A stretch of 64,000 bases of DNA from Podarcis muralis (taxonomy: Eukaryota), in NCBI RefSeq assembly GCF_964188315.1, contig NC_135667.1:15562001-15626000 (forward strand), read 5' to 3'. A program made the translations under genes and the position numbers. Below, piece by piece: positions 1 through 64,000 of the stretch. The notes under the pieces were generated by a model, which saw only the letters and a list, made by a program, of their open reading frames with translations, was not told the DNA's origin and searched no databases. How positions within the stretch are numbered: position 1 is the first letter of the stretch; each line of letters starts with the position of its first letter.

Positions 1-1210
1 CTCCCTGCACCGCTTCCTGCTCTGCGGATGCGGCCAGCACCTCCCGGTACTCGGGCTGATTCGCGGCCCCGTCGCCCAGATGCTCCCATAATCCTCTCTG
101 GGCTGCGAATGATCCTGGAGGGGATGCGCGCGATCCTCGGGTGGCCGCGCTTCCTCTGTGGGCTGCGAGCGATCCTCGGTAGGCTGCGCGTCCTCTCTGG
201 GCTGCGAGCGATCCTCGGGTGGATGAGTGTCCTCTCTGGGCTGCGAGCGATCCTCGGGTGGCTGCGCGTCCTCTCTGGGCTGCTAACGATCCTCGGAGGG
301 CTGCGCGTCCTCTGTGGGCTGCGCGCGGACCTCTGGGGGCTGCACATCCTCTCTGGGCTTCGCGCCCTCCAGACCCATCTTCGCGATTCTTAGCATCGGC
401 CGCCGGCAGGGCGAGATGAGATAAGCCGCTGGTTGAGGGTTGCGAGGAAGGCAACGGCCAGGGCGCAGGCCAGGGGGGCGCGCAATCGGCCTCCTGGCGG
501 AGCAGCTCCACTCCCAGCACCGCTTCCTGCTCTGCAGATGCGGCCAGCACCTCCCGGTACTCGGGCTGATTTGCGGCCCCGTCGCCCAGATGCTCCCATA
601 ATCCTCTCTGGGCTGCGAGCGATCCTCGGGTGGCTGCGCGTCCTCTCTGGGCTGCGAGTGATCCTCGGGTGGCTGCGCGTCCTCTGTGGGCTGCGAGCGA
701 TCCTCGGGTGGCTGCGCGTCCTCTCTGGGCTGCGCGTCCTCTCTGGGCTGCGAGCGATCCTCGGGTGGCTGCGCGTCCTCTCTGGGCTGCGAGCGATCCT
801 CGGTAGGCTGCGCGTCCTCTGTGGGCTGCGCGCGGACCTCTGGGGGCTGCACATCCTCTCTGGGCTTCGCGCCCTCCAGACCCATCTTCGCGATTCTTAG
901 CATCCGCCGCCGGCAGGGCGAGATGAGATAAGCCGCTGGTTGAGGGTTGCGAGGAAGGCAACGGCCAGGGCGCAGGCCAGGGGGGCGCGCAATCGGCCTC
1001 CTGGCGGAGCAGCTCCACTCCCAGCACCGCTTCCTGCTCTGCGGATGCGGACAGCACCTCCCGGTACTCGGGCTGATTCGCGGCCCCGTCGCCCAGATGC
1101 TCCCATAATCCTCTCTGGGCTGCGAGCGATCCTCGGGTGGCTGCGCGTCCTCTCTGGGCTGCGAGCGATCCTCTGTGGGCTGCGAGTCTTCTCTGGGCTG
1201 CGCGTCCTCT
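1..1210. repeat. Hierarchical tandem repeat: 507-510 bp units containing 18/21-bp GC-rich minisatellite subunits
   Basis: Unit landmarks at 28, 538, 1045 and at 394, 901; subunits gctgcgagcgatcctcgggtg and gctgcgcgtcctctctgg. Confidence 0.95.
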
Positions 1211-2097
1211 ACCGGCTGGCTGCGCCCGCGGCACCTTCTTCCCCTGGCCTTTGGAAGGCATCCTGAGCCCTGGAGGAGGAAGAACAAGAAGGGCGCTGGA
1301 GGCTGGCCAAGAGCGGAGCAGCTGTGCCGCGGAACCGACTGACCCAGGGCCCTCAGGGGAGCGGAGGAAGATCCGCCGACGGCTGCCCCGAACCGGGTGG
1401 CTCAGAGGAAGCTGCCGGCAACGCCCTTTTAAAAGCAGATGAAACGAAAGTTGGCCGCGCTCTTAATGGGCTTTGGGGGTGAAGGAGGGCTCTGCCGGGC
1501 TCAGGGGAGTCGAAAGGAAGCGGGCACCAGGCAGGAAGGGCCTCTACCTGCTGGCTGCGCTGGAGGGTCCTTTGCAGCGCCCATAAACCTTTTATTAAGA
1601 AATAATATTTTAAATATTGGATTGTCTGGGAAGGAATTCATTACAAGGTGAAGTGCCTGAGGAATTGAATGGGTGGAGGGTAGAGGGGTTGGAGGAGAGG
1701 CGGAAAGAGGCGCTAATTTCTCCGTGGGTAGGGGACGCAGTTTTGGACGCATCTACCAGGGGCGCGAGATCCCTTAGCTACGGCCCTGGCCGCTGCGCTC
1801 CCTCCCCAGCCGCTCCTTACTGTTACCGGTGGCGATCAGGAGCTCCTCGGCGCGGTCCTTGCAGTTGATGGCTTTCAGCACCTTGGCGGTCAGCTGCACG
1901 GCGTACTTCTCGGCGTAGAAGCTGACCAGCATGTTCGTCAGGTCCAGCGTCTCCGCCTTCTGCAACTTCCCTCGGGGGATGTTCGCGTTGCCCTTGCGCA
2001 CGGGGAACTCGTTCAGCTTGGCCTTGAACCTCCTCAACTCGCCCTCATTCAAGTTCTCCAGGCACGCCAGCAGGCAGTCTCGCGCGCTCCTCGCCAT
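1..2097 (-). CDS. PYD-containing gene P1 (5' part): PYD exon 2097-1821 spliced to a tandem-repeat exon 1425 to <1; continues beyond the window
   Basis: PYD exon has Kozak gcgccATGG, an in-frame TGA just upstream, and a phase-1 donor A|GTAAGG at 1820. Acceptor ttttaaaag|GG at 1426. The matching frame has no stop from 1425 to base 1 (checked manually). Confidence 0.7.
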
Positions 2098-2450
2098 GGC
2101 GCACCTTCAAGTGTCTGCAAGAAATGAACCTCGCTTCGCGGAAACTGCAAAATTGAAAGCAGGCATGGTGCCTGGGGTGGGGTGGGGGATGGGGATGTAG
2201 GACTCGGTGCAGCGGGAGGAGAGAGGCGTGGCCTGAGTGAAAGCTCCAAAAGGTGCCGGAAACGCTCCCCCGAGGCTCCCGCGCTTTCCTCTGTCTGTTT
2301 ACTTAGCAAGCTGGGCAGAGACGGTTTCTCCCGTTATAAACATTTGCTTACAAAAGGCGCTCAGGCAGTAGTGGAGCAAGGCAGGTGTAGCTGTAGGGCG
2401 GCAGGCACCCTCCTCGGAGGCCCCGCGATCTCCCCCCGCCAAGAAAAGCT
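1200..2450. repeat. Segmental duplication, paralogous to about 10370-11620
   Basis: Colinear high similarity across exon 2 start, intron, PYD exon and upstream region. Confidence 0.9.
1821..2097 (-). CDS. Pyrin (PYD) domain exon, ASC-like
   Basis: [74 protein letters not shown] resembles the ASC/PYCARD PYD; 277 nt, phase 1. Confidence 0.9.
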
Positions 2451-2815
2451 CAATAACTCTAGCTCCCCCAAAATCTGGCTCCCCCAAAACGCATGTGCGA
2501 CGAAACTCGAAAGTATACACTTCTGGGCTTGCCACGTTTGCAAGCCGAAAAGACGCAACATGAACCCAGAGCAACACGAGGTATAACTGTACTGTACATT
2601 GAACCTGCACTGCTGACCCCGTAGCCCCCCCTTTTTTTTTGCATTTCATTAAGGATTAAGAAAGCATACAGCAAAGAAACAAAAATAACTATTTCCGACA
2701 CTGGAGTGCCACAGATTGTGTACAAACAAAACACACATTCACATAATGTCAGTCCTGAATCAAGAGCATTACAGTTTTACATTCCAAATTTTTGTACCAG
2801 CTATTAATAAACGTA

Positions 2816-3163
2816 GGGGACGCGGGTGGCATAGTAAAAGCCTCAGCGCCTAGGGCTTGCCGATCGAAAGATCGGCGGTTCGAATCCCCGCGGCGGGGTG
2901 CGCTCCCGCTGCTCGGTCCCAGCGCCTGCCAACCTAGCAGTTCGAAAGCACCCCCGGGTGCAAGTAGATAAATAGGGACCGCTTTCTAGCGGGAAGGTAA
3001 ACGGCGTTTCCGTGTGCTGCGCTGGCTCGCCAGATGCAGCTTGTCACGCTGGCCACGTTACCTGGGAGTGTCTCTGGACAGCGCTGGCCCCCGGCCTCTT
3101 GAGTGAGATGGGCGCACAACCCTAGAGTCTGTCAAGACTGGCCCGTACGGGCAGGGGTACCTT
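2816..3163 (+). mobile_element. Sauria-type SINE with 14-bp TSD
   Basis: gggacgcgggtggc...ggttcgaatccc...gtacctt; TSD tattaataaacgta at 2802-2815 and 3164-3177. Confidence 0.85.
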
Positions 3164-3189
3164 TATTAATAAACGTATCTGCAAATTGC

Positions 3190-3760
3190 TGCCTGGTGCA
3201 CATAAAATAAAGTTCCACAAGGTGGCGAAAAAGGTCTGTGGTTTTCTTTACCCTGAAAAAGTGTCCTGGAAGTTCACTCCATTGTCTCTCGAGGCAAATT
3301 TTCTCTGAAATTGTAATGGTCCAAATATTCCTGAACCTAGCAGGCAGATCTAGATTTCCCAGACTTCTCCACTTACAAACTACTGTCTGTCTTGTAACAA
3401 TGAATAAGAAAGTTAGCAGTTCTTTAAATTTAATATTAGAACTTGGTCTTACAAATAACGACAATAAAAATAGCTTAGATGCAAGAGCAATGCAATTTTA
3501 ACCAGTTTGTTATGAACATTAGCTCAGAATGGCTCAATACATGTGCATTCCCACTAAAGCTGGTAGTGTGTACATTTACTATTGCAGCCCCAACAACAGT
3601 TTGCACTAACTTTAGATGACAAATGAGAAAATTGAGCCAGTGTTCTATCGCAGCAGTTAAGTGCCTTAGGAGACGTTTCCATAATATTTCCCAGTACTGT
3701 TTTAACTCCTTTTTTGGACCGTCATTTATAGCATCTTTCTTCATCAATCACTGCTTGCAA
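3190..3760 (-). mobile_element. Probable degraded LINE (L1-like) 3' fragment
   Basis: AT-rich, with broken ORFs loosely resembling an L1 ORF2 C-terminus. Confidence 0.4.
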
Positions 3761-5632
3761 GTCAGTTTCCCATACTTTCTTTAAACCTGCTAACAGCCTG
3801 CTTTGTTTGTCAAGCAAGTTTGTGATACTATCTCACTTTCTCCCTCAAACCAGCATTCAGCATAGCTTGTTCAAACCTTGTTAAATTCCTGTTGGCATGG
3901 GATTCTCTCATGGCAATTCCCAGTGTCCTTTAACAATAAATCCCACTTCCCAGGTAACTTTGGGAATTATAGTTCTGTGAGGTCTCCTAACAACTCTCAG
4001 CACTCATAACAAATGACACTTCCCATGATTCTTTGTGGGGACCAATGACAGTTTAAAGTGGTAAGATGCCATTGTAAAACATACAGTGCAGATGGGATCC
4101 AGGAAATCCAAAGTGTTGTTTCTTATATGCATATCAAAAGTCCACGAGGTGGCAGCAAAGTCCATCAAATTAGCCCTCACATTGAGTACTCTCAAGCGAT
4201 AGTGAGCTTTTCAGACCCTGCAATATACAGAGTCTTTCTGTATCATCTTTCTCAAGACATTTTGGCACCTGAGGTTGAAGAAACTAGGCTTTCTTTCACT
4301 CAGATCAAAGACCCAGTTTGGCACACTCCCATGTGCATTTGCATACACACACACACAGAGGTTGGGAGCTTCAATGGCGTCCCTTTGGAGGTTTCCCCTG
4401 GGGCAAAAAAACTGGCTAGTTAGTCAGTCTCCCCCAGCTATGGCACTGCCTGAGGTGAACTACAAAATGCCACCCCTCCTGATCAGGGAAGAGTGAAGAT
4501 TGACATCAAGAACCAAGAATAAAGATCTACATCAGGATCTGCTGTATTTGTGGATCATGCTGCCTGAGGCAGACACTTCACCCTGCCTTATAGGAGCAAA
4601 GTTCTGTGTGCCCAGGTCCCTTCGGCAGCCCCCAATAAAATATATGAGCCTTACCCCACCCACCCCACACAGTTGATGGGCTGTGTCATTCAAATGGTGT
4701 GCATGCACTGTTAGTTTCTGTTTGTGCCACTGTGCAGCTGCTTAGAGTCACAAGACTCTGTTTACATTCCAGAGACAGTCCAGGGTGTTGGAAGTCTCAT
4801 GGGAGACGGATGTGACATTACTGGTTTCCTGTTCCTTTGTTTTGTTTCAGTTGCTCTCTGCTCTCACAGAGAGAGGATGTGTTTTCTGTCTGCGTAGTAA
4901 GAAATAAAGCATAGCGATGTAGCCATAAATCTCATCACTTCCGCGTGCTGCTTTGATTCTCTGCTGAATGGGAATGTGCCTGAGCCTCATCAAAGGCTCA
5001 GGTCGTTAATCATGTCAGAGGGCGATTCCGAAGGACTCGGCCGGAGGAAGATGAGCTTTATCAGCTTGGTCGAACACAGATTCTGACATGCACCACATCA
5101 TGTGATCAATTATGCAGGGCGGGGCTTACCTTTTCCCTGCCCCTGCCAATATTTTATTCAAGTTAGCTCCCCTACCCTGCCCTTGGGTGGACTTTCCAAT
5201 GTTATAGTCATGGCCTCTTTCCAACTATCAATGATAAGCAAACTAGCAACCAAGGGGAGGAAAACAATTAGGCGCTTTAAGGTAAAGCCAGCTTTATCCC
5301 CATAAAAAAAGAGAGAGAAGGCAAAGTTTTGGGTAGAAATCTATCCAATAATCACACTGATTTCCTTCTGATAAGGAAAATTCTGGGTTGAGAGGCTATT
5401 CAACTGCCCAGCTCATCGGGACTGAGGCCGTGGGTATGTGTGGTCAGAAAGTAAGGAAGTTCCAGCCAAAAACCAGAGCAAAACAGCTGTTAGTAGACCA
5501 AGATCTTTATTGTTGCACAACAGGTCCCCATGAGAGTAAGAACCCCGAGCATGGGGCAACATTGACTTTTAAAACTTTTCCCAAATCCCCAGAATACATT
5601 TCACCCAGCATCACTTATACATCATTACTACT

Positions 5633-5890
5633 GTGGGTTAAACCACAGAGCCTAGGGCTTGCCGACCACAGAGTCTAGGGCCTGCCGATCAGAAGGCTGG
5701 CAGTTTGAATCCCCGCGATGGGGTGAGCTCCCGCTGCTTGGTCCCTGCTCCTGCCAACCTAGTGGCTCGAAAGTACGTCAAAGTGTAAGTAAATAAATAG
5801 GTACCGCTCTGTCAGGAAGGTAAACGGCGTTTCCATGCGCTGCTCTGGTTCGCCAAAAGTGGCTTAGTCATGCTGACCACATGACCCACA
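5633..5890 (+). mobile_element. Sauria-type SINE (partial)
   Basis: ctgtgggttaaaccacagagcctagggcttgccga...gtcatgctgaccacatgacc. Confidence 0.8.
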
Positions 5891-6406
5891 AGTTCAACAT
5901 TTGCTGACTTTTCCAGACACCTTTCCCAACACCTCCTAAGTACCCACCACCAAAAGAACAATAACAGTCTTTACATTTCCTTGCCCTCAGGGCAGGGGCG
6001 TATGAAGGGGTGGGGGTGCCATCCCTGAGAGGGGTGACAAATGTGGGATGTAAACACAGGAGCAGTCAATGACAAAATTCCTAGAGTGTACATGTTAGAA
6101 CATGGGGAGGGATGTCTGTCCAGCAAGCAGGTAAACTTCCTTGGTACGGACTTCTTCCGCATGTGACCAGAGGTGGGTGTGGCCTCACCTGTGCAGGTAA
6201 TGACAAAAGCACAGGGCAGGCAGCCACTCTCTCTCTCTGCCATCTTCCTTCGATGAGGAAACATCTAAGGATGCTATCTTGGCTCCCAGCCAAGAGAGGA
6301 GATAAGGTCTATCCTGCTACAAGATAGATTCTAAATGTATGTAACCTTTTTAAGCCTGTCTGCCTTCTGGGATCACATTGTGAACAGAATGTGAGTAAAC
6401 TCTTTT

Positions 6407-6474
6407 CAGTGGCGTAGCGTGGGTTGTCAGCACCCGGGGCAAGGCCCCCCTGCACCCCCCACGCTACGCCACTG
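6407..6474. mobile_element. Miniature hAT-like MITE
   Basis: TIR cagtggcgtagcgtggg/cccacgctacgccactg; 8-bp TSD actctttt. Confidence 0.8.
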
Positions 6475-6571
6475 ACTCTTTTATACTTTTATAAAGACTG
6501 TGTCGTGTCTTGTATTTTAAGAGGGAACAAAAGGGGAAATTACCAGAGTAATTATTATAGAGGTTCTAGAG

Positions 6572-6707
6572 CAGTGTTTCCCAACCTTGGGGCTCCAGCT
6601 GTTTTTGGACTACAATTCCCATCATCCCTTGCCACTGGTCTTGCTAGTCAGGGATGATGGGAGTTGTAGTTCAAAAACAGCTGGAGGCCCAAGGTTGGGA
6701 AACACTG
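6572..6707. mobile_element. Palindromic hAT-like MITE
   Basis: TIR cagtgtttccc/gggaaacactg; 8-bp TSD ttctagag. Confidence 0.85.
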
Positions 6708-7737
6708 TTCTAGAGAACCTGTGCACACGTTACCGTTGCGCACTTAAAGGGGAATGTTTATAAACTCTGCTGATATTTTGGGAACTTGTTAGCACAAGTT
6801 GGATTAGGATATAATCTCACAATATATCCTCTCCTGCACCCCAGAACATTCCCACAACGAAAAGGCACACTGCAGGGGGCTCGGCCCACTGCTGCAATGC
6901 ATGGCGGATCACTCGCCCACCCTGACGATGATGCAGGGCAGGGGGGATTGCCCAGCTGTCACCAATGCAGTGCGTGGGGATAACCCACCCTGCCGCCAAC
7001 ACCGCAGCATGAGGCGGATTGGGCTCCCTTCGCAGCTCTCCCCGCAGCGAACACCACAGTGTGCAGCAGATTGCGCCCCCCCCCTGCAGCTCACCCTTGC
7101 AAGAGGGATTGATACCTGGGAATTGTAGCTAAAGTGTAGGTGGGTTCAGGGGCAGGTGCAGGGGCAGGAGGAGGGGGAGGCAGGAGGAGAGCCTTCAAGG
7201 GGGGAGGGGGGAGGAAACAACAACAACCGGGTTCAACCGAAGGCTTATTCACAAGGAAACCTATATTGCCAGCCACCGCTTCTGCCACCATGAAATGGTT
7301 GAGATTTGAAAGTGGTTGCCTTGGGGTGGACCGTGTCCAGAGAAGTTTCAGACCGAGTGAGTCTTTGCGCCATTGCCCCGTACTCCCGGGCTGCTCTCTG
7401 GGGGTGGGGGAGCCGCGCTGTTTTGCCGGCAGCCTCCCCTTTCCCCTGAGGGCCCCAGGAAGGCTTGGGAGACGCGGGCCCTGATGACGGGACGCCCAAC
7501 TCCTGGTGCTTTCATGAGTTCCTGCTTCTGCGGTCATGGTGGGAGATAAAGGCAAAAAGAGTCCTTTTCTTGAGGGTTAAAATGACGTTGGAATTGAAAG
7601 AATCGGTCAAAGTACTGATTTTATATTAATTTCTAAAGCTAGGTATCTTTTTCTGAGCTGCTTGGTTAAAAGGAAACATTTTGGCACAGTCTTAGATACA
7701 ATGTATCAAGAGCTGCTCTGTGGGCTCTGAATTCCGC

Positions 7738-7825
7738 CCGATAGGGGGCGCTGTTCGGTAACTGCAATTGGCTAGCTGTCAAAATCCTGAGCTTCTGATT
7801 GGTCGGTTGCCGGTAGCATGCAAAT
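7738..7825. promoter_or_regulatory. Motif cluster: CTCF-like site, two CCAAT boxes, octamer
   Basis: CCGATAGGGGGCGCTG at 7738-7753; ATTGG at 7767 and 7798; ATGCAAAT at 7818-7825. Confidence 0.4.
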
Positions 7826-7921
7826 ACAGAGTTCATTGATCAGTTTTATACTTTACCTACAGAAATCGCATACAAAGAGACAGGGTTTTTGTTTATTAGA
7901 AAAGTGTGTGTCTTGTGCTTG

Positions 7922-8265
7922 TGCCTCCAGCCAAGAGAGGACGGAGGACTATCTCATAAGGAGAGAGATAGTTTCCGGCTGTATGTTACTTTTCTAAGCT
8001 AAGTCTGCCTTCTGGGATCAGAATGTGAGTAAACTCTTTTTATACTTTTATAGAAGACTGTGTTGTGTCTTATCTTTTATGAGGGAATAAGGGGGAAATA
8101 CCAGAACAGTTATTATAGAGGCTTTAGCGAGCCTGAGCAAACACATCTGCTGTGAGTTTAAAATGGGGAATGTTACTCTGCTAAAATTGTGGAACTTGTT
8201 AACACAAGTTTGAAAGGCTATAATCAAACAATATATCCTCTCCTGCATCCCGGAACATTCCCACG
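7922..8265 (+). mobile_element. 3' half of a solo LTR (same family)
   Basis: Matches the second half of 31376-31989; ends gaacattcccac. Confidence 0.75.
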
Positions 8266-8330
8266 GGGGGCGGGGGGGGGGGCAGAACTTCAGATTTGTA
8301 TTGATTTGTATTGATTGGGGGGCATCTGCT

Positions 8331-9136
8331 GGTGGGAATGTTCAGGGATGCAGGAGAGGATATATTGTCTGATTATATCCTTATCCAACTTGTGTTAACA
8401 AGTTCCACAATTCAGCAGAGTAACTTTCCCCTTATTTTTAAACTTTGCAGCGGGATGCGTTTGCTCAGGCTCGCTAAAGCCTCTATAATAACTGTTCTGG
8501 TATTTCCCCCTTTATTCCATCATAAAAGATAAGACGCGACACAGTCTTCTACAAAAGTATAAAAAGAGTTTACTCACATTCTGTTCACAATCGGATCCCA
8601 GAAGGCAGACTTAGCTTAATGAAGTAACATACACTTGGAATCTATCTCATAAGAAGACAGTCCCTTTGTCCTCTCTTGGTTGGAAGCCAAGAGGGCATCA
8701 TTGGCTTAGTAGATGTTGTTTCTTCAATGCGGTGAAAGAGAGAGAGATGGCTGCCCTGCCCTGTGCTTTTGTCATTACCTGCACAGGTGAGGCCACACCC
8801 ACCTCTAGTCACATGCAGAGGAAGTCTGTCCCAGCCCCAGCGGCGTAGCATGGGTTGTCAGCACCCGGGGCAAGGCAAGTAATTTGCGCCCCCTAACCCG
8901 TGGATTTGCGCCCCCTAACCTGTGGATTTGCGCCCCCTAACCCGTGGATTTGCCCTAACCCCAGATGTTGCGCCCGGTGCGGCCGGCCCCCCCTGCACCC
9001 CCCATGCTACGCCACTGCCCAGCCCAGAAGGATACAGGAAGTTTACCTGCTGGCTGGACAAACATTCCTCCCCATGTGTAAACATGTTCACTCTAGGAAT
9101 GTTGTACTTGACTGCTCTTGTGTTTCACATCCTACA
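8331..9136 (-). mobile_element. Inverted solo LTR with nested hAT MITE
   Basis: Reverse complement of the family sequence; 5-bp TSD ctgct on both sides. Confidence 0.8.
8838..9017. mobile_element. hAT-like MITE with internal 21-bp tandem repeat
   Basis: TIR cagcggcgtagcatggg/cccatgctacgccactg; 8-bp TSD cccagccc; atttgcgccccctaacccgtgg repeats. Confidence 0.8.
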
Positions 9137-9330
9137 CTGCTCCCCTGGCCCCTCTTGGCTGCGCCCATGCTGGGAATCCAGACAAACCCGCCCACCCCCC
9201 TCGCAGCGGGAGCACGTGGAATCCACCTTTGAACTTCCCCAGATCCGACTTCTGCAAGCCCCCCAGGGCGCTGAGCAGCAGGGGAGAAGGCGGCTCTTGG
9301 GTCTTGCCCTTGCCCAACGGTGCACCCAGC
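9137..9330 (-). pseudogene. Truncated PYD exon remnant
   Basis: LLLSALGGLQKSDLGKFKGGFHVLPLRGG matches PYD helices 1-2; cut off at the LTR boundary 9136; homologous to 12700-12850. Confidence 0.6.
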
Positions 9331-10149
9331 AGGAGGTGCTAAAGTCAGGGGTGAACGATGGCGTCATGACACCTTGGGTGGGGCATTGCTACACAGCGCG
9401 CATGTGCAGCATGCACTGTATATAGCGACGCCGCACATGCGCTATACATAGTTCGGACGGTGGTGGGATCCCTCCGTAGCCCCTACAGCCGCATGTAGAG
9501 GATCCCCTCCCTTTTTTTATTTAAGTACACATTTTGAATGTTGAATGTTTTGAGATTTTATTTGCTTATTGTGGATGTTGACATGTATGAGAAAGATTTT
9601 TGAGAATTTATGACAAACCAATAAAGATGAATTTTTTAAAAAATAAAAAAAATCCTAGAATCCTAGAACTGTAGAGTTGGAAGGGACCCTGAGCCCTTAT
9701 GTTGTTATTGCAATAATAATAAAACAATGATGACAACAATTGCGCAGTAGGCCAGTTTAGCCAGTAATTGCTTGGTGACAGGTTAATAAAATTACATAGG
9801 AAACTGTGTGACGTAGGCAATTTCCTGCCATTGTGTTGTGGTTTTCCTGGTTCAGTTACAAAATGAGATAGAGAGAGAAGCGAAAAGGGCAGTTATGCGG
9901 CAAGACGAGGCTTTCAGTGGAAGAGCCCACTCCCCAGTTTTGCTAAGTAAGTCGTCCCCCTTCCCCAAAATGAAGCAAAAGCGCTAATGAACCTCAACCA
10001 CCTTTACTCTACTGCCGCTTTAAACCACCGGAGTATCTCATTTCGCGGCAACTCGCCGAACTCGGGACGAGGCAAAAGTTTCGCTCCCCTCCAGACCCCC
10101 CCCCCTCACGATCCTTAGTATCCACCGCTGCCAGGGCCAAAGCTAAATG

Positions 10150-10400
10150 GCTACCCAGAAAGCACTCTGGGCTGTGAGCGGTCCTCCGGGGGCTACGCCT
10201 CCACTCTGGGCTGCGAGCGATCCTCCGGGGGCTGCGCCTCCACTTTGGGCTGCGCCCGATCCTCGGGGGGCTGCGCGTCCTTTCTGGGCTGCGCCCGATC
10301 CTCGGGGGGCTGCGCCTCCTCTCTGGGCAGCGCCCGATCCTCGGGGGGCTGCGCGTTCTCTCTGGGCTGTGCGTCCTCTCTGGGGTGCGCGTCCTGTCCC
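10150..10400. repeat. GC-rich minisatellite, a single shorter counterpart of the 1-1210 array
   Basis: ctgggctgcgcccgatcctcggggggctgcgc repeats. Confidence 0.85.
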
Positions 10401-10590
10401 GGCTGCCTGCGCCGACGGCACCTTCTTCCCCTGGCCCTTGCAAGGCATCCTGAGCCCTGGAGGAGGAAGGACAAGAAGGGAGCTGGAGCGGCTGTCCCGC
10501 GGAACCGACTGACCCAGGGCCCTCAGGGGAGCGGAGGAAGATCTGCCGACGGCTGCCCCGAACCGGGGGGGCATTGGCCACTCAGAGGAA

Positions 10591-11284
10591 TCAAGCGGGG
10601 CCGGGAAGCTGCCGGCAACTCCCTTTCAAAGGCCGAGGAAAATCTTCCTCTGCTAAATCAGGAAAGGAAACACCCGGGGGGTTGGGTATGCGGAGGGGAG
10701 CTCTCCTGGGCTCAGGGGAGTCGAAAAGGGGTGGACCCCAGGCAAGAAGGGGCTTTACCTGCTGGCTGCGCTGGAGGGTCCTTCGCAGCCCCCGGAAACC
10801 TTGTACTAAGGAATAATAAATTAAATATTGGATTGTCTGCGAAAGAATTCCTTGCAAGGTGAAATGCGTGAGGAATTGAATGGGTGGAAGGGGGAGGGTT
10901 GGAGGAGAGAGCTAATTTCTCCGTGGCCAGGGGGCGCAATCTGAACGCTTCTGCCAGGGGCGCAAGATCAGCCTGGCCGCTGCGCTCCCTCCCCAGCCGC
11001 TCCTTACTTTTCCCAGTGGCGGCCAGGAGCTCCTCGGCGCGGTCCTTGCAGTTGATGGCTTTCAGCACCTTGGCGGTCAGCTTCACGGCGTACTCCTCGG
11101 CGTAGAAGCTGATGAGCAGATCTTTGAGGTCCAGCGCATCCACCTTCTGCAGCCGCCCTCGTGGGATGTTGTCGTAGCCCTTGGAGATGGGGAACCTGTT
11201 CAGCTTGGCCTTGAACCTCCTCAGCTCGTCCTCGTTCAAGTTCTCCAGGCAGACCAGCAGGCGGTCCTCCGCGCTCCTCGCCAT
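10591..11284 (-). CDS. PYD gene P2, predicted PYD-only protein (~102 aa; exons 11284-11008 and 10622-10591)
   Basis: [46 protein letters not shown]...; phase-1 donor at 11007; exon 2 reads [10 protein letters not shown] then TGA. Confidence 0.7.
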
Positions 11285-12689
11285 GGCGCTCCTTCAGTGC
11301 CAGCAAGAAACGAAACTTGCTTCGCGGAAGCTGCAAAATTGAAAGCAGGCATCGTGCCTGGGGTGGGTAGAGGATAGGCATGTAGGACTCGGATTGGTGC
11401 AGCGGGAGGAGAGAGGCGTGGCCTGAGTGAAAGCTCCAAAAGGTGCCGGAAACGCTCCCCCGAGGCTCTCGCGCTTCCCTCTGTCTGTTTTCTTAGCAAG
11501 CTGGGCAGAGACGGTTTCTCCCATTATAAACATTTGCTTACAAAAGGCGCTCTGGCAGGGGCGGAGCAAGGCAGGTGTACCTGTAGGGCAGCAGGTAGCC
11601 TCCTCGGAGGCCCCGCGATCTCCCCCCCCCCCGAAAAAAAGAGTTCAGCAACTTTTGTCACTGCCAGTTGCCACTGTCTCTTGAGAGTTGGACGTGCCTG
11701 CTATAAATAAAATAACACAAGCCAAAACAAAATCCATCCTGTAGATTTAAGTATCTGTCCACAGTCGCCTGCTTGTTATCAGAGCCCCAGAATCCACATT
11801 CCTTTGTAAGAAAATATGAAATAAAGTCAAACCATTTTTGCAGGCACAAATAATAATAACAAATAAAAAAATCAATGGGGGGGGGGTGCAAGAAATTTTC
11901 CGCACCAGAGACCACCTGACCTTGCTGCTCCTGCTTCTTCCTGGTGCCAAGTTGTGCAGGCAAACCCTCCAACATTTCTCTGATGAAAATAGGGGAACAA
12001 CAACAATAACAACAACGTTATTATTTATACCTCGGCCATCAGACCAGGTTGCCCCAGCCACTCTGAGTGGCTTCCAACATATATAAAAACATAATAAAAC
12101 TTTAAACTTTAAGAAAGACTTCCCTATGGAGGGCTGCCTTTAGGTTTCTTCTAAAGGTTCCCTAGTTACTTATATATCCTTGGCTTGGGTGTAGCAAAAC
12201 TCGATACCACCCGCCAATATTTCTCCGAGGAAAATAGAAAAGCGGGACATTCCAGGATCAAATCTGTAACCTGTAAATCCGGGACTGTCCTTTGAAAATA
12301 GGGACACTTGGCGGGTTTGCAGCACACGGCTCTTGCAGGAGCGAAATTCTGGAGAGATAGGGGTGGGGGGACTTGGGGGGACGGAGCAGGTTTGTAAGAA
12401 ATAAAGAGGAAAGCCATGCGAACAGCCAGGCGCGGGGCTGTTTTCGTAAACATCACAGAAACATCACACGCAGGCAACCTCTCGTCCCTTTTTTATAAAC
12501 CTAAGGCGCGAGACTTTCATATATTCCGCTCGAGTTTTCTGATAGACTGACAGAGCGAACCTCGGGCCCGCCGCTTAATCTCTTTTTCTCCCACGTTAGA
12601 GGCTTTTGACGCATGACAGGCAGACATTCAACAGATGAAAGCTTTATGCACATATACACAAACACATTTATTTATTTATTATTTATACC

Positions 12690-13445
12690 CCGCCCATCTG
12701 GCTGGGTTGACTGGGGGGACACCTGCCCCCCCTTGGCTGCGCCCATTCTGGGAACCCAGACGAGCGCATGGAATCCGCCTTTGAACTTCCCCAGATGCTC
12801 CAAGCAGCAGGGGAGAAGGAGGCCCTCGGGTCTCGTCCTTCCCCGACAGCGCGGCGGAGCCCGGCAGGTGGCGCGAAAGGAACACGCTCTGATTCCAAGG
12901 CTTCCCTGGCCGTTCGCGTCGGCTCCGATTGGCCGCGCGGGCGGAAGGGGGCGGGTGCGGAGCTCCGGGCTCCAATTCTCATCTTGCTTTCGCTTTCCTC
13001 CCGTCTGAGGAAGCTCCTCTGCTCTAACAGCTTCCGCTTTCGCTTTCTGTCCTCCGGAAGGGAGGAGGCGGGGCTTGGTGGAGGCTCCTCGCGTCGGGCG
13101 CGCCAGCCTTGTTGCGACTGGGGCTCCTTCCTCTCGAGAATTTCCTTCTCCTCTCCCGCCTGTGCCTTCGGCGCGCGGAAGGGCTCCTCGGGGCTCTCCT
13201 TCCCGGCCTCTGCCGAAGTTCCTCTGCCGGGGAACTGGGACTCCAGAGCCCGCCGAAGGCGCCCGATGGCGTTTAGGACAGCCCGGTTGAGGGCCTTGAG
13301 GGAAGGGTCGGGTGGGAAGGATATCGCTGAATTCTTCATAGAGCGGGCAGGCTCTGGAGGCAGTATTCAAATTGTCCTTCCCACGGTCTTTGCACAGAAG
13401 AACAGATTCAAAGCAGAGCCCTAGCTGCGGGTGTGTGTGGACCAA
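12690..13445 (-). pseudogene. Decayed first exon (GC-rich N-terminal extension plus partial PYD)
   Basis: ORF ends LLLPCCLEHLGKFKGGF (PYD helix 1/2 with a deletion), then is cut by a repeat tail near 12700; weak similarity to the gene C upstream region near 58500. Confidence 0.5.
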
Positions 13446-13517
13446 GAGTAAGATAGGAAGAGGATGGAGGCTCAGGCAGTAGGAAATTCTGCTTTGAACA
13501 GCTTAATGGATGTAGTT

Positions 13518-13808
13518 GTTGTTTAGTCGTTTAGTCGTGACCGACTCTTTGTGACCCCCTGGACCAGAGCACGCCAGGCACTCCTGTCTTCCACTGCCTC
13601 CCGCAGCCTGGTCAAACTCATGCTGGTAGCTTCGAGAACACTGTCCAACCACCTCGTCCTCTGTTGTCCCCTTCTCCTTGTGCCCTCAATCTTTCCCAAC
13701 ATAAGGGTCTTTTCCAGGGAGTCTTCTCTTCTCGTGAGGTGGCCAAGGTATTGGAGCCTCAGCTTCAGGAACTGTCTTTCCAGTGAGCACTCAGGGCTGA
13801 TTTCCTTA
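13518..13808 (-). mobile_element. BovB (RTE) LINE 3' fragment
   Basis: gttgtttagtcgtttagtcgtg...cagtgagcactcagggctgatttcctt; near-duplicate of 36362-36650. Confidence 0.85.
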
Positions 13809-13889
13809 ATTCAGTACAAAGGGAAGGCATGAGATCATTCAATGCATGCAACTGGATCCCCTGGGATAGATCTCTCCATTTCTGCAGCC

Positions 13890-14170
13890 TCAGCTCCATT
13901 CAAGGTCCGCAATAAGGAACCTGTTTTTGGCCTTCAATGCCTTGTAGAGCTGATCCTTGCAATAGTGGTTCCAGCCAGGCACCAGCGTGTAAAGTTCCCT
14001 CATTTTTTCTTGGTTAGTTTCCCTTGAAGAGATTTTTTGGTACTGTTCTTCATCCAGGATTTGGCCGTGCAGCATATCCAGGACTGCTGCAACGTTGGTG
14101 GTCCGCTGGATCAGCTGTTCCCGATACTGTTCAATGAAATGGCAGTCAGAGGAGCTGGATGGCGGAGCAT
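13890..14170 (-). CDS. Gene A terminal CARD exon (ASC/NLRP1-type)
   Basis: HFIEQYREQLIQRTTNVAAVLDMLHGQILDEEQYQKISSRETNQEKMRELY...LIADLEWS*. Confidence 0.93.
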
Positions 14171-17100
14171 CTGTCAGACAAAAGAAGAACAATTCACATT
14201 TAAAGGGGTGGGGGAGGTTTAGAAGATGCTGCAAGAGACTGACCTCTGGTTACATGAGACCATATTATAGATTCCTACTGACCTTGTACTGAGTGGAAAA
14301 CAGAAGGCGTCAAGTCTTCTGAAAGGGGACAGAAAAGAGGGAAGTTAGACAAACTATGATTGGGATGTCCTTATCAATCCTTCATCTCAAGCTTTGGTCA
14401 AATCATGGAGTCCTTCCTTGTTCAAATGTTTAAAGGTGGCTAACCCAGAGTTACCCTGTCTGAAATTTGGCAATGTTCATCCCCTCATGTCTCCCAAGTT
14501 TCACCACCTATGTGAAATAACAAACAAACAAAAGGCTATAGCTCTTTTGGTTTCCAAATGTAGCAAATGAGATTTTTGAAGATTTGTTTTTTTCTGGATT
14601 GCAATTCAGATCAGGACTCCAGATTGGGTTGGGCCCGATCCATATTAATGTGAACTGAACCAGATGTGGATCACCAAGGTTGATCCTGAATTGTATTCCA
14701 GTTGGGTGTGTGTGTTGCATTGCCTTAGTATCTAGTATTAAATGCTTACTCTTTGCACCTATTGGGAAGAAGGATGGGATACAAGCACATACACAGGGGA
14801 AGTGAATAAACAATTAAAATAAATAAATAAAACTTACCCTGTGGTGGGGGCAGAACAGAAGAAGTCAACTCATCTGAAAGATAACAGAAAAAAGGAAATC
14901 AGAGGGGGAATGTGGCTGGGATGTCCTCCGTTAGCCTGCTTCCCAATGGATGGTCCAACCTTTTGTCCTCTCTCAATCAAAGCTCACCGTGTCGCACACA
15001 GGCCTTCCACACAAGTTCATCCTTCTTATTTATCAGGTTGAGCTCCAGTTCATCCTGCATGTGCTGAGCACACAGTTCAATGTACTGCTGTTTCATGTCT
15101 GCATTCAGGTAGTTTAACTTCAGTTCCTGTGAGAATGAGTGAAAGATGGACTTCTTTTCTGTTGAGCAGGACTAAAAAAATGGGAGGAAATTGCAAGGAA
15201 GTGGATTTTGGCAAAACTTTTTGGAAAACTTCCTAATGGTAACAGTTGTTACCATTGGGGCAGTGCCTTGGGAGGTGGTGGCCCCAACTTCACTGGCATT
15301 ATTTAAGAGGCTGCACAGTCATCTCCAAAGGGATTTAACAGGTATTTGCATCCTTCTTTGAAGAGCTTGCACTGGGCAGGGAGGTGGACTGTAGAGGCAG
15401 GTGGAAAAGATGACCCCAAAGTTCCTTCTGACTCTATGATTCTATGTGCAAATGTTGCTTAACCCATAGCTTTCCACCCAGCCCTCCATTCAAGAGGGTA
15501 AGCAAAAGGCTGAAGAGCTCTGAGCTGAGTTTCTCCTATTCTCATACCTCGCAGGCTAGGTACCCTCCCAGCAAAACCGTTCACCCTCTTCGTGCTGTAC
15601 CTTCGGATAGATTGTGACATCATCTAACTTCTGCACAAAGAAGCGAGAGCCAATCTTAAGAGGTTTCATGGTCACAGGATTTTTTTGCATTTTTCGTGAA
15701 TGGCACTTCACTTCATACTCATGGACAGCCTGGAACAAGCAAACAAAGTCACTTTTCAGACATTCAAAGAAGATGACAAACTGCTGGAGGACTTTCCAAC
15801 AAACTGAACTGGCAGAGGTTCAGATATTCTCTGGGTAAACACTTCCGAGACTAACAACATATAAGGAAAACTAGGTCACTTTGACACTCAATACTGAATC
15901 TTGGCCAATGGATTCCCTGTCTTTTTTCCACCATGGAATCCAAGAAACCACACATGCAGTTCCTAATTAACCACCCACCCAGGCACTGACCAAACCCTGA
16001 CCTGCTTGGCCTCAGCAAGATGATGGCTTCATATGCCTTCAGACCAGATCCTTGCTCTGATCAACAGGATCAAGCTAATCATCTTGTAAATTTTTGGAAC
16101 CTAGTAGAACTGGAGATTCCTGCTTACCTTTTTAAAGGAAGAGTCATTGGGGAGGAGGTACAGGTGGAATTTTGGAGCAGAGTTTTCCAGCTTTTCATAG
16201 AGCAGGGCCACAGCATGCACCTTTATCTTTTGCTTAAACCAAAACTTTTTGAAAACTGCTCCACAGGGAGATAACTTGGGGTTTTCCAACACAGCATGAA
16301 GTGGTCCCACTCTGGCTGGCTTCTGAAGACACATCATCCTACCGACAAAATGTGCTATGAGGACTTGGGAACCCTTTTTACCTATCAGAGGAAGGAATGC
16401 AAATAAAACACAGTTTAATAGTAGTTAGCCTGTAGACCCACTGCCCTAAGGTAGGCACCTAGTACTTACGACCTTTAGTTCACCCATTCCTGAAGACTCC
16501 AGAAGGTTCAAAATACTCTACACTGGAATGCTGTTATGCTGTTTCAAGTGATGGCTGACCATCAATTTATCCAGCCCTTTTTTTTTTTTTGGCATAACTG
16601 GCTTCCTTTTTTTGATAGCCTGTGATAATAGATGCTGCTTTATGTCTAGCACAGATTGTCTCAAATGAGCATCTGCTCTCTGTTGCCCAGATTCCAATAC
16701 TGTAAGACATGAACTGGCTCTACTGCAACAAGAAGTTCCTTAGCTGAGGCACTGCAGCAAAAGTGGGTATCCTCAGTCTTGGGGGCCAGAGATGGTCCTC
16801 TAGACTTCTCTGCCAGCCCCTTAGAACTCTCCTTCCACTAATCAACAGTTTTGTCTGGATTGAGATTCACTTTCTGCACCTACAATGGATCTGGCGGTCC
16901 TTGGAATAAAATAGCTGCAATTCAAATCACACAGCAGCATTTATTATCTGAATTGGTAGTAAGGAATGGAAACTAAAGTTCAAGGAGCATCTGCACGTCT
17001 TCCCATAATGCAAATCAAGAGCAGTGATTTACCAAGGTGGAAACCAGAAAACATGGGCTATAGACAGCAGAGGTATTTTGTCCTTGGAAGAGTGTGTAAA

Positions 17101-20100
17101 CACTGAAGAGGTGTATACTCAAGTTCACATGAACTATTCAACTAACATTTATTATTTATTAGATGTATATCCTGTCCTACCTCCCAAATGACTAATCTTT
17201 ACCCATTGAAATGAATTGACCCATTTGAAATGAATGGACCCTTTCGGTGGGTTTACTCTGAGTAAACGTTAGTCAAACCCAATGCTTGATGCTGATTTAT
17301 TGCCCTACTGTTCTCACAATCAAAATGGTTTAAGAGGGACAAGCATGTTACAAGTGGGGGAAAACAAGAGCTTAGGTTAGGAAGCCAAGTCTCCCTACTT
17401 CTCCCTCCCAACCCATGATAGTCAATCCCATTTAGGATTCTTGTTACAATGGTTATGGAAGCTTTCTCTTACCGTACCTGCAAGACACAAGAAGTGAGGG
17501 AGTTGAATAGCTGACACAGACTCGACTGGATCTGCTTGGATGTTGAGCAAAGGGCCGGCAACCATCAACTTCCATGCATCCCTCCTGTTCAGGTGTTTAG
17601 GCCATGAGTCAAATTGGTATGTGATGGTCACAGCTCCCCTCACCTCAAATATGAGATCAGTATAACAGCAACGGAAAGAGCCAGCCTCAGTAAAGCATAC
17701 CCTGAAAGCAAGCAAGAAAAAGTCAGATGGGGAAGGGGGTGGAACACATTCCTTTGCTGTTAAGAGAAATCATAACTATTGTCCTATGTGCTTGCTTGGT
17801 AAAACATATGTAGTAAAAGTTTAACACTGCCTGAAATTTGTGGTTATTCATCCTTGGTTTTCCTGCATCTGATATAGTAGCTGACCCACAGCTTCCTTGA
17901 AATACAGTAGATCTTGGTCACTGCTACTGATCTGCCACATAAATGTGCAGCTACATATGTAACCTGGGTGTGCTTTAGAGAACACCAACATTTATAATGA
18001 TTGCGAGACCCACATGAGGCGAGTCTACAGAACATTCCCTAGAAGGTAGGCTGAAAAATGTGTGAGATAAATTACTCACTTGTAGGATGCATGATTCCCT
18101 TGTAAATCCAGAACAACCTCTGGGTTGATTTTTCCTGGAAGTGCCTTTAACAAAGCAGTAATGATTAATATTGATGCCAATGCACACCCACACACCCACA
18201 CCCAATCTCATCTGAAAATAAGAATGTCCTTCTTCCCCAAAATCCTCAACAGGCAGTTTAGTGTAGGAGACATTCCATGAAGGTGGGCTGAATTTGAAGA
18301 ATTCCACTACAAGCTGAATGTACATTGATTAAAACATGTTAAAGCACCAGAAAAAAAGTGTGGATTTCAAATTGATAACATTCAGTGGACCGTCTGTAAA
18401 ATGTGAATAGGACTGATGATTCTACCCCCTAAACTAGAATCACAGTGTGATAGTCCAGAAAGTCAATTGCAATTCTATTTACTTCCATTGCCAACTGTAT
18501 GGAAACTGCTTTACCACTATCTATTGACACACACACAAACCAACACCAACGGCTCTAAAAGGTGTGGGATGTATTATTACTAGAGCAGCCAAGTACAACA
18601 TTTTCCTGTTGCCTAGAATGGACACACAGAGGAATGTGGCTCCCAGACAGAGAGGACTTCCTGTCATACCTGCTCTGGAGCTTCCTGCCCTTGTGTGTGA
18701 CCAGGTAGATGGGCATGGCCCTAGCTGACCAGATACAAGGGCTGGCCACCCAACCATCTCTCTCTTGGACTCCTGCTCTCCTGGCTCTCAGCCAACACAT
18801 GGCTCAACCTTCACATAGGATGGAGCCCAAAAGCCCACTGTAACCACTAGATAAAGCCTGCCTTCAGATTACTGCTGTGAACTGAATGTGAGCAAAACTT
18901 TATTCTTACTTTTAAAGAAGACTGTGTTGTGTTGTTATTATTTTAAGTGGGAAATAAAGTGGAAACTTACCAACAACAATCCAGACTGGACAAGGCAGAC
19001 TGGATTGCTTAATTAAATGATTCTAACGAATCATCAACTTGCTTCCAATAAAGTGCAAAGGGATTCCCCCCCCTTCCTTTTGTTTTCTCACTAGCGTGAG
19101 GAGGGATAATATCAAAAGTATATATCCTCTCCTACCTTCCTTAACATTCCCACAAACAGATTACTTTCCACAGTAAACTTGAATTTCAAGTTTGGTAGAT
19201 TCACCTTGAAAGTATCCATGTATTCCTCATTCCTGTGGGTGGTAATGCAAATTAGATTGAGTCCAGTCCCTTACCTTACTGGGACACCTGCTACACAGGA
19301 CACTTCCCCCAAAATCTGCAGTCTCATCTGTCTGACTACTGCTTTCTTCTTCTACAAACTGGGGTTTTTTCTCACCGCAGCACTGAGTGGGCAGGAATCT
19401 GGATTGAAATTTGATTCCACTCTGTAAAATAAGGACAATTATTTATAATCCCACATAGCTGTACTGTGAACGAAGGAGAAATTTCATTGTCCTTGAGGAT
19501 TAGGAAGAACCCTAAACCAAACTCACCTTGTGCTGCATTTTGTACGACCGCCTTTGTCTCCAATTGTCCATTTCTACGCATTCCACAAATTGGTGACAAG
19601 ATTTCATACCCCTTTCCTCAGTTCTAATCGGCAATTTGTGACCTTTCTCACATTCTTCGAAAATGTGTCCTGGGTCCTTTTCAGGAATTTTCCATAGATG
19701 TTTCCTTCCCGTGTGGATCATCTCATCACTAGACATTGTGACATTTTGCAAATTACCTGTTGTAGAAACGTTTGTTTGCTTGTTTGTTTGTTTTGACATC
19801 AGCAGAAAAAGAACGAGAACCTCAACAGGGTATGAGAAGCTTCCCTATACTGGATCCTACCGCTTGCCTGCCTAATTTCCCAGGGCCAACTTTCAAGGTC
19901 AAGTGACTCTCCAAGGCGGCAGATAGAGGCAAGTCTTTCCTAGCCCTGCTTGCTATTTTTCAAAAATAACTGTTGCAAAGGAAGGTTGAGTAAGAAAGTG
20001 TTCTTCAGAATAATGCATAGAAGAGAGATACAATATATTCGAAATGTCGTCCCTGCTGTTTAATGCCCATGTCGAGATGATGCAATGGAATAATGAAAGT

Positions 20101-20572
20101 GAGAAGGAGCGCAAAGCGGGGGATATAGGAAGAGAGGCAGGGGATTCCCAAGTCGTCCCTCCAATTTTGTCGCCACGCGCTTGTACAGCTGGACCCCGGG
20201 AAGCAAACCTCCCCTCTCCCGGCCAACGTTTCCATAGGAGATCCGGGCGAAGCAACGGCTCCCCTTCCCGAGGTCCTTACCTTGCCTGCTGCGGAGGCGC
20301 TTGTCCGCCTGGCGCCGGCCGTCGATGGTGCTCCGCGCCTCGGGCGCCACCTCCACGGCGCTGCTCTCGCAGGTGTGGCGGAGCAGCTCGACCGGGAACT
20401 TCTCCAGCTCGCCCTCCTCGGAGCGCGCCGGGGTGAGACTCAGGGGGCCACGGCTGGCGCCACGGAGCAAGCGGAGACTTGGCGGCCGAGATGCTCTGCA
20501 GGAGCGGAAGGAATCCTCTTCAGAGAAGCACCCGTCCCCAGCGCAGCTCAGAAAACATTTCACCGACAGCAT
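13890..20572 (-). CDS. Gene A: deleted-PYD - deleted-CARD - CxxC linker - FIIND - CARD protein (NLRP1/CARD8-like), ~610 aa
   Basis: Exons 20572-20281, 19756-19527, 19421-19275, 18144-18080, 17701-17478, 16381-16128, 15729-15601, 15126-14988, 14873-14838, 14318-14283, 14170-13890; all GT-AG, phases compatible, 1833 nt. Confidence 0.82.
14988..15729 (-). CDS. Gene A FIIND UPA exons (15729-15601, 15126-14988)
   Basis: AVHEYEVK...KPLKIGSRF and ELKLNY...ELVWKACVRH align with the NLRP1 UPA. Confidence 0.88.
16128..16381 (-). CDS. Gene A FIIND exon with autocleavage region (ENPKL-SPCG)
   Basis: IAHF...LQKPARV...HAVLENPKLSP...FHLYLLPNDSS vs NLRP1 MAHF...LEKPARV...ENPSFSP...FHLYLIPSDCS. Confidence 0.92.
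17478..17701 (-). CDS. Gene A FIIND ZU5 exon
   Basis: EAGSFRC...MVAGPLLNIQA...LPHFLCL vs NLRP1 VAGSYRW...MVAGPLLDIKA...LPHFVAL. Confidence 0.92.
18563..19154 (+). mobile_element. Older solo LTR related to the TGTGGGA family, in gene A intron 3
   Basis: tgtgggatgt...aataaa...aacattcccaca. Confidence 0.65.
19527..19756 (-). CDS. Gene A exon 2: CARD homologue with ~22-aa internal deletion
   Basis: SDEMIHTGRKHL...ERGMKSCHQFVECVEM aligns at both ends with the gene C CARD SDEMICKGREQL...ERGEQACCRFLECLEM. Confidence 0.75.
20281..20572 (-). CDS. Gene A exon 1: PYD homologue with ~29-aa internal deletion
   Basis: ELEKFPVE|LLRHTCESSAVEVAPEARSTIDGRRQADK vs gene B ELKKFKGEL...LLRHYDVDGAVEVAAKVLKAIDCQPQADK; same donor position. 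Confidence 0.72.
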
Positions 20573-21562
20573 TCCCCCCCACCCAAAGGCCCTGCAAGAG
20601 CGGCTTCCTTCTCCTTAACGGGCTACTTCCACATCCCTCGGGCGGGGAAGCTCTGCGCGGGTTTGTGGCCTCTCCCAGCCGCCTTCCCTGCCCGCTTCAG
20701 TCGCTCGCCCCGTCGAAGCCCCGAGAGGCAGAGCCCCGCTTCAGACACCAGGGGACTCGACGGCGGGGATGGAGACCGCGATTGCCGCGGATCGCTCCTG
20801 CCCGACCCCTGCGCTTAAGCAGGTGCGCAGTCTCTGCCAGGACGCCGAAGCCTGCTGGAGGCTTTCTGCGACGTTTCGGTTTCTCTCCTTAGCACGCGAC
20901 TTCCTCATCCTTTGTGCTGGGATCTTGAGACTCTCGCCTTCCCTGCCTCCCGCCCCCAATCGCCTGGGGAACCAGAGGAGCATTTTCGCTTCAGACACCA
21001 GCAGACTCGACGGCGGGGACGAGATGGCCTGAAGGGCTTTTTCTTCCCGCTGCTCTCTCTTTTCCGCCCCCGCCCAGCCGTGCGCTTCGGCAGGCGCGCA
21101 AGTTGCGCGGCTTAGGACTCTGAAGTCTGCTTAAGCTTTTCTGAGAGAGGTTTTTCCTACATTGTGGTAGAAGGGAAGGGGTTTCTTGTCCCCGGGATCC
21201 AAAGCTGGGAGAAGGCCGGGGGAAAGCGGGAGGAAGGGACAGGACGCAGCAGGTGGTTGAGCAACTGCAGCGCGATGCAGGTGGGGAGGGGGACCCACAC
21301 CGTGCTGATAAATGAATTTTTCAGCCTCATAGAGGTTCATTTGAAAATAAGAAATAAAACCTTTAGTGTCTTCCGCCCAGAGATTCAGGCACCTTCTGTG
21401 CCAACTTTTAAACCCCTTCTGAAAACTGTTCTATTCTTCCTGGCCTATGCAGGAAATTAATGATCCTTCCATAATGGTTAAGCGATGTCTGGTTTTAACT
21501 TCTCTCTCTCTCTTTTGCATAGTTTTGCTGCTGTAAACCACTTTGCTATATTGTGCATTAAT

Positions 21563-21866
21563 CAGGGGTCAGCAAACTTTTTCAGCAAGGGGCCAGTCCA
21601 CTGTCCCTCAGACCTTGTGGGGGGCCGGAATATATATATATATATATATATGCTTTCGTAGATTTTCACGGGTACAGGAATGCAGGTTTTGGTGTCCTCG
21701 GGGGGATGAACGAATTCCTATGCCCCACAAATAACCCAGAGATGCATTTTAAATAAAAGGACACATTCTACTCATATAACAACGCGTTGATTCCCAGACT
21801 GTCCATGGGCCAGTTTTAGAAGGCAATTGGGCTGGATCTGCCCCCCGGGCCTTAGTTTTCCTACCC
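21563..21866. mobile_element. hAT-like non-autonomous element (second copy 38824-39020)
   Basis: caggggtcagcaaacttttt...gatgcattttaaataaaaggac shared by both copies. Confidence 0.7.
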
Positions 21867-22940
21867 ATGGTATTAATGGTATAGCAGTATACAAAGACTT
21901 TTATAAATAAATGCATGAATCTGCTTTGCTCTCTTGTGGGTGAGTCAGGTGTGTGTGATTTGGTGTTGCCTTTTAGGATATGCATAAGTCCCACCAATAT
22001 TAGCCGAGTTGTGCACAAAAAAAGAACCAGGGCCTCCTCACCCCTCTCCTTAATTCCAGAACTGTATTGAAGTAGTCAGGATGCCCTAATGTGCTCTCTT
22101 TGCATTTGACTTCCTGGCTATTTTGGGAGGTTGCTGATCCTCATTTCCTCCCATTAACATTTGGTTAAACAAGACATGTGATGGGAAGTCATCCTCCACG
22201 GAGGAGAGAGGAGGAAGGAGGGTTAGGAGTTGGGGCAACCTATTTTCTGCACCAGGTAAATTATCAGTACAGTGGTACCTCGAGTTACAAATGCCTCAGG
22301 TTACAAATGCTTCAGGTTACAAACTCCGCTAATCTGGAAGAATTACCTCGAGTTAAGAACTTTGCCTCAGAACAGAAATTGTGTGCCGGCGGTGCAGCAT
22401 CAGCAAGAGGCCCCATTAGCGAAAGCACGGCTGTATTCATTAATAGAGAATCTGGAGATTAACTTTTTTGATACACTTTCTGTAAGACCACAGGACCTCT
22501 TTCTCATGTCTCTCACTGCCTCAAAATACCAGCTTTGTTACAAAAGGTTTTTTTCCTGCCTAATTTTTCACTTCCTCAAATGATTCTCGGAAGTCTCAAA
22601 AGCCACAAATTCAGAAGGAAAGCAACAAAATGTTAGTTTCTAAGACCTGAACATAATCCCTTGGGAGCTATTTATTGGAGTCTTCATCTCAGTAGAGATG
22701 TGAAAGTCAAAAAGTCAAAAAGTCAACCAAAAAAAAAAAAAAAGGAAAGGAAAGGAAAGGAAAGGAAAGGGGGAAAAAGGCAGGGAATATGACCAAGATG
22801 CTGTTACCTCTTCCACCTTGTGGTACTCCCAGCTGCATCCCACCCAGAGGTTCCCCTTAGTCAAAGACCACCTTATGTCATGTGGGTCTGCCAGATGGAG
22901 CCCCCCCTATTCTTCTCTCCCAGGTTGTCAGCTCTCTTAC

Positions 22941-23142
22941 CTGTGTGCAACGTGCACTTCAAAATGCCGCTTCTTCATGTCAGGATTCAGGAATTCAGTT
23001 TGCACATGTTGTCATAGGCCTTCTTGATGGGTTGACCTGTTGAGTTTGCCCTTGAACTTCTTGAGCTCATCTCTCCCTCCCCACCCCCACCCCCACCCCC
23101 CAAGTCCTGGAGAGATGGTTCAAGGGCAGGATTTGCCACCAT
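22941..23142 (-). pseudogene. PYD pseudo-exon
   Basis: ATG at 23142; MVANPALEPSLQDL, G-rich disruption, then DELKKFKGKLNR and IKKAYDN in shifted frames; donor cag|gtaag at 22940. Confidence 0.65.
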
Positions 23143-23609
23143 GCCCCTTCAGCACTAGTTGAGCCAATGCCAGAAAAAGGCACAAAGAAGAGGCTGCAAA
23201 GGCTAGTGGGAGAGTCTGCTTTTGCTGCCAGTTTCCTGCAACCCCAGTCAGTGCTAATGGAGAGCAGAGCTCTGGCCTGAATGAGGAGGTTCAGCCTGAA
23301 TCCATCCTGCCTGCACTTCTCCCCCTCATCATTTATTGGGTGATTGCAGAGGCGGAGCAAGGTGGGTGCTGTTCGTCCCGGATGTCATCCCTGAGGGGGG
23401 TGACATCACCGCCCCACCCCCCAGATGCTCGGCACGGGCGGTGCACCCCGGGACACTCGCCCCACCCCCCTGGGACGCTTGCCCCACCACTTGGGGTGCT
23501 AGGCCCGCCTCTGCGGGCAGCTAGCCCCACCCCCGGGTGCATGCTGCTCTGGGTGCTGGAGCAGCTAACTCCACCACTGGGTTATTGGTGAAGTCCATGG
23601 TCACTTCCA

Positions 23610-23958
23610 GGGACACAGGTGGCACTGTGGGTTAAACCACAGAGCCTAGGACTTGCCAATCAGAAATTTGGCGGTTCGAATCCCCGCGACGGGGTGAGCT
23701 CCCGTTGCTCAGTCTCTGCTTCTGCCAACCTAGCAGTTCGAAAGCACGTCAAAGTGCAAGTAGATAAATAGGTACCGCTCTGGCGGGAAGGTAAACGGCG
23801 TTTCTGTGCGCTGCTCTGGTTCGCCAGAAGCGGCTTAGTCATGCTGGCCACATGACCCGGAAGCTGTACGCCGACTCCCTCGGCTAGTAAAGCGAGATGA
23901 GTGCCGCAACCCCAGAGTCGGCCACGACTGGACCTAACGGTCAGGGGTCCCTTTACCT
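23610..23958 (+). mobile_element. Sauria-type SINE
   Basis: gggacacaggtggcactgtgggttaaaccacagagcc...ggtcaggggtccctttacc. Confidence 0.88.
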
Positions 23959-25399
23959 ATGGTCACTTCCACATGGTCATTTTTTCTTGCGGGGGGGGGG
24001 CATTTATCCCAATTTGTTTGCAGGGAAATTAGATGGCAGCATTTGCTCTGATTCATTTGCAGGAAGGCTAGATGTTGCTTCAAAGCAAGTGCTGTCTGAC
24101 ATTTCCCACCACATTTTTCTGTCACTTTCCTTTTGGGAAAGCGAGAATGTTGCACAACAGCTTCAAATCTGCTTTAATTGCGCAAACTGAATTTGCTCAT
24201 GTGTGGTTGAAATCCCCATTCAAAAACAGCGGCTGTCTTGGAGTGTCCTATGATGCTGTTTGGGAATATCCCTTCTCCTGGCACAGTCATGCACTTAAAA
24301 ATGCTGATTTTTGCAGCATGTGGTTTCTGCAGGACTGGAGAGAGAGACGTTCTGGTGGGATGAAGCTGGAGGAAAAAACAAATTAAAGGCAGCTGAGCTG
24401 GGTGATATATTAAAACGACATCAGAATCATCTGGTTAACTCAGTCACAACTCCACAGGTTGAAAGGTAGAGTGATACACCATTATTTGCATTAGTAGCAA
24501 ATCAGTAACAGAATATTCCAGCATGCCTGCATTTAGCTGTATATGGTGTGACAATTGCCCTTCCCTTCCTAGCGCCGGGAGTTGGAGCACATTCAGTGCG
24601 TAAAACTTCAGACTAGGCTGATTGGGGAAGGTCCACGACTCAATGGCAGTGCGCTTGCTGTTATGCAAAAAGACCCAAGGTTCAATCCCTTGTGGTCTCC
24701 AGGTAGCGCTGGGAAGACCCCTGTCCTGGACCCCGAAGAGTCACTGTCAGTGTCAGTAATACTGAGCCAGGTGGACCAACTGACATGAGGCAGTTTCCTG
24801 TATTCCAGGGCTCTCAGATAAGTCCAGCAATCCAACTTGGCCTGCATAGATAGGGACTAGGGTTGGCAAGGCGTGCAGGCTTGAAGTTTCAGATCCCTAA
24901 GTGTGCCCTTATTTTCAGAGTTTCTTCCTCATTGAGAGGACTTCTGTTCCTCATTTTAAAGGCCAATAATTGGAAAGTATTTCTCAACTGGTGTATATAT
25001 TGTGAGGGATATATGGCCTTCTGCTGACCTTCATTTCCTTCCATTAACTTTTAGGTAAGTAAGACATGCAACATGACACCAACCCGCCAGGAGAGGAGAC
25101 AGCAGGAAGGAGAACACAAGCCTACAGGTTTCTCCTGATCTAACCACAGTTAGGAAACCAGGCAGCCTCAGGTGTGCAGCGGATAAGTGCCAGGATTAAT
25201 GGGCAAACTGCAGAGTAACTTCTTCTCTGGGAAATTGTTTGCAAGACCACAGGTCTTCTCCTTCACATCTCTCATCGAGACAACAGAGTCCTTCAAAACT
25301 GTCAACAAACTCATGTAAGACCCCAAGTTAATATTAGTATTCCATTAATGTACAAAATATACCTTTAATTAGCCATCCTAGTTAATATATCATTCCGTC

Positions 25400-25665
25400 T
25401 CCAGCGTCAAACTCAGGCCTGTGCCATTCATACTTTGAAGGCCTTCTAGGGGAATGGATAGCAGCAGAAAAAAGCAAAACAAGGTTTGATTAAATTTATT
25501 GTGGCAGGGAGTTCTGTAGACCCTGAAGTATAAAAACTAAAGGAGCCCAAATACCTAAACCTTTTCACTAAAGGAACTGAATGAATTTGCCCTTGGACTT
25601 CTTGAGTTCCTCCTCCCCAAGTCCTTCAAGATGTCCAAAAGATGGCTGTGGATGATCTTTACCAT
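25400..25665 (-). pseudogene. PYD pseudo-exon
   Basis: MVKIIHSHLLDILKDLG, then a 1-nt frameshift, EEELKKSKGKFIQFL and TAG; part of a local duplication with 22100-23140. Confidence 0.68.
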
Positions 25666-25729
25666 CACACCCATTCAAAGTCAGCTCCAGCTGAGCCCTG
25701 TAGAAAAGCACAAAACAGGAGAGGCTGCA

Positions 25730-26337
25730 TGTGGGAATTGTGGATAGTAGGAGAGGATATATTGATTAAATATTATCATTGTTAACTCAAGCTAGTGAGT
25801 CATAGAGCAGAGTTCATTCCCTTCTACACAGAGCAGGAAGCTAGGTGTAAGTGGCTCCTGTCCTGCTTTGCTGCTTTAAAGCAAGCTGTGGAGTAGGGAG
25901 GGAGGGACGGGCTCACTTTAAAGCAGCAAAGAGGGAGAGGAGCCATTTACACGAGAGGAGGCTGCTGGGATTCCTGTGTCAGGTCCGTCTGGGGGTGTGC
26001 TGCCTCCCCGCTCGTTGCTCCCTGAGCGCGCATGCTAAAGAAACATACAGCTCCTCTCCCTCTCCCTCTGATATTATAATGGTAGTTTATTAAATAGTTG
26101 AGTACAACATTTGATTCAGAATATTCCCCCCCCCCCGTTTTCCTCCTCTAAAAACTAGGTGTGTCATGGTCAGATGCGTCTTGTGGGGTGAAAAATATGG
26201 TATATTCCTGGTAAGACCCCTTTGATTCCCTCCTAAAAGAAAAAAGACACAAGTCTTTCTTATAAGTAATGAAATGTTTACTCAAATTCAGTTCAAAGTA
26301 TGATCCCTGAAGACAGGCTTTAGCTTGTAGTTACAGA

Positions 26338-26385
<48 letters not shown>

Positions 26386-27102
26386 TTATTTATACCCTGC
26401 CCATCTGGCTGGGTTTCCCCAGCCAATTTGGGCAGCTCCCAATTGAATATTAAAAACACAATACAGCATACAACATTAAAAGTTCCCTAAACAGGGCTGC
26501 CTTCAGATGTATTTTAAAACTAGAATAGTTGCTTATTTCCTTGACATCTGATGGGAGGGCGTTCCACAGGGCGGGCGCCACTACTGAGAAGGCCCTCTGC
26601 CTGGTTCCCTGTAACCTCACTTCTCGCAGTGAGGGAACTGCCAGAAGGCCCTAGGCGCTGGATCTCAGTGTCTAGGCTGAACGATGGAGGTGGAGACATT
26701 CCTTCAGTTATACAGGACCGAGGCCATTTAGGGCTTTAAAGGTCAGCATCAACACTTTGAATTGTGCTCGGAAGCATACTGGAAGCCAATGCAGATCTCT
26801 CAGGACTAGTGTGGCTTACATCCTTGTAAGGATGGGCCTATGTGCTGCTGGCAGAGAGCCAGCAGACAGCATCAAATGCACCAGGAGCAGTGGCCAAAAT
26901 AGGAGAGATAGATGGTTGCATGACTGGGCCTTTTGTTAGGTCTGCAAGGGTCATGCTCATCTACCTGGTCACATGCAGGGGGAGGAAGCTCCAGACCAGG
27001 TGTAACAGGAAATTCTACCTTGGCTGGAGTAACACTTCCTGTGTCCACTCTAGGGAAACAAGAAATGTTGTATTTGACTGCTCCAATGGTTTACACCCCA
27101 CA
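25730..27102 (-). mobile_element. Solo LTR (inverted) with nested LINE 3' end and (AAT)n
   Basis: tgtgggaattg...acaccccaca; exact 5-bp TSD ctgca. Confidence 0.78.
26339..26808 (-). mobile_element. LINE 3' end (L2/CR1-like, uncertain) with (AAT)n tail; related copies near 12000-12200 and 53857-54085
   Basis: Recurrent tttataccctgcccatctggctgggtttccccagcc motif next to simple repeats. Confidence 0.5.
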
Positions 27103-28432
27103 CTGCAGAAGCAAGCAGGAAGGAGTGTCTCATTCCGTTGCCATTTCCAGTCCCTCTAGTTAGTGTGAGGGAGGCAGGGGGCTCAGCCTGAGGCCCAGAG
27201 TCCAGCCTGGAGCAGCCCCTGTTGCAATTCTTTCTCCCCACTTCTTCGCTACACTGCCGAAGGAACTCTTCTGGAGATCTCTTCAGCCCCTGAAGCTCTT
27301 TGAGGACTTCTTTTCTGCCTTGCACCAACCTATGCTTAGTGCTTGCTGGTTTTGCAGTGCTTTGTTTTTGCTGGACTGTTGAGAGAAAAGTTAGGGTGGG
27401 AAGAAGCTGAAAGAAAAGCTGAGGGGACACAGTTAAGTGACAGAGGATCGGGCTTGTGATATATATATATATATATATATGAATGAAACAACTGTGAGAT
27501 TTGGGCAATTTCCTGCCATTCTGTTGTGCTCCCATAACTCTGGTTTTCAGAAATAACTGTGACACTTTTTCTATCAATCTAAAACCAGAACTTATCTGAT
27601 TTAGGTTGAAAAACCTGTCAGCCTAAAATCCTTGTACGTTTTCTGATAGCTCACTGCTGATGACTGGGGTGTGTGTGTTTAAATGCTGCTCGATTTGGCA
27701 GTGGGCGTGCCTGTTCCCTACTGGTGCAGCCAAAGCAAGCAGTCCCCTTATTTTTAAGACACCTGCTTAGGGAGAGACATCTCCCTCATGCTGCTGGTGC
27801 TTGCAATAAGCAAGTTTCTTTCTCCCACTCTTCTCTGGTGATGGACAAAGTAGAAAAGGACAAGGCTCAGCCAGCAGCAACTGCTGATTTTGATGGCAAT
27901 GGATTGAGGATTAATTTTGTAAATTAAAATTTAAACCTCCTGACCCACACGTGTTTGAGAAACAGGCTGTGAAGCCCTTTTAGCAGAATAAAAAAACCCC
28001 TAATGCAGCTCACTTCAAGCTAGGAATTAGGCAATTGCACCTGTTTATTTGTGGTCAGCTGACCTCCCCTTCTTTGTCCTCATTGCTAAGAATGAACCAC
28101 ACGTTTTAGTAAGATAAACAAAAGAGAGCTCATGCAGGGGCAAATACATAATATTATTTCCTTTGTTGGAAATCCCCCCCCCCCAAAGCATTAAGGAAGT
28201 GACCTCATACGGTCCCTTCTTTATTGATTAAGGAACTGTATGAGCGTCAGCCCCTCATGTGCCTGTCTGGCAATCATGCATTTGTGATTTTGCCTGGAAA
28301 TCCCACAGCTTTGAGTAGATTCATGTATCACTTGCTTTCTGCCAACAATATTTGAACCCAAAAGGAAGAACTGAAGTCACATAGTACATGCAGTTGGAGT
28401 TCCTGTTGTCTCTCTTTGACTTCATTGTGGTC

Positions 28433-28725
28433 TCATTTCCCTTCCAGTTCATCAAAAAGATATGGATTTCTGTTCTTCAGTACTTTGTAAAGCAGATCCT
28501 TGCAATAGCGGTTCCAACTTGGCACCAGCATGTAGAGCGCCCTCATTTTCTCTTGGTTGGTTCCCTTCGAAGAGATAATTTCATACTGCTCATTATTCAG
28601 AATGGTGCCAAGGAGCATATCCAGCACCGCTTCAACGTTGCTGGTCCGCTGGATCAGCTCTTCCCGGTGTTGCTCAATGAAATGTTGTTTTGATGAGACT
28701 GACATTGGATAAGGTGGGCTTGCCT
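28433..28725 (-). CDS. Gene B terminal CARD exon
   Basis: HFIEQHREELIQRTSNVEAVLDMLLGTILNNEQYEII...CKDLLYKVLK...DELEGK*. Confidence 0.93.
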
Positions 28726-29979
28726 CTGTCAGACAAAAATAAAAGAAAATGCTCTTTTTAAAATATGGCTTCAGAGGATGTTTCAAGACAGTGAGCTCTA
28801 GAGAGAGGTGATCAAAGTAGAAGGCCTAGTTTGTCTTCAAGCTGTCCTGCCTCCCAGACATTTATGGCTGAGAATATGAGAAATAACCCATGGCATGTTC
28901 CAGAGGCACTGCTGAGGAACAGTGCAGTACTCTCTATGTAGCCACTAGCAGCTGGAAAAGAGAGAGAGAGAGGGAATGAGTAGATGCATGAAGCAAGCAG
29001 AGACTACAAGGATGACTTCCAAATCTCACTCTAAAATTTCCCATAGTGAATATGCACCATTCCAGATGTGCAACCCTGGGTAGGCTATTACTGCATTCCT
29101 ACTGACCTTCTGTTGGGTTAGAAGATTTCAGCTCTTCTGAAAGAGAACAGGGAAGATGCAGTCAGAGAGTGCATGTGGCCTTTTCAAGCTATGGTCTAAT
29201 CTTGCGGTCTTCCCTTGAGCAAAGCTCACCTTGTCTCACAAAGGCCTCCCAGATGAGTTCATCCTTTTTCTTCTCTATCAGGTTGAAGTGGAACTTATCT
29301 TGCCTGTGTTCAGCATAGAGTTCAAGGTACTGCTGCTCCATGTCTGCATGCAAATATTGAAGCTCCAGTTCCTGTGGGAAAGAGGGAAAGCTGTGTGACT
29401 ATGGCTTAGCCCATGGCCTACCAATTTTAAGGGGAGTAAATAAGAGGTTGAAGGGATCCTGGTTTAGCTGTCCCCTTCTCATACCACACAGACTCCCTCC
29501 AGGTAACACTTTCCATCATTTTTGCATCTTACCTTGGGGCAGATTTCGACATCATCTAACTTCTGCACAAAGAAGCGAGAGCCAATCCTCAGAGGCTTGA
29601 GGATGACAGAGGGTTTATCCAATCTCCACGAAGGGCATTTCTCTTCTTTCTCATGGACTGTCTGGGAAGCACAAACAGAGTGATTTTTGAGACATGCAAG
29701 GGAGATGCCAAGCTGCTAAGCCAATTCCAAGCCTCACCGCAGGGAAGACTTCCAAGTCAAGATGCTGCATAACCTGGCATAAAGGTATTTTCTTTACACA
29801 ATTCGATGACAACACTGTGTCTAGAGAAGAAGACAGTCATTTGGCTTCTGCCCAGCAAAGGAAAGGGGTTTATTTTTATACTGGATATTTGAATACTAAT
29901 GCTGGTTGGGGGCAACTGCTGATGTGGGTTCATGTTTGCTAGAACTTCAATCAATCAATCAATCAATCAATCAATATCT

Positions 29980-30010
<31 letters not shown>

Positions 30011-32169
30011 CAAGCACACCTTGATGAATGAGTTTGCCCACAGTTCTTGCATCTAATCATATTGCAAGTCTCGTGCCACTTAGCAGAGTGAAAGATTCCC
30101 AATTACCTTTCTTAGAGAAGAGTCGTTTGGGAGGAGGTATAGGTGGAATTTTTGAGCTGGAACTTCAAGCACTTGATAGAGCAGTGTGATGCAGTGGACC
30201 TTCATCTTCCGTTTAAACCAAGGCTTTTTGAAAACTACTCCACGGGAAGAGAACTTGGGGTTTCTCAACACAGCATGACGTGACCCCACTCTGCTTGGCT
30301 TTTCTAGACTCATCCCCTCTTCCACAAAATGTCCAATGTAGACTTGGGAGCTGTCCCCATCTGTAAAAAGAAGGAACACAAATGGAATATGGGTCAGTAA
30401 TAGGTAGCTTGCTTAGGGCAGTGGCTCTGGAGGTTATCTAAACATTTTTCAAAAAAATAATTTTTATTAAGAATTTCATCATAACAAATTATCAAAAACA
30501 TATCATCTTCATTTTCCCCATTTCCCCCTTCCCCCTCCCCAAGAAAAACCCTCCCTCCCTCCCCCCAAGACTTCCCTCAGCTCCTCTCTCTGATTTTTCA
30601 ACACATATTATTCTCTACATATTATAAACTTGTAAAGATCCTTAATTTATCTGTCTATTATGTTAGCAATAATAAATTTGTGTATGTTTATTCAAAACCT
30701 GCCAAGGAGTCCAGTTCATTTTGTTGTTGTTTTAAGTAATTTGTAAAATGTTCCCATTCTTCTTTAAAGCTAGATATCTCCTCCTGCACACTAGCCCTTC
30801 TCTTTTCCACACCAGCCCTCCTGGTAACAGCTCCTTCCTGTTTACCCGCCATCTCTGAGTCAAAACAGGTACTGTTGTACTTGACTGCTCCCAGTGGATT
30901 ACATCCCACACATGTTATATTCATTCCTCCAGTTACAGTTATACCATTGGAAGGTTCCCCACCCCCCTACCGTACCTGCAAGGCACAGGAAGTGAGGGAA
31001 GTGAACGGCTGCCACAGCCTCGAGTGGATCCGCTTGGATGTTGAGCAAAGGACCAGCGACAGACAACCTCCGTGCATCCCTTCCATTCAGGTGCTTGTGC
31101 CATGAATCAAAGTGGTATGTTACGGTGACACCCGCTCCCACCTCAAATATGAGATCAGTGTAGTAGCACTGAAAGGAGCCAGCCTCAAGGGAGCACAACC
31201 TGAATGCAACAAAGAGAAAGATGAAAGGAACAGTCATCAGTGCAGCTCATCTCACAACTATTAATATGTACGGCCTGCATGTTCTTCTCATACTAATGAC
31301 AATGTAGTAAAAGTTCAATACCGCCTGCATGTTCTGCTTCTTTGCTATTGGCTCATCTGCATCTGATGCAGCTGTTGTGGGATGTGAAACACAAGAGCAG
31401 TCAAGTACAACATTCCTAGAGTGAACATGTTTACACATGGAGAGGAATGATTGTCCAGCCAGCAGGTAAACTTCCTGTTTCCTTCTGGGCTGGGACAGAC
31501 TTCCTATGTATGTGACTAGAGGTGGGCGTGGCCTCACCTGTGCAGGTAACGACAAAAGCACAGGGCAGGACAGCCATCTCTCTCTCTGTGTCTACTTTTG
31601 TCGAAGAAGCAACATCTGCTTAGCCAAAGATGCTCTCTTGGCCTCCAGCCAAGAGAGGACAAAGGGACTGTCTGTTTATGGGATAGTTTCCAGGTGTATG
31701 TTACTTTTCTAAGCTAAGTCTGCCTTCTGGGATCCGATTGTGAACAGAATGTGAGTAAACTTTTTATACTTTTAAATAAAACTGTGTCGTGTCTTATCTT
31801 TTATGAGGGAATAAGGGGGGAAATACCAGAACAGTTATTATAGAGGCTTTAGCGAGCCTGAGCAAACACATCTGCTGTGAGTTTAAAAAGGGGAATGTTA
31901 CCCTGCTAAATTGTGAACTTGTTTACACAAGTTGGAAAGGCTATAATCAAAACAATATATCCTCTCCTGCATCCCTGAACATTTCCACAGCTGTGTGGGT
32001 GGCAGACCTATGCAAATAACATATTGGAAGCTGTATGGGGATGAGGAGAATTGATTAGAAGGGTAAGGATAAGAAAATTATGGGCTCCCTTTGAAAGCTC
32101 TTTGCTACACAGTGGCCAAGTATAGGGACGAAGCTTTTAGTAAAGAGAATCTCCCAAGCAAACATCTTG

Positions 32170-32211
<42 letters not shown>

Positions 32212-34291
32212 CATTTTGTCATAGAGAAGTATTTTGGCTACAAGACTGCCCAGGAAGTAAGTAAGGCTTCTTACGGTACTGGAAAAAAATGCTTTTAAAT
32301 GCTGGAACTAACAAAAGGTTGTGTGAGTGACTCTTAGTAATTCTCTCAACCAGCCAAATCCAGTGAGCATGGGGAGGGCTCCAGTCTCCCTTCCATTACC
32401 ATGGCAGATAAGCTTTTCTGTAACAGAATTCACCCACTGCACAATCACAACATGCTGTCACAGATGTAAGCTGGTTATATGAAGACCATTAGACCCCAGA
32501 GATGTACCTAGGGTCTTTTGTGCCCTTGCAAGGAGCTGTATCAGCAACCCCACCCCCCTGCGAATCACGTTGCCTTTGTGCTGCAGTACGAGAAGGGTGG
32601 GAAACTTCTGTGTTTGATCTCTCTGAGATGCCGCCACACACACATATACATTGTATATTTCTGGGGTGATTTTGGGTATGCCTCCGTGAGACCCACATTA
32701 CTGAATGTGTTCTGTAGTACCTTTCCCAGAATTGCCAGCAGACAATTCAATGTTGAAAACATTATTTGAATGTAGAGATTGTAAAAAGATCTCACCTGTA
32801 GATTTCATGGTTCCTTTGTGAATCCCAAACCACATCTGGTATGATTCTCTCTGGAAGATCCTGTGGCAAAGCAGTAATGATTAATATTTAAGCCATACTG
32901 CCCATCCTATCTGAAAATATAGGCATTCTTATCTTCTTGCAGTGCCCTAGTTCCTACACCAAGGAGCATGGCTTGAGCCCCACCCTATAGAAACACTAAA
33001 TGCTATGTCACAGCATCTGCCTTTGGTGTTTGTTTTGGCAATGAGCTATAGTATGGTGATTACAGGCATTGTCTTTTCTTTTCTTTTTAATCTAGACTTT
33101 TCCCCAAAAATGTTTACAGAATATTTGCCATTCTTTCCAAAGATCTCAGTGTACTTACCAAAGGCAGATGTAACCCAAAAATATTAAATTACCTGCACTC
33201 TCTAGGTAAGGAAAGATGAGGATGGGTGGGTGTGCAAGGAAGTAGTGGACCAACATTTTGTAGCCATATCAATGCATTTGCATGCAGGTACACAGGAGTC
33301 AAGATGCACACCCTCCTCTTTAGTCAAAGAATTCCCTCCTGCTCCTTCAGACACTGGGGACATGTTGAAATCTGAAGAATTCTATTGAAACATGGGATTA
33401 TTGCAAATTGATAACATCATAGGATAGATCCCACACAGAACATTTCCACGCTATATACAGCAATCACAATAGGAGTGCGTGCAGTTGGCCATTTGCAGCT
33501 CACAACCAAAAAAACAATTATTTGTGTTGGAGACACCTGTCCATTCCAAGTACAGTGGTACCTCGGGTTACATACGCTTCAGGTTATAGACTAAATAGTA
33601 CTAAATAGTACCTAAATAGTACCTCAGGTTAAGCACTTTGCTTCAGGATGAGAACAGAAACCGTGCTCTGGCGGCGCGGCGGCAGCAGGATACCCCATTA
33701 GCTAAAGTAGTGCTTCAGGTTAAGAACAGTTTCAGGTTAAGAACGAACCTCCTGAATGAATTAAGTACTTAACCCGAGGTACCAGAGGTACCACTGTAAT
33801 TCGTGTTGAATAGCAACACCACAAACTTACCTAAGCTTGAAATTCAAATTCACAAGTTAGGTGTTAATAGGGGCTAATACAAACCAGGATGAGTCCAGCC
33901 CTTTACCTCTCTAGGACACTGGTAGCAAAATACACTTTTCCTGGAATTTGCAGGACTTGTCTTTCGGCACTGCCCTTTCTCTGCAAATAGAGGGGATTCT
34001 GATACTTGCACTGAGGACTCAGGAATGCCTGTAAAAACAAGGTCAGTGATTTATTTTCCCACATGGCTGCTGTGAAAATGAAGAAGCAAACCTTGAAGAT
34101 TAGAGAAATGTGAAGTGAATTTCACCTTGTTCTGCTTGTATGAAGAATAGGGGAAAGGCCTACTGAGTTCAGTGGGATGTACTTGCACCCACAGATTGGG
34201 ACTGTAAACCTTTGGGTCGTCAGGAAATGGAATGCAAAAAATAGAGATGGTACTAATTCGGTTGTTAACCCAATCTCTCTCTCTCTCTCTA

Positions 34292-34337
<46 letters not shown>

Positions 34338-36142
34338 CTCTTTGATAACACAGGCATCCTGACATGGATAAATCAAAGTGGGGAAATGGAAACGAGATGA
34401 TCTGAAGAGGGGTGGAACCCACAGCAATTTGCAATTTTGCTGTAAATTTTCATTGTTTATCTCATACTATAAATTCCTATTTATTCTATATTGAAAGTCA
34501 GACCTGATTACAAGTAGAAACCCCGATGAAACTACTTCTAACCTAGTAAAAGACATCTGCTCTTGGTCACAGGAGAAAACTGTGTCTGTTTGAGATCACT
34601 GGTTGTGTGCACCCATGTGTATTTGTAGTGTCATTTTTCAAAATAATTGCAAAGAAGGGGAAATGAATAAAGCATGAAAGAGGAATTGAGAGCTACAATG
34701 CAAAGATGATAAATAATGTTATTCTTGCCATTTAATGTCCATGTTGAAACGATGTGAAGAAATAATGTGAGGTGGAGGAAGGGCAAAGAGGGGCATTAAA
34801 AACTGCTTGAGGGTTGTTGGTTTTTTTACAACCAACTGAGGTATAAATTTTATGCAATAAAATAATATAAATATAGGAAGAGAGACCTGCGATTTCTGAG
34901 TCCTCCCTCCAATTGGTTAAGACACACTGAGAATGTAAATAATAAGTTTATGACAAACACGACCCAGCTAAAGAAACCTCTCTTCCTCCAGCCAACATTT
35001 CTTCATGAGGAGATAATCAGGCTCAAACAAATGTTCCCCTTTCCGAGGTCCTTACTTGCCCTTCCACGGAGAAGCTTGTCCGCCTGCGGCTGGCAGTCGA
35101 TGGCCTTCAGCACCTTGGCTGCCACCTCCACGGCACCATCCACATCATAGTGTCTGAGCAGCAGATGGCAGAGAGTCCAAGCACCACATTCCTGCAGCCA
35201 GTCCTGGGTGACCTGGAGATCGCCCATCGGAATGGAGAAATGGCAGAGTTCGCCCTTGAACTTTTTTAGCTCGGACTCATCTAAACTCTCCAGGGTGCAC
35301 GCCAGGAGACCATAGATGGCTCTAATATAGGTCAAATGGTGACCTGATAGCAGAAATGATTTCATTGGGAGCCCAGAATCCTTTTCAGAAGAGCTCCCAG
35401 GATGAACCTCAGGGGCCAGAGACTTCTCCAAGCACAGGGTACTGCAATTCCCCACCTGGATGCCTGAAAGGAAGCGGTTTTCTCTCCCAGAGTTCAAGTC
35501 ACCATAGATGTCAGCAGGTTTGTAGGCATCATTGGTGACGTAAGGGTTGTATCCTTCAAAGCCCAGAGCACCGAACAACGGGAAGTGTATTTGCCTCAGC
35601 TGGACTCTTGGCCTTTCAGAGTCATAAGTGCCAGAGAGGTATCCTTCAAGGTCTAGGGCATCCTCCGAGAAGATGTGTTTTTTTCTCCGCAACGCGCGTC
35701 TCCCCTTCCAAAAGGAAGTAACATCCCATTTGCCATCACAGACGCAATCCACAGGCTCCAGGGGATCCGCCGAGGGGGAGCAGACCTCCTCCCCCATTGC
35801 GCCCTGCCCCCCCACAGTCTCTGGGGCGTTCACGGAACGACTATAGACGGGGAGGATTTGGTGCCGCCGCGTCCACAGCATTCCACCGCCTGTGCTCAGA
35901 GATCTTCCAACGGCCCTGACCGACTCCTCTCTCCTTACCGGGCTGCTACTTCCTCTTCCCTCGGGCAGAGAAGCTCTGCGCCGATTTCTGTCCTCTGTCT
36001 GTGGGCCGCCCGCCCGCATTCTCGGTCGCGTGGCGTGTCGCGTCCGTAGAGAAGGAACCCCGCTTTCGACACCAGCGGACTCGACGGCGGGGACGGAGCC
36101 CGCGATTGCCGCGAGCACGTTCGAAGGGGCGTCTTCCTGCAT
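28433..36142 (-). CDS. Gene B: N-terminal extension - PYD - CxxC linker - FIIND - CARD protein, ~765 aa
   Basis: Exons 36142-35056, 33980-33907, 32860-32796, 31199-30976, 30360-30107, 29661-29533, 29371-29230, 29136-29107, 28725-28433; all GT-AG, phases compatible, 2298 nt. Confidence 0.86.
29230..29661 (-). CDS. Gene B FIIND UPA exons (29661-29533, 29371-29230)
   Basis: TVHEKEEK...KPLRIGSRF; ELELQY...ELIWEAFVRQ. Confidence 0.88.
30107..30360 (-). CDS. Gene B FIIND exon with autocleavage site (NPKF-SSRG)
   Basis: IGHF...LEKPSRV...NPKFSS...FHLYLLPNDSS. Confidence 0.92.
30976..31199 (-). CDS. Gene B FIIND ZU5 exon
   Basis: EAGSFQC...VAGPLLNIQA...FPHFLCL. Confidence 0.92.
31376..31989 (+). 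mobile_element. Intact 614-bp solo LTR
   Basis: TGTGGGATGT...AATAAA...ACATTTCCACA; exact 5-bp TSD gctgt. Confidence 0.88.
33553..33796. mobile_element. Tc1/mariner (Tigger-like) MITE; related copies near 22270, 42324-43455, 54563-54794
   Basis: TIR cagtggtacc/ggtaccactg flanked by TA. Confidence 0.8.
35056..36142 (-). CDS. Gene B exon 1: ~275-aa extension plus PYD
   Basis: 1087-nt open exon ending in LACTLESLDESELKKFKGEL...AVEVAAKVLKAIDC; phase-1 donor A|GTAAGG. Confidence 0.8.
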
Positions 36143-36361
36143 CTGATTTTCCCAAGCAGGAGCTCAACCCGCTCTGCTGCTACCTATCAGTCTTGTCCCG
36201 CTCTTGCTTCCTCCTAGTCAGAAGGAGGAGTGTCAGAAAACCCCCGGGGGGCGGGCTCCTCCGAGGTCGCCTTCCTATCCGTAGCTGTCAACGTTTCCCT
36301 TTTTAAAAAGGAAATTCCGTTATTCAGAATAGGATTCCTCGCAAGAAAAGAGAAAAGTTGA

Positions 36362-36770
36362 CAGCTGTCGTTTAGTCGCGTCCGACTCTTCGTGACCCCC
36401 CTGGACCAGAGCACGCCAGGCACTTCTGTCTTCCACTGCCTCCCGCAGTTTGGTAAACTCACGCTGGTAGCTTCGAGAACACTGTCCAACCATCTCGTCC
36501 TCTGTCGTCCCCTTCTCCTTGTGCCCTCCATCTTTCCCAACACCAGGGTCTTTTCCAGGGAGCCTTCTCTTCTCATGAGGTGGCCAAAGTATTGGAACCT
36601 CAGCTTCACGATCTGTCCTTCCAGTGAGCATTCAGGGCTGATTTCCTTCAGAATGGAGAGGTTTGATCTTCTTGCAGTCCATGGGACTTTCAAGAGTCTC
36701 CTCCAGCACCAGAATTCAAAAGCATCAATTCTTCTGCGATCGGCCTTCTTTATGGTCCAGCTCTCACTTC
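36362..36770 (-). mobile_element. BovB (RTE) LINE 3' fragment
   Basis: SILKEISPECSLEGQIVKLRFQYFGHLMRR...GRQRTRW is a BovB ORF C-terminus. Confidence 0.9.
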
Positions 36771-37173
36771 CAGCTATGCTTGACAGCTATGCCTCTGGAT
36801 TTTTTCGCTGGCAGCGGATTTGTGGCAACGCCGACAGAGAATTTATGGCAGTGCTTTTTTCTAAAAAAATGTTTAGGGGTACTCTCATTTTAACTCAAGA
36901 AAACCATCATTTTATTGTTCAAATTGGGGAAAATTAAATACAGTAAATGGACAAAAGTACAAAGATTCACAAAATGTTTAGGGGTATGCATGCCCCTGCG
37001 GCCTCCCCAGAAAAAAAGCACTGATTTATGATATTAAAAGGAAATCTGAGGTGGAGTCTTTTCCCCAGTTTTGAATATCAAAGGTTGTCATAAGACTCAC
37101 TGCAGGTAAAGCAAGCAGGCAAACAAAAAAAGCAGAATATATCTGTGGAAACATGGATAGTGGAAAGCAAGCA

Positions 37174-38210
37174 AGATGATCAAGGGTCTGGAAAGGAAAG
37201 AGGAAGGGTTGAAGGAGCTGGGTGTGTTTACCCTAGAAAAGAGGAGACTGAGAGGAGATAGCTGTCTTCAAATATCTAGAGGGCTGTCACATGGAAGAGG
37301 GAACAAGCCTGTGTTCTGTTCTAGAGGGAAGGACTCAAACCGATGGCTTCAAGTTACAAGAAAATTCCGACAATACACCAGGAAGACCTTTTTTTTTTTA
37401 AAAAAAAAAGATATTTATTAAGGTTTTAAACAGTAAAAACAGACTTCACAGTCGAAACAAAAAAAGAAAAAAAGAAAAGAAAAACACCATCACAATCAAG
37501 CAAAAAACAGAAAAATACATTAGAACACGCAAAAAAATAAAAGAAAAGAAAAAAGACATAAAAAAAGATAAAAAGCCAATTTCTTACTTATTACCGGTAT
37601 TTTCTTAACCCTCCTTCCAGACTCCCTCACATCTCCCTTTTCTGTGTTCCCTTTTACACAATCTTGTTCAGCAGTGCCTCCCCCTCTTTCAAATCTTATT
37701 TTATGTTATACGTTTCAACTATTATGTCTCCAATTTTCCCCTTTATATCAATTTATTTAAATTTGACATAATATTATTCTATCTTTACCCTTAGTCTTAT
37801 GAAACATTTTTACATATTCCTTTCAACTATATCACTAATGCCATATTATCTTTATATCCTGCATCATTTTAACATTCATACATTTTGCAATGCTTTTGCA
37901 GGTAGTCTTTAAATTTCTTCCAGTCCTCTTCCACTAACTCTTCTCCCAGGTCTCGGATTCTGCCAGTCATTTCTGCCAATTCCATGTAGTCTATCACTTG
38001 CATCTGCCATTCTTCCAGAGTGGGCAAATCTTGTGTCTTCCAGTGTTTTGCGATGAGTATTCTTGCTGCTGTTGTTGCATACATAAAGAAAGTTCTGTCC
38101 TTCTTTGACACCATTTGGCCAGCAATGCCCAAAAGGAAGGCCTCTGGTTTCTTACACCAGGAAGACCTTTTGGACAGTAAGAGCTGTTTGACAGTGGAAT
38201 GGCTAAAGAA
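37174..38210 (+). mobile_element. CR1 LINE 3' fragment interrupted by an L1
   Basis: MIKGLE...ELGVFTLEKRRLRGD; resumes after 38171. Confidence 0.7.
37391..38152 (-). mobile_element. 5'-truncated L1 with ~19-bp TSD
   Basis: YATTAARILIAKHWKTQDLPTLEEW (L1 ORF2 end); poly(T) at 37388; TSD tacaccaggaagacctttt on both sides. Confidence 0.8.
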
Positions 38211-40459
38211 ACATTGGAATAGAGCCCAAAAAGCACTGTAAGTTGGAACAATTTCTCTGTATTTTTTGGATGTCTTGTGGTTTAATTTTAACTGATTTTA
38301 TCCAGCTGTATTTTATATTGCTAAGTTGCTTTGAGACTTTATTTGTATAGAGACTAGGAAATGTAATAACTAATCATAATCATAATCATAAATATTCTTG
38401 TTGCTCTCTCCTTTCCAGTGCTCCTGCTCAGCCCTGAGTTTAAGTGAGTGTGCAAGGGGCCCCCAGGAAGGAAGGACTCCAAAACCCGCTCAAGATTTTC
38501 CTGGGATGTTTTGGTTAGCTCTGAGTTTCTCCAATACTGGGTGCCACTGCCCCATCTTGTGCTGCAGCTGATTTTATGGGTATTGAAATTTACACATGCT
38601 TGGCTATTCCAGGAATTGTATCTCTGGAATTGTATCTAGGAATTAGAAGGAGGTTGAGGCATACAACCTACCGCGCCCTCCCCCCCTCAAACTTATAACA
38701 GTTATGTAGCAGGATCTCTGTCTCAGCTGGCTGGCTCCTGTCTTGGCTGGTCTGGATCAGGATTGTCCATGTAAATTGGCCATCATGACCCAGCCAAAGC
38801 TGAGTTTTTCCAATGCTCTAACCCAGGGGTCAGCAACCTTTTCCAGCCGTGGGCCAGTCCACCGTCCTTCAGATCATGTGGGGGGCCGGACTATATTTTG
38901 AAAATAAAAATAAAAATGAATGAATTTCTATGCCCCACAAATAACCCAGAGATGCATTTTAAATAAAAGGACCGTGGGCTGGATTGAGAAGGGGATTGGG
39001 CCTTAGCTTGCCTACCCCTGGGTTAGGGTGTTCAAAGGGGTGTTCTAAGGGTTAGGGACAGGCCAAACAAACCATTTGCTAATCTTAATGCCCTGACCAT
39101 GCAGTGAAGGAAAAGACAGCTTTTAGGTAACCTGGTCTGCAGTTGTTTAGAGCTTTGCATGTAAGTAGCAAGACCTTAGCGTAGGCTCAGTAGCTAATAG
39201 GTGGACTCCACAGACCTTTTAGCATGGGTGTGATTTGTTCCTGATGAGGAAAGGCCACTCGGCCTGCACAACCCATTAGAATAAATGGGTTTAATATAGC
39301 GCTACTTCATTGACACTAGACAGCGGTATGATGCATTTTCTATTTGACTGTCAGCTAATTTAATAAGAAATTCATTACAGAAACAGGAAAGTCCAGCTGC
39401 AAAAATAAGTCACAAAACTAATTTATTTGCAAGTGATAGTTTAGTATTTTCAACACAGCAACACCTGCACCCTTTGAACCAGGAAAGCAATTCATCAGCG
39501 GCGTAGCTAGCCACATGGGTGCCCGTGCCAGTGCACACGCCCTGCGCCTGGGGGCAGGGTGAGTCACCCATGGGGGCAGGGCAAGCTGTCCATGGGGCGG
39601 GGTGAGCTGGGGCTGGGGCGCACTGCGTGGAACCTCCATGGGGTCCACCCACCACCTCCAGCGGGCAGATGCAAGCCCCACGGTGCTGTTTTGGGCAGCA
39701 CGGAGCCTGCAGGCACCCGAGCCACTATGGCAGTCCTAGAGCCATGCCGCTGCTGAGGTCACGGCTCCATCGTCTGAAGTAAAATGTACGAGGAGGATAA
39801 TGAAGCCTTGAGAAGGGTTGGGCAGCAGCTGCAAGAGGCTCCGCAACTCAACTTTGTGCTGATGGATGGTGGACAGTGAGGGCTGCGGTTGTGGTGTGAA
39901 GTTGTTGTTGTTGTCGTCATTGTCCTCCTCCTCCTCCTTGGAGCAATGGAAGCCCACGAGACCCAACCGTAGCTCAGCTGTGGAGGCATTCAGTCTCACT
40001 CTCTCTTCCTCACACAGTAGTTCTAAGGAGAATGAGGTGACAGTGGAGTGTCGCACAACCCCACTCACCAGTGTCCACTCCCAATGACATCAGCACCAAC
40101 AAAGCTGAAGGCCCTAATGAGAGTGGGGGAGAGAAATAAAGCTGATCATACAGAGCGGGGGTGTTACAGCTCCATGTGAGAGTGCCTCTCAGTCTACAGC
40201 AGAACGTCATAGAGAGGTGGGGATGAGAATGGTATCTGGGCAACTGCCTAAGGGAGCAAAGGGGTGACATACTTGACAGAGTAGAGAACAGCCTCCTCCA
40301 ATCACACTCCAGTTCTTATCATGGGAATATTGGAGGGTAGGCATGTAAGTGCTTGGGAAAATACATGGTATGGCTTTGTCTGCAGGAGTCCCCTAGCAAT
40401 AAGGAGGTGGATTTCTGGTGCCTTGAAAAGGGTCTTGCCTTCTGCCTTCCCTTGGGGCC

Positions 40460-40740
40460 TCATTGCCCTTCCAGGTCTTTCACGAGATGTGGGTTTTGGG
40501 CCTTCAGTGCCTCATACAGCATATCCTTGCACCGGAGGTCCCAGCTTGGCAGAAGCCTGTAGAGCTCTCGCATCTTGTCTGGGTTAGTTTCCTTGGCAGT
40601 GATTTTTTGGTATTGCTCCTCACTGAGGACGGAGCCATGCAAACTATCCAGCACTGGTTCCACTGGGATGGTCCGTTGGATTAACTCCTTCCTGTGCCGC
40701 TCAATGAAGTGCACTTTGGAAGAGTTTGGAAACTGCGGCC
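40460..40740 (-). CDS. Gene C terminal CARD exon
   Basis: HFIERHRKELIQRTIPVEPVLDSLHGSVLSEEQYQKITAKETNPDKMRELY...KDLEGQ*. Confidence 0.93.
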
Positions 40741-43069
40741 CTACTGGGAAAGAGAGAAAGAGAGAATCTTGCTAAAGGTTCACACCACAGGCTTAAGACT
40801 GGTTCCCCAACTCATTCCTTCTTCCCCCATGACCTGGGAATTGTAGTTCCATGAGGGGAGGGATCATGAACAGAGCATTCCCAGTAGCTCACCTGCCTAA
40901 AATTCCCAGAATTCATTGGGCAAAGCCATAACTGTTGAAGAAGTATAAAACTGAAATAAGTGAGAGCTGTTGGAAGGGAGCCAAGGCTGGGGCCAGCCCT
41001 ACGATTAGGGAGAGTGAGGTGGCATCATAATTTGGGGTATCATAAACGACAGCAAATTGTCAGGCAATTAATTCATTACTATTTCACATAGTATTATATT
41101 TAGCTTTATCTTTTCTTACTTTAAAGCCCAGGAATTGATAGAGGGTGGGACTGAATGACACTTGGAACCCCTCCAAACTCTACCAATTCTATGCTTCTAC
41201 TATTGTTGTTATCATTACTGAACCCAGCTTTCTTCCACAGAGGCAATTTTCCTCACTATCCAAATTCCACTATCCCCATATGGCCTAGGACCCTCATACT
41301 TATGGGACCTCCTCTCCTGGTATGCCTCGCGGAGGACCTTACAGTCCACAAACAATAACACCTTGGAGGTCCCGGGCCTCAAGGAGGTTAGACTGGCCTT
41401 CTCGGCCCTGGCCCCAGCCTGGGGGAACGCTATGTCGCAAGAGACCAGGGCCTTGCGGCACTTGACATCTTTCTGCAGGGCCTGCAAGATGGAGTTGTTC
41501 CTCCAGGCCTTTGGTCTGGGCCCAGTCTGACCCCCCTCTTTTTACAAGACCCTGCATGTAAGTGACCTCTCTCACTCCTCCAGCCGGGTCATATAAGACC
41601 AGTACAAATAACTGGGCCTGGTGAGCACTTAATGTTCCCAACCCCTATAGTTATAATTCGTGGGTTGCCATCATTCTGATCTTAACTTGTTTTTAAGCTG
41701 TATTTTAATCGATTGTTTGACTTTATGTTTTAATGTACTATATACTTTGATGTTAGCCACCCTGAGCCCAGTCCTGGACAGGGAGGGCTGGATATAAATA
41801 AAATTGATGATGATGATGATGATGCCATGAAAACCTTATCCACAAGGCCTCTGTCCTTGGAAGAAGACAAAGTTATGGAACGTTGTCTCACAGATTTATG
41901 AATTATGCTTACAGTATCACTTAATCACAAATGACAACAAGAGCAAGTAACAGTTCATATTTTAGGAACTGCCACTCACTTTAAAATTGAGAAGCTCACA
42001 CTGTAAAACCTAGAGTGAGGAGATCAATGTCAGCAAAAGCTGTTCTGCTTGCCGGATGGAACAATTCTCTTAGTTTCCCTCTGAACTGTGTTCTGCGGAT
42101 TATTGTGACCCTCCAGAGAGGACTTGAGGGAGAGGGACAAGGAGGATATTGAGGAGAAAGTCCCATTGCATTAGTGGGAGCCCTTCTGATGCCATGTCAG
42201 GTTAGTTGCATCTGGGTAAAAAATGTTCTTAAAAACCTAGGTGAGTTGAAAGATCTTCATCTGGCGCCAAACAAAACAATAAGCCCAGACAACCTTGTCT
42301 AAGAAGGCTGTTGAATAAAGTTACAGTGGTACCTTGGTTCTCAAACTCAATCCGTTACGGAAGTCGGTTCCAAAACCAAAGCATTCCAAAACAAAAGGTG
42401 CACTTTCCCATAGAAAGCAATGCAAAATGGATTAATCCATCCCAGACTTTTAAAAACAAGCCCTAAAACAGCAATTTAACATGAATTTTACTATCTAACG
42501 AGATCATTGGTCAATTAAATGAAAGCAATAATCAATGTAAGGTAAGGTAAGGTAAGGTAAGGTAAGGTAAGGTAAGGTAAGGTAAGGTAAAGGGACCCCT
42601 GACCATTAGGTCCAGTCGTGACCGACTCTGGGGTTGCGGTGCTCATCTTGCTTTATTGGCCAAGGGAGCTGGCGTACAGTCATGTGGCCAGCATGACTAA
42701 GCCACTTCTGGCGCACCAGAGCAGCGCACGGAAACGCCGTTTACCTTCCCGCTGGAGCGGTACCTAATTATCTACTTGCACTTTGATGTGCTTTCGAACT
42801 GCTAGGTTGGCAGGAGCAGGGATCGGGTAATGGGAGCTCACCCCATTGCGGGGATTTGAACCGCTGACCTTCTGATCGGCAAGTCCAAGGCTCTGTGGTT
42901 TAACCCACAGTGCCACCCACGTCCCTAATAATCAATGTACTGTACTATAAAAAAAGTAAGACAGTATTGTAGATGATTAAAAAAATAATAATTCTTACCT
43001 GCACTGATGATAGCCATTGTTTGGATGGGGGGCTTTTATCCATTTCTGCAGTCACACAATCTATCTATC

Positions 43070-43124
<55 letters not shown>

Positions 43125-46100
43125 ATCTATCTATCTATCTATCTATATCTATCAGTAGCTGAATTGGGTTCCACACAGTCACAAAAACAAATTAACCGGA
43201 AAAGCCTCAAAAACCAAAATGCAAAATAAATAGCAGAAACAAAAGTGCCAAACTTAATCCATTCCGAAAGTCTGTTTAACTTCCAAAATGTTTGAAAACC
43301 TAGGCGCAGCTTCTGATTGGTGCAGGCGCCCCAGAAACAATAGCCGACAGCCGCATCAGATGTTCGGTTTCCGAAAATTGTTCGAAAACCAGAACATTTA
43401 CTTCCGGGTTTTTGGCATTTGAGAACCTAGGCATTTGAGAACCAAGGTACCACTGTACAAAAGTTATTTTTCATTTTTGTGCAGTGTATGTTCTACTGTA
43501 TCACCAGCACTTCCTATTGGGAGGAAGATAAGATACAAGTACAATGAAAGAAACAACTAAAACCTGCTGACCTTGTGCTGGGTGTATAATAGGAGAAGCC
43601 ATCTGCCCTGAAGTTAACTCATCTGAAAATCAAGAAGAAAAAGTCAGTCAAAGAGGGAATGTGACCTGTGGTCCTTTTCCATCCTGCCTCCCAAGATATG
43701 ACTCAACCTCACGATCATCCCTTGTTCAAAACTCACTTTTTTTTAAATGGGCCTTCCAAACAACTTCAGTCGTGCCCTTCTTCATCAGGTAGAAGTTGAA
43801 CTTCTCTTGCATTTGTTCAGCAGACAGTTCTACATACTGCTGCAGTTTCTCTGCATCCAGGTATTGAAAATGCAGTTCCTGTGGGAAAGAATGAAACCTC
43901 TGTAGGTGTGAATCTGGTTTGGCCCAACCCACCATTCCAAGGGAGTCAGATTAAAGGGTGAAGAAGGATCCTCGTTGAATTTCTCCCATTCTCAGACTTC
44001 ACAGTCTTGGTTCTGCCCCATCAAAAAACCACCATCATCTTCATGTCTCACCTCAGGATTCACTGTGACATCCTCTGGAGTACTAAGAGAGACCTGAGAG
44101 CCAATCATCAGAGGTTTCAGGGTCACAGGGGGTTTCTCTATTCTCTTTGAATTTACTTCACGCTTATCGACCGCCTGGGAAGGGTAAAGAAAGTCACTTT
44201 TGACATACGCAGAGAGGGAACAAAATTTTTGGAAGACTAGATGCCTACAACATTCTTGGCATTGTAGCACCAGGTAATGCAGGAATGGGGAACCTGGTGT
44301 CCTCCAGATGTTGTTGGACTCATATCCTTCCCAACAAGCATGGGCCAAGGATGATGGGTTTCATAGTTCAAGAACATCTGCAGAGACACAGATTCTCCAT
44401 ATGCAATATAAAGAAAATTAAACCACTATGACAATAGAAACTAAAATGTGGAGTGGAGATTTCCTGGCCTCATGAGGAACTGAAGGAAGCCAAGGCTCTT
44501 GGACTGGGCAGCCTGGACTATAAAGTGGCCAAGAGGTACCATGAATCCTGGGTCCACCTGCATCTTCTCTTGATGAGACCATGCAGGAAACCACAGAAGC
44601 CATGAAACTTCATTATTTGAATGAAGCATAAGAAGACATTTTAAGGAAAAGTTTAAATTGAGAAGGCAATATGATAGTGTGCTTTATCTCCCATGTGCCA
44701 ACACTGCAAATCAGGAAGAATGTTTTTCCTCAGGAGTTATCTGAGAAAGCTCGTTACTACCAAGCTGATTCCTTAATGAACGAAGCAGTATTTGTTCATT
44801 GCTAAATACGTTTACTCTGAAGGAAGTGTTACTGATTTCAATGAAGGCTTCCAGGAGAATGTGCTTAGGATTTCACAAGTAAGTGACGACCCGTTTGTTT
44901 AGAGAACCAGACAGGCTGTGTAACAAATGAAAAGGGCATATTTCAATATTGGAAGAATCACTTTAAACCAACAGTGCCGGTGGGAAGCTAAGTAACCCAG
45001 CATTGGGCAACTTGTTAATCTTCTCTCTACTGGCATGTTGATGTTGGGTAGAAGAGATCAAGTCCAACAATTGTGCATAGTCGGGGTTAATATGATCAAG
45101 CAAATGATCCAGACAATCGGGAATACCAGAGATGGAGGTTCCTGGTTACCTTTATTATTGAAGGGTCATTGGGCAGAACGTACAGGTGAAATGTTGGCGT
45201 TTCCAGCTGAAGCCTATGATAGAGCAGTACGACAGTGTTGATCTTTTGCTTAAACCACTTTTTGAAAACGACTCCTAGGGAAGAGAACTTGGGGTTTTCC
45301 AACACAGCATGGTGAGGCTCCACTCTGTCTGGCTTCTCCAGCCTCATCTCCCCTTCAACAAAATGTGCAATGTAGACATGGGAACTGTCATCACCTGAAA
45401 AGACAAGCATGTTAGAAGTGGGAAAGTGACAAAAATATCATCACTTAACCCTCCCTATTTCATGCAAGTATTCATTTTCTCATTGTACTGTAATTTAAGA
45501 GGTTTATAACATCATTTCACAGGACAATATGCTTGCATGGCAGCTTAAAACAGAATGCAAATCACAGAAAATAATAAAACAGCACAGTTGGAACATTTTG
45601 AAAAATTGAAACAAATAACAAAAGTCTGGTATGCCAGCACTCCTGACCTCTAGAACCCACCCATAGCATTCTGGAAACATCAATGGACATTTAGGACTCC
45701 TCCTATTATGGTTATAATGCTGGAAACTTCTCCCCTGACATACCTTCAAGGCACAAGAAGTGAGGGATGCAAATGGATGCCACAGCCTCTGCTGCATCCA
45801 CCTTAAAGTTGAGCAGAGGGCCAGCGACATGCAACTCCTCAGTGTTCTGTTCTGCCAGGAGCTTCGGCCATGAATCAAAGTAGTATGTTAAGGTCACAGC
45901 TTCTTTCACTTCACATATGAGACCAGTATCATCGCACTGGAAGGAGCCAGCCTCAGTCGAGCGCACTCTGAATGGCACAAAGAGAAAGACGAAAAGGAAA
46001 AGGGGACCCCACTCGGTGTACCTTGGGATCTCAAATTTCAGCAGCTCCCTGAGCAATGCCAAAATTCAGCACCTTACCCATGCCTCTCGCACTCCATTCT

Positions 46101-49100
46101 GAATAATAGTTGTGGCATCTCCTGCAGAGACCCTCAGGCTCCACAGCTGAACTGGCCGTGCTCCCCTAAATTTGCCTTTGAATAGCTGACATTAGGGTTG
46201 TTGAACCAAACTGTGGGAATGTTGAGGGTGGCAAGAGAGGGTATATTGATTATTAATATCCTAACTTGCCCTAGCAAGTTTCTTTATTTAGCAAAGTGCA
46301 TTCTCCTTCTTACACAGCAGAAACTGGCTGCAGACTCGTGTGAGTCTCTTAAGACTATAGGCAATTCAATCTGGCTTGTCCAGATTGAGATGTATTCTAT
46401 TATTCCTGGTAAGACCCCTTTAGGTAAAGGTAAAGGACCCCTGACAGTTAAGTCCAGTCAAAGACGACTCTGGGGTTGCGGTGTTCATCTTGCTTTACTG
46501 GCCGAGAGAGCCGGCATTTGTCCGCAGACAGTTTTTCTGGGTCATGTGGCCAGCATGACTAAACCGCTTTTGGCAAAACCAGAGCGGCGCACGGAAATGC
46601 CATTTACTTTCCCACCAGAGCGGTACCTATTTATCCACTTGCACTTTGACCTGCTAGGTTGGCTGATTAAAGACCCCTTTAATCCCTCCTAAAAGAATAA
46701 AGACACTGCAGTCTTATTCATAAGTGCTAAAAAGTCGTTTACTTACATTCAAAGAGAACACGGTGTGAATCCTGAAGGCAGGCTTAAGGCTTAAAGTTAC
46801 AAGTATGTACAATGTGCATTTACCCCATATTGGGGAATAACCCAGTGCTGGCTGAGAGCCAGCAGTGCAGTCCAAGCTGGAAGCAGGTCAAAGGTGAAAG
46901 GTGAAAGAGAGAGGACGGGTGCATGACTTGGCCTCTTATCAGGTCTGGTAAGGTCACAACCACCTGCTAGTCACATGCAAGAGGAAGGATGCTCCAGCCA
47001 AGTGGACCCAACATTCCCCTGCATGTCCACTCTAGCAAAACAGGCAATGTTGTACTTGACTGCTCTGGTGGATTACATCCCACAAAAACTAGTAGAGAAG
47101 AACAAGATAAATTGATTTTGGGGCAATGGCAATAATGCCAAGGAAGGGACAGGGGACAAGAGGAGCTGAAATGACTCCCTTGCTTCAAGAAACTCATTGG
47201 GTTATCTTGGGCCAGTCACTGCCTCTTAGCCTAAAGTACGGTACCTCACAGAGTTGTGAGGGGAAAATGGAGAGGGGAAAACCATGCATGCCAACTTGAA
47301 CTCCTTGGGAGAAAGGTGGAATATTTTTAAGGAAGAGAAACAACAATTCCTCCAAAAATCCAAACTCCATATTTTTCACCTTTCTCAAACTCTGCATCCT
47401 TCTTTTGATGCTACCCCAACCTGAAAAGGGGGCGGGATATATACAACTGGAAGTTAGCAACAGCAGTGCTTCAATGTAATGTTTTTTTCCAGCTCTGCTC
47501 CATGGAACCAAGGAATTCCTCAGTGAAGACATCAGGAATGGTGGTTAAGCTTCCTTCAGAGAGAATTTGTCCACCACAACTGACCGTTCACTGCAATATG
47601 CAGATCACAGATGTACTCTGCGTAAGTTTTACCGAGAACCACCATATGTGGTGACTGTGAGACCCACAGAAACCAGATGTGCTCTGTTGGACAATTCAAA
47701 GTAGAAACCACTCCCTGAGGGGAGAATGTTTCAAAAGGTCTGAGAGAGATAGAGATGATAGAGATAGAGACAGAGATAGAGATAGAGAGATAGCGAGAGA
47801 GAGAGAGATCACACACCTGTAAGCTTCATGGCCCCTTTCTGAGTCCCAAACCACCTCTGGTTTTATTTTTTCTGGAATATCCTATAATGAAACCATAATC
47901 ATTCATGTAGATGCCAGAATCCATATCCCATCTGGAAACGGGGCATTATTGTCTGTTCCTAAGACCCTTGAGACCACACCCTTCTAAAACAGATGTGACA
48001 CAGGAAGATTCCACACTAAACCGGAATCACAGCATTAGAGTTCTGCAGTAGTGCAATGATCTTTTTAGATGGAAAGTGTTTAAGCACTGGAAAATATGGG
48101 ACGATTTGAAATGTGACATCAACTGGACCGCCCGTAAGGTAAGAGCGAGGCAAGATGATTCCCGACTAAATGGAAACACAGTGTGCTAAGTGTGCATTGC
48201 AATGACTCTCACCATGAGTTATTAGCACAAGGAAAAAGCTGTTTAGATGCAGCCTTATTTCCTGCTACCAGACTCTAGCTTTGAATAACAAATATGTAAA
48301 TAATTACCTAAGATGGGATAGTTGCTAACCTTAGGGGACTAGAAATTTAAATTCAGTGGCTTCACGTTAAAAATATCAACGTGTACCCTATTCCTGTGGG
48401 TGGGAAATGCACATCAAGACAGGTCAGTCCCTTACCTCACTGGGACACCGGCCACACGGCACACTTTCCCCAGAACCTGCTGAGTTCTCCATCTTCATGC
48501 TTCCTTCCCTCTGTAAATATGAGCAAAGCAAGATGATTCCCAACTAAATGTAAGCACAGCAAGGCAAGAAGATTCCACATGAAATTGGAATCACATAATT
48601 ACAATTGCGCAGAAATGCAATGCTTTGTTTTTTATTATTTTTTTAAGCACTAGGAGCAACCTGTTTGGAAACAGCCTTGTGGCTCAATACCAGCAATTAG
48701 TGCCGACTAGCAAGATGATTAATTAATGTACAAAAATACCTAAAGAGGGACAAGGGCTTTTTACAGTGCACAAGAAATTCAAATTCAGAACCTTTCTGTT
48801 AGAAGTACCAATATAGGCTTCATTATCATGGGTGGTCAATGCAAATGAGAAGAATGCCCACCCTTTACCTCACTGAGACACCAGTTGCTTGTGATAATCT
48901 CCCCAGAACCTACTGGGTTCTCCATCTTCATGCTTCTTTGTTCCCCTTCATATAAGGGGGATTCTGAGTGTGGTGCTGTAAAAGAATGACAATTATTTGC
49001 CTGCTATGACTTTTGGAAGTTGGTTTGCAGGGTGAACACATAAAAATACAGTATTTCTTAAGAACCCATAGGATGTGAAGAGTAGCGCCTTGTGTGAGGC

Positions 49101-52100
49101 CAAAATTCCCTCACCTCTCTCTTTCCATACTACTCAATTCACTATGTTATAGTTGCAAAGCCCTGCAGTACCCTCTAGGAACCAGTCTCACTGCCCAAAA
49201 TTCGCCTCTAGTGTGGATTGTGGCTAATGCCATGTTTCTGTCTCAGGGTTGGCCCAATACATTTTTCTACCTGAGGCAAACCAGAAAATACCCCCTATGC
49301 AACCTGATTAAGACACTGAACAGAAACCAGGTGATCACTACTACCCACTATGATCTTAGACACATCCTCTTAATCCTTAAAAAAAAAAAAAGATTTCTTC
49401 AGTGTTGTTGAGAGCACATTGAGCAGCAGGTTGGCCTTGGTGACTTCCAAAGTCTGTTCCAACCCCAAAATGCTGTTATTCCATTCAGAGCAAAAGCTCA
49501 GCCTTGGTCAACCTCGTGGTAGGGCCATCTCATCTCTCCTACTGACCTTGTTCTGGATGTGGGCCTGAAAACTTCAGCTCCTCTGAAAGAGACCAGGAAA
49601 GAGGCAGTCAGAGAGGGCATGTAGATGGGATGTCCTTTCCATCCTGCCTCCTGAGCTATGGCCCAACCTTGTGGTCCTCCCTCAGCCAAAGCTCACCTTG
49701 CCTCACATGGGCCTCCCAGACCAGTTCATTCGTGCTCCTCTCTATCAGGTTGAAGTTGAGCTTGTCTTGCGTGAATTCAGCACTGATTTCGAGGAACTGC
49801 TCCTCCATGTATTGAAGCTCCAGTTCCTGTGAAAAAGCTCTGTAGGTGTGAATGTGACTTACCGGTAACTGATGGACATTTTATCTCCAAATGCTGAGAA
49901 GAAGCTGAACTGAACTAGCAGACTTTACTCTGGGCATAATCACACTCAGACTCTGGGTTTAGGAGATGCAAACAGCCATGGTTGTTTTTGCATCTCAGCA
50001 GGAGAGACACCAAAAATGTCTCCTTTACCAAGATGAGGATGAAGAAAAAGGAAGTAGTAAATGACATATCAGTGTAGCACCTGAGAGGACGTCAGCACAG
50101 GTTAGGTCAGACAGGACAATCTAGGAAACCAGGAAGTCTCTGTCCTCCTCTGTCTCCCTTTCCCCATGCAGACATATCTGCCTCAAGTGCAAGCTGATGC
50201 ATCACACCACTTCCGATGTAATTCCCCCACCTCCCCACCATTCAAAAGGGGGTAAACAAAAGACTGAAGGGATCCTGGTTTGCTTCCTCCCATTGTTAAA
50301 AACCTCACAGCCTTGGTTCCCTCCAGGCAACCCCTGTAATCATCTCTGGTCTCCTACCTCAGGGCAGACTGTGACGCCATCTAAATTTTGGATGAAGACG
50401 CGAGAGCCAATCTTCAGAGGCTTGAGTGCTCCAGAGGGTTTTGGCAGTCTCCTTGAAGGCCACATTTCCTCAAATTTATAGACATTCTGGGAACGGCAAA
50501 CATGGTCACTTTGGAGACATGAAAGGAAGACACCAAATCTATGGAACACTGGGTCCCTTTGCTTACTCCTGGATCTCGGATAGAGAGAGATCCAAAAGAG
50601 ATGTCTCCTCTCCCAAGGATGGCATGGAGAAGAAGGAAGTAGAGGTCAGCAACCCAAAGAATTTCACTCTAGCCTGAAGGAAGGTCAGCAAAGGTTAAAG
50701 GACAGTCTAGGAAAACTTAGAGAGTCCTCTCTCTAACTACTTTCACCCATGCAGCTACATCAGCCTTCAGCACATACTGAGCTGCATCCCAGCACTTCCA
50801 ACAGAACAGGCATTCAATAGTATCATTGTTTTCATAATCAAAATCTGACTAATAATCTAGCCTGCCCGGAACACAAATCAGAGTTGGAGATTCTTAGTTA
50901 CCTTTCTTAGGGAAGAGTCATTGGGTAGGAGGTACAGGTGGAATTTTGGGACACCAGAGATTTCCAGCTCCTGATAGAGCAGTGCCATGGCGTGGACCAT
51001 TATCTTTCGCTTAAACAATGCCTTTTTGAAGATGACCCCACAGGTATAGAAGCGGGGGGCTTTCAATACAGCATGATACGGCTGCACGCGATCTGGCTTC
51101 TTCAGTCTCATCTTCCCTTCAACAAAATGTGCTATGTAGACATGGGAACTGTCTTTCCCTGAAAAGAAACACAAGGGAAACATGGGCAAACAGTTCACTA
51201 TACTGCAGACTTGAGTTTGGGTGAGAAAACTCACCCCTTCTCCCTTCCTGTTTAATGCAAGTCAAGCCACTGGCCTGATCCAGCAGACCCATTCTATGTT
51301 CTTAAGTGTTTATTTTGTTATCATAATCTAGAGGTGTTTTTAAAAGCCTGCATTACAGAGCAATGTCCTCCCAAAGCAAGTTACAGGACAAAATACAGTA
51401 TACAGTAAGTACAAAGTATAGTAAGTCAAAGAAAAAAGCAGAATTCTAGCAAAAAGACAGAATTCTTGCAAAATCAAAAGAAGCCACAAAAGGCAGATAA
51501 AGCATTGTGATCCACTGAACCAGCCCATAGCATTATTCAGCCAATAAGGAATGTACATGATAGACAAAAGGAAGAATCTTAAACAGGAATGGATATTACC
51601 ACTCTATTCTTGGAAGCTTTTCTTCCTACCATACCTGTGAGACACAAGAAGTGAGGGAAGTGAACTTCTGCCACAGCTTCTTCTGCATCCGCTTGGATGT
51701 TGAGCAAAGGACCAGCAACAGCCAGCTCTATCATTTGCCATTCGTGCAGGTGTTGAGTCCATGAATCAAAGTGGTATGTTATGGTCACAGCTCCCCTTAC
51801 CTTAAATATAAGATCAGTACAACAGCAAAGGAAGGAGCCAGCTTCAGTGAAGCAAAATCTGAAGGCGAGAAAGACAAAAGGTGTCGAAAGAGATTGATGC
51901 ATCTTCCTCTACTGTTACGGCTGATACTCTTATAAGCAATTTGTGGGTCGTGTCAAATGTGCTCTCTTGATAACAATGATCATTAGCAGTATTTCAGTCC
52001 AGCATTGACTGGAATTTTGGTACTTAACTTTTGGCTCTTCATCTGATACTGTGCTGTGGCATGGGCGAGGGGCAGGATTTATGTTAGGGGGTACATGCTT

Positions 52101-53856
52101 TATGTCCACTACTCATCTTCCACAGCGATGTGCACCCACAGGGGCAAGCAGAGTATGCCTAGAGAGCATCACAATGTGGGAGCATCACCATATCCATATG
52201 CAATGCAGAAAACATTCTCTGATGGAAGTACTACTCGCCTGTAAGTTTCATGGCTCCTTTGTGAATCCCAAACTTTCTCTGGTCTTATCTTTCCTGGAAG
52301 CTCCTATAACAAAGAATAAAGGGTCCGAATTGATACCATATTCCTCCTCCTATCTGAAAATAAGAACACCCACTATGACCACATCAAGGATCCCTTCTTG
52401 AGCTCCACTCCACAGCTCCACATTGCTAAAAGCTCTTTATACCTGCTGCATTCTGTATTCATTTTTAGTATAGTAATTAGACCTGTGCTGAATTCTGAAA
52501 TACTGTGTGAACTGCTGATCCATTAAAAAAAACAACTTTAAAAGAAGATATAATCTTCCAAAATATCTCATTATGGTGATTATAGCATGGCTGCAACCCA
52601 AACATCCATTAACATTTCATCCCCAAGTACTGATGAGGGGGAAGAAGGGTACACTGTGGGTTGGCACTTGGTGTCCATCCATACCAGATTCTCCCACTCT
52701 CCTTTCACCCAGAGAATTATTTCTGGAGACAACTGTGGACATGGCAATATTGGAAAGTACTGTACCACAATGCATGCAAATGAAGAAACATTTAAGCAGG
52801 AGGATTGAAATGTAACAAACAGCTGGACCCCCCACAAAATATGAGTGAGATTCCACACTAAACTAGAAACACAATGTGATAAGTGCCCTTTGTCCACTTG
52901 CCATGGTTTATTAGCACATGGAGCCCCCTGTTTTGATGCAGCCAGTACAACCCTTACCTCGCTGGGACACTGGATGCACATGACGCTTTCTCCAGGATCT
53001 TCAGAATGCTCCATTTTCTGGTTCCTCGTTTCCTTTCTGAATAGGAGGGATTCAGACTGCAGCACTGACTGGTCAGAAACCTGGACTTTATTTTTAAACC
53101 AATATGACTGTTGTGAAAATGAAGAAAGGTGCAAAAAATGACCTTGAGGAATAAGAATGACGTGAAGTCAAATCCACCCAGTACTGCAAATAGCAGGATC
53201 CGAACAGAAGCCGGACGTACCATTTCTAAACATTCCAGGAACCGACAACAAGCTTGTTCTCCCCTTTCCAGGATTATACTTAGCAATTTTTTGATTTTCT
53301 CTTTAGAATCTTTCTCCATTTTGAAAACATTCTTGTATTCTTGTAGTGTGATGACAGAGCAAGAGTGTAGGGTGTGCAAAACGAAGTCTAGGTCCTCTTC
53401 AAGAATTTCAATCAACTGTTCTCTTCCCTTGCAGATCATCTCATCACTAAAGAATGCGTATCTTTTCAACGACCTGTGGCAGAAACAGAAGCAGGGGAAG
53501 AACTGGAACCTGGTTAGGTGGCCAACTTGCAGCCAGTGGACCATCGGTAGCTCTCAGCTGCACACCCTGGGGCCCACCAAGACTTGGGGAACCTTGCCTT
53601 CTTTTCTTAGCCTTAAGCTGTGCAATTTCACCATCAATTTCACCTGGTGTGCCAGCAGGTGAAGAGGGAGCTAAAAGCGTACGTGTGAAATGAGCGGAGG
53701 GGAAAGTGGTGTGTGCAAGAGAGAGTGGGAATGAGAATTGTGAAGGTGGGTGTGTCTGTGCACATATCTGAGCAAGTGTGCAGCCCCCAACACACTACTC
53801 ACCTGCACACACAACCCTCAGGGATAAAAAGATTGCCCTGCTGTCCCCTATTCTAG

Positions 53857-53915
<59 letters not shown>

Positions 53916-56900
53916 ATTTATACCCTGTCCATCTGGCTGGGTTTCCCCAGCCACTCTGGGCAGCTCCCAAGAGAATATTAAAAACATGATAAAACATCAA
54001 ACATTAAAAACTTCCCTAAACAGGGCTGCCTTCAGATGTCTTCTAAAAGTCAGATAGTTGTTTATTTCCTTCCTTGACATCTGATGGGAATCTATTAAAA
54101 AGACTCCCTCGAATATCCTCCCAGCAACCCCAGTCAGTTCTTATCTTTAGTCCTTATCTTAGCATTATTATCTTTATATGGGCAGGATGGGGGAGGCTGA
54201 GAAACAGTCCACACAGTGGTTTCGTTGTAGAGGCAAGATCTGACTCGGACTTCCCTCTTTCACAGCTCACTATATTCCAGCGGCTCTGCACCTTTATGGT
54301 TGTGGAGTGAGGCTGGCTTGAAAAGTATCTGGCAGCCTGACAGCTTCAGCAGAAAATATGCACTTTGGTTTTACTGCCCAACGGTTGACTTAGAAAGTCA
54401 TCTGTGGGCAGGAAAGGGAAAGGTTCAACATGGTGATTTGAAAAATATTCTTTCTTCCAAGCAGCCTTTTCCTTTAAAAAGCACACACGAAATTAGTAAA
54501 TTGGCGCTAAAGCATTTATTTGTTTTAAGCAGAAGAGCTTGCTAAATTACTTATAATGTTTACAGTGGTACCTCGGGTTAAGTACTTAATTCGTTCCGGA
54601 GGTCCGTTCTTAACCTGAAACTGTTCTTAACCTGAAGGACCACTTGAGCTAATGGGGCCTCCTGCTGCCGCCGTGCAATTTCTGTTCTCATCCTGAAGCA
54701 AAGTTCTTAATCCGAGGTACTATTTCTGGGTTAGCAGAGTCTGTAACCTGAAGCGTATGTAACCTGAAGTGTATATAACCTTGAGGTACCACTGTGTGTG
54801 TGTGTGTATATATTTCAGATATATACGTTTCACTGATTTTACAATCATTTTGACATTTAAAAAATTTACTTCCTTCCCCTTCTTCATGCAGTTCCTTAAA
54901 TTTATTTTTAATATTTTCTGCATATCCAGATTAACTTAACTTACTCATTTATTTATCTTCTTTATATATATACTCTTATGTAGCTGCAGGTTGTTACAAT
55001 AATCCTGCCAGTGTTTTTATCTGTTTACAATTTATCTGTAAATATTCAATGAACCATTTCCATTCTTTTATATAAAAAAGTTTGTTATCTTGGTTTCTTA
55101 CTCTTCCGGTAAGTTTCTCCATTTCTGCATATTCCATAAGTCTTTGTATCCATTCTTCCTTTGCTTGGACTTCTTCTTCTTTCCATTTTTGGGCAAGTAA
55201 CATTCTTGTCATATAATGTTTAAAATTGAAGTGTTTTGCATTGAGAGTGTAGTTTGCTGTAGTGTTAACTGAGAGGGGAAAACACATTGCTAAAATGGTG
55301 GCTTCAGTCACTTAAGTAAAGTGTAGAAATTACCCTTTAGTGGCTCTTTCTGATGAAAGCAGTTCCTCCAGACCTTGAATAATTTTTGAAGACAATACTA
55401 CAGCTGTCCGATGCCTTGAAACATGCTTTTCAGGGGGTTGCTCTGCTGTTAGATATATTGAGAAAGTGAGTACACATAAACAGTTTTAGTTAATCAAACC
55501 CATGGCCTAGCTGAAGTTCTGCCAGAACCTTCAGGGCCAGGAGGCATATGTAAGCAGAGGGGAAGGGATAATATTGTTCTGAAGTGATGGCATTGATTTT
55601 ATAAAATCATTGTGAAACTTGAAGAGATACTGATTTCAGAGTCTTCCCTCCGATTTTGTCCAGAATACATATTCAGAATGCTGCACAGATTTGAGACACA
55701 CCCAAAGCCCTTCCAAGAAGCTTCCTTTACACCCAGCCCCACTCCTAGAAGAAGACCATCAGACTCAGCCAATGTTCTCCCTTCCAAGTTCCTTACCTTT
55801 CCCGATGAGACGAAAGAGCCATTCTGGCAAGGGCTCACATTCAATGGCCTTCAGCACCTCTGACACCACCTCCACAGAATAATCCTCAGCACAGTATGTA
55901 AGCAGCAATTCTGTGAGCTCCCAAAGATTTGCTTCCTCCAGCAACCCCTTGGGGATACTGACATAGCCTTCCTTGAAGGGGAACACGCTGAGTTTATCCT
56001 TGAACTTCTTCAGATCTGACTCCTTCAAGGTTTTCAGGGTGACCAGCAGGCATAGATGTGTAATCCTTACTGTTGGAATTATTGGTGTTAGTAGCAGTAT
56101 TGAACAGAAAAAACCCAGCCTACATTCCCCTTCCCCTTCTCTTCCTGTTGGAAAACCTTGAATAGGTAGCACTAAGTGGGAAAGGGCCGTGGATCAGTGG
56201 TAGATCACATGCATACAAAGGATCCCAGGTTGAATCCCTGGAATCTCCAGATAGGGCTGGGAAATATTCCTGCCTAAAACCTTGGAATGAGCTGGACCAA
56301 CTGGTCCAATGTGCCCTAAGGCAGCTTTCCATCTTTCTATGATTTCCAATGATTCCAGCAATTCAGCCTGACTCAGAAGACAGAAAAAACTCCAAGGGGG
56401 TTAGGAAGGCCTGAAGACTCTCTTAATTTACACGCCTCTTCTTAGCTATTTGCAGGCTTCAAACATGAAGGAAAGAAGACTGCATTCCACAAGGAAAAAT
56501 CTGAACCCCAAGTCCAAAGGACCACAAGAAATTCATGTAAACTGTTTCTTTGCTGTTCTCTGCATCCTAAGATGAAGATACCGTATTTGCAATTTATTAA
56601 GCATTGGCAAGGGACACAGGTGGCGCTGTGGGTTAAACCACAGAGCCCAGGACTTGCCGATCAGAAGGTCAGTCGTTCGAATCCTCACGACGGGGTGAGC
56701 TCCCATTGCACAGTCCCAGCTCCTGCCAACCTAGCCGTTCAAAAGCACGTCAAAGTGCAAGTAGATAAATAGGTACCGCTCTGGCGGGAAGGTAAATGGC
56801 GTTTCCGTACACTGCTCTGGTTTGTGAGAAGCGGCTTAGTCATGCTGGCCACATGATCCGGAAGCTGTACCCCGGCTCCCTCGGCCAATAAAGCGAGATG

Positions 56901-58106
56901 AGCGCCGCAACCCCAGAATCGGCCACAACTGGACCTAATGGTCAGGGGTCCCTTTACCTTTACCTTTAAGCATTGGCAATCCGATTGTTGAAAGCTGCTG
57001 AGAATTGCTGCCATCAGCCAAAAGCTTTCTATAGAAAACAGTGCATGTACTAAAAATATCTCAGCTTGATATTTTTTGTTATTTATTGCTGCACTTTGGG
57101 GCTAGGCTAATCTAGGAGCAGGGAGTCTCAAGCCCTGTGGCCAAATGGGCTCCTCTAGACCCCTCCTTCAAGCCCTTGGAATGCTCCCCAGGCCACACCC
57201 CTCACTGACCCCGCCTGGAAACCCTCCTGGGGTGTCTCTGCCTTCCTGAAATGGGGCCTTGAGCTCCGATCAGGGCTGGCGCACTCATGAGGCAAGGTGA
57301 GGCATGATCCACAGGGGCAGCAGATCCCAATGCAGATCGTTATTCCCCACCTTGTTCCTGATGTTCCTTCTTCCCTGGTGGGGAGCCATTTTTCTTCTTT
57401 CGCCTCAGGCGCTAAACTCTCTTGGGGCAGCCCTAGCTCCGATAATGCTTCTTTCTAGTCTAGATGGAGGGCAGAGGGATGTGTGAAAACACTAGCCCAC
57501 TTTACACAGGTAACAGTGACACCCATCATTCTGCTCCCTTTCACTGCTGGTCTTGCCTTTGCTGGAAAAGTTGCCCCACCCCTGGGCGACTACAGCCATG
57601 GGAAGGAGCTGTGCTGTCAGTACAAACAGAACCCCGAGGTGTCACCACCACCAGCCAGATGGATCCACCCCTCTCCGGAGATCCTTACTTAGCCTGATGA
57701 AAACAAAGAGAGAGCCCACCGGGGGCTTGTAGTCCATCGCCTGCAGCACCAGCGCCGTCACCTCCACGGCATAAGCCTCGCCATAGTACTGGATTAATAG
57801 ATCCCTGAGCTGCCGAGCATCGGCTTCCCTCAGCAACCTTTTGGGGATTCTTCCGACGCCCTCCTTGACCGGGAATCTGAGCAGTTCGCCCTTGAATTTC
57901 CTCCAGTCCTCGTCCCGCAAGTCCAGCAAGGTGCCCAGAAGGAGGAGAGGGGCGCAGTGAATCGCCCAAGGCTGCGGCTCCAGAAAGAGCGAGGGACCCG
58001 CTTTGGGCAGCCGCGTCGCGGGGAAAAGGCTGCCCTCGTCGTCCCCCTTTCTTGGGGGAGCTGTGAAGGAGAGGGCCGGGAGATTGAGGACGATCTTCTT
58101 CGACAT
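40460..58106 (-). CDS. Gene C: PYD - PYD - CARD - CxxC - FIIND1 (F-Y) - CxxC - FIIND2 (F-S) - CARD protein, up to ~1096 aa
   Basis: Exons 58106-57689, 56069-55797, [53670-53598 tentative], 53473-53221, 53107-52958, 52303-52239, 51858-51635, 51158-50902, 50486-50358, 49826-49697, 49582-49547, 48945-48869, 48510-48436, 47881-47817, 45967-45744, 45394-45150, 44174-44052, 43878-43737, 43622-43572, 40740-40460. The chain 53473-40460 is phase-consistent; the PYD2-to-CARD link is uncertain. Confidence 0.7.
42586..42925 (-). mobile_element. Sauria-type SINE with (GTAAG)n tail (42537-42590), nested in a Tigger-like element
   Basis: Reverse complement of the SINE consensus seen elsewhere in the window. 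Confidence 0.85.
43060..43150. repeat. (TATC)n microsatellite
   Basis: Directly visible. Confidence 0.95.
43737..44174 (-). CDS. Gene C FIIND2 UPA exons (44174-44052, 43878-43737)
   Basis: AVDKREV...KPLMIGSQ; ELHFQY...EVVWKAHLKK. Confidence 0.86.
45150..45394 (-). CDS. Gene C FIIND2 exon with canonical site (ENPKF-SSLG)
   Basis: IAHF...LEKPDRVEPHHAVLENPKFSSLGV...FHLYVLPND. Confidence 0.92.
45744..45967 (-). CDS. Gene C FIIND2 ZU5 exon
   Basis: EAGSFQC...VAGPLLNFK...IPHFLCL. Confidence 0.92.
46212..47084 (-). mobile_element. Solo LTR (inverted) with nested Sauria SINE fragment (46421-46665)
   Basis: tgtgggaatg...acatcccaca; near-TSD caaac/aaaac. Confidence 0.7.
48436..48945 (-). CDS. Gene C duplicated inter-FIIND linker exons (48945-48869, 48510-48436)
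   Basis: GEQRSMKMENPVGSGEIITSNWCLSE and REGSMKMENSAGSGESVPCGRCPSE; phases 1-0 and 0-0. Confidence 0.7.
49697..50486 (-). CDS. Gene C FIIND1 UPA exons (50486-50358, 49826-49697)
   Basis: NVYKFEE...KPLKIGSR; ELELQYMEEQF...ELVWEAHVRQ. Confidence 0.86.
50902..51158 (-). CDS. Gene C FIIND1 exon with non-canonical site (APRF-YTCG)
   Basis: IAHF...LKKPDRV...HAVLKAPRFYTCGV...FHLYLLPNDSS. Confidence 0.92.
51635..51858 (-). CDS. Gene C FIIND1 ZU5 exon
   Basis: EAGSFLC...VAGPLLNIQA...FPHFLCL. Confidence 0.92.
53221..53473 (-). CDS. Gene C internal CARD exon (different type from the terminal CARD)
   Basis: EMICKGREQLIEILEEDLDFVLHTLHSCSVITLQEYKNV...KIKKLLSIILERGEQACCRFLECL fits the CARD pattern. Confidence 0.85.
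53857..53915. repeat. (CAA)n microsatellite
   Basis: Directly visible; tail of a LINE-like fragment. Confidence 0.95.
54800..55230 (-). mobile_element. L1 3' fragment
   Basis: MLLAQKWK...EEWIQRLMEYAEMEKLTGRVR. Confidence 0.7.
55797..56069 (-). CDS. Gene C second PYD exon (phase 1-1)
   Basis: LLVTLKTLKESDLKKFKDKLSVFPFKEGYVSIPKG...; TACTAAC branch point, ccaacag acceptor, G|GTAAGG donor; 273 nt. Confidence 0.85.
56610..56968 (+). mobile_element. Sauria-type SINE
   Basis: Full-length; flanked by repeated ttaagcattggcaa. Confidence 0.88.
57689..58106 (-). CDS. Gene C exon 1: short extension plus first PYD
   Basis: LLLGTLLDLRDEDWRKFKGELLRFPVKEGVGRIPKRLL...YAVEVTALVL; phase-1 donor A|GTAAGG. 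Confidence 0.82.
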
Positions 58107-60039
58107 CGCGCTCCTTCCCCGCCAGCCCCAGCGCAGCAGAAAACACGGCCACCCAAAGACCCAGATCTGGAGACTCTGCCAAGGGAAGTGGGTGCCAGCT
58201 CGCGGCGCCTGACTCCCCGGGGTAGAGAGGCTTGGCGCGAGGGCAGCAGCGGGAAACCCGCTCCGAGCGCCGCCGGCTCTCTCTCCTCTCCTGGTCTCTT
58301 TCTGTTCCCTTTGGCGAGGAAACTCTCCTTAAAGATCCTTCCCTCCGGCAGCTGCAGGAGACTCGAGGGCGGGGTTTCGCTTCACCTTTCGAGCTCACCT
58401 GCTGCCCAGCCCTGCGCTGGAAGAACTTGGCCCAGAGGTTCCTCGAGGAAGGACTCCGAAGCGCAATTCTCCAAGGGGAAGAGAATTCGCTCTCTCGCTC
58501 TTTCTTTGCGCAGGATCTGAAGCAGGGATGAGCGCCCGGACCGTGGGACAGGAAAACACGTGAGTGTGCGAGAAGAAACTACTCGTCCTTCGCGAATTTA
58601 AAGCAACCCCCCACCCAAAAAGCAATACTGTATTTTGTTAAGGGTGCTGGGACGCGTCTGAGAGGCCTTCTTGGGGGTGGGCTTGAGATGCGTGTCGGCA
58701 GCTTCTAGCGCTTTTGTTGTGCTCTCCAGCGCTAGGTTTCTTTCTCCTTTGGGGGATGTTCTTACTAATTCCCGACCCACAAAGGGCTGGAGGAACTCCT
58801 TAACCGAGTCCCCCGGTAAGTTTTGTGACGCAACAAGTATTATTATTATTTTTTAACATACAAGCATGTGATTGCAACAGGTAAAATCTTCTCTCTAGCC
58901 AGATTCAACAGCCACGCGGCTGCACCTTCTGTGTTACAATAAGTAATTGGCTCAGTTATTCCAGCGATTAATATTCCATTTCTGCACCCACATCCTGTCC
59001 CCTGGCAGGTCTCATACAAGAATTCAAGACCTCTACATCCTCCCTGAAGTGATGTGAGGAGGGGAGAGAGGAGTATCCTCAGCATCCTATAGAGCTGGAG
59101 GGAGTTTTGTAGGCCATGTGGCCTGAGGCAGGAAATCCAGCCCTACAGCATTTTCAGCAGGTGGCTGTCAAGACTCTGCCTGAAGACCTCCAAATGAAGC
59201 AGCTCCTCACCCCAGGAACTGGCTCCATGAAACCATAGGATAAATTCACAAAGTCTCCTGCTGACATTAATCAAAACAAGTCCAGGTATGTATTTTAGGG
59301 CACTGTTTTGTGAAGTATTCTCTGCATTTCCCCCATGCTTTTTGAAACTCTTGTCTGGTGTGATCTCTACATAATTGCCTCTGTTAATCTAGCCAGTCCA
59401 ATATACTCTAACAGTTTGTCTTGCCAGTCCTTTTTTGTCGGTACAGTTTCTTTTTTCCAGTTTTTAGCAATTTGTGGATATTTAAGTTATAATTAGAAAA
59501 ATCTTAATAATTATTCATAAAGGAAACAGCTTATAAGAAGTAAATAAGGAGGCCAGATACAGGATAAAGGAAGTCTTTTATTTGGTTGTTTGTATTGTTG
59601 TATGTTATGCTCATTGTATGTTATGTTCACGTTTAATGAGGGTGGATTTCTGTATTGGGGGGGTGGGAGGTTTATGTTAGGTTGTAAATAAAATTCCAAT
59701 AAAAATTAAAAAGAAAAGAAAAGAAACCATAGGATAAATCACCAGATAAAACTCTTCCTGCAGTTTCATGCAAATGCCAAGCTGCATAAGCGACCAGGTG
59801 ATTTTCTGCAGGAACCCACAAGCCCAAACGCCATGTATGTATGAATTCATGCCAAACCTTTTTCCACCTTGCTGTCAACAAGGAAGAGATCACCGCCCTA
59901 CAGTGCATTATACTGCTTATAATGTTTAATCTTGTTTACAGTAACATGCCTGAAACTCTCCTGCATCAGCAAACTTTATTATCTGGATTGGTAGGCATAA
60001 AAATAAAGATCAACTCCTCTCCTCCCGATTTTTATGGCA

Positions 60040-60498
60040 AGGAAAAAAACCACGTATAAAATATAAACTGTTAACAGACACCAAAGAGAGGGGTGGATTT
60101 GGACTTCCGGATTGGAGAATTTACTACCAGGCTGCATGCTTAGAATGGATAAAAGACTGGGTTGTGCTAGGCAAAACAGAGATTCTAGACTTGGAAGGAT
60201 GGAACAACCGCTTTGGATGGCATGCCTATTTAATTTATGATAAAGTGGCAGTAAACAGGGAAGTCCTGAACCACATAGTCAGGAAGTCTCTATATAAAGT
60301 GTGGGCAAATTACCGATGGTTGTTAGAACCTAAAATACCATGGTGGTTATCCCCACTAGAAGTACTGGCAGTGAAAAGAGTAAATATGGAAAAGGGCTGG
60401 CCAACATATCAACAGTTACTAATAAAAGAGCACGGTGAGATAAAAATAAGACCCTATGGAGAGGTTAAGAACTGTTGTAACAGCTGGCTACAATATCA
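60040..60498 (+). mobile_element. L1-like ORF2 fragment (target of the copia insertion; probably continues after 63522)
   Basis: GFGLPDWRIYYQAACLEWIKDW... is an L1-type post-RT region. Confidence 0.6.
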
Positions 60499-63400
60499 TG
60501 TGGAATTGATATATTGGGACCCCGCTAATTGATTTGCGATCCTCAATTAGCTATTTATGGCAGCCAGGTCCGGCGCGCTTCCCTCAGCTGCGCCACTCAG
60601 CTCCGTCGTCCAGTAGCTCTCAGTCACACCTTAGCAGAGATAAACACAGCGGTGAAAAACTGTCACGTCCTTTGACAAACACACACAGAGTCCAGGTTTG
60701 TCCAACTTCTGTTCTTTATTCCGACATTCCCCAGGGATCTCCTGGGCTCACCGCAGCCATGAGGAAACTGCGACTTTCTCCCTCAAAGAACCAGGAGGAA
60801 GAGACAGAACTCCTCCCAAGCTCCTCCCAGCTTCTAAAGCTGACGTCAGAATGTTGAGGCATCATGGGAACTTCTTAACCTGTTAAGTTCCAGACCCAAC
60901 ACCCCCTCTTGCCGAAACCATTCTGACAAGACCCTTTTGAGTTCAACACCTTTACCTTTGCCTTGTGCCCCTTCCCGGCATCTTTCCCAGGCACCTGTTG
61001 AACCCCTTCAACACTCCCAGAATCACACTGTGCGACACTTTTCCACGCACCTGTGACCTGATACCCTACTGACCCATTAGGGCCAGCAGTTGTGTCTTCT
61101 CCGTCAGACTCTTCCCCCTCTGACTTGACAACCCGTCCGTGAGCTTTCTCCATTACGCTTACCGGAGATGAAGCCTCACACCTGGACACTCCTTTCACAA
61201 CTCTTGGAGATGCCCAAACCTGCCCTGACCCTGGACCTGGTCCCCATCACCGGGTTCTGAACCCTGATTCTGGACCTGATCCCCATCACCGGATTCAGCC
61301 ACAGCCTCCCTTCTCCCTTGAGAAGACTTTGCACCCGTCACCTGGTGACGTATTCCCTTTTCCTTGAAAAACTCCTCCAGAGCAGACCCAGTAAACTGTG
61401 ACCCTCGGTCGCTCTTGAACCCTTGCACCTTGGTGGAAAACCTTAGTTCCACCTCCGCAACCCAATCCTGGATCAGTTGCGCCGCCTCCCCCTGTGATTT
61501 GAGAGAGAGACACCAGCCAACCTGGCTGTGGCCATCTGTCAGCGATAGCACATACCTGGCCCCACCCAGACTCTCACACCTCATGGGTCCTGACAGATCT
61601 GTGTGAACCAGCTCAAAGGGCTTCTTTGGCTACCCTCCCAAACCCGGGAAAACCAAGTACCTTTGCACCTTTGCATGCCCTGCACCCTTGGGACCTCCTC
61701 CCACATTGTGTGATTTTACACCCTTTTGTGCACCTGTGCAACTTTTGCACATGACTGGGAACCTTAGCACAATGCACCTGTGCTTTTCCAGCATTCCCAC
61801 CACCCTCCAGAAGTGTCTCCAGAACAAAGAAATTGTTCTCCCTTTTCATGTTGACCAGTTGTCGCCCCCCTCTGAAAATGGAACAGGTGTCATTTTCAAA
61901 GCAAACATTGTATCCCTGCTTCATTAGAGCTGATACAGATAAAAGACAACTATTCAGTCCCGGCACAACGCAGACCTCTAGCTCCTCCTGTAAAGGAGAA
62001 AAACACGTTAGCCACAGCAGAAACCGACTTTTTCATTCCGTCTGCTAACATAACAATTGTTTCTGTTGAAACAGCCCTGCAGTTCCGCATTTTGCCAGCA
62101 GGCTTGCCTATCAGGTGCTGCCTGATAGTAGAATCCAAAACACCCAGCGTGTCACCGTGTCCTGGCTGGAGTTGTTCTTCACAGTTGCCATAGAAGCAGT
62201 GATAAGAAAAACAACCCTCCCCAGCGTCTGAGACACGTCCTTCCCTTGCGTTCCCACGCTGGCCTCCTCTCCCAGACTGACTCCCGAAAAGCACTCCTTG
62301 CCAGCTCCGCCCACTCTGAACCTCCACTTCATTCCAGCACGTACAGTGGAAAACTTTTTAAACGTGCCTTTGGAAACCTTCGCCCCCCCCCCGACCTGCT
62401 CAGCAGCACTCCTTGTGGCTAAAGCATCAGGGACAGGGGCTCCAGCCATCTTTAGGCTTTTGTCCAGGGCTCTGGCTTCCTGCTGAAGCTTCACAGCACA
62501 CGCAGCACATTCCCAGACAGCCCTTTTAGACTCTGCAAACCTGGCAGCAACAGCAGCAGTGGCAATAGTCCCTTCGCCCCCCCTCTGGGGCCCACAGCCC
62601 TTCCCAGCTGTGCACCGGCTCTCACGAAGGTGGTCAGCGCCATCTTGCCTTCCTGTTCTGAAGCAGCCATCTCCCGGCCCTTGCTGCCGCCTCCAGCCTC
62701 ACAAACTCCCTGGAGCGCTAGCCAAGCGGCCTCTGGCTTCCTGGCACCCAGAACAATAGGCTTCAGATCAGCAGCCAGGTTGCCCAACTTCTTAAAGTGA
62801 GCATGGAATGTCCTCCAAGACCTGGCAGCCTGCCATCCTCTTCCGTTCTCCCAAGGGGCCCCAAGCTGTACTTACAGATCACAAGCTCCTCTGGCACCCG
62901 TGGAGAAGCGATTCCTTGCTGCCTTCAGCTCCCAGAGCTCCAGCTGGTCCCAGCACTCAGCAACACAGGCAGCCACTTTGTGTCTTTCAGTCAGCCGCTT
63001 TTAGCTCCGCAGCTACTCCTTTGCCTCTTAACACCAGGCAAAATCACTCCGCCAAACTTCAAACGCATTCCGGCAGCTCCAGTGACAGTTTTACAAGCGG
63101 TAATTAAGTACCCATAACCTGTGGAATTGATATATTGGGACCCCGCTAATTGATTTGCGATCCTCAATTAGCTATTTATGGCAGCCAGGTCCGGCGCGCT
63201 TCCCTCAGCTGCGCCACTCAGCTCCGTCGTCCAGTAGCTCTCAGTCACACCTTAGCAGAGATAAACACAGCGGTGAAAAACTGTCACGTCCTTTGACAAA
63301 CACACACAGAGTCCAGGTTTGTCCAACTTCTGTTCTTTATTCCGACATTCCCCAGGGATCTCCTGGGCTCACCGCAGCCATGAGGAAACTGCGACTTTCT

Positions 63401-63522
63401 CCCTCAAAGAACCAGGAGGAAGAGACAGAACTCCTCCCAAGCTCCTCCCAGCTTCTAAAGCTGACGTCAGAATGTTGAGGCATCATGGGAACTTCTTAAC
63501 CTGTTAAGTTCCAGACCCAACA
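60499..63522 (-). mobile_element. Ty1/copia LTR retrotransposon, internally deleted and non-autonomous
   Basis: 403-bp LTRs at 60499-60901 and 63120-63522, TG...CA, 5-bp TSD tatca, copia-type PBS GGTTATGGG, PPT caagaggggg; remnants of protease (WVLDS), VPGL..LLSVS and integrase (KSDRGSQF); no RT/RNase H. Confidence 0.92.
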
Positions 63523-63639
63523 TATCACCAGGTATTGCTTATCTTAAACCAAGATAAAAAAATAGGATTTGAAAAAAAATGATAACGATAACGATATCTT
63601 TATTGTCATTGTCCCTTGCAGAACAATGAAATTGAAAAA

Positions 63640-63770
63640 CTACATAAAACTACATAAAACTACCACAAAACTACATAAAAAACTACATAAAAAACTACAT
63701 AAAAAACTACATAAAAAACTACATAAAAAACTACATAAAAAACTACATAAAAAACTACATAAAACATTCA
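63640..63770. repeat. (AAAAAACTACAT)n-like minisatellite
   Basis: Directly visible. Confidence 0.9.
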
Positions 63771-64000
63771 AAAACCCCTAAAAACTCTAAAACCCCATTT
63801 TAAAATACACTATACTACAGAGACCCCTTATGCTGCGTTTAGAACCAGAATTGCATTAGCGTAGAAACTGTTTCTCAGGCAGCTAGTCCTGGCCTTTATA
63901 ACCCTATACCTTCTTCCAGAAGGCAGAAGCTGAAAGAGATCATTTCTGGGGTGCGTACTATCTTGTGCTATCTCTGCTGCTTTCTTATGGCACCAGGCAG

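What the first reader, a model, noticed from the sequence alone, without database searches (positions are those of the whole stretch)
49697..51158. First FIIND of gene C is predicted autocleavage-dead (Ser to Tyr) and has an altered UPA
Seen: HAVLKAPRF-YTCG replaces ENPKF-SS; the His is retained; UPA exon 49826-49697 is 12 nt shorter than in gene B; there are no stops. Known: the Ser nucleophile (NLRP1 S1213, CARD8 S297) is required for autoproteolysis. Inferred: a pseudo-catalytic FIIND maintained for a structural or inhibitory role.
Basis: partly seen in the sequence, partly recalled or inferred. Interest (0 to 1): 0.76.

Follow-up and report, generated by a model that had tools for sequence, protein, structure and literature searches.

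The report
Dead first FIIND in lizard sensor
A wall-lizard inflammasome-sensor gene carries two self-cleaving FIIND modules in a row; the first has lost the residues needed to cut itself, yet it is expressed, keeps its predicted fold and has been preserved by selection in at least four lizard species, so it is a natural uncleavable FIIND inside a working sensor.

Summary
The window is Podarcis muralis. Gene C is RefSeq LOC114582834 ("uncharacterized protein"), and the window reproduces its isoform X2 exactly: PYD-PYD-CARD-FIIND1-linkers-FIIND2-CARD.

- **Dead catalytic site.** FIIND1 (52303-49697, minus strand) reads PRF|YTCG where about 96% of some 190 other FIINDs read F|S. It also has Lys at the catalytic Glu (NLRP1 E1195, CARD8 E279). 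In Lacerta agilis the catalytic His is also lost.
- **Altered UPA.** The last UPA exon lacks 12 nt, a 4-residue loop deletion found in none of 40 other FIINDs.
- **Not an error.** The Tyr is present in two P. muralis assemblies, and no difference is listed at its codon in RNA contigs of two studies or in one more DNA run. It is also in P. lilfordi, P. raffonei and L. agilis.
- **Expressed.** RNA contigs show every splice junction from the N-terminal CARD through FIIND1 into FIIND2, in one frame.
- **Selection and fold.** dN/dS of FIIND1 is 0.13-0.38, like FIIND2. The AlphaFold model matches rat NLRP1 FIIND (TM 0.88).
- **Origin.** FIIND1 and FIIND2 belong to different paralog lineages, so this is a fusion, not a recent duplication.

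The "maintained pseudo-catalytic FIIND" reading is supported; its inhibitory role is inferred by analogy with uncleaved NLRP1. No searched paper contains the phrase "tandem FIIND". The scan has not noted this on other DNA.

The parts
52239..52303 (-). FIIND1 exon a (start of ZU5). It is followed by a GC donor at 52238-52237.
   Evidence: Spliced walk reproduces XP_077774051.1. The junction 52239|51858 with a GC..AG intron is seen in RNA contigs of runs X1 and X5.
51635..51858 (-). FIIND1 exon b (ZU5 core, ...TEAGSFLCCCTDLIFKVRGAVTITYHFDSW...FPHFLCLTG).
   Evidence: The junction to exon c is seen in X1 and X5.
50902..51158 (-). FIIND1 exon c: end of ZU5, the former cleavage site and the start of UPA. 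His codon 51129-51127; Lys at the catalytic-Glu position 51102-51100; Phe 51051-49; Tyr (in place of the Ser nucleophile) 51048-46.
   Evidence: No difference is listed at the Tyr codon in X1, X5 or X15, which all cover it.
50358..50486 (-). FIIND1 exon d (UPA).
   Evidence: Junctions on both sides are seen in RNA contigs.
49697..49826 (-). FIIND1 exon e (end of UPA), 130 nt. It is 12 nt shorter than its paralogues, which gives a 4-residue loop deletion after ELELQY.
49547..49582 (-). Linker exon K1 (EELKFSGPHPEQ). It is the homologue of the post-UPA exon that precedes the CARD exon in single-FIIND relatives.
   Evidence: Junctions 49697|49582 and 49547|48975 are seen. The comparison with P0003 was done by eye on the sequence printed.
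48869..48975 (-). Linker exon K2, a copy of the 'MKMEN..G.GE..C..SE' exon that precedes each ZU5.
48436..48510 (-). Linker exon K3, a second copy of the same exon type.
43737..47881 (-). FIIND2: five exons (47881-47817, 45967-45744, 45394-45150, 44174-44052, 43878-43737). It keeps the His, Glu and PKF|SS site (Phe876|Ser877 of the 1119-aa protein).
40460..43622 (-). Post-UPA exon (43622-43572) and the C-terminal CARD exon (40740-40460, stop included).
52958..58106 (-). N-terminal part of the same gene: PYD (58106-57689), PYD (56069-55797), exon 55445-55334, CARD (53473-53221) and linker exon L1 (53107-52958).
   Evidence: The CARD|L1 and L1|FIIND1a junctions are seen in RNA contigs.

Best explanation
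FIIND1 is a catalytically dead but structurally intact ZU5-UPA module. It sits inside the N-terminal part of a CARD8-like, NACHT-less inflammasome sensor of lacertid lizards: PYD-PYD-CARD-FIIND1-FIIND2-CARD, RefSeq LOC114582834.

Shown here: the Ser nucleophile is Tyr and the catalytic Glu is Lys. The domain is transcribed and spliced in frame between the N-terminal CARD and FIIND2. The Tyr is fixed in four species. The domain evolves under purifying selection as strong as that on FIIND2.

Inferred: FIIND1 does not cut itself, and only FIIND2 (His, Glu and F876|S877 intact) does. The mature protein would then be an 876-residue N-fragment that contains the whole of FIIND1, held non-covalently to a 243-residue UPA-CARD fragment. 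As in NLRP1 and CARD8, destruction of the N-fragment would free the UPA-CARD to signal.

Most likely role of FIIND1 (inferred by analogy): it is a built-in, permanently uncleaved FIIND. It would hold or sequester the UPA-CARD fragment through its ZU5 and UPA surfaces, possibly together with DPP8/9, and so raise the threshold for firing.

Origin (from the tree): an older PYDn-CARD-FIIND-CARD gene lost its own C-terminal CARD and was spliced onto the FIIND-CARD of a neighbouring paralogue.
For: - **Site alignment.** PRF|Y aligns with PSF|S of the solved FIINDs. In 191 FIIND matches P1' is Ser in 183 and Tyr in 3, and those 3 are this orthologue group.
- **Catalytic residues in the literature.** H1186/E1195/S1213 are described as the catalytic triad (10.1101/2020.08.14.246132). 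S1213A and S297A abolish cleavage, H270A is crucial and E279A reduces it (PMC3210808).
- **Decay of the triad.** The orthologues show K/N/K/G at the Glu position and His-to-Cys in Lacerta.
- **Transcription.** Every junction from CARD through FIIND1 to FIIND2 exon a is seen in contigs of two RNA-sized runs from two studies. All four RefSeq isoforms keep both FIINDs.
- **Conservation.** All 20 exons and their splice sites are intact in P. lilfordi, P. raffonei and L. agilis.
- **Selection.** FIIND1 dN/dS is 0.13-0.38, and the bootstrap share with dN/dS at or above 1 is at most 0.011. Exon divergence is 3.5% against 6.2% for the introns.
- **Fold.** AlphaFold2 gives pLDDT 89; TM 0.88 to rat NLRP1 FIIND and 0.83 to CARD8 FIIND.
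[quoted passage not shown] - **Tree.** The FIIND1 clade sits on a long stem (0.29) apart from the lacertid expansion that holds FIIND2. No CARD relic lies between the two FIINDs.
Against: - No protein data exist. Non-cleavage and any inhibitory role are inferred.
- dN/dS below 1 would also follow from selection merely against misfolding of an internal domain.
- DPP9-contact residues known from human NLRP1 (L1193, E1190, the HKPP loop) are not well conserved in either lizard FIIND (alignment), so the DPP9 part of the model is weak.
- The 4-residue deletion lies just before the strand that forms the UPA-UPA contact in NLRP1. It could weaken that contact rather than serve it.
- In the P. lilfordi assembly FIIND2 carries an in-frame stop. 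If real, the gene is dispensable there.
- The RNA evidence is from assembled contigs, not raw reads. The one raw-read run laid gave no reads.
Confidence: 0.7

Rival explanations
1. Passenger relic of a gene fusion. FIIND1 lost catalysis, and the upstream gene lost its CARD and became spliced onto the neighbour's FIIND-CARD. FIIND1 is carried along with no function of its own. Its conservation reflects only the cost of a misfolded internal domain or of disturbed splicing.
For: - FIIND1 and FIIND2 come from different paralog lineages.
- K1 is the post-UPA exon type, and K2 and K3 look like the exon that precedes ZU5 in neighbouring genes.
- The catalytic positions drift. The 33-residue catalytic segment holds 6 of 23 variable sites, against 2 of 32 in FIIND2 (Fisher p 0.047, weak).
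- P. lilfordi FIIND2 has a stop, which hints that the gene is dispensable.
Against: - dN/dS of FIIND1 is as low as or lower than that of FIIND2 and the PYDs.
- Skipping FIIND1 would keep the frame: L1 ends and K3 and FIIND2a begin at phase 0 (exon lengths). Yet no isoform or RNA contig skips it.
- Outside the active site the domain departs from the family consensus at only 9 well-conserved positions, an ordinary number.
Confidence: 0.22
2. FIIND1 still cuts itself using a neighbouring nucleophile: Thr537 in Podarcis, Ser in Lacerta, or the following Cys. The protein would then be processed twice, as PIDD1 is.
For: A hydroxyl residue follows the Tyr in all four species (YT, YT, YT, YS) and a Cys follows that. 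Ser, Thr and Cys can all serve in N-O/N-S acyl shifts (PMC3210808).
Against: - The Ser after the nucleophile and the Cys look ancestral, not compensatory: Rhineura has PSF|SSCG.
- A one-residue register shift on a beta-strand turns the side chain to the other face, away from the His/Glu pocket and the Phe anchor (inference).
- The Glu is lost in all four species and the His in Lacerta, which is not expected if catalysis were under selection.
Confidence: 0.05
3. The Tyr is a sequencing or assembly error, or a rare allele.
For: None found.
Against: - The Tyr is present in the window.
- It is also in the model from the older P. muralis annotation, XP_028559985.1, which carries other allelic differences.
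- Three runs cover the codon and list no difference there, although each carries other SNPs in the same exon.
- It is present in P. lilfordi, P. raffonei and L. agilis.
Confidence: 0.01

Closest known systems
Human CARD8 and NLRP1 / rodent NLRP1 FIIND (ZU5-UPA) sensors
   Same: Same fold and family: Pfam FIIND plus UPA-FIIND, phmmer E 7e-39 to CARD8, TM 0.83-0.88. FIIND2 followed by a CARD has the complete His/Glu/F|S apparatus. The gene has no NACHT-LRR, as in CARD8.
   Different: There are two FIINDs in one chain, the first without the Ser nucleophile or the Glu. The N-terminus is PYD-PYD-CARD rather than a disordered region (CARD8) or PYD-NACHT-LRR (NLRP1).
Engineered NLRP1-S1213A / CARD8-S297A (uncleavable full-length forms)
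   Same: FIIND1 is a FIIND that cannot cut itself. The S1213A full-length protein occupies 'site A' with DPP9, captures the free UPA-CARD and damps cell death. FIIND1 could do the same.
   Different: FIIND1 is natural, fixed in several species, and placed in cis in the same chain as a cleavable FIIND. The substitution is Tyr, with further loss of the Glu and a 4-residue UPA loop deletion.
Mouse Nlrp1b allele 3 (naturally uncleaved FIIND)
   Same: A natural FIIND that is not processed (PMC3334886).
   Different: In the mouse allele the whole sensor is unresponsive and the nucleophile itself is kept. Here a second, intact FIIND follows, so the sensor can still be armed.
PIDD1 (ZU5-ZU5-UPA with two HF|S sites) and ankyrin/UNC5 ZU5-UPA tandems
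   Same: Repeated ZU5-type modules in one chain. Ankyrin and UNC5 ZU5-UPA are non-cleaving structural supramodules, and they appear as weaker fold matches (3g5b, 4d8o).
   Different: PIDD1 cuts at both sites and has one UPA. Here two complete ZU5-UPA units are present, of the FIIND subtype, and one is dead.
Pogona vitticeps LOC110086381 (PYD-FIIND-FIIND-CARD)
   Same: Also a tandem-FIIND protein in a squamate, with a divergent first FIIND (Glu replaced by Arg, long branch).
   Different: It arose independently: its two FIINDs group with Pogona paralogues. Both keep the Ser. There is no N-terminal CARD. It is known only as a RefSeq model and was not checked against RNA here.

Membership tests
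FIIND (ZU5-UPA) domain family, Pfam PF13553 + PF23679 | Sequence match to the FIIND and UPA-FIIND profiles over the full length | tested here: met
   P0152, which equals the window's protein, matches PF13553 with two stretches (E 1.6e-78) and PF23679 with two stretches. FIIND1 alone gives phmmer E 7e-39 to CARD8 and 1e-36 to rat NLRP1 over residues 15-283 of a 288-residue query.
FIIND (ZU5-UPA) domain family, Pfam PF13553 + PF23679 | ZU5-UPA fold | tested here: met
   AlphaFold2 model with pLDDT 89 and pTM 0.86. Foldseek gives TM 0.88 and rmsd 2.4 A to 7crw_A, and TM 0.83 to 7jn7_B.
Autoproteolytic FIIND (functional class of NLRP1/CARD8) | Ser (or Thr/Cys) nucleophile at P1' after the anchoring Phe | tested here: not met
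   Tyr536 stands at P1'. The Phe is kept.
Autoproteolytic FIIND (functional class of NLRP1/CARD8) | Catalytic His (H1186/H270) and Glu (E1195/E279) | tested here: not met
   The His is present in the three Podarcis species but is Cys in Lacerta. The Glu is replaced by Lys, Asn, Lys and Gly in the four species.
Autoproteolytic FIIND (functional class of NLRP1/CARD8) | Observed cleavage into two associated fragments | not testable with these tools
   This needs protein expression and immunoblot or mass spectrometry.
CARD8-type sensor (FIIND-CARD without NACHT-LRR, armed by functional degradation) | A cleavage-competent FIIND directly followed by a C-terminal CARD, with no NACHT or LRR | tested here: met
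   FIIND2 has His850, Glu859 and F876|S877, and is followed by a CARD at 1037-1119. Pfam finds no NACHT or LRR.
CARD8-type sensor (FIIND-CARD without NACHT-LRR, armed by functional degradation) | Release of UPA-CARD on N-terminal degradation; restraint by DPP8/9 | not testable with these tools
   No functional data exist. Human DPP9-contact residues are only partly conserved in the alignment.

The most novel reading that the evidence does not exclude
FIIND1 is a cis-encoded checkpoint. As a permanently uncleaved FIIND it plays the part that a second, full-length NLRP1 molecule plays in the mammalian NLRP1-DPP9 ternary complex ('site A'). One lizard polypeptide would then carry both the armed module (FIIND2-CARD) and its own safety catch. 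The same solution may have arisen more than once in squamates, since Pogona also has a tandem-FIIND gene.
Probability: 0.25. Interest if true: 0.8.

Novelty: new variant of a known kind. Interest (0 to 1): 0.62.

Why it matters
FIIND self-cleavage is the step that arms NLRP1 and CARD8. The uncleaved form has so far been studied mainly as an engineered mutant, which turned out to restrain the active fragment. Here nature has fixed an uncleavable FIIND in the same chain as a cleavable one and kept it under selection across lizard genera. That gives a ready-made system to ask three things:

- what an uncleaved FIIND does;
- whether ZU5-UPA modules can regulate one another in cis;
- how new sensor architectures arise by fusion inside fast-evolving CARD8-like gene clusters.

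It also shows that RefSeq "uncharacterized" squamate genes hold FIIND layouts (tandem FIIND, and GTPase-FIIND-CARD in skinks) that the paper searches run here did not turn up.

Tried and rejected
- **Raw-read RNA run X21** gave no reads on the 6-kb stretch, so it is no test. Strand, depth and rare isoforms therefore remain unknown.
- **Odd non-canonical joints** (51153>51759, 51662>51759) are cross-laid contigs of FIIND2 or paralogue mRNA. The loose end reads the FIIND2 exon b/c junction, and I rejected them as FIIND1 splice forms.
- **Recent internal duplication** as the origin was rejected by the tree and by roughly 56-62% identity between the two FIINDs.
- **A relic CARD exon** between FIIND1 and FIIND2 was not found (tblastn, best E 0.11).
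- **Further Tyr-type orthologues.** Two word-index searches and the full HMMER search found none beyond Podarcis and Lacerta. Zootoca proteins found are FIIND2-like or other paralogues. Look-ups of P. raffonei P0011 and Zootoca P0164 found no gene on record, and P. raffonei was reached through P0165 instead.
- **P0001 (Rhineura) and P0021** have two FIINDs, but each has a CARD after the first FIIND. They look like merged gene models, not tandem FIINDs.
- **Enrichment of substitutions around the dead active site** is only weakly significant (p 0.047) and is reported as suggestive.
- **Spliced model.** No typed spliced model was sent to any search tool. Searches used single exons by reference or the databases' own protein ids. 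Exons were joined only inside local scripts.
Full report
**What is there.**
The stretch 51158-49697 holds three minus-strand exons with clean AG/GT borders.
- They translate to the end of a ZU5 domain, the FIIND cleavage-site region and a UPA domain.
- phmmer of the first exon against all PDB chains finds only rat NLRP1, human NLRP1 and human CARD8. It aligns PRF-Y of the window with PSF-S of all three, so a Tyr stands exactly where the nucleophilic Ser stands. The full domain gives E 7e-39 to CARD8.
- The window has three more such exons on the same strand, reading PKF|SS, PKF|SS and PKL|SP.
- The last UPA exon (49826-49697, 130 nt) lacks exactly 12 nt present in all three paralogues. Among 41 aligned FIINDs from reptiles, turtles and mammals only this one has that 4-residue gap.
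- By the alignment to human NLRP1, the missing residues correspond to R1312-G1315. This is the loop between Y1311 (a DPP9 contact of the free UPA) and strand beta8 with D1317/L1319/E1322 (the UPA-UPA contact of the uncleaved FIIND).

**The gene.**
An HMMER search of the exon against 1.8 billion representative proteins, followed by a word-index search, led to Podarcis muralis XP_077774051.1 (LOC114582834 isoform X2, 1119 aa, "uncharacterized protein").
- A spliced walk along the window reproduces this protein residue for residue from 20 coding exons between 58106 and 40460. The window is therefore P. muralis and the gene is already annotated.
- Pfam gives two PYDs, a CARD, FIIND+UPA twice and a C-terminal CARD, with no NACHT or LRR.
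- FIIND1 has His509, Lys518 and Phe535-Tyr536. FIIND2 has His850, Glu859 and Phe876|Ser877.

**Is it transcribed, and is the Tyr real?**
Contigs of two RNA-sized public runs from two studies were laid on 47500-53499.
- They show every junction of the chain: CARD exon | 53107-52958 | 52303-52239 | 51858-51635 | 51158-50902 | 50486-50358 | 49826-49697 | 49582-49547 | 48975-48869 | 48510-48436 | 47881...
- All introns are GT-AG except one GC-AG, which is used. The chain is one open frame.
- The three runs that cover the Tyr codon (two RNA, one genome-sized DNA run) list no difference at 51046-51048. They do carry other differences in the same exon. In X1 these are two amino-acid changes, four synonymous changes and an in-frame 3-nt deletion that removes the Gly of ELEISGVPKF.
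- The older P. muralis annotation (XP_028559985.1) carries that same allele and also the Tyr.
- All four current RefSeq isoforms keep both FIINDs.
- A raw-read RNA run gave no reads and is no test.

**Other species.**
- The P. lilfordi protein CAI5791025.1 has the same layout and PRF|YTCG.
- Lacerta agilis XP_033024257.1 reads PSF|YSCG, with Cys for the catalytic His and Gly for the Glu.
- I fetched the loci of L. agilis, P. lilfordi and P. raffonei. All 20 exons are present in each, with splice sites kept and lengths equal or differing by multiples of three. FIIND1 is open in all four and Tyr is in all four.
- Among 191 FIIND matches in the 185 proteins then held, P1' is Ser 183 times, Cys twice, Gly once and Tyr three times. 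The three Tyr cases are this orthologue group.

**Selection.**
Nei-Gojobori dN/dS with codon bootstraps gave the following:

| Region | dN/dS range over the six species pairs |
|---|---|
| FIIND1 | 0.13-0.38 (share of bootstrap replicates at or above 1: at most 0.011) |
| FIIND2 | 0.24-0.42 |
| PYD region | 0.12-0.40 |
| Linker exons K1-K3 | 0.25-0.98 |
| Last small exon plus C-terminal CARD | 0.41-1.44 |

- FIIND1 exons differ by 3.5% between P. muralis and L. agilis, and the introns between them by 6.2%.
- Because all four species share the Tyr, this constraint has acted after the loss of the nucleophile.
- Within FIIND1, the 33 residues from the His to the former site hold 6 of the 23 variable positions, including the His and Glu positions. 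The same segment of FIIND2 holds 2 of 32. The contrast is only weakly significant, but it fits relaxation at the active centre alone.
- FIIND1 departs from strongly conserved family positions at nine sites, an ordinary number. Two of them are the catalytic Glu and Ser.
- AlphaFold2 on the 41-sequence alignment gives pLDDT 89 and pTM 0.86. The model superposes on rat NLRP1 FIIND (TM 0.88) and human CARD8 FIIND (TM 0.83).

**Origin.**
- In a maximum-likelihood tree of 50 FIINDs, the four FIIND1 sequences form a fully supported clade on a long stem (0.29 changes per column). The clade lies weakly beside a Rhineura FIIND.
- FIIND2 is nested in a lacertid-specific expansion of CARD8-like paralogues. 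The two halves are therefore not a recent internal duplication.
- Rhineura LOC133365898 has PYDx4-CARD-FIIND-CARD, with a single Ser-bearing FIIND whose site exon is 80% identical to FIIND1.
- Exon K1 after FIIND1 is the homologue of the small exon that normally precedes the CARD exon.
- K2 and K3 are two copies of the exon type that precedes each ZU5. No CARD relic lies between the FIINDs.
- The simplest history is a fusion: the older gene lost its own CARD and was spliced onto a neighbour's FIIND-CARD.

**How it most likely works.**
Published work calls H1186, E1195 and S1213 the catalytic triad. It shows that S1213A and S297A abolish cleavage, that H270 is crucial and that E279A reduces cleavage. 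The acyl shift needs a Ser, Thr or Cys side chain next to the scissile bond, and a Tyr cannot supply it.

I therefore infer the following sequence.
1. FIIND1 stays uncut and only FIIND2 cleaves.
2. This gives an 876-residue N-fragment that includes the whole of FIIND1, and a 243-residue UPA-CARD fragment.
3. Uncleaved NLRP1-S1213A captures free UPA-CARD with DPP9 and damps cell death.
4. [quoted passage not shown]

By analogy, FIIND1 is best read as a built-in uncleaved FIIND that helps to hold the active fragment in check. This last step is inference. The human DPP9-contact residues are not clearly kept, and the loop deletion lies next to the UPA-UPA contact strand, with unknown effect.

**Rivals.**
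- A functionless passenger domain kept only to avoid misfolding cannot be excluded. It fits less well, because constraint equals that on FIIND2 and in-frame skipping is never seen.
- Cleavage at the neighbouring Thr/Ser or Cys is unlikely, because the rest of the triad is decaying.
- An error or rare allele is excluded.

**Novelty.**
The gene model exists in RefSeq without a name. A full-text search of about 8.4 million papers found none with the phrase "tandem FIIND". A survey of inflammasome genes that includes P. muralis is counted per gene and does not describe this layout in the passages searched. Natural uncleaved FIINDs are known (mouse Nlrp1b allele 3), but I found no description of one retained in cis with a live FIIND. 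I rate it a new variant of a known kind. The scan's earlier notes on this genome record the tandem frame (s1-175885), but nothing like it on other DNA.

Noticed in passing
L002:17797-18020 (P. lilfordi, FIIND2 exon b): The P. lilfordi assembly has CAG>TAG at exon position 118, an in-frame stop inside FIIND2 (LLEE*NTEE). The deposited protein CAI5791025.1 skips the surrounding residues. This is either a real disabling allele in this island species or an assembly error.
   Followed up: partly
window 43622-43572 and 40740-40460: The last small exon plus the C-terminal CARD of gene C evolve with dN/dS of 0.41-1.44 among four lacertids, unlike the rest of the gene (0.1-0.4). This points to relaxed or diversifying selection on the signalling CARD.
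   Followed up: partly
window 52238-52237: The intron after FIIND1 exon a has a GC donor in P. muralis and P. raffonei and a GT donor in P. lilfordi and L. agilis. RNA contigs show that the GC donor is used.
   Followed up: yes
window 50953-50955: The Gly of ELEISGVPKF is a P. muralis polymorphism. One RNA run (X1), the older RefSeq model and all three other species lack these 3 nt.
   Followed up: yes
window 53473-52958: The N-terminal CARD exon is spliced to 53107-52958 in frame in RNA contigs of two studies. The PYD-PYD-CARD part therefore continues into FIIND1 without any frame switch.
   Followed up: partly
window 16379-16128 (gene A): Gene A's cleavage site reads PKL|SPCG, with Leu instead of the anchoring Phe, and has Gln at the catalytic-Glu position. 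Its self-cleavage may be weakened too.
   Followed up: no
P0154 (Pogona vitticeps LOC110086381): This is an independent PYD-FIIND-FIIND-CARD protein. Its first FIIND is divergent (Glu replaced by Arg, long branch) but keeps the Ser. Its second FIIND is nearly identical to another Pogona paralogue. It is known only as RefSeq models.
   Followed up: partly
P0004 (Lerista), P0166 (Tiliqua), P0032 (Pogona): Skinks have PYD-CARD-URGCP GTPase-FIIND-CARD proteins, with a GTPase in the place of NACHT-LRR. Pogona P0032 has FIIND-PYD-URGCP, and its FIIND has Tyr for the catalytic His and Gly for the Ser, so it is a second naturally dead FIIND.
   Followed up: no
window 48975-48869 and 48510-48436: Two tandem copies of the 'MKMEN..G.GE..C..SE' exon are both spliced into the mRNA. 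Each contains in-frame ATGs that could start a shorter FIIND2-CARD product.
   Followed up: no
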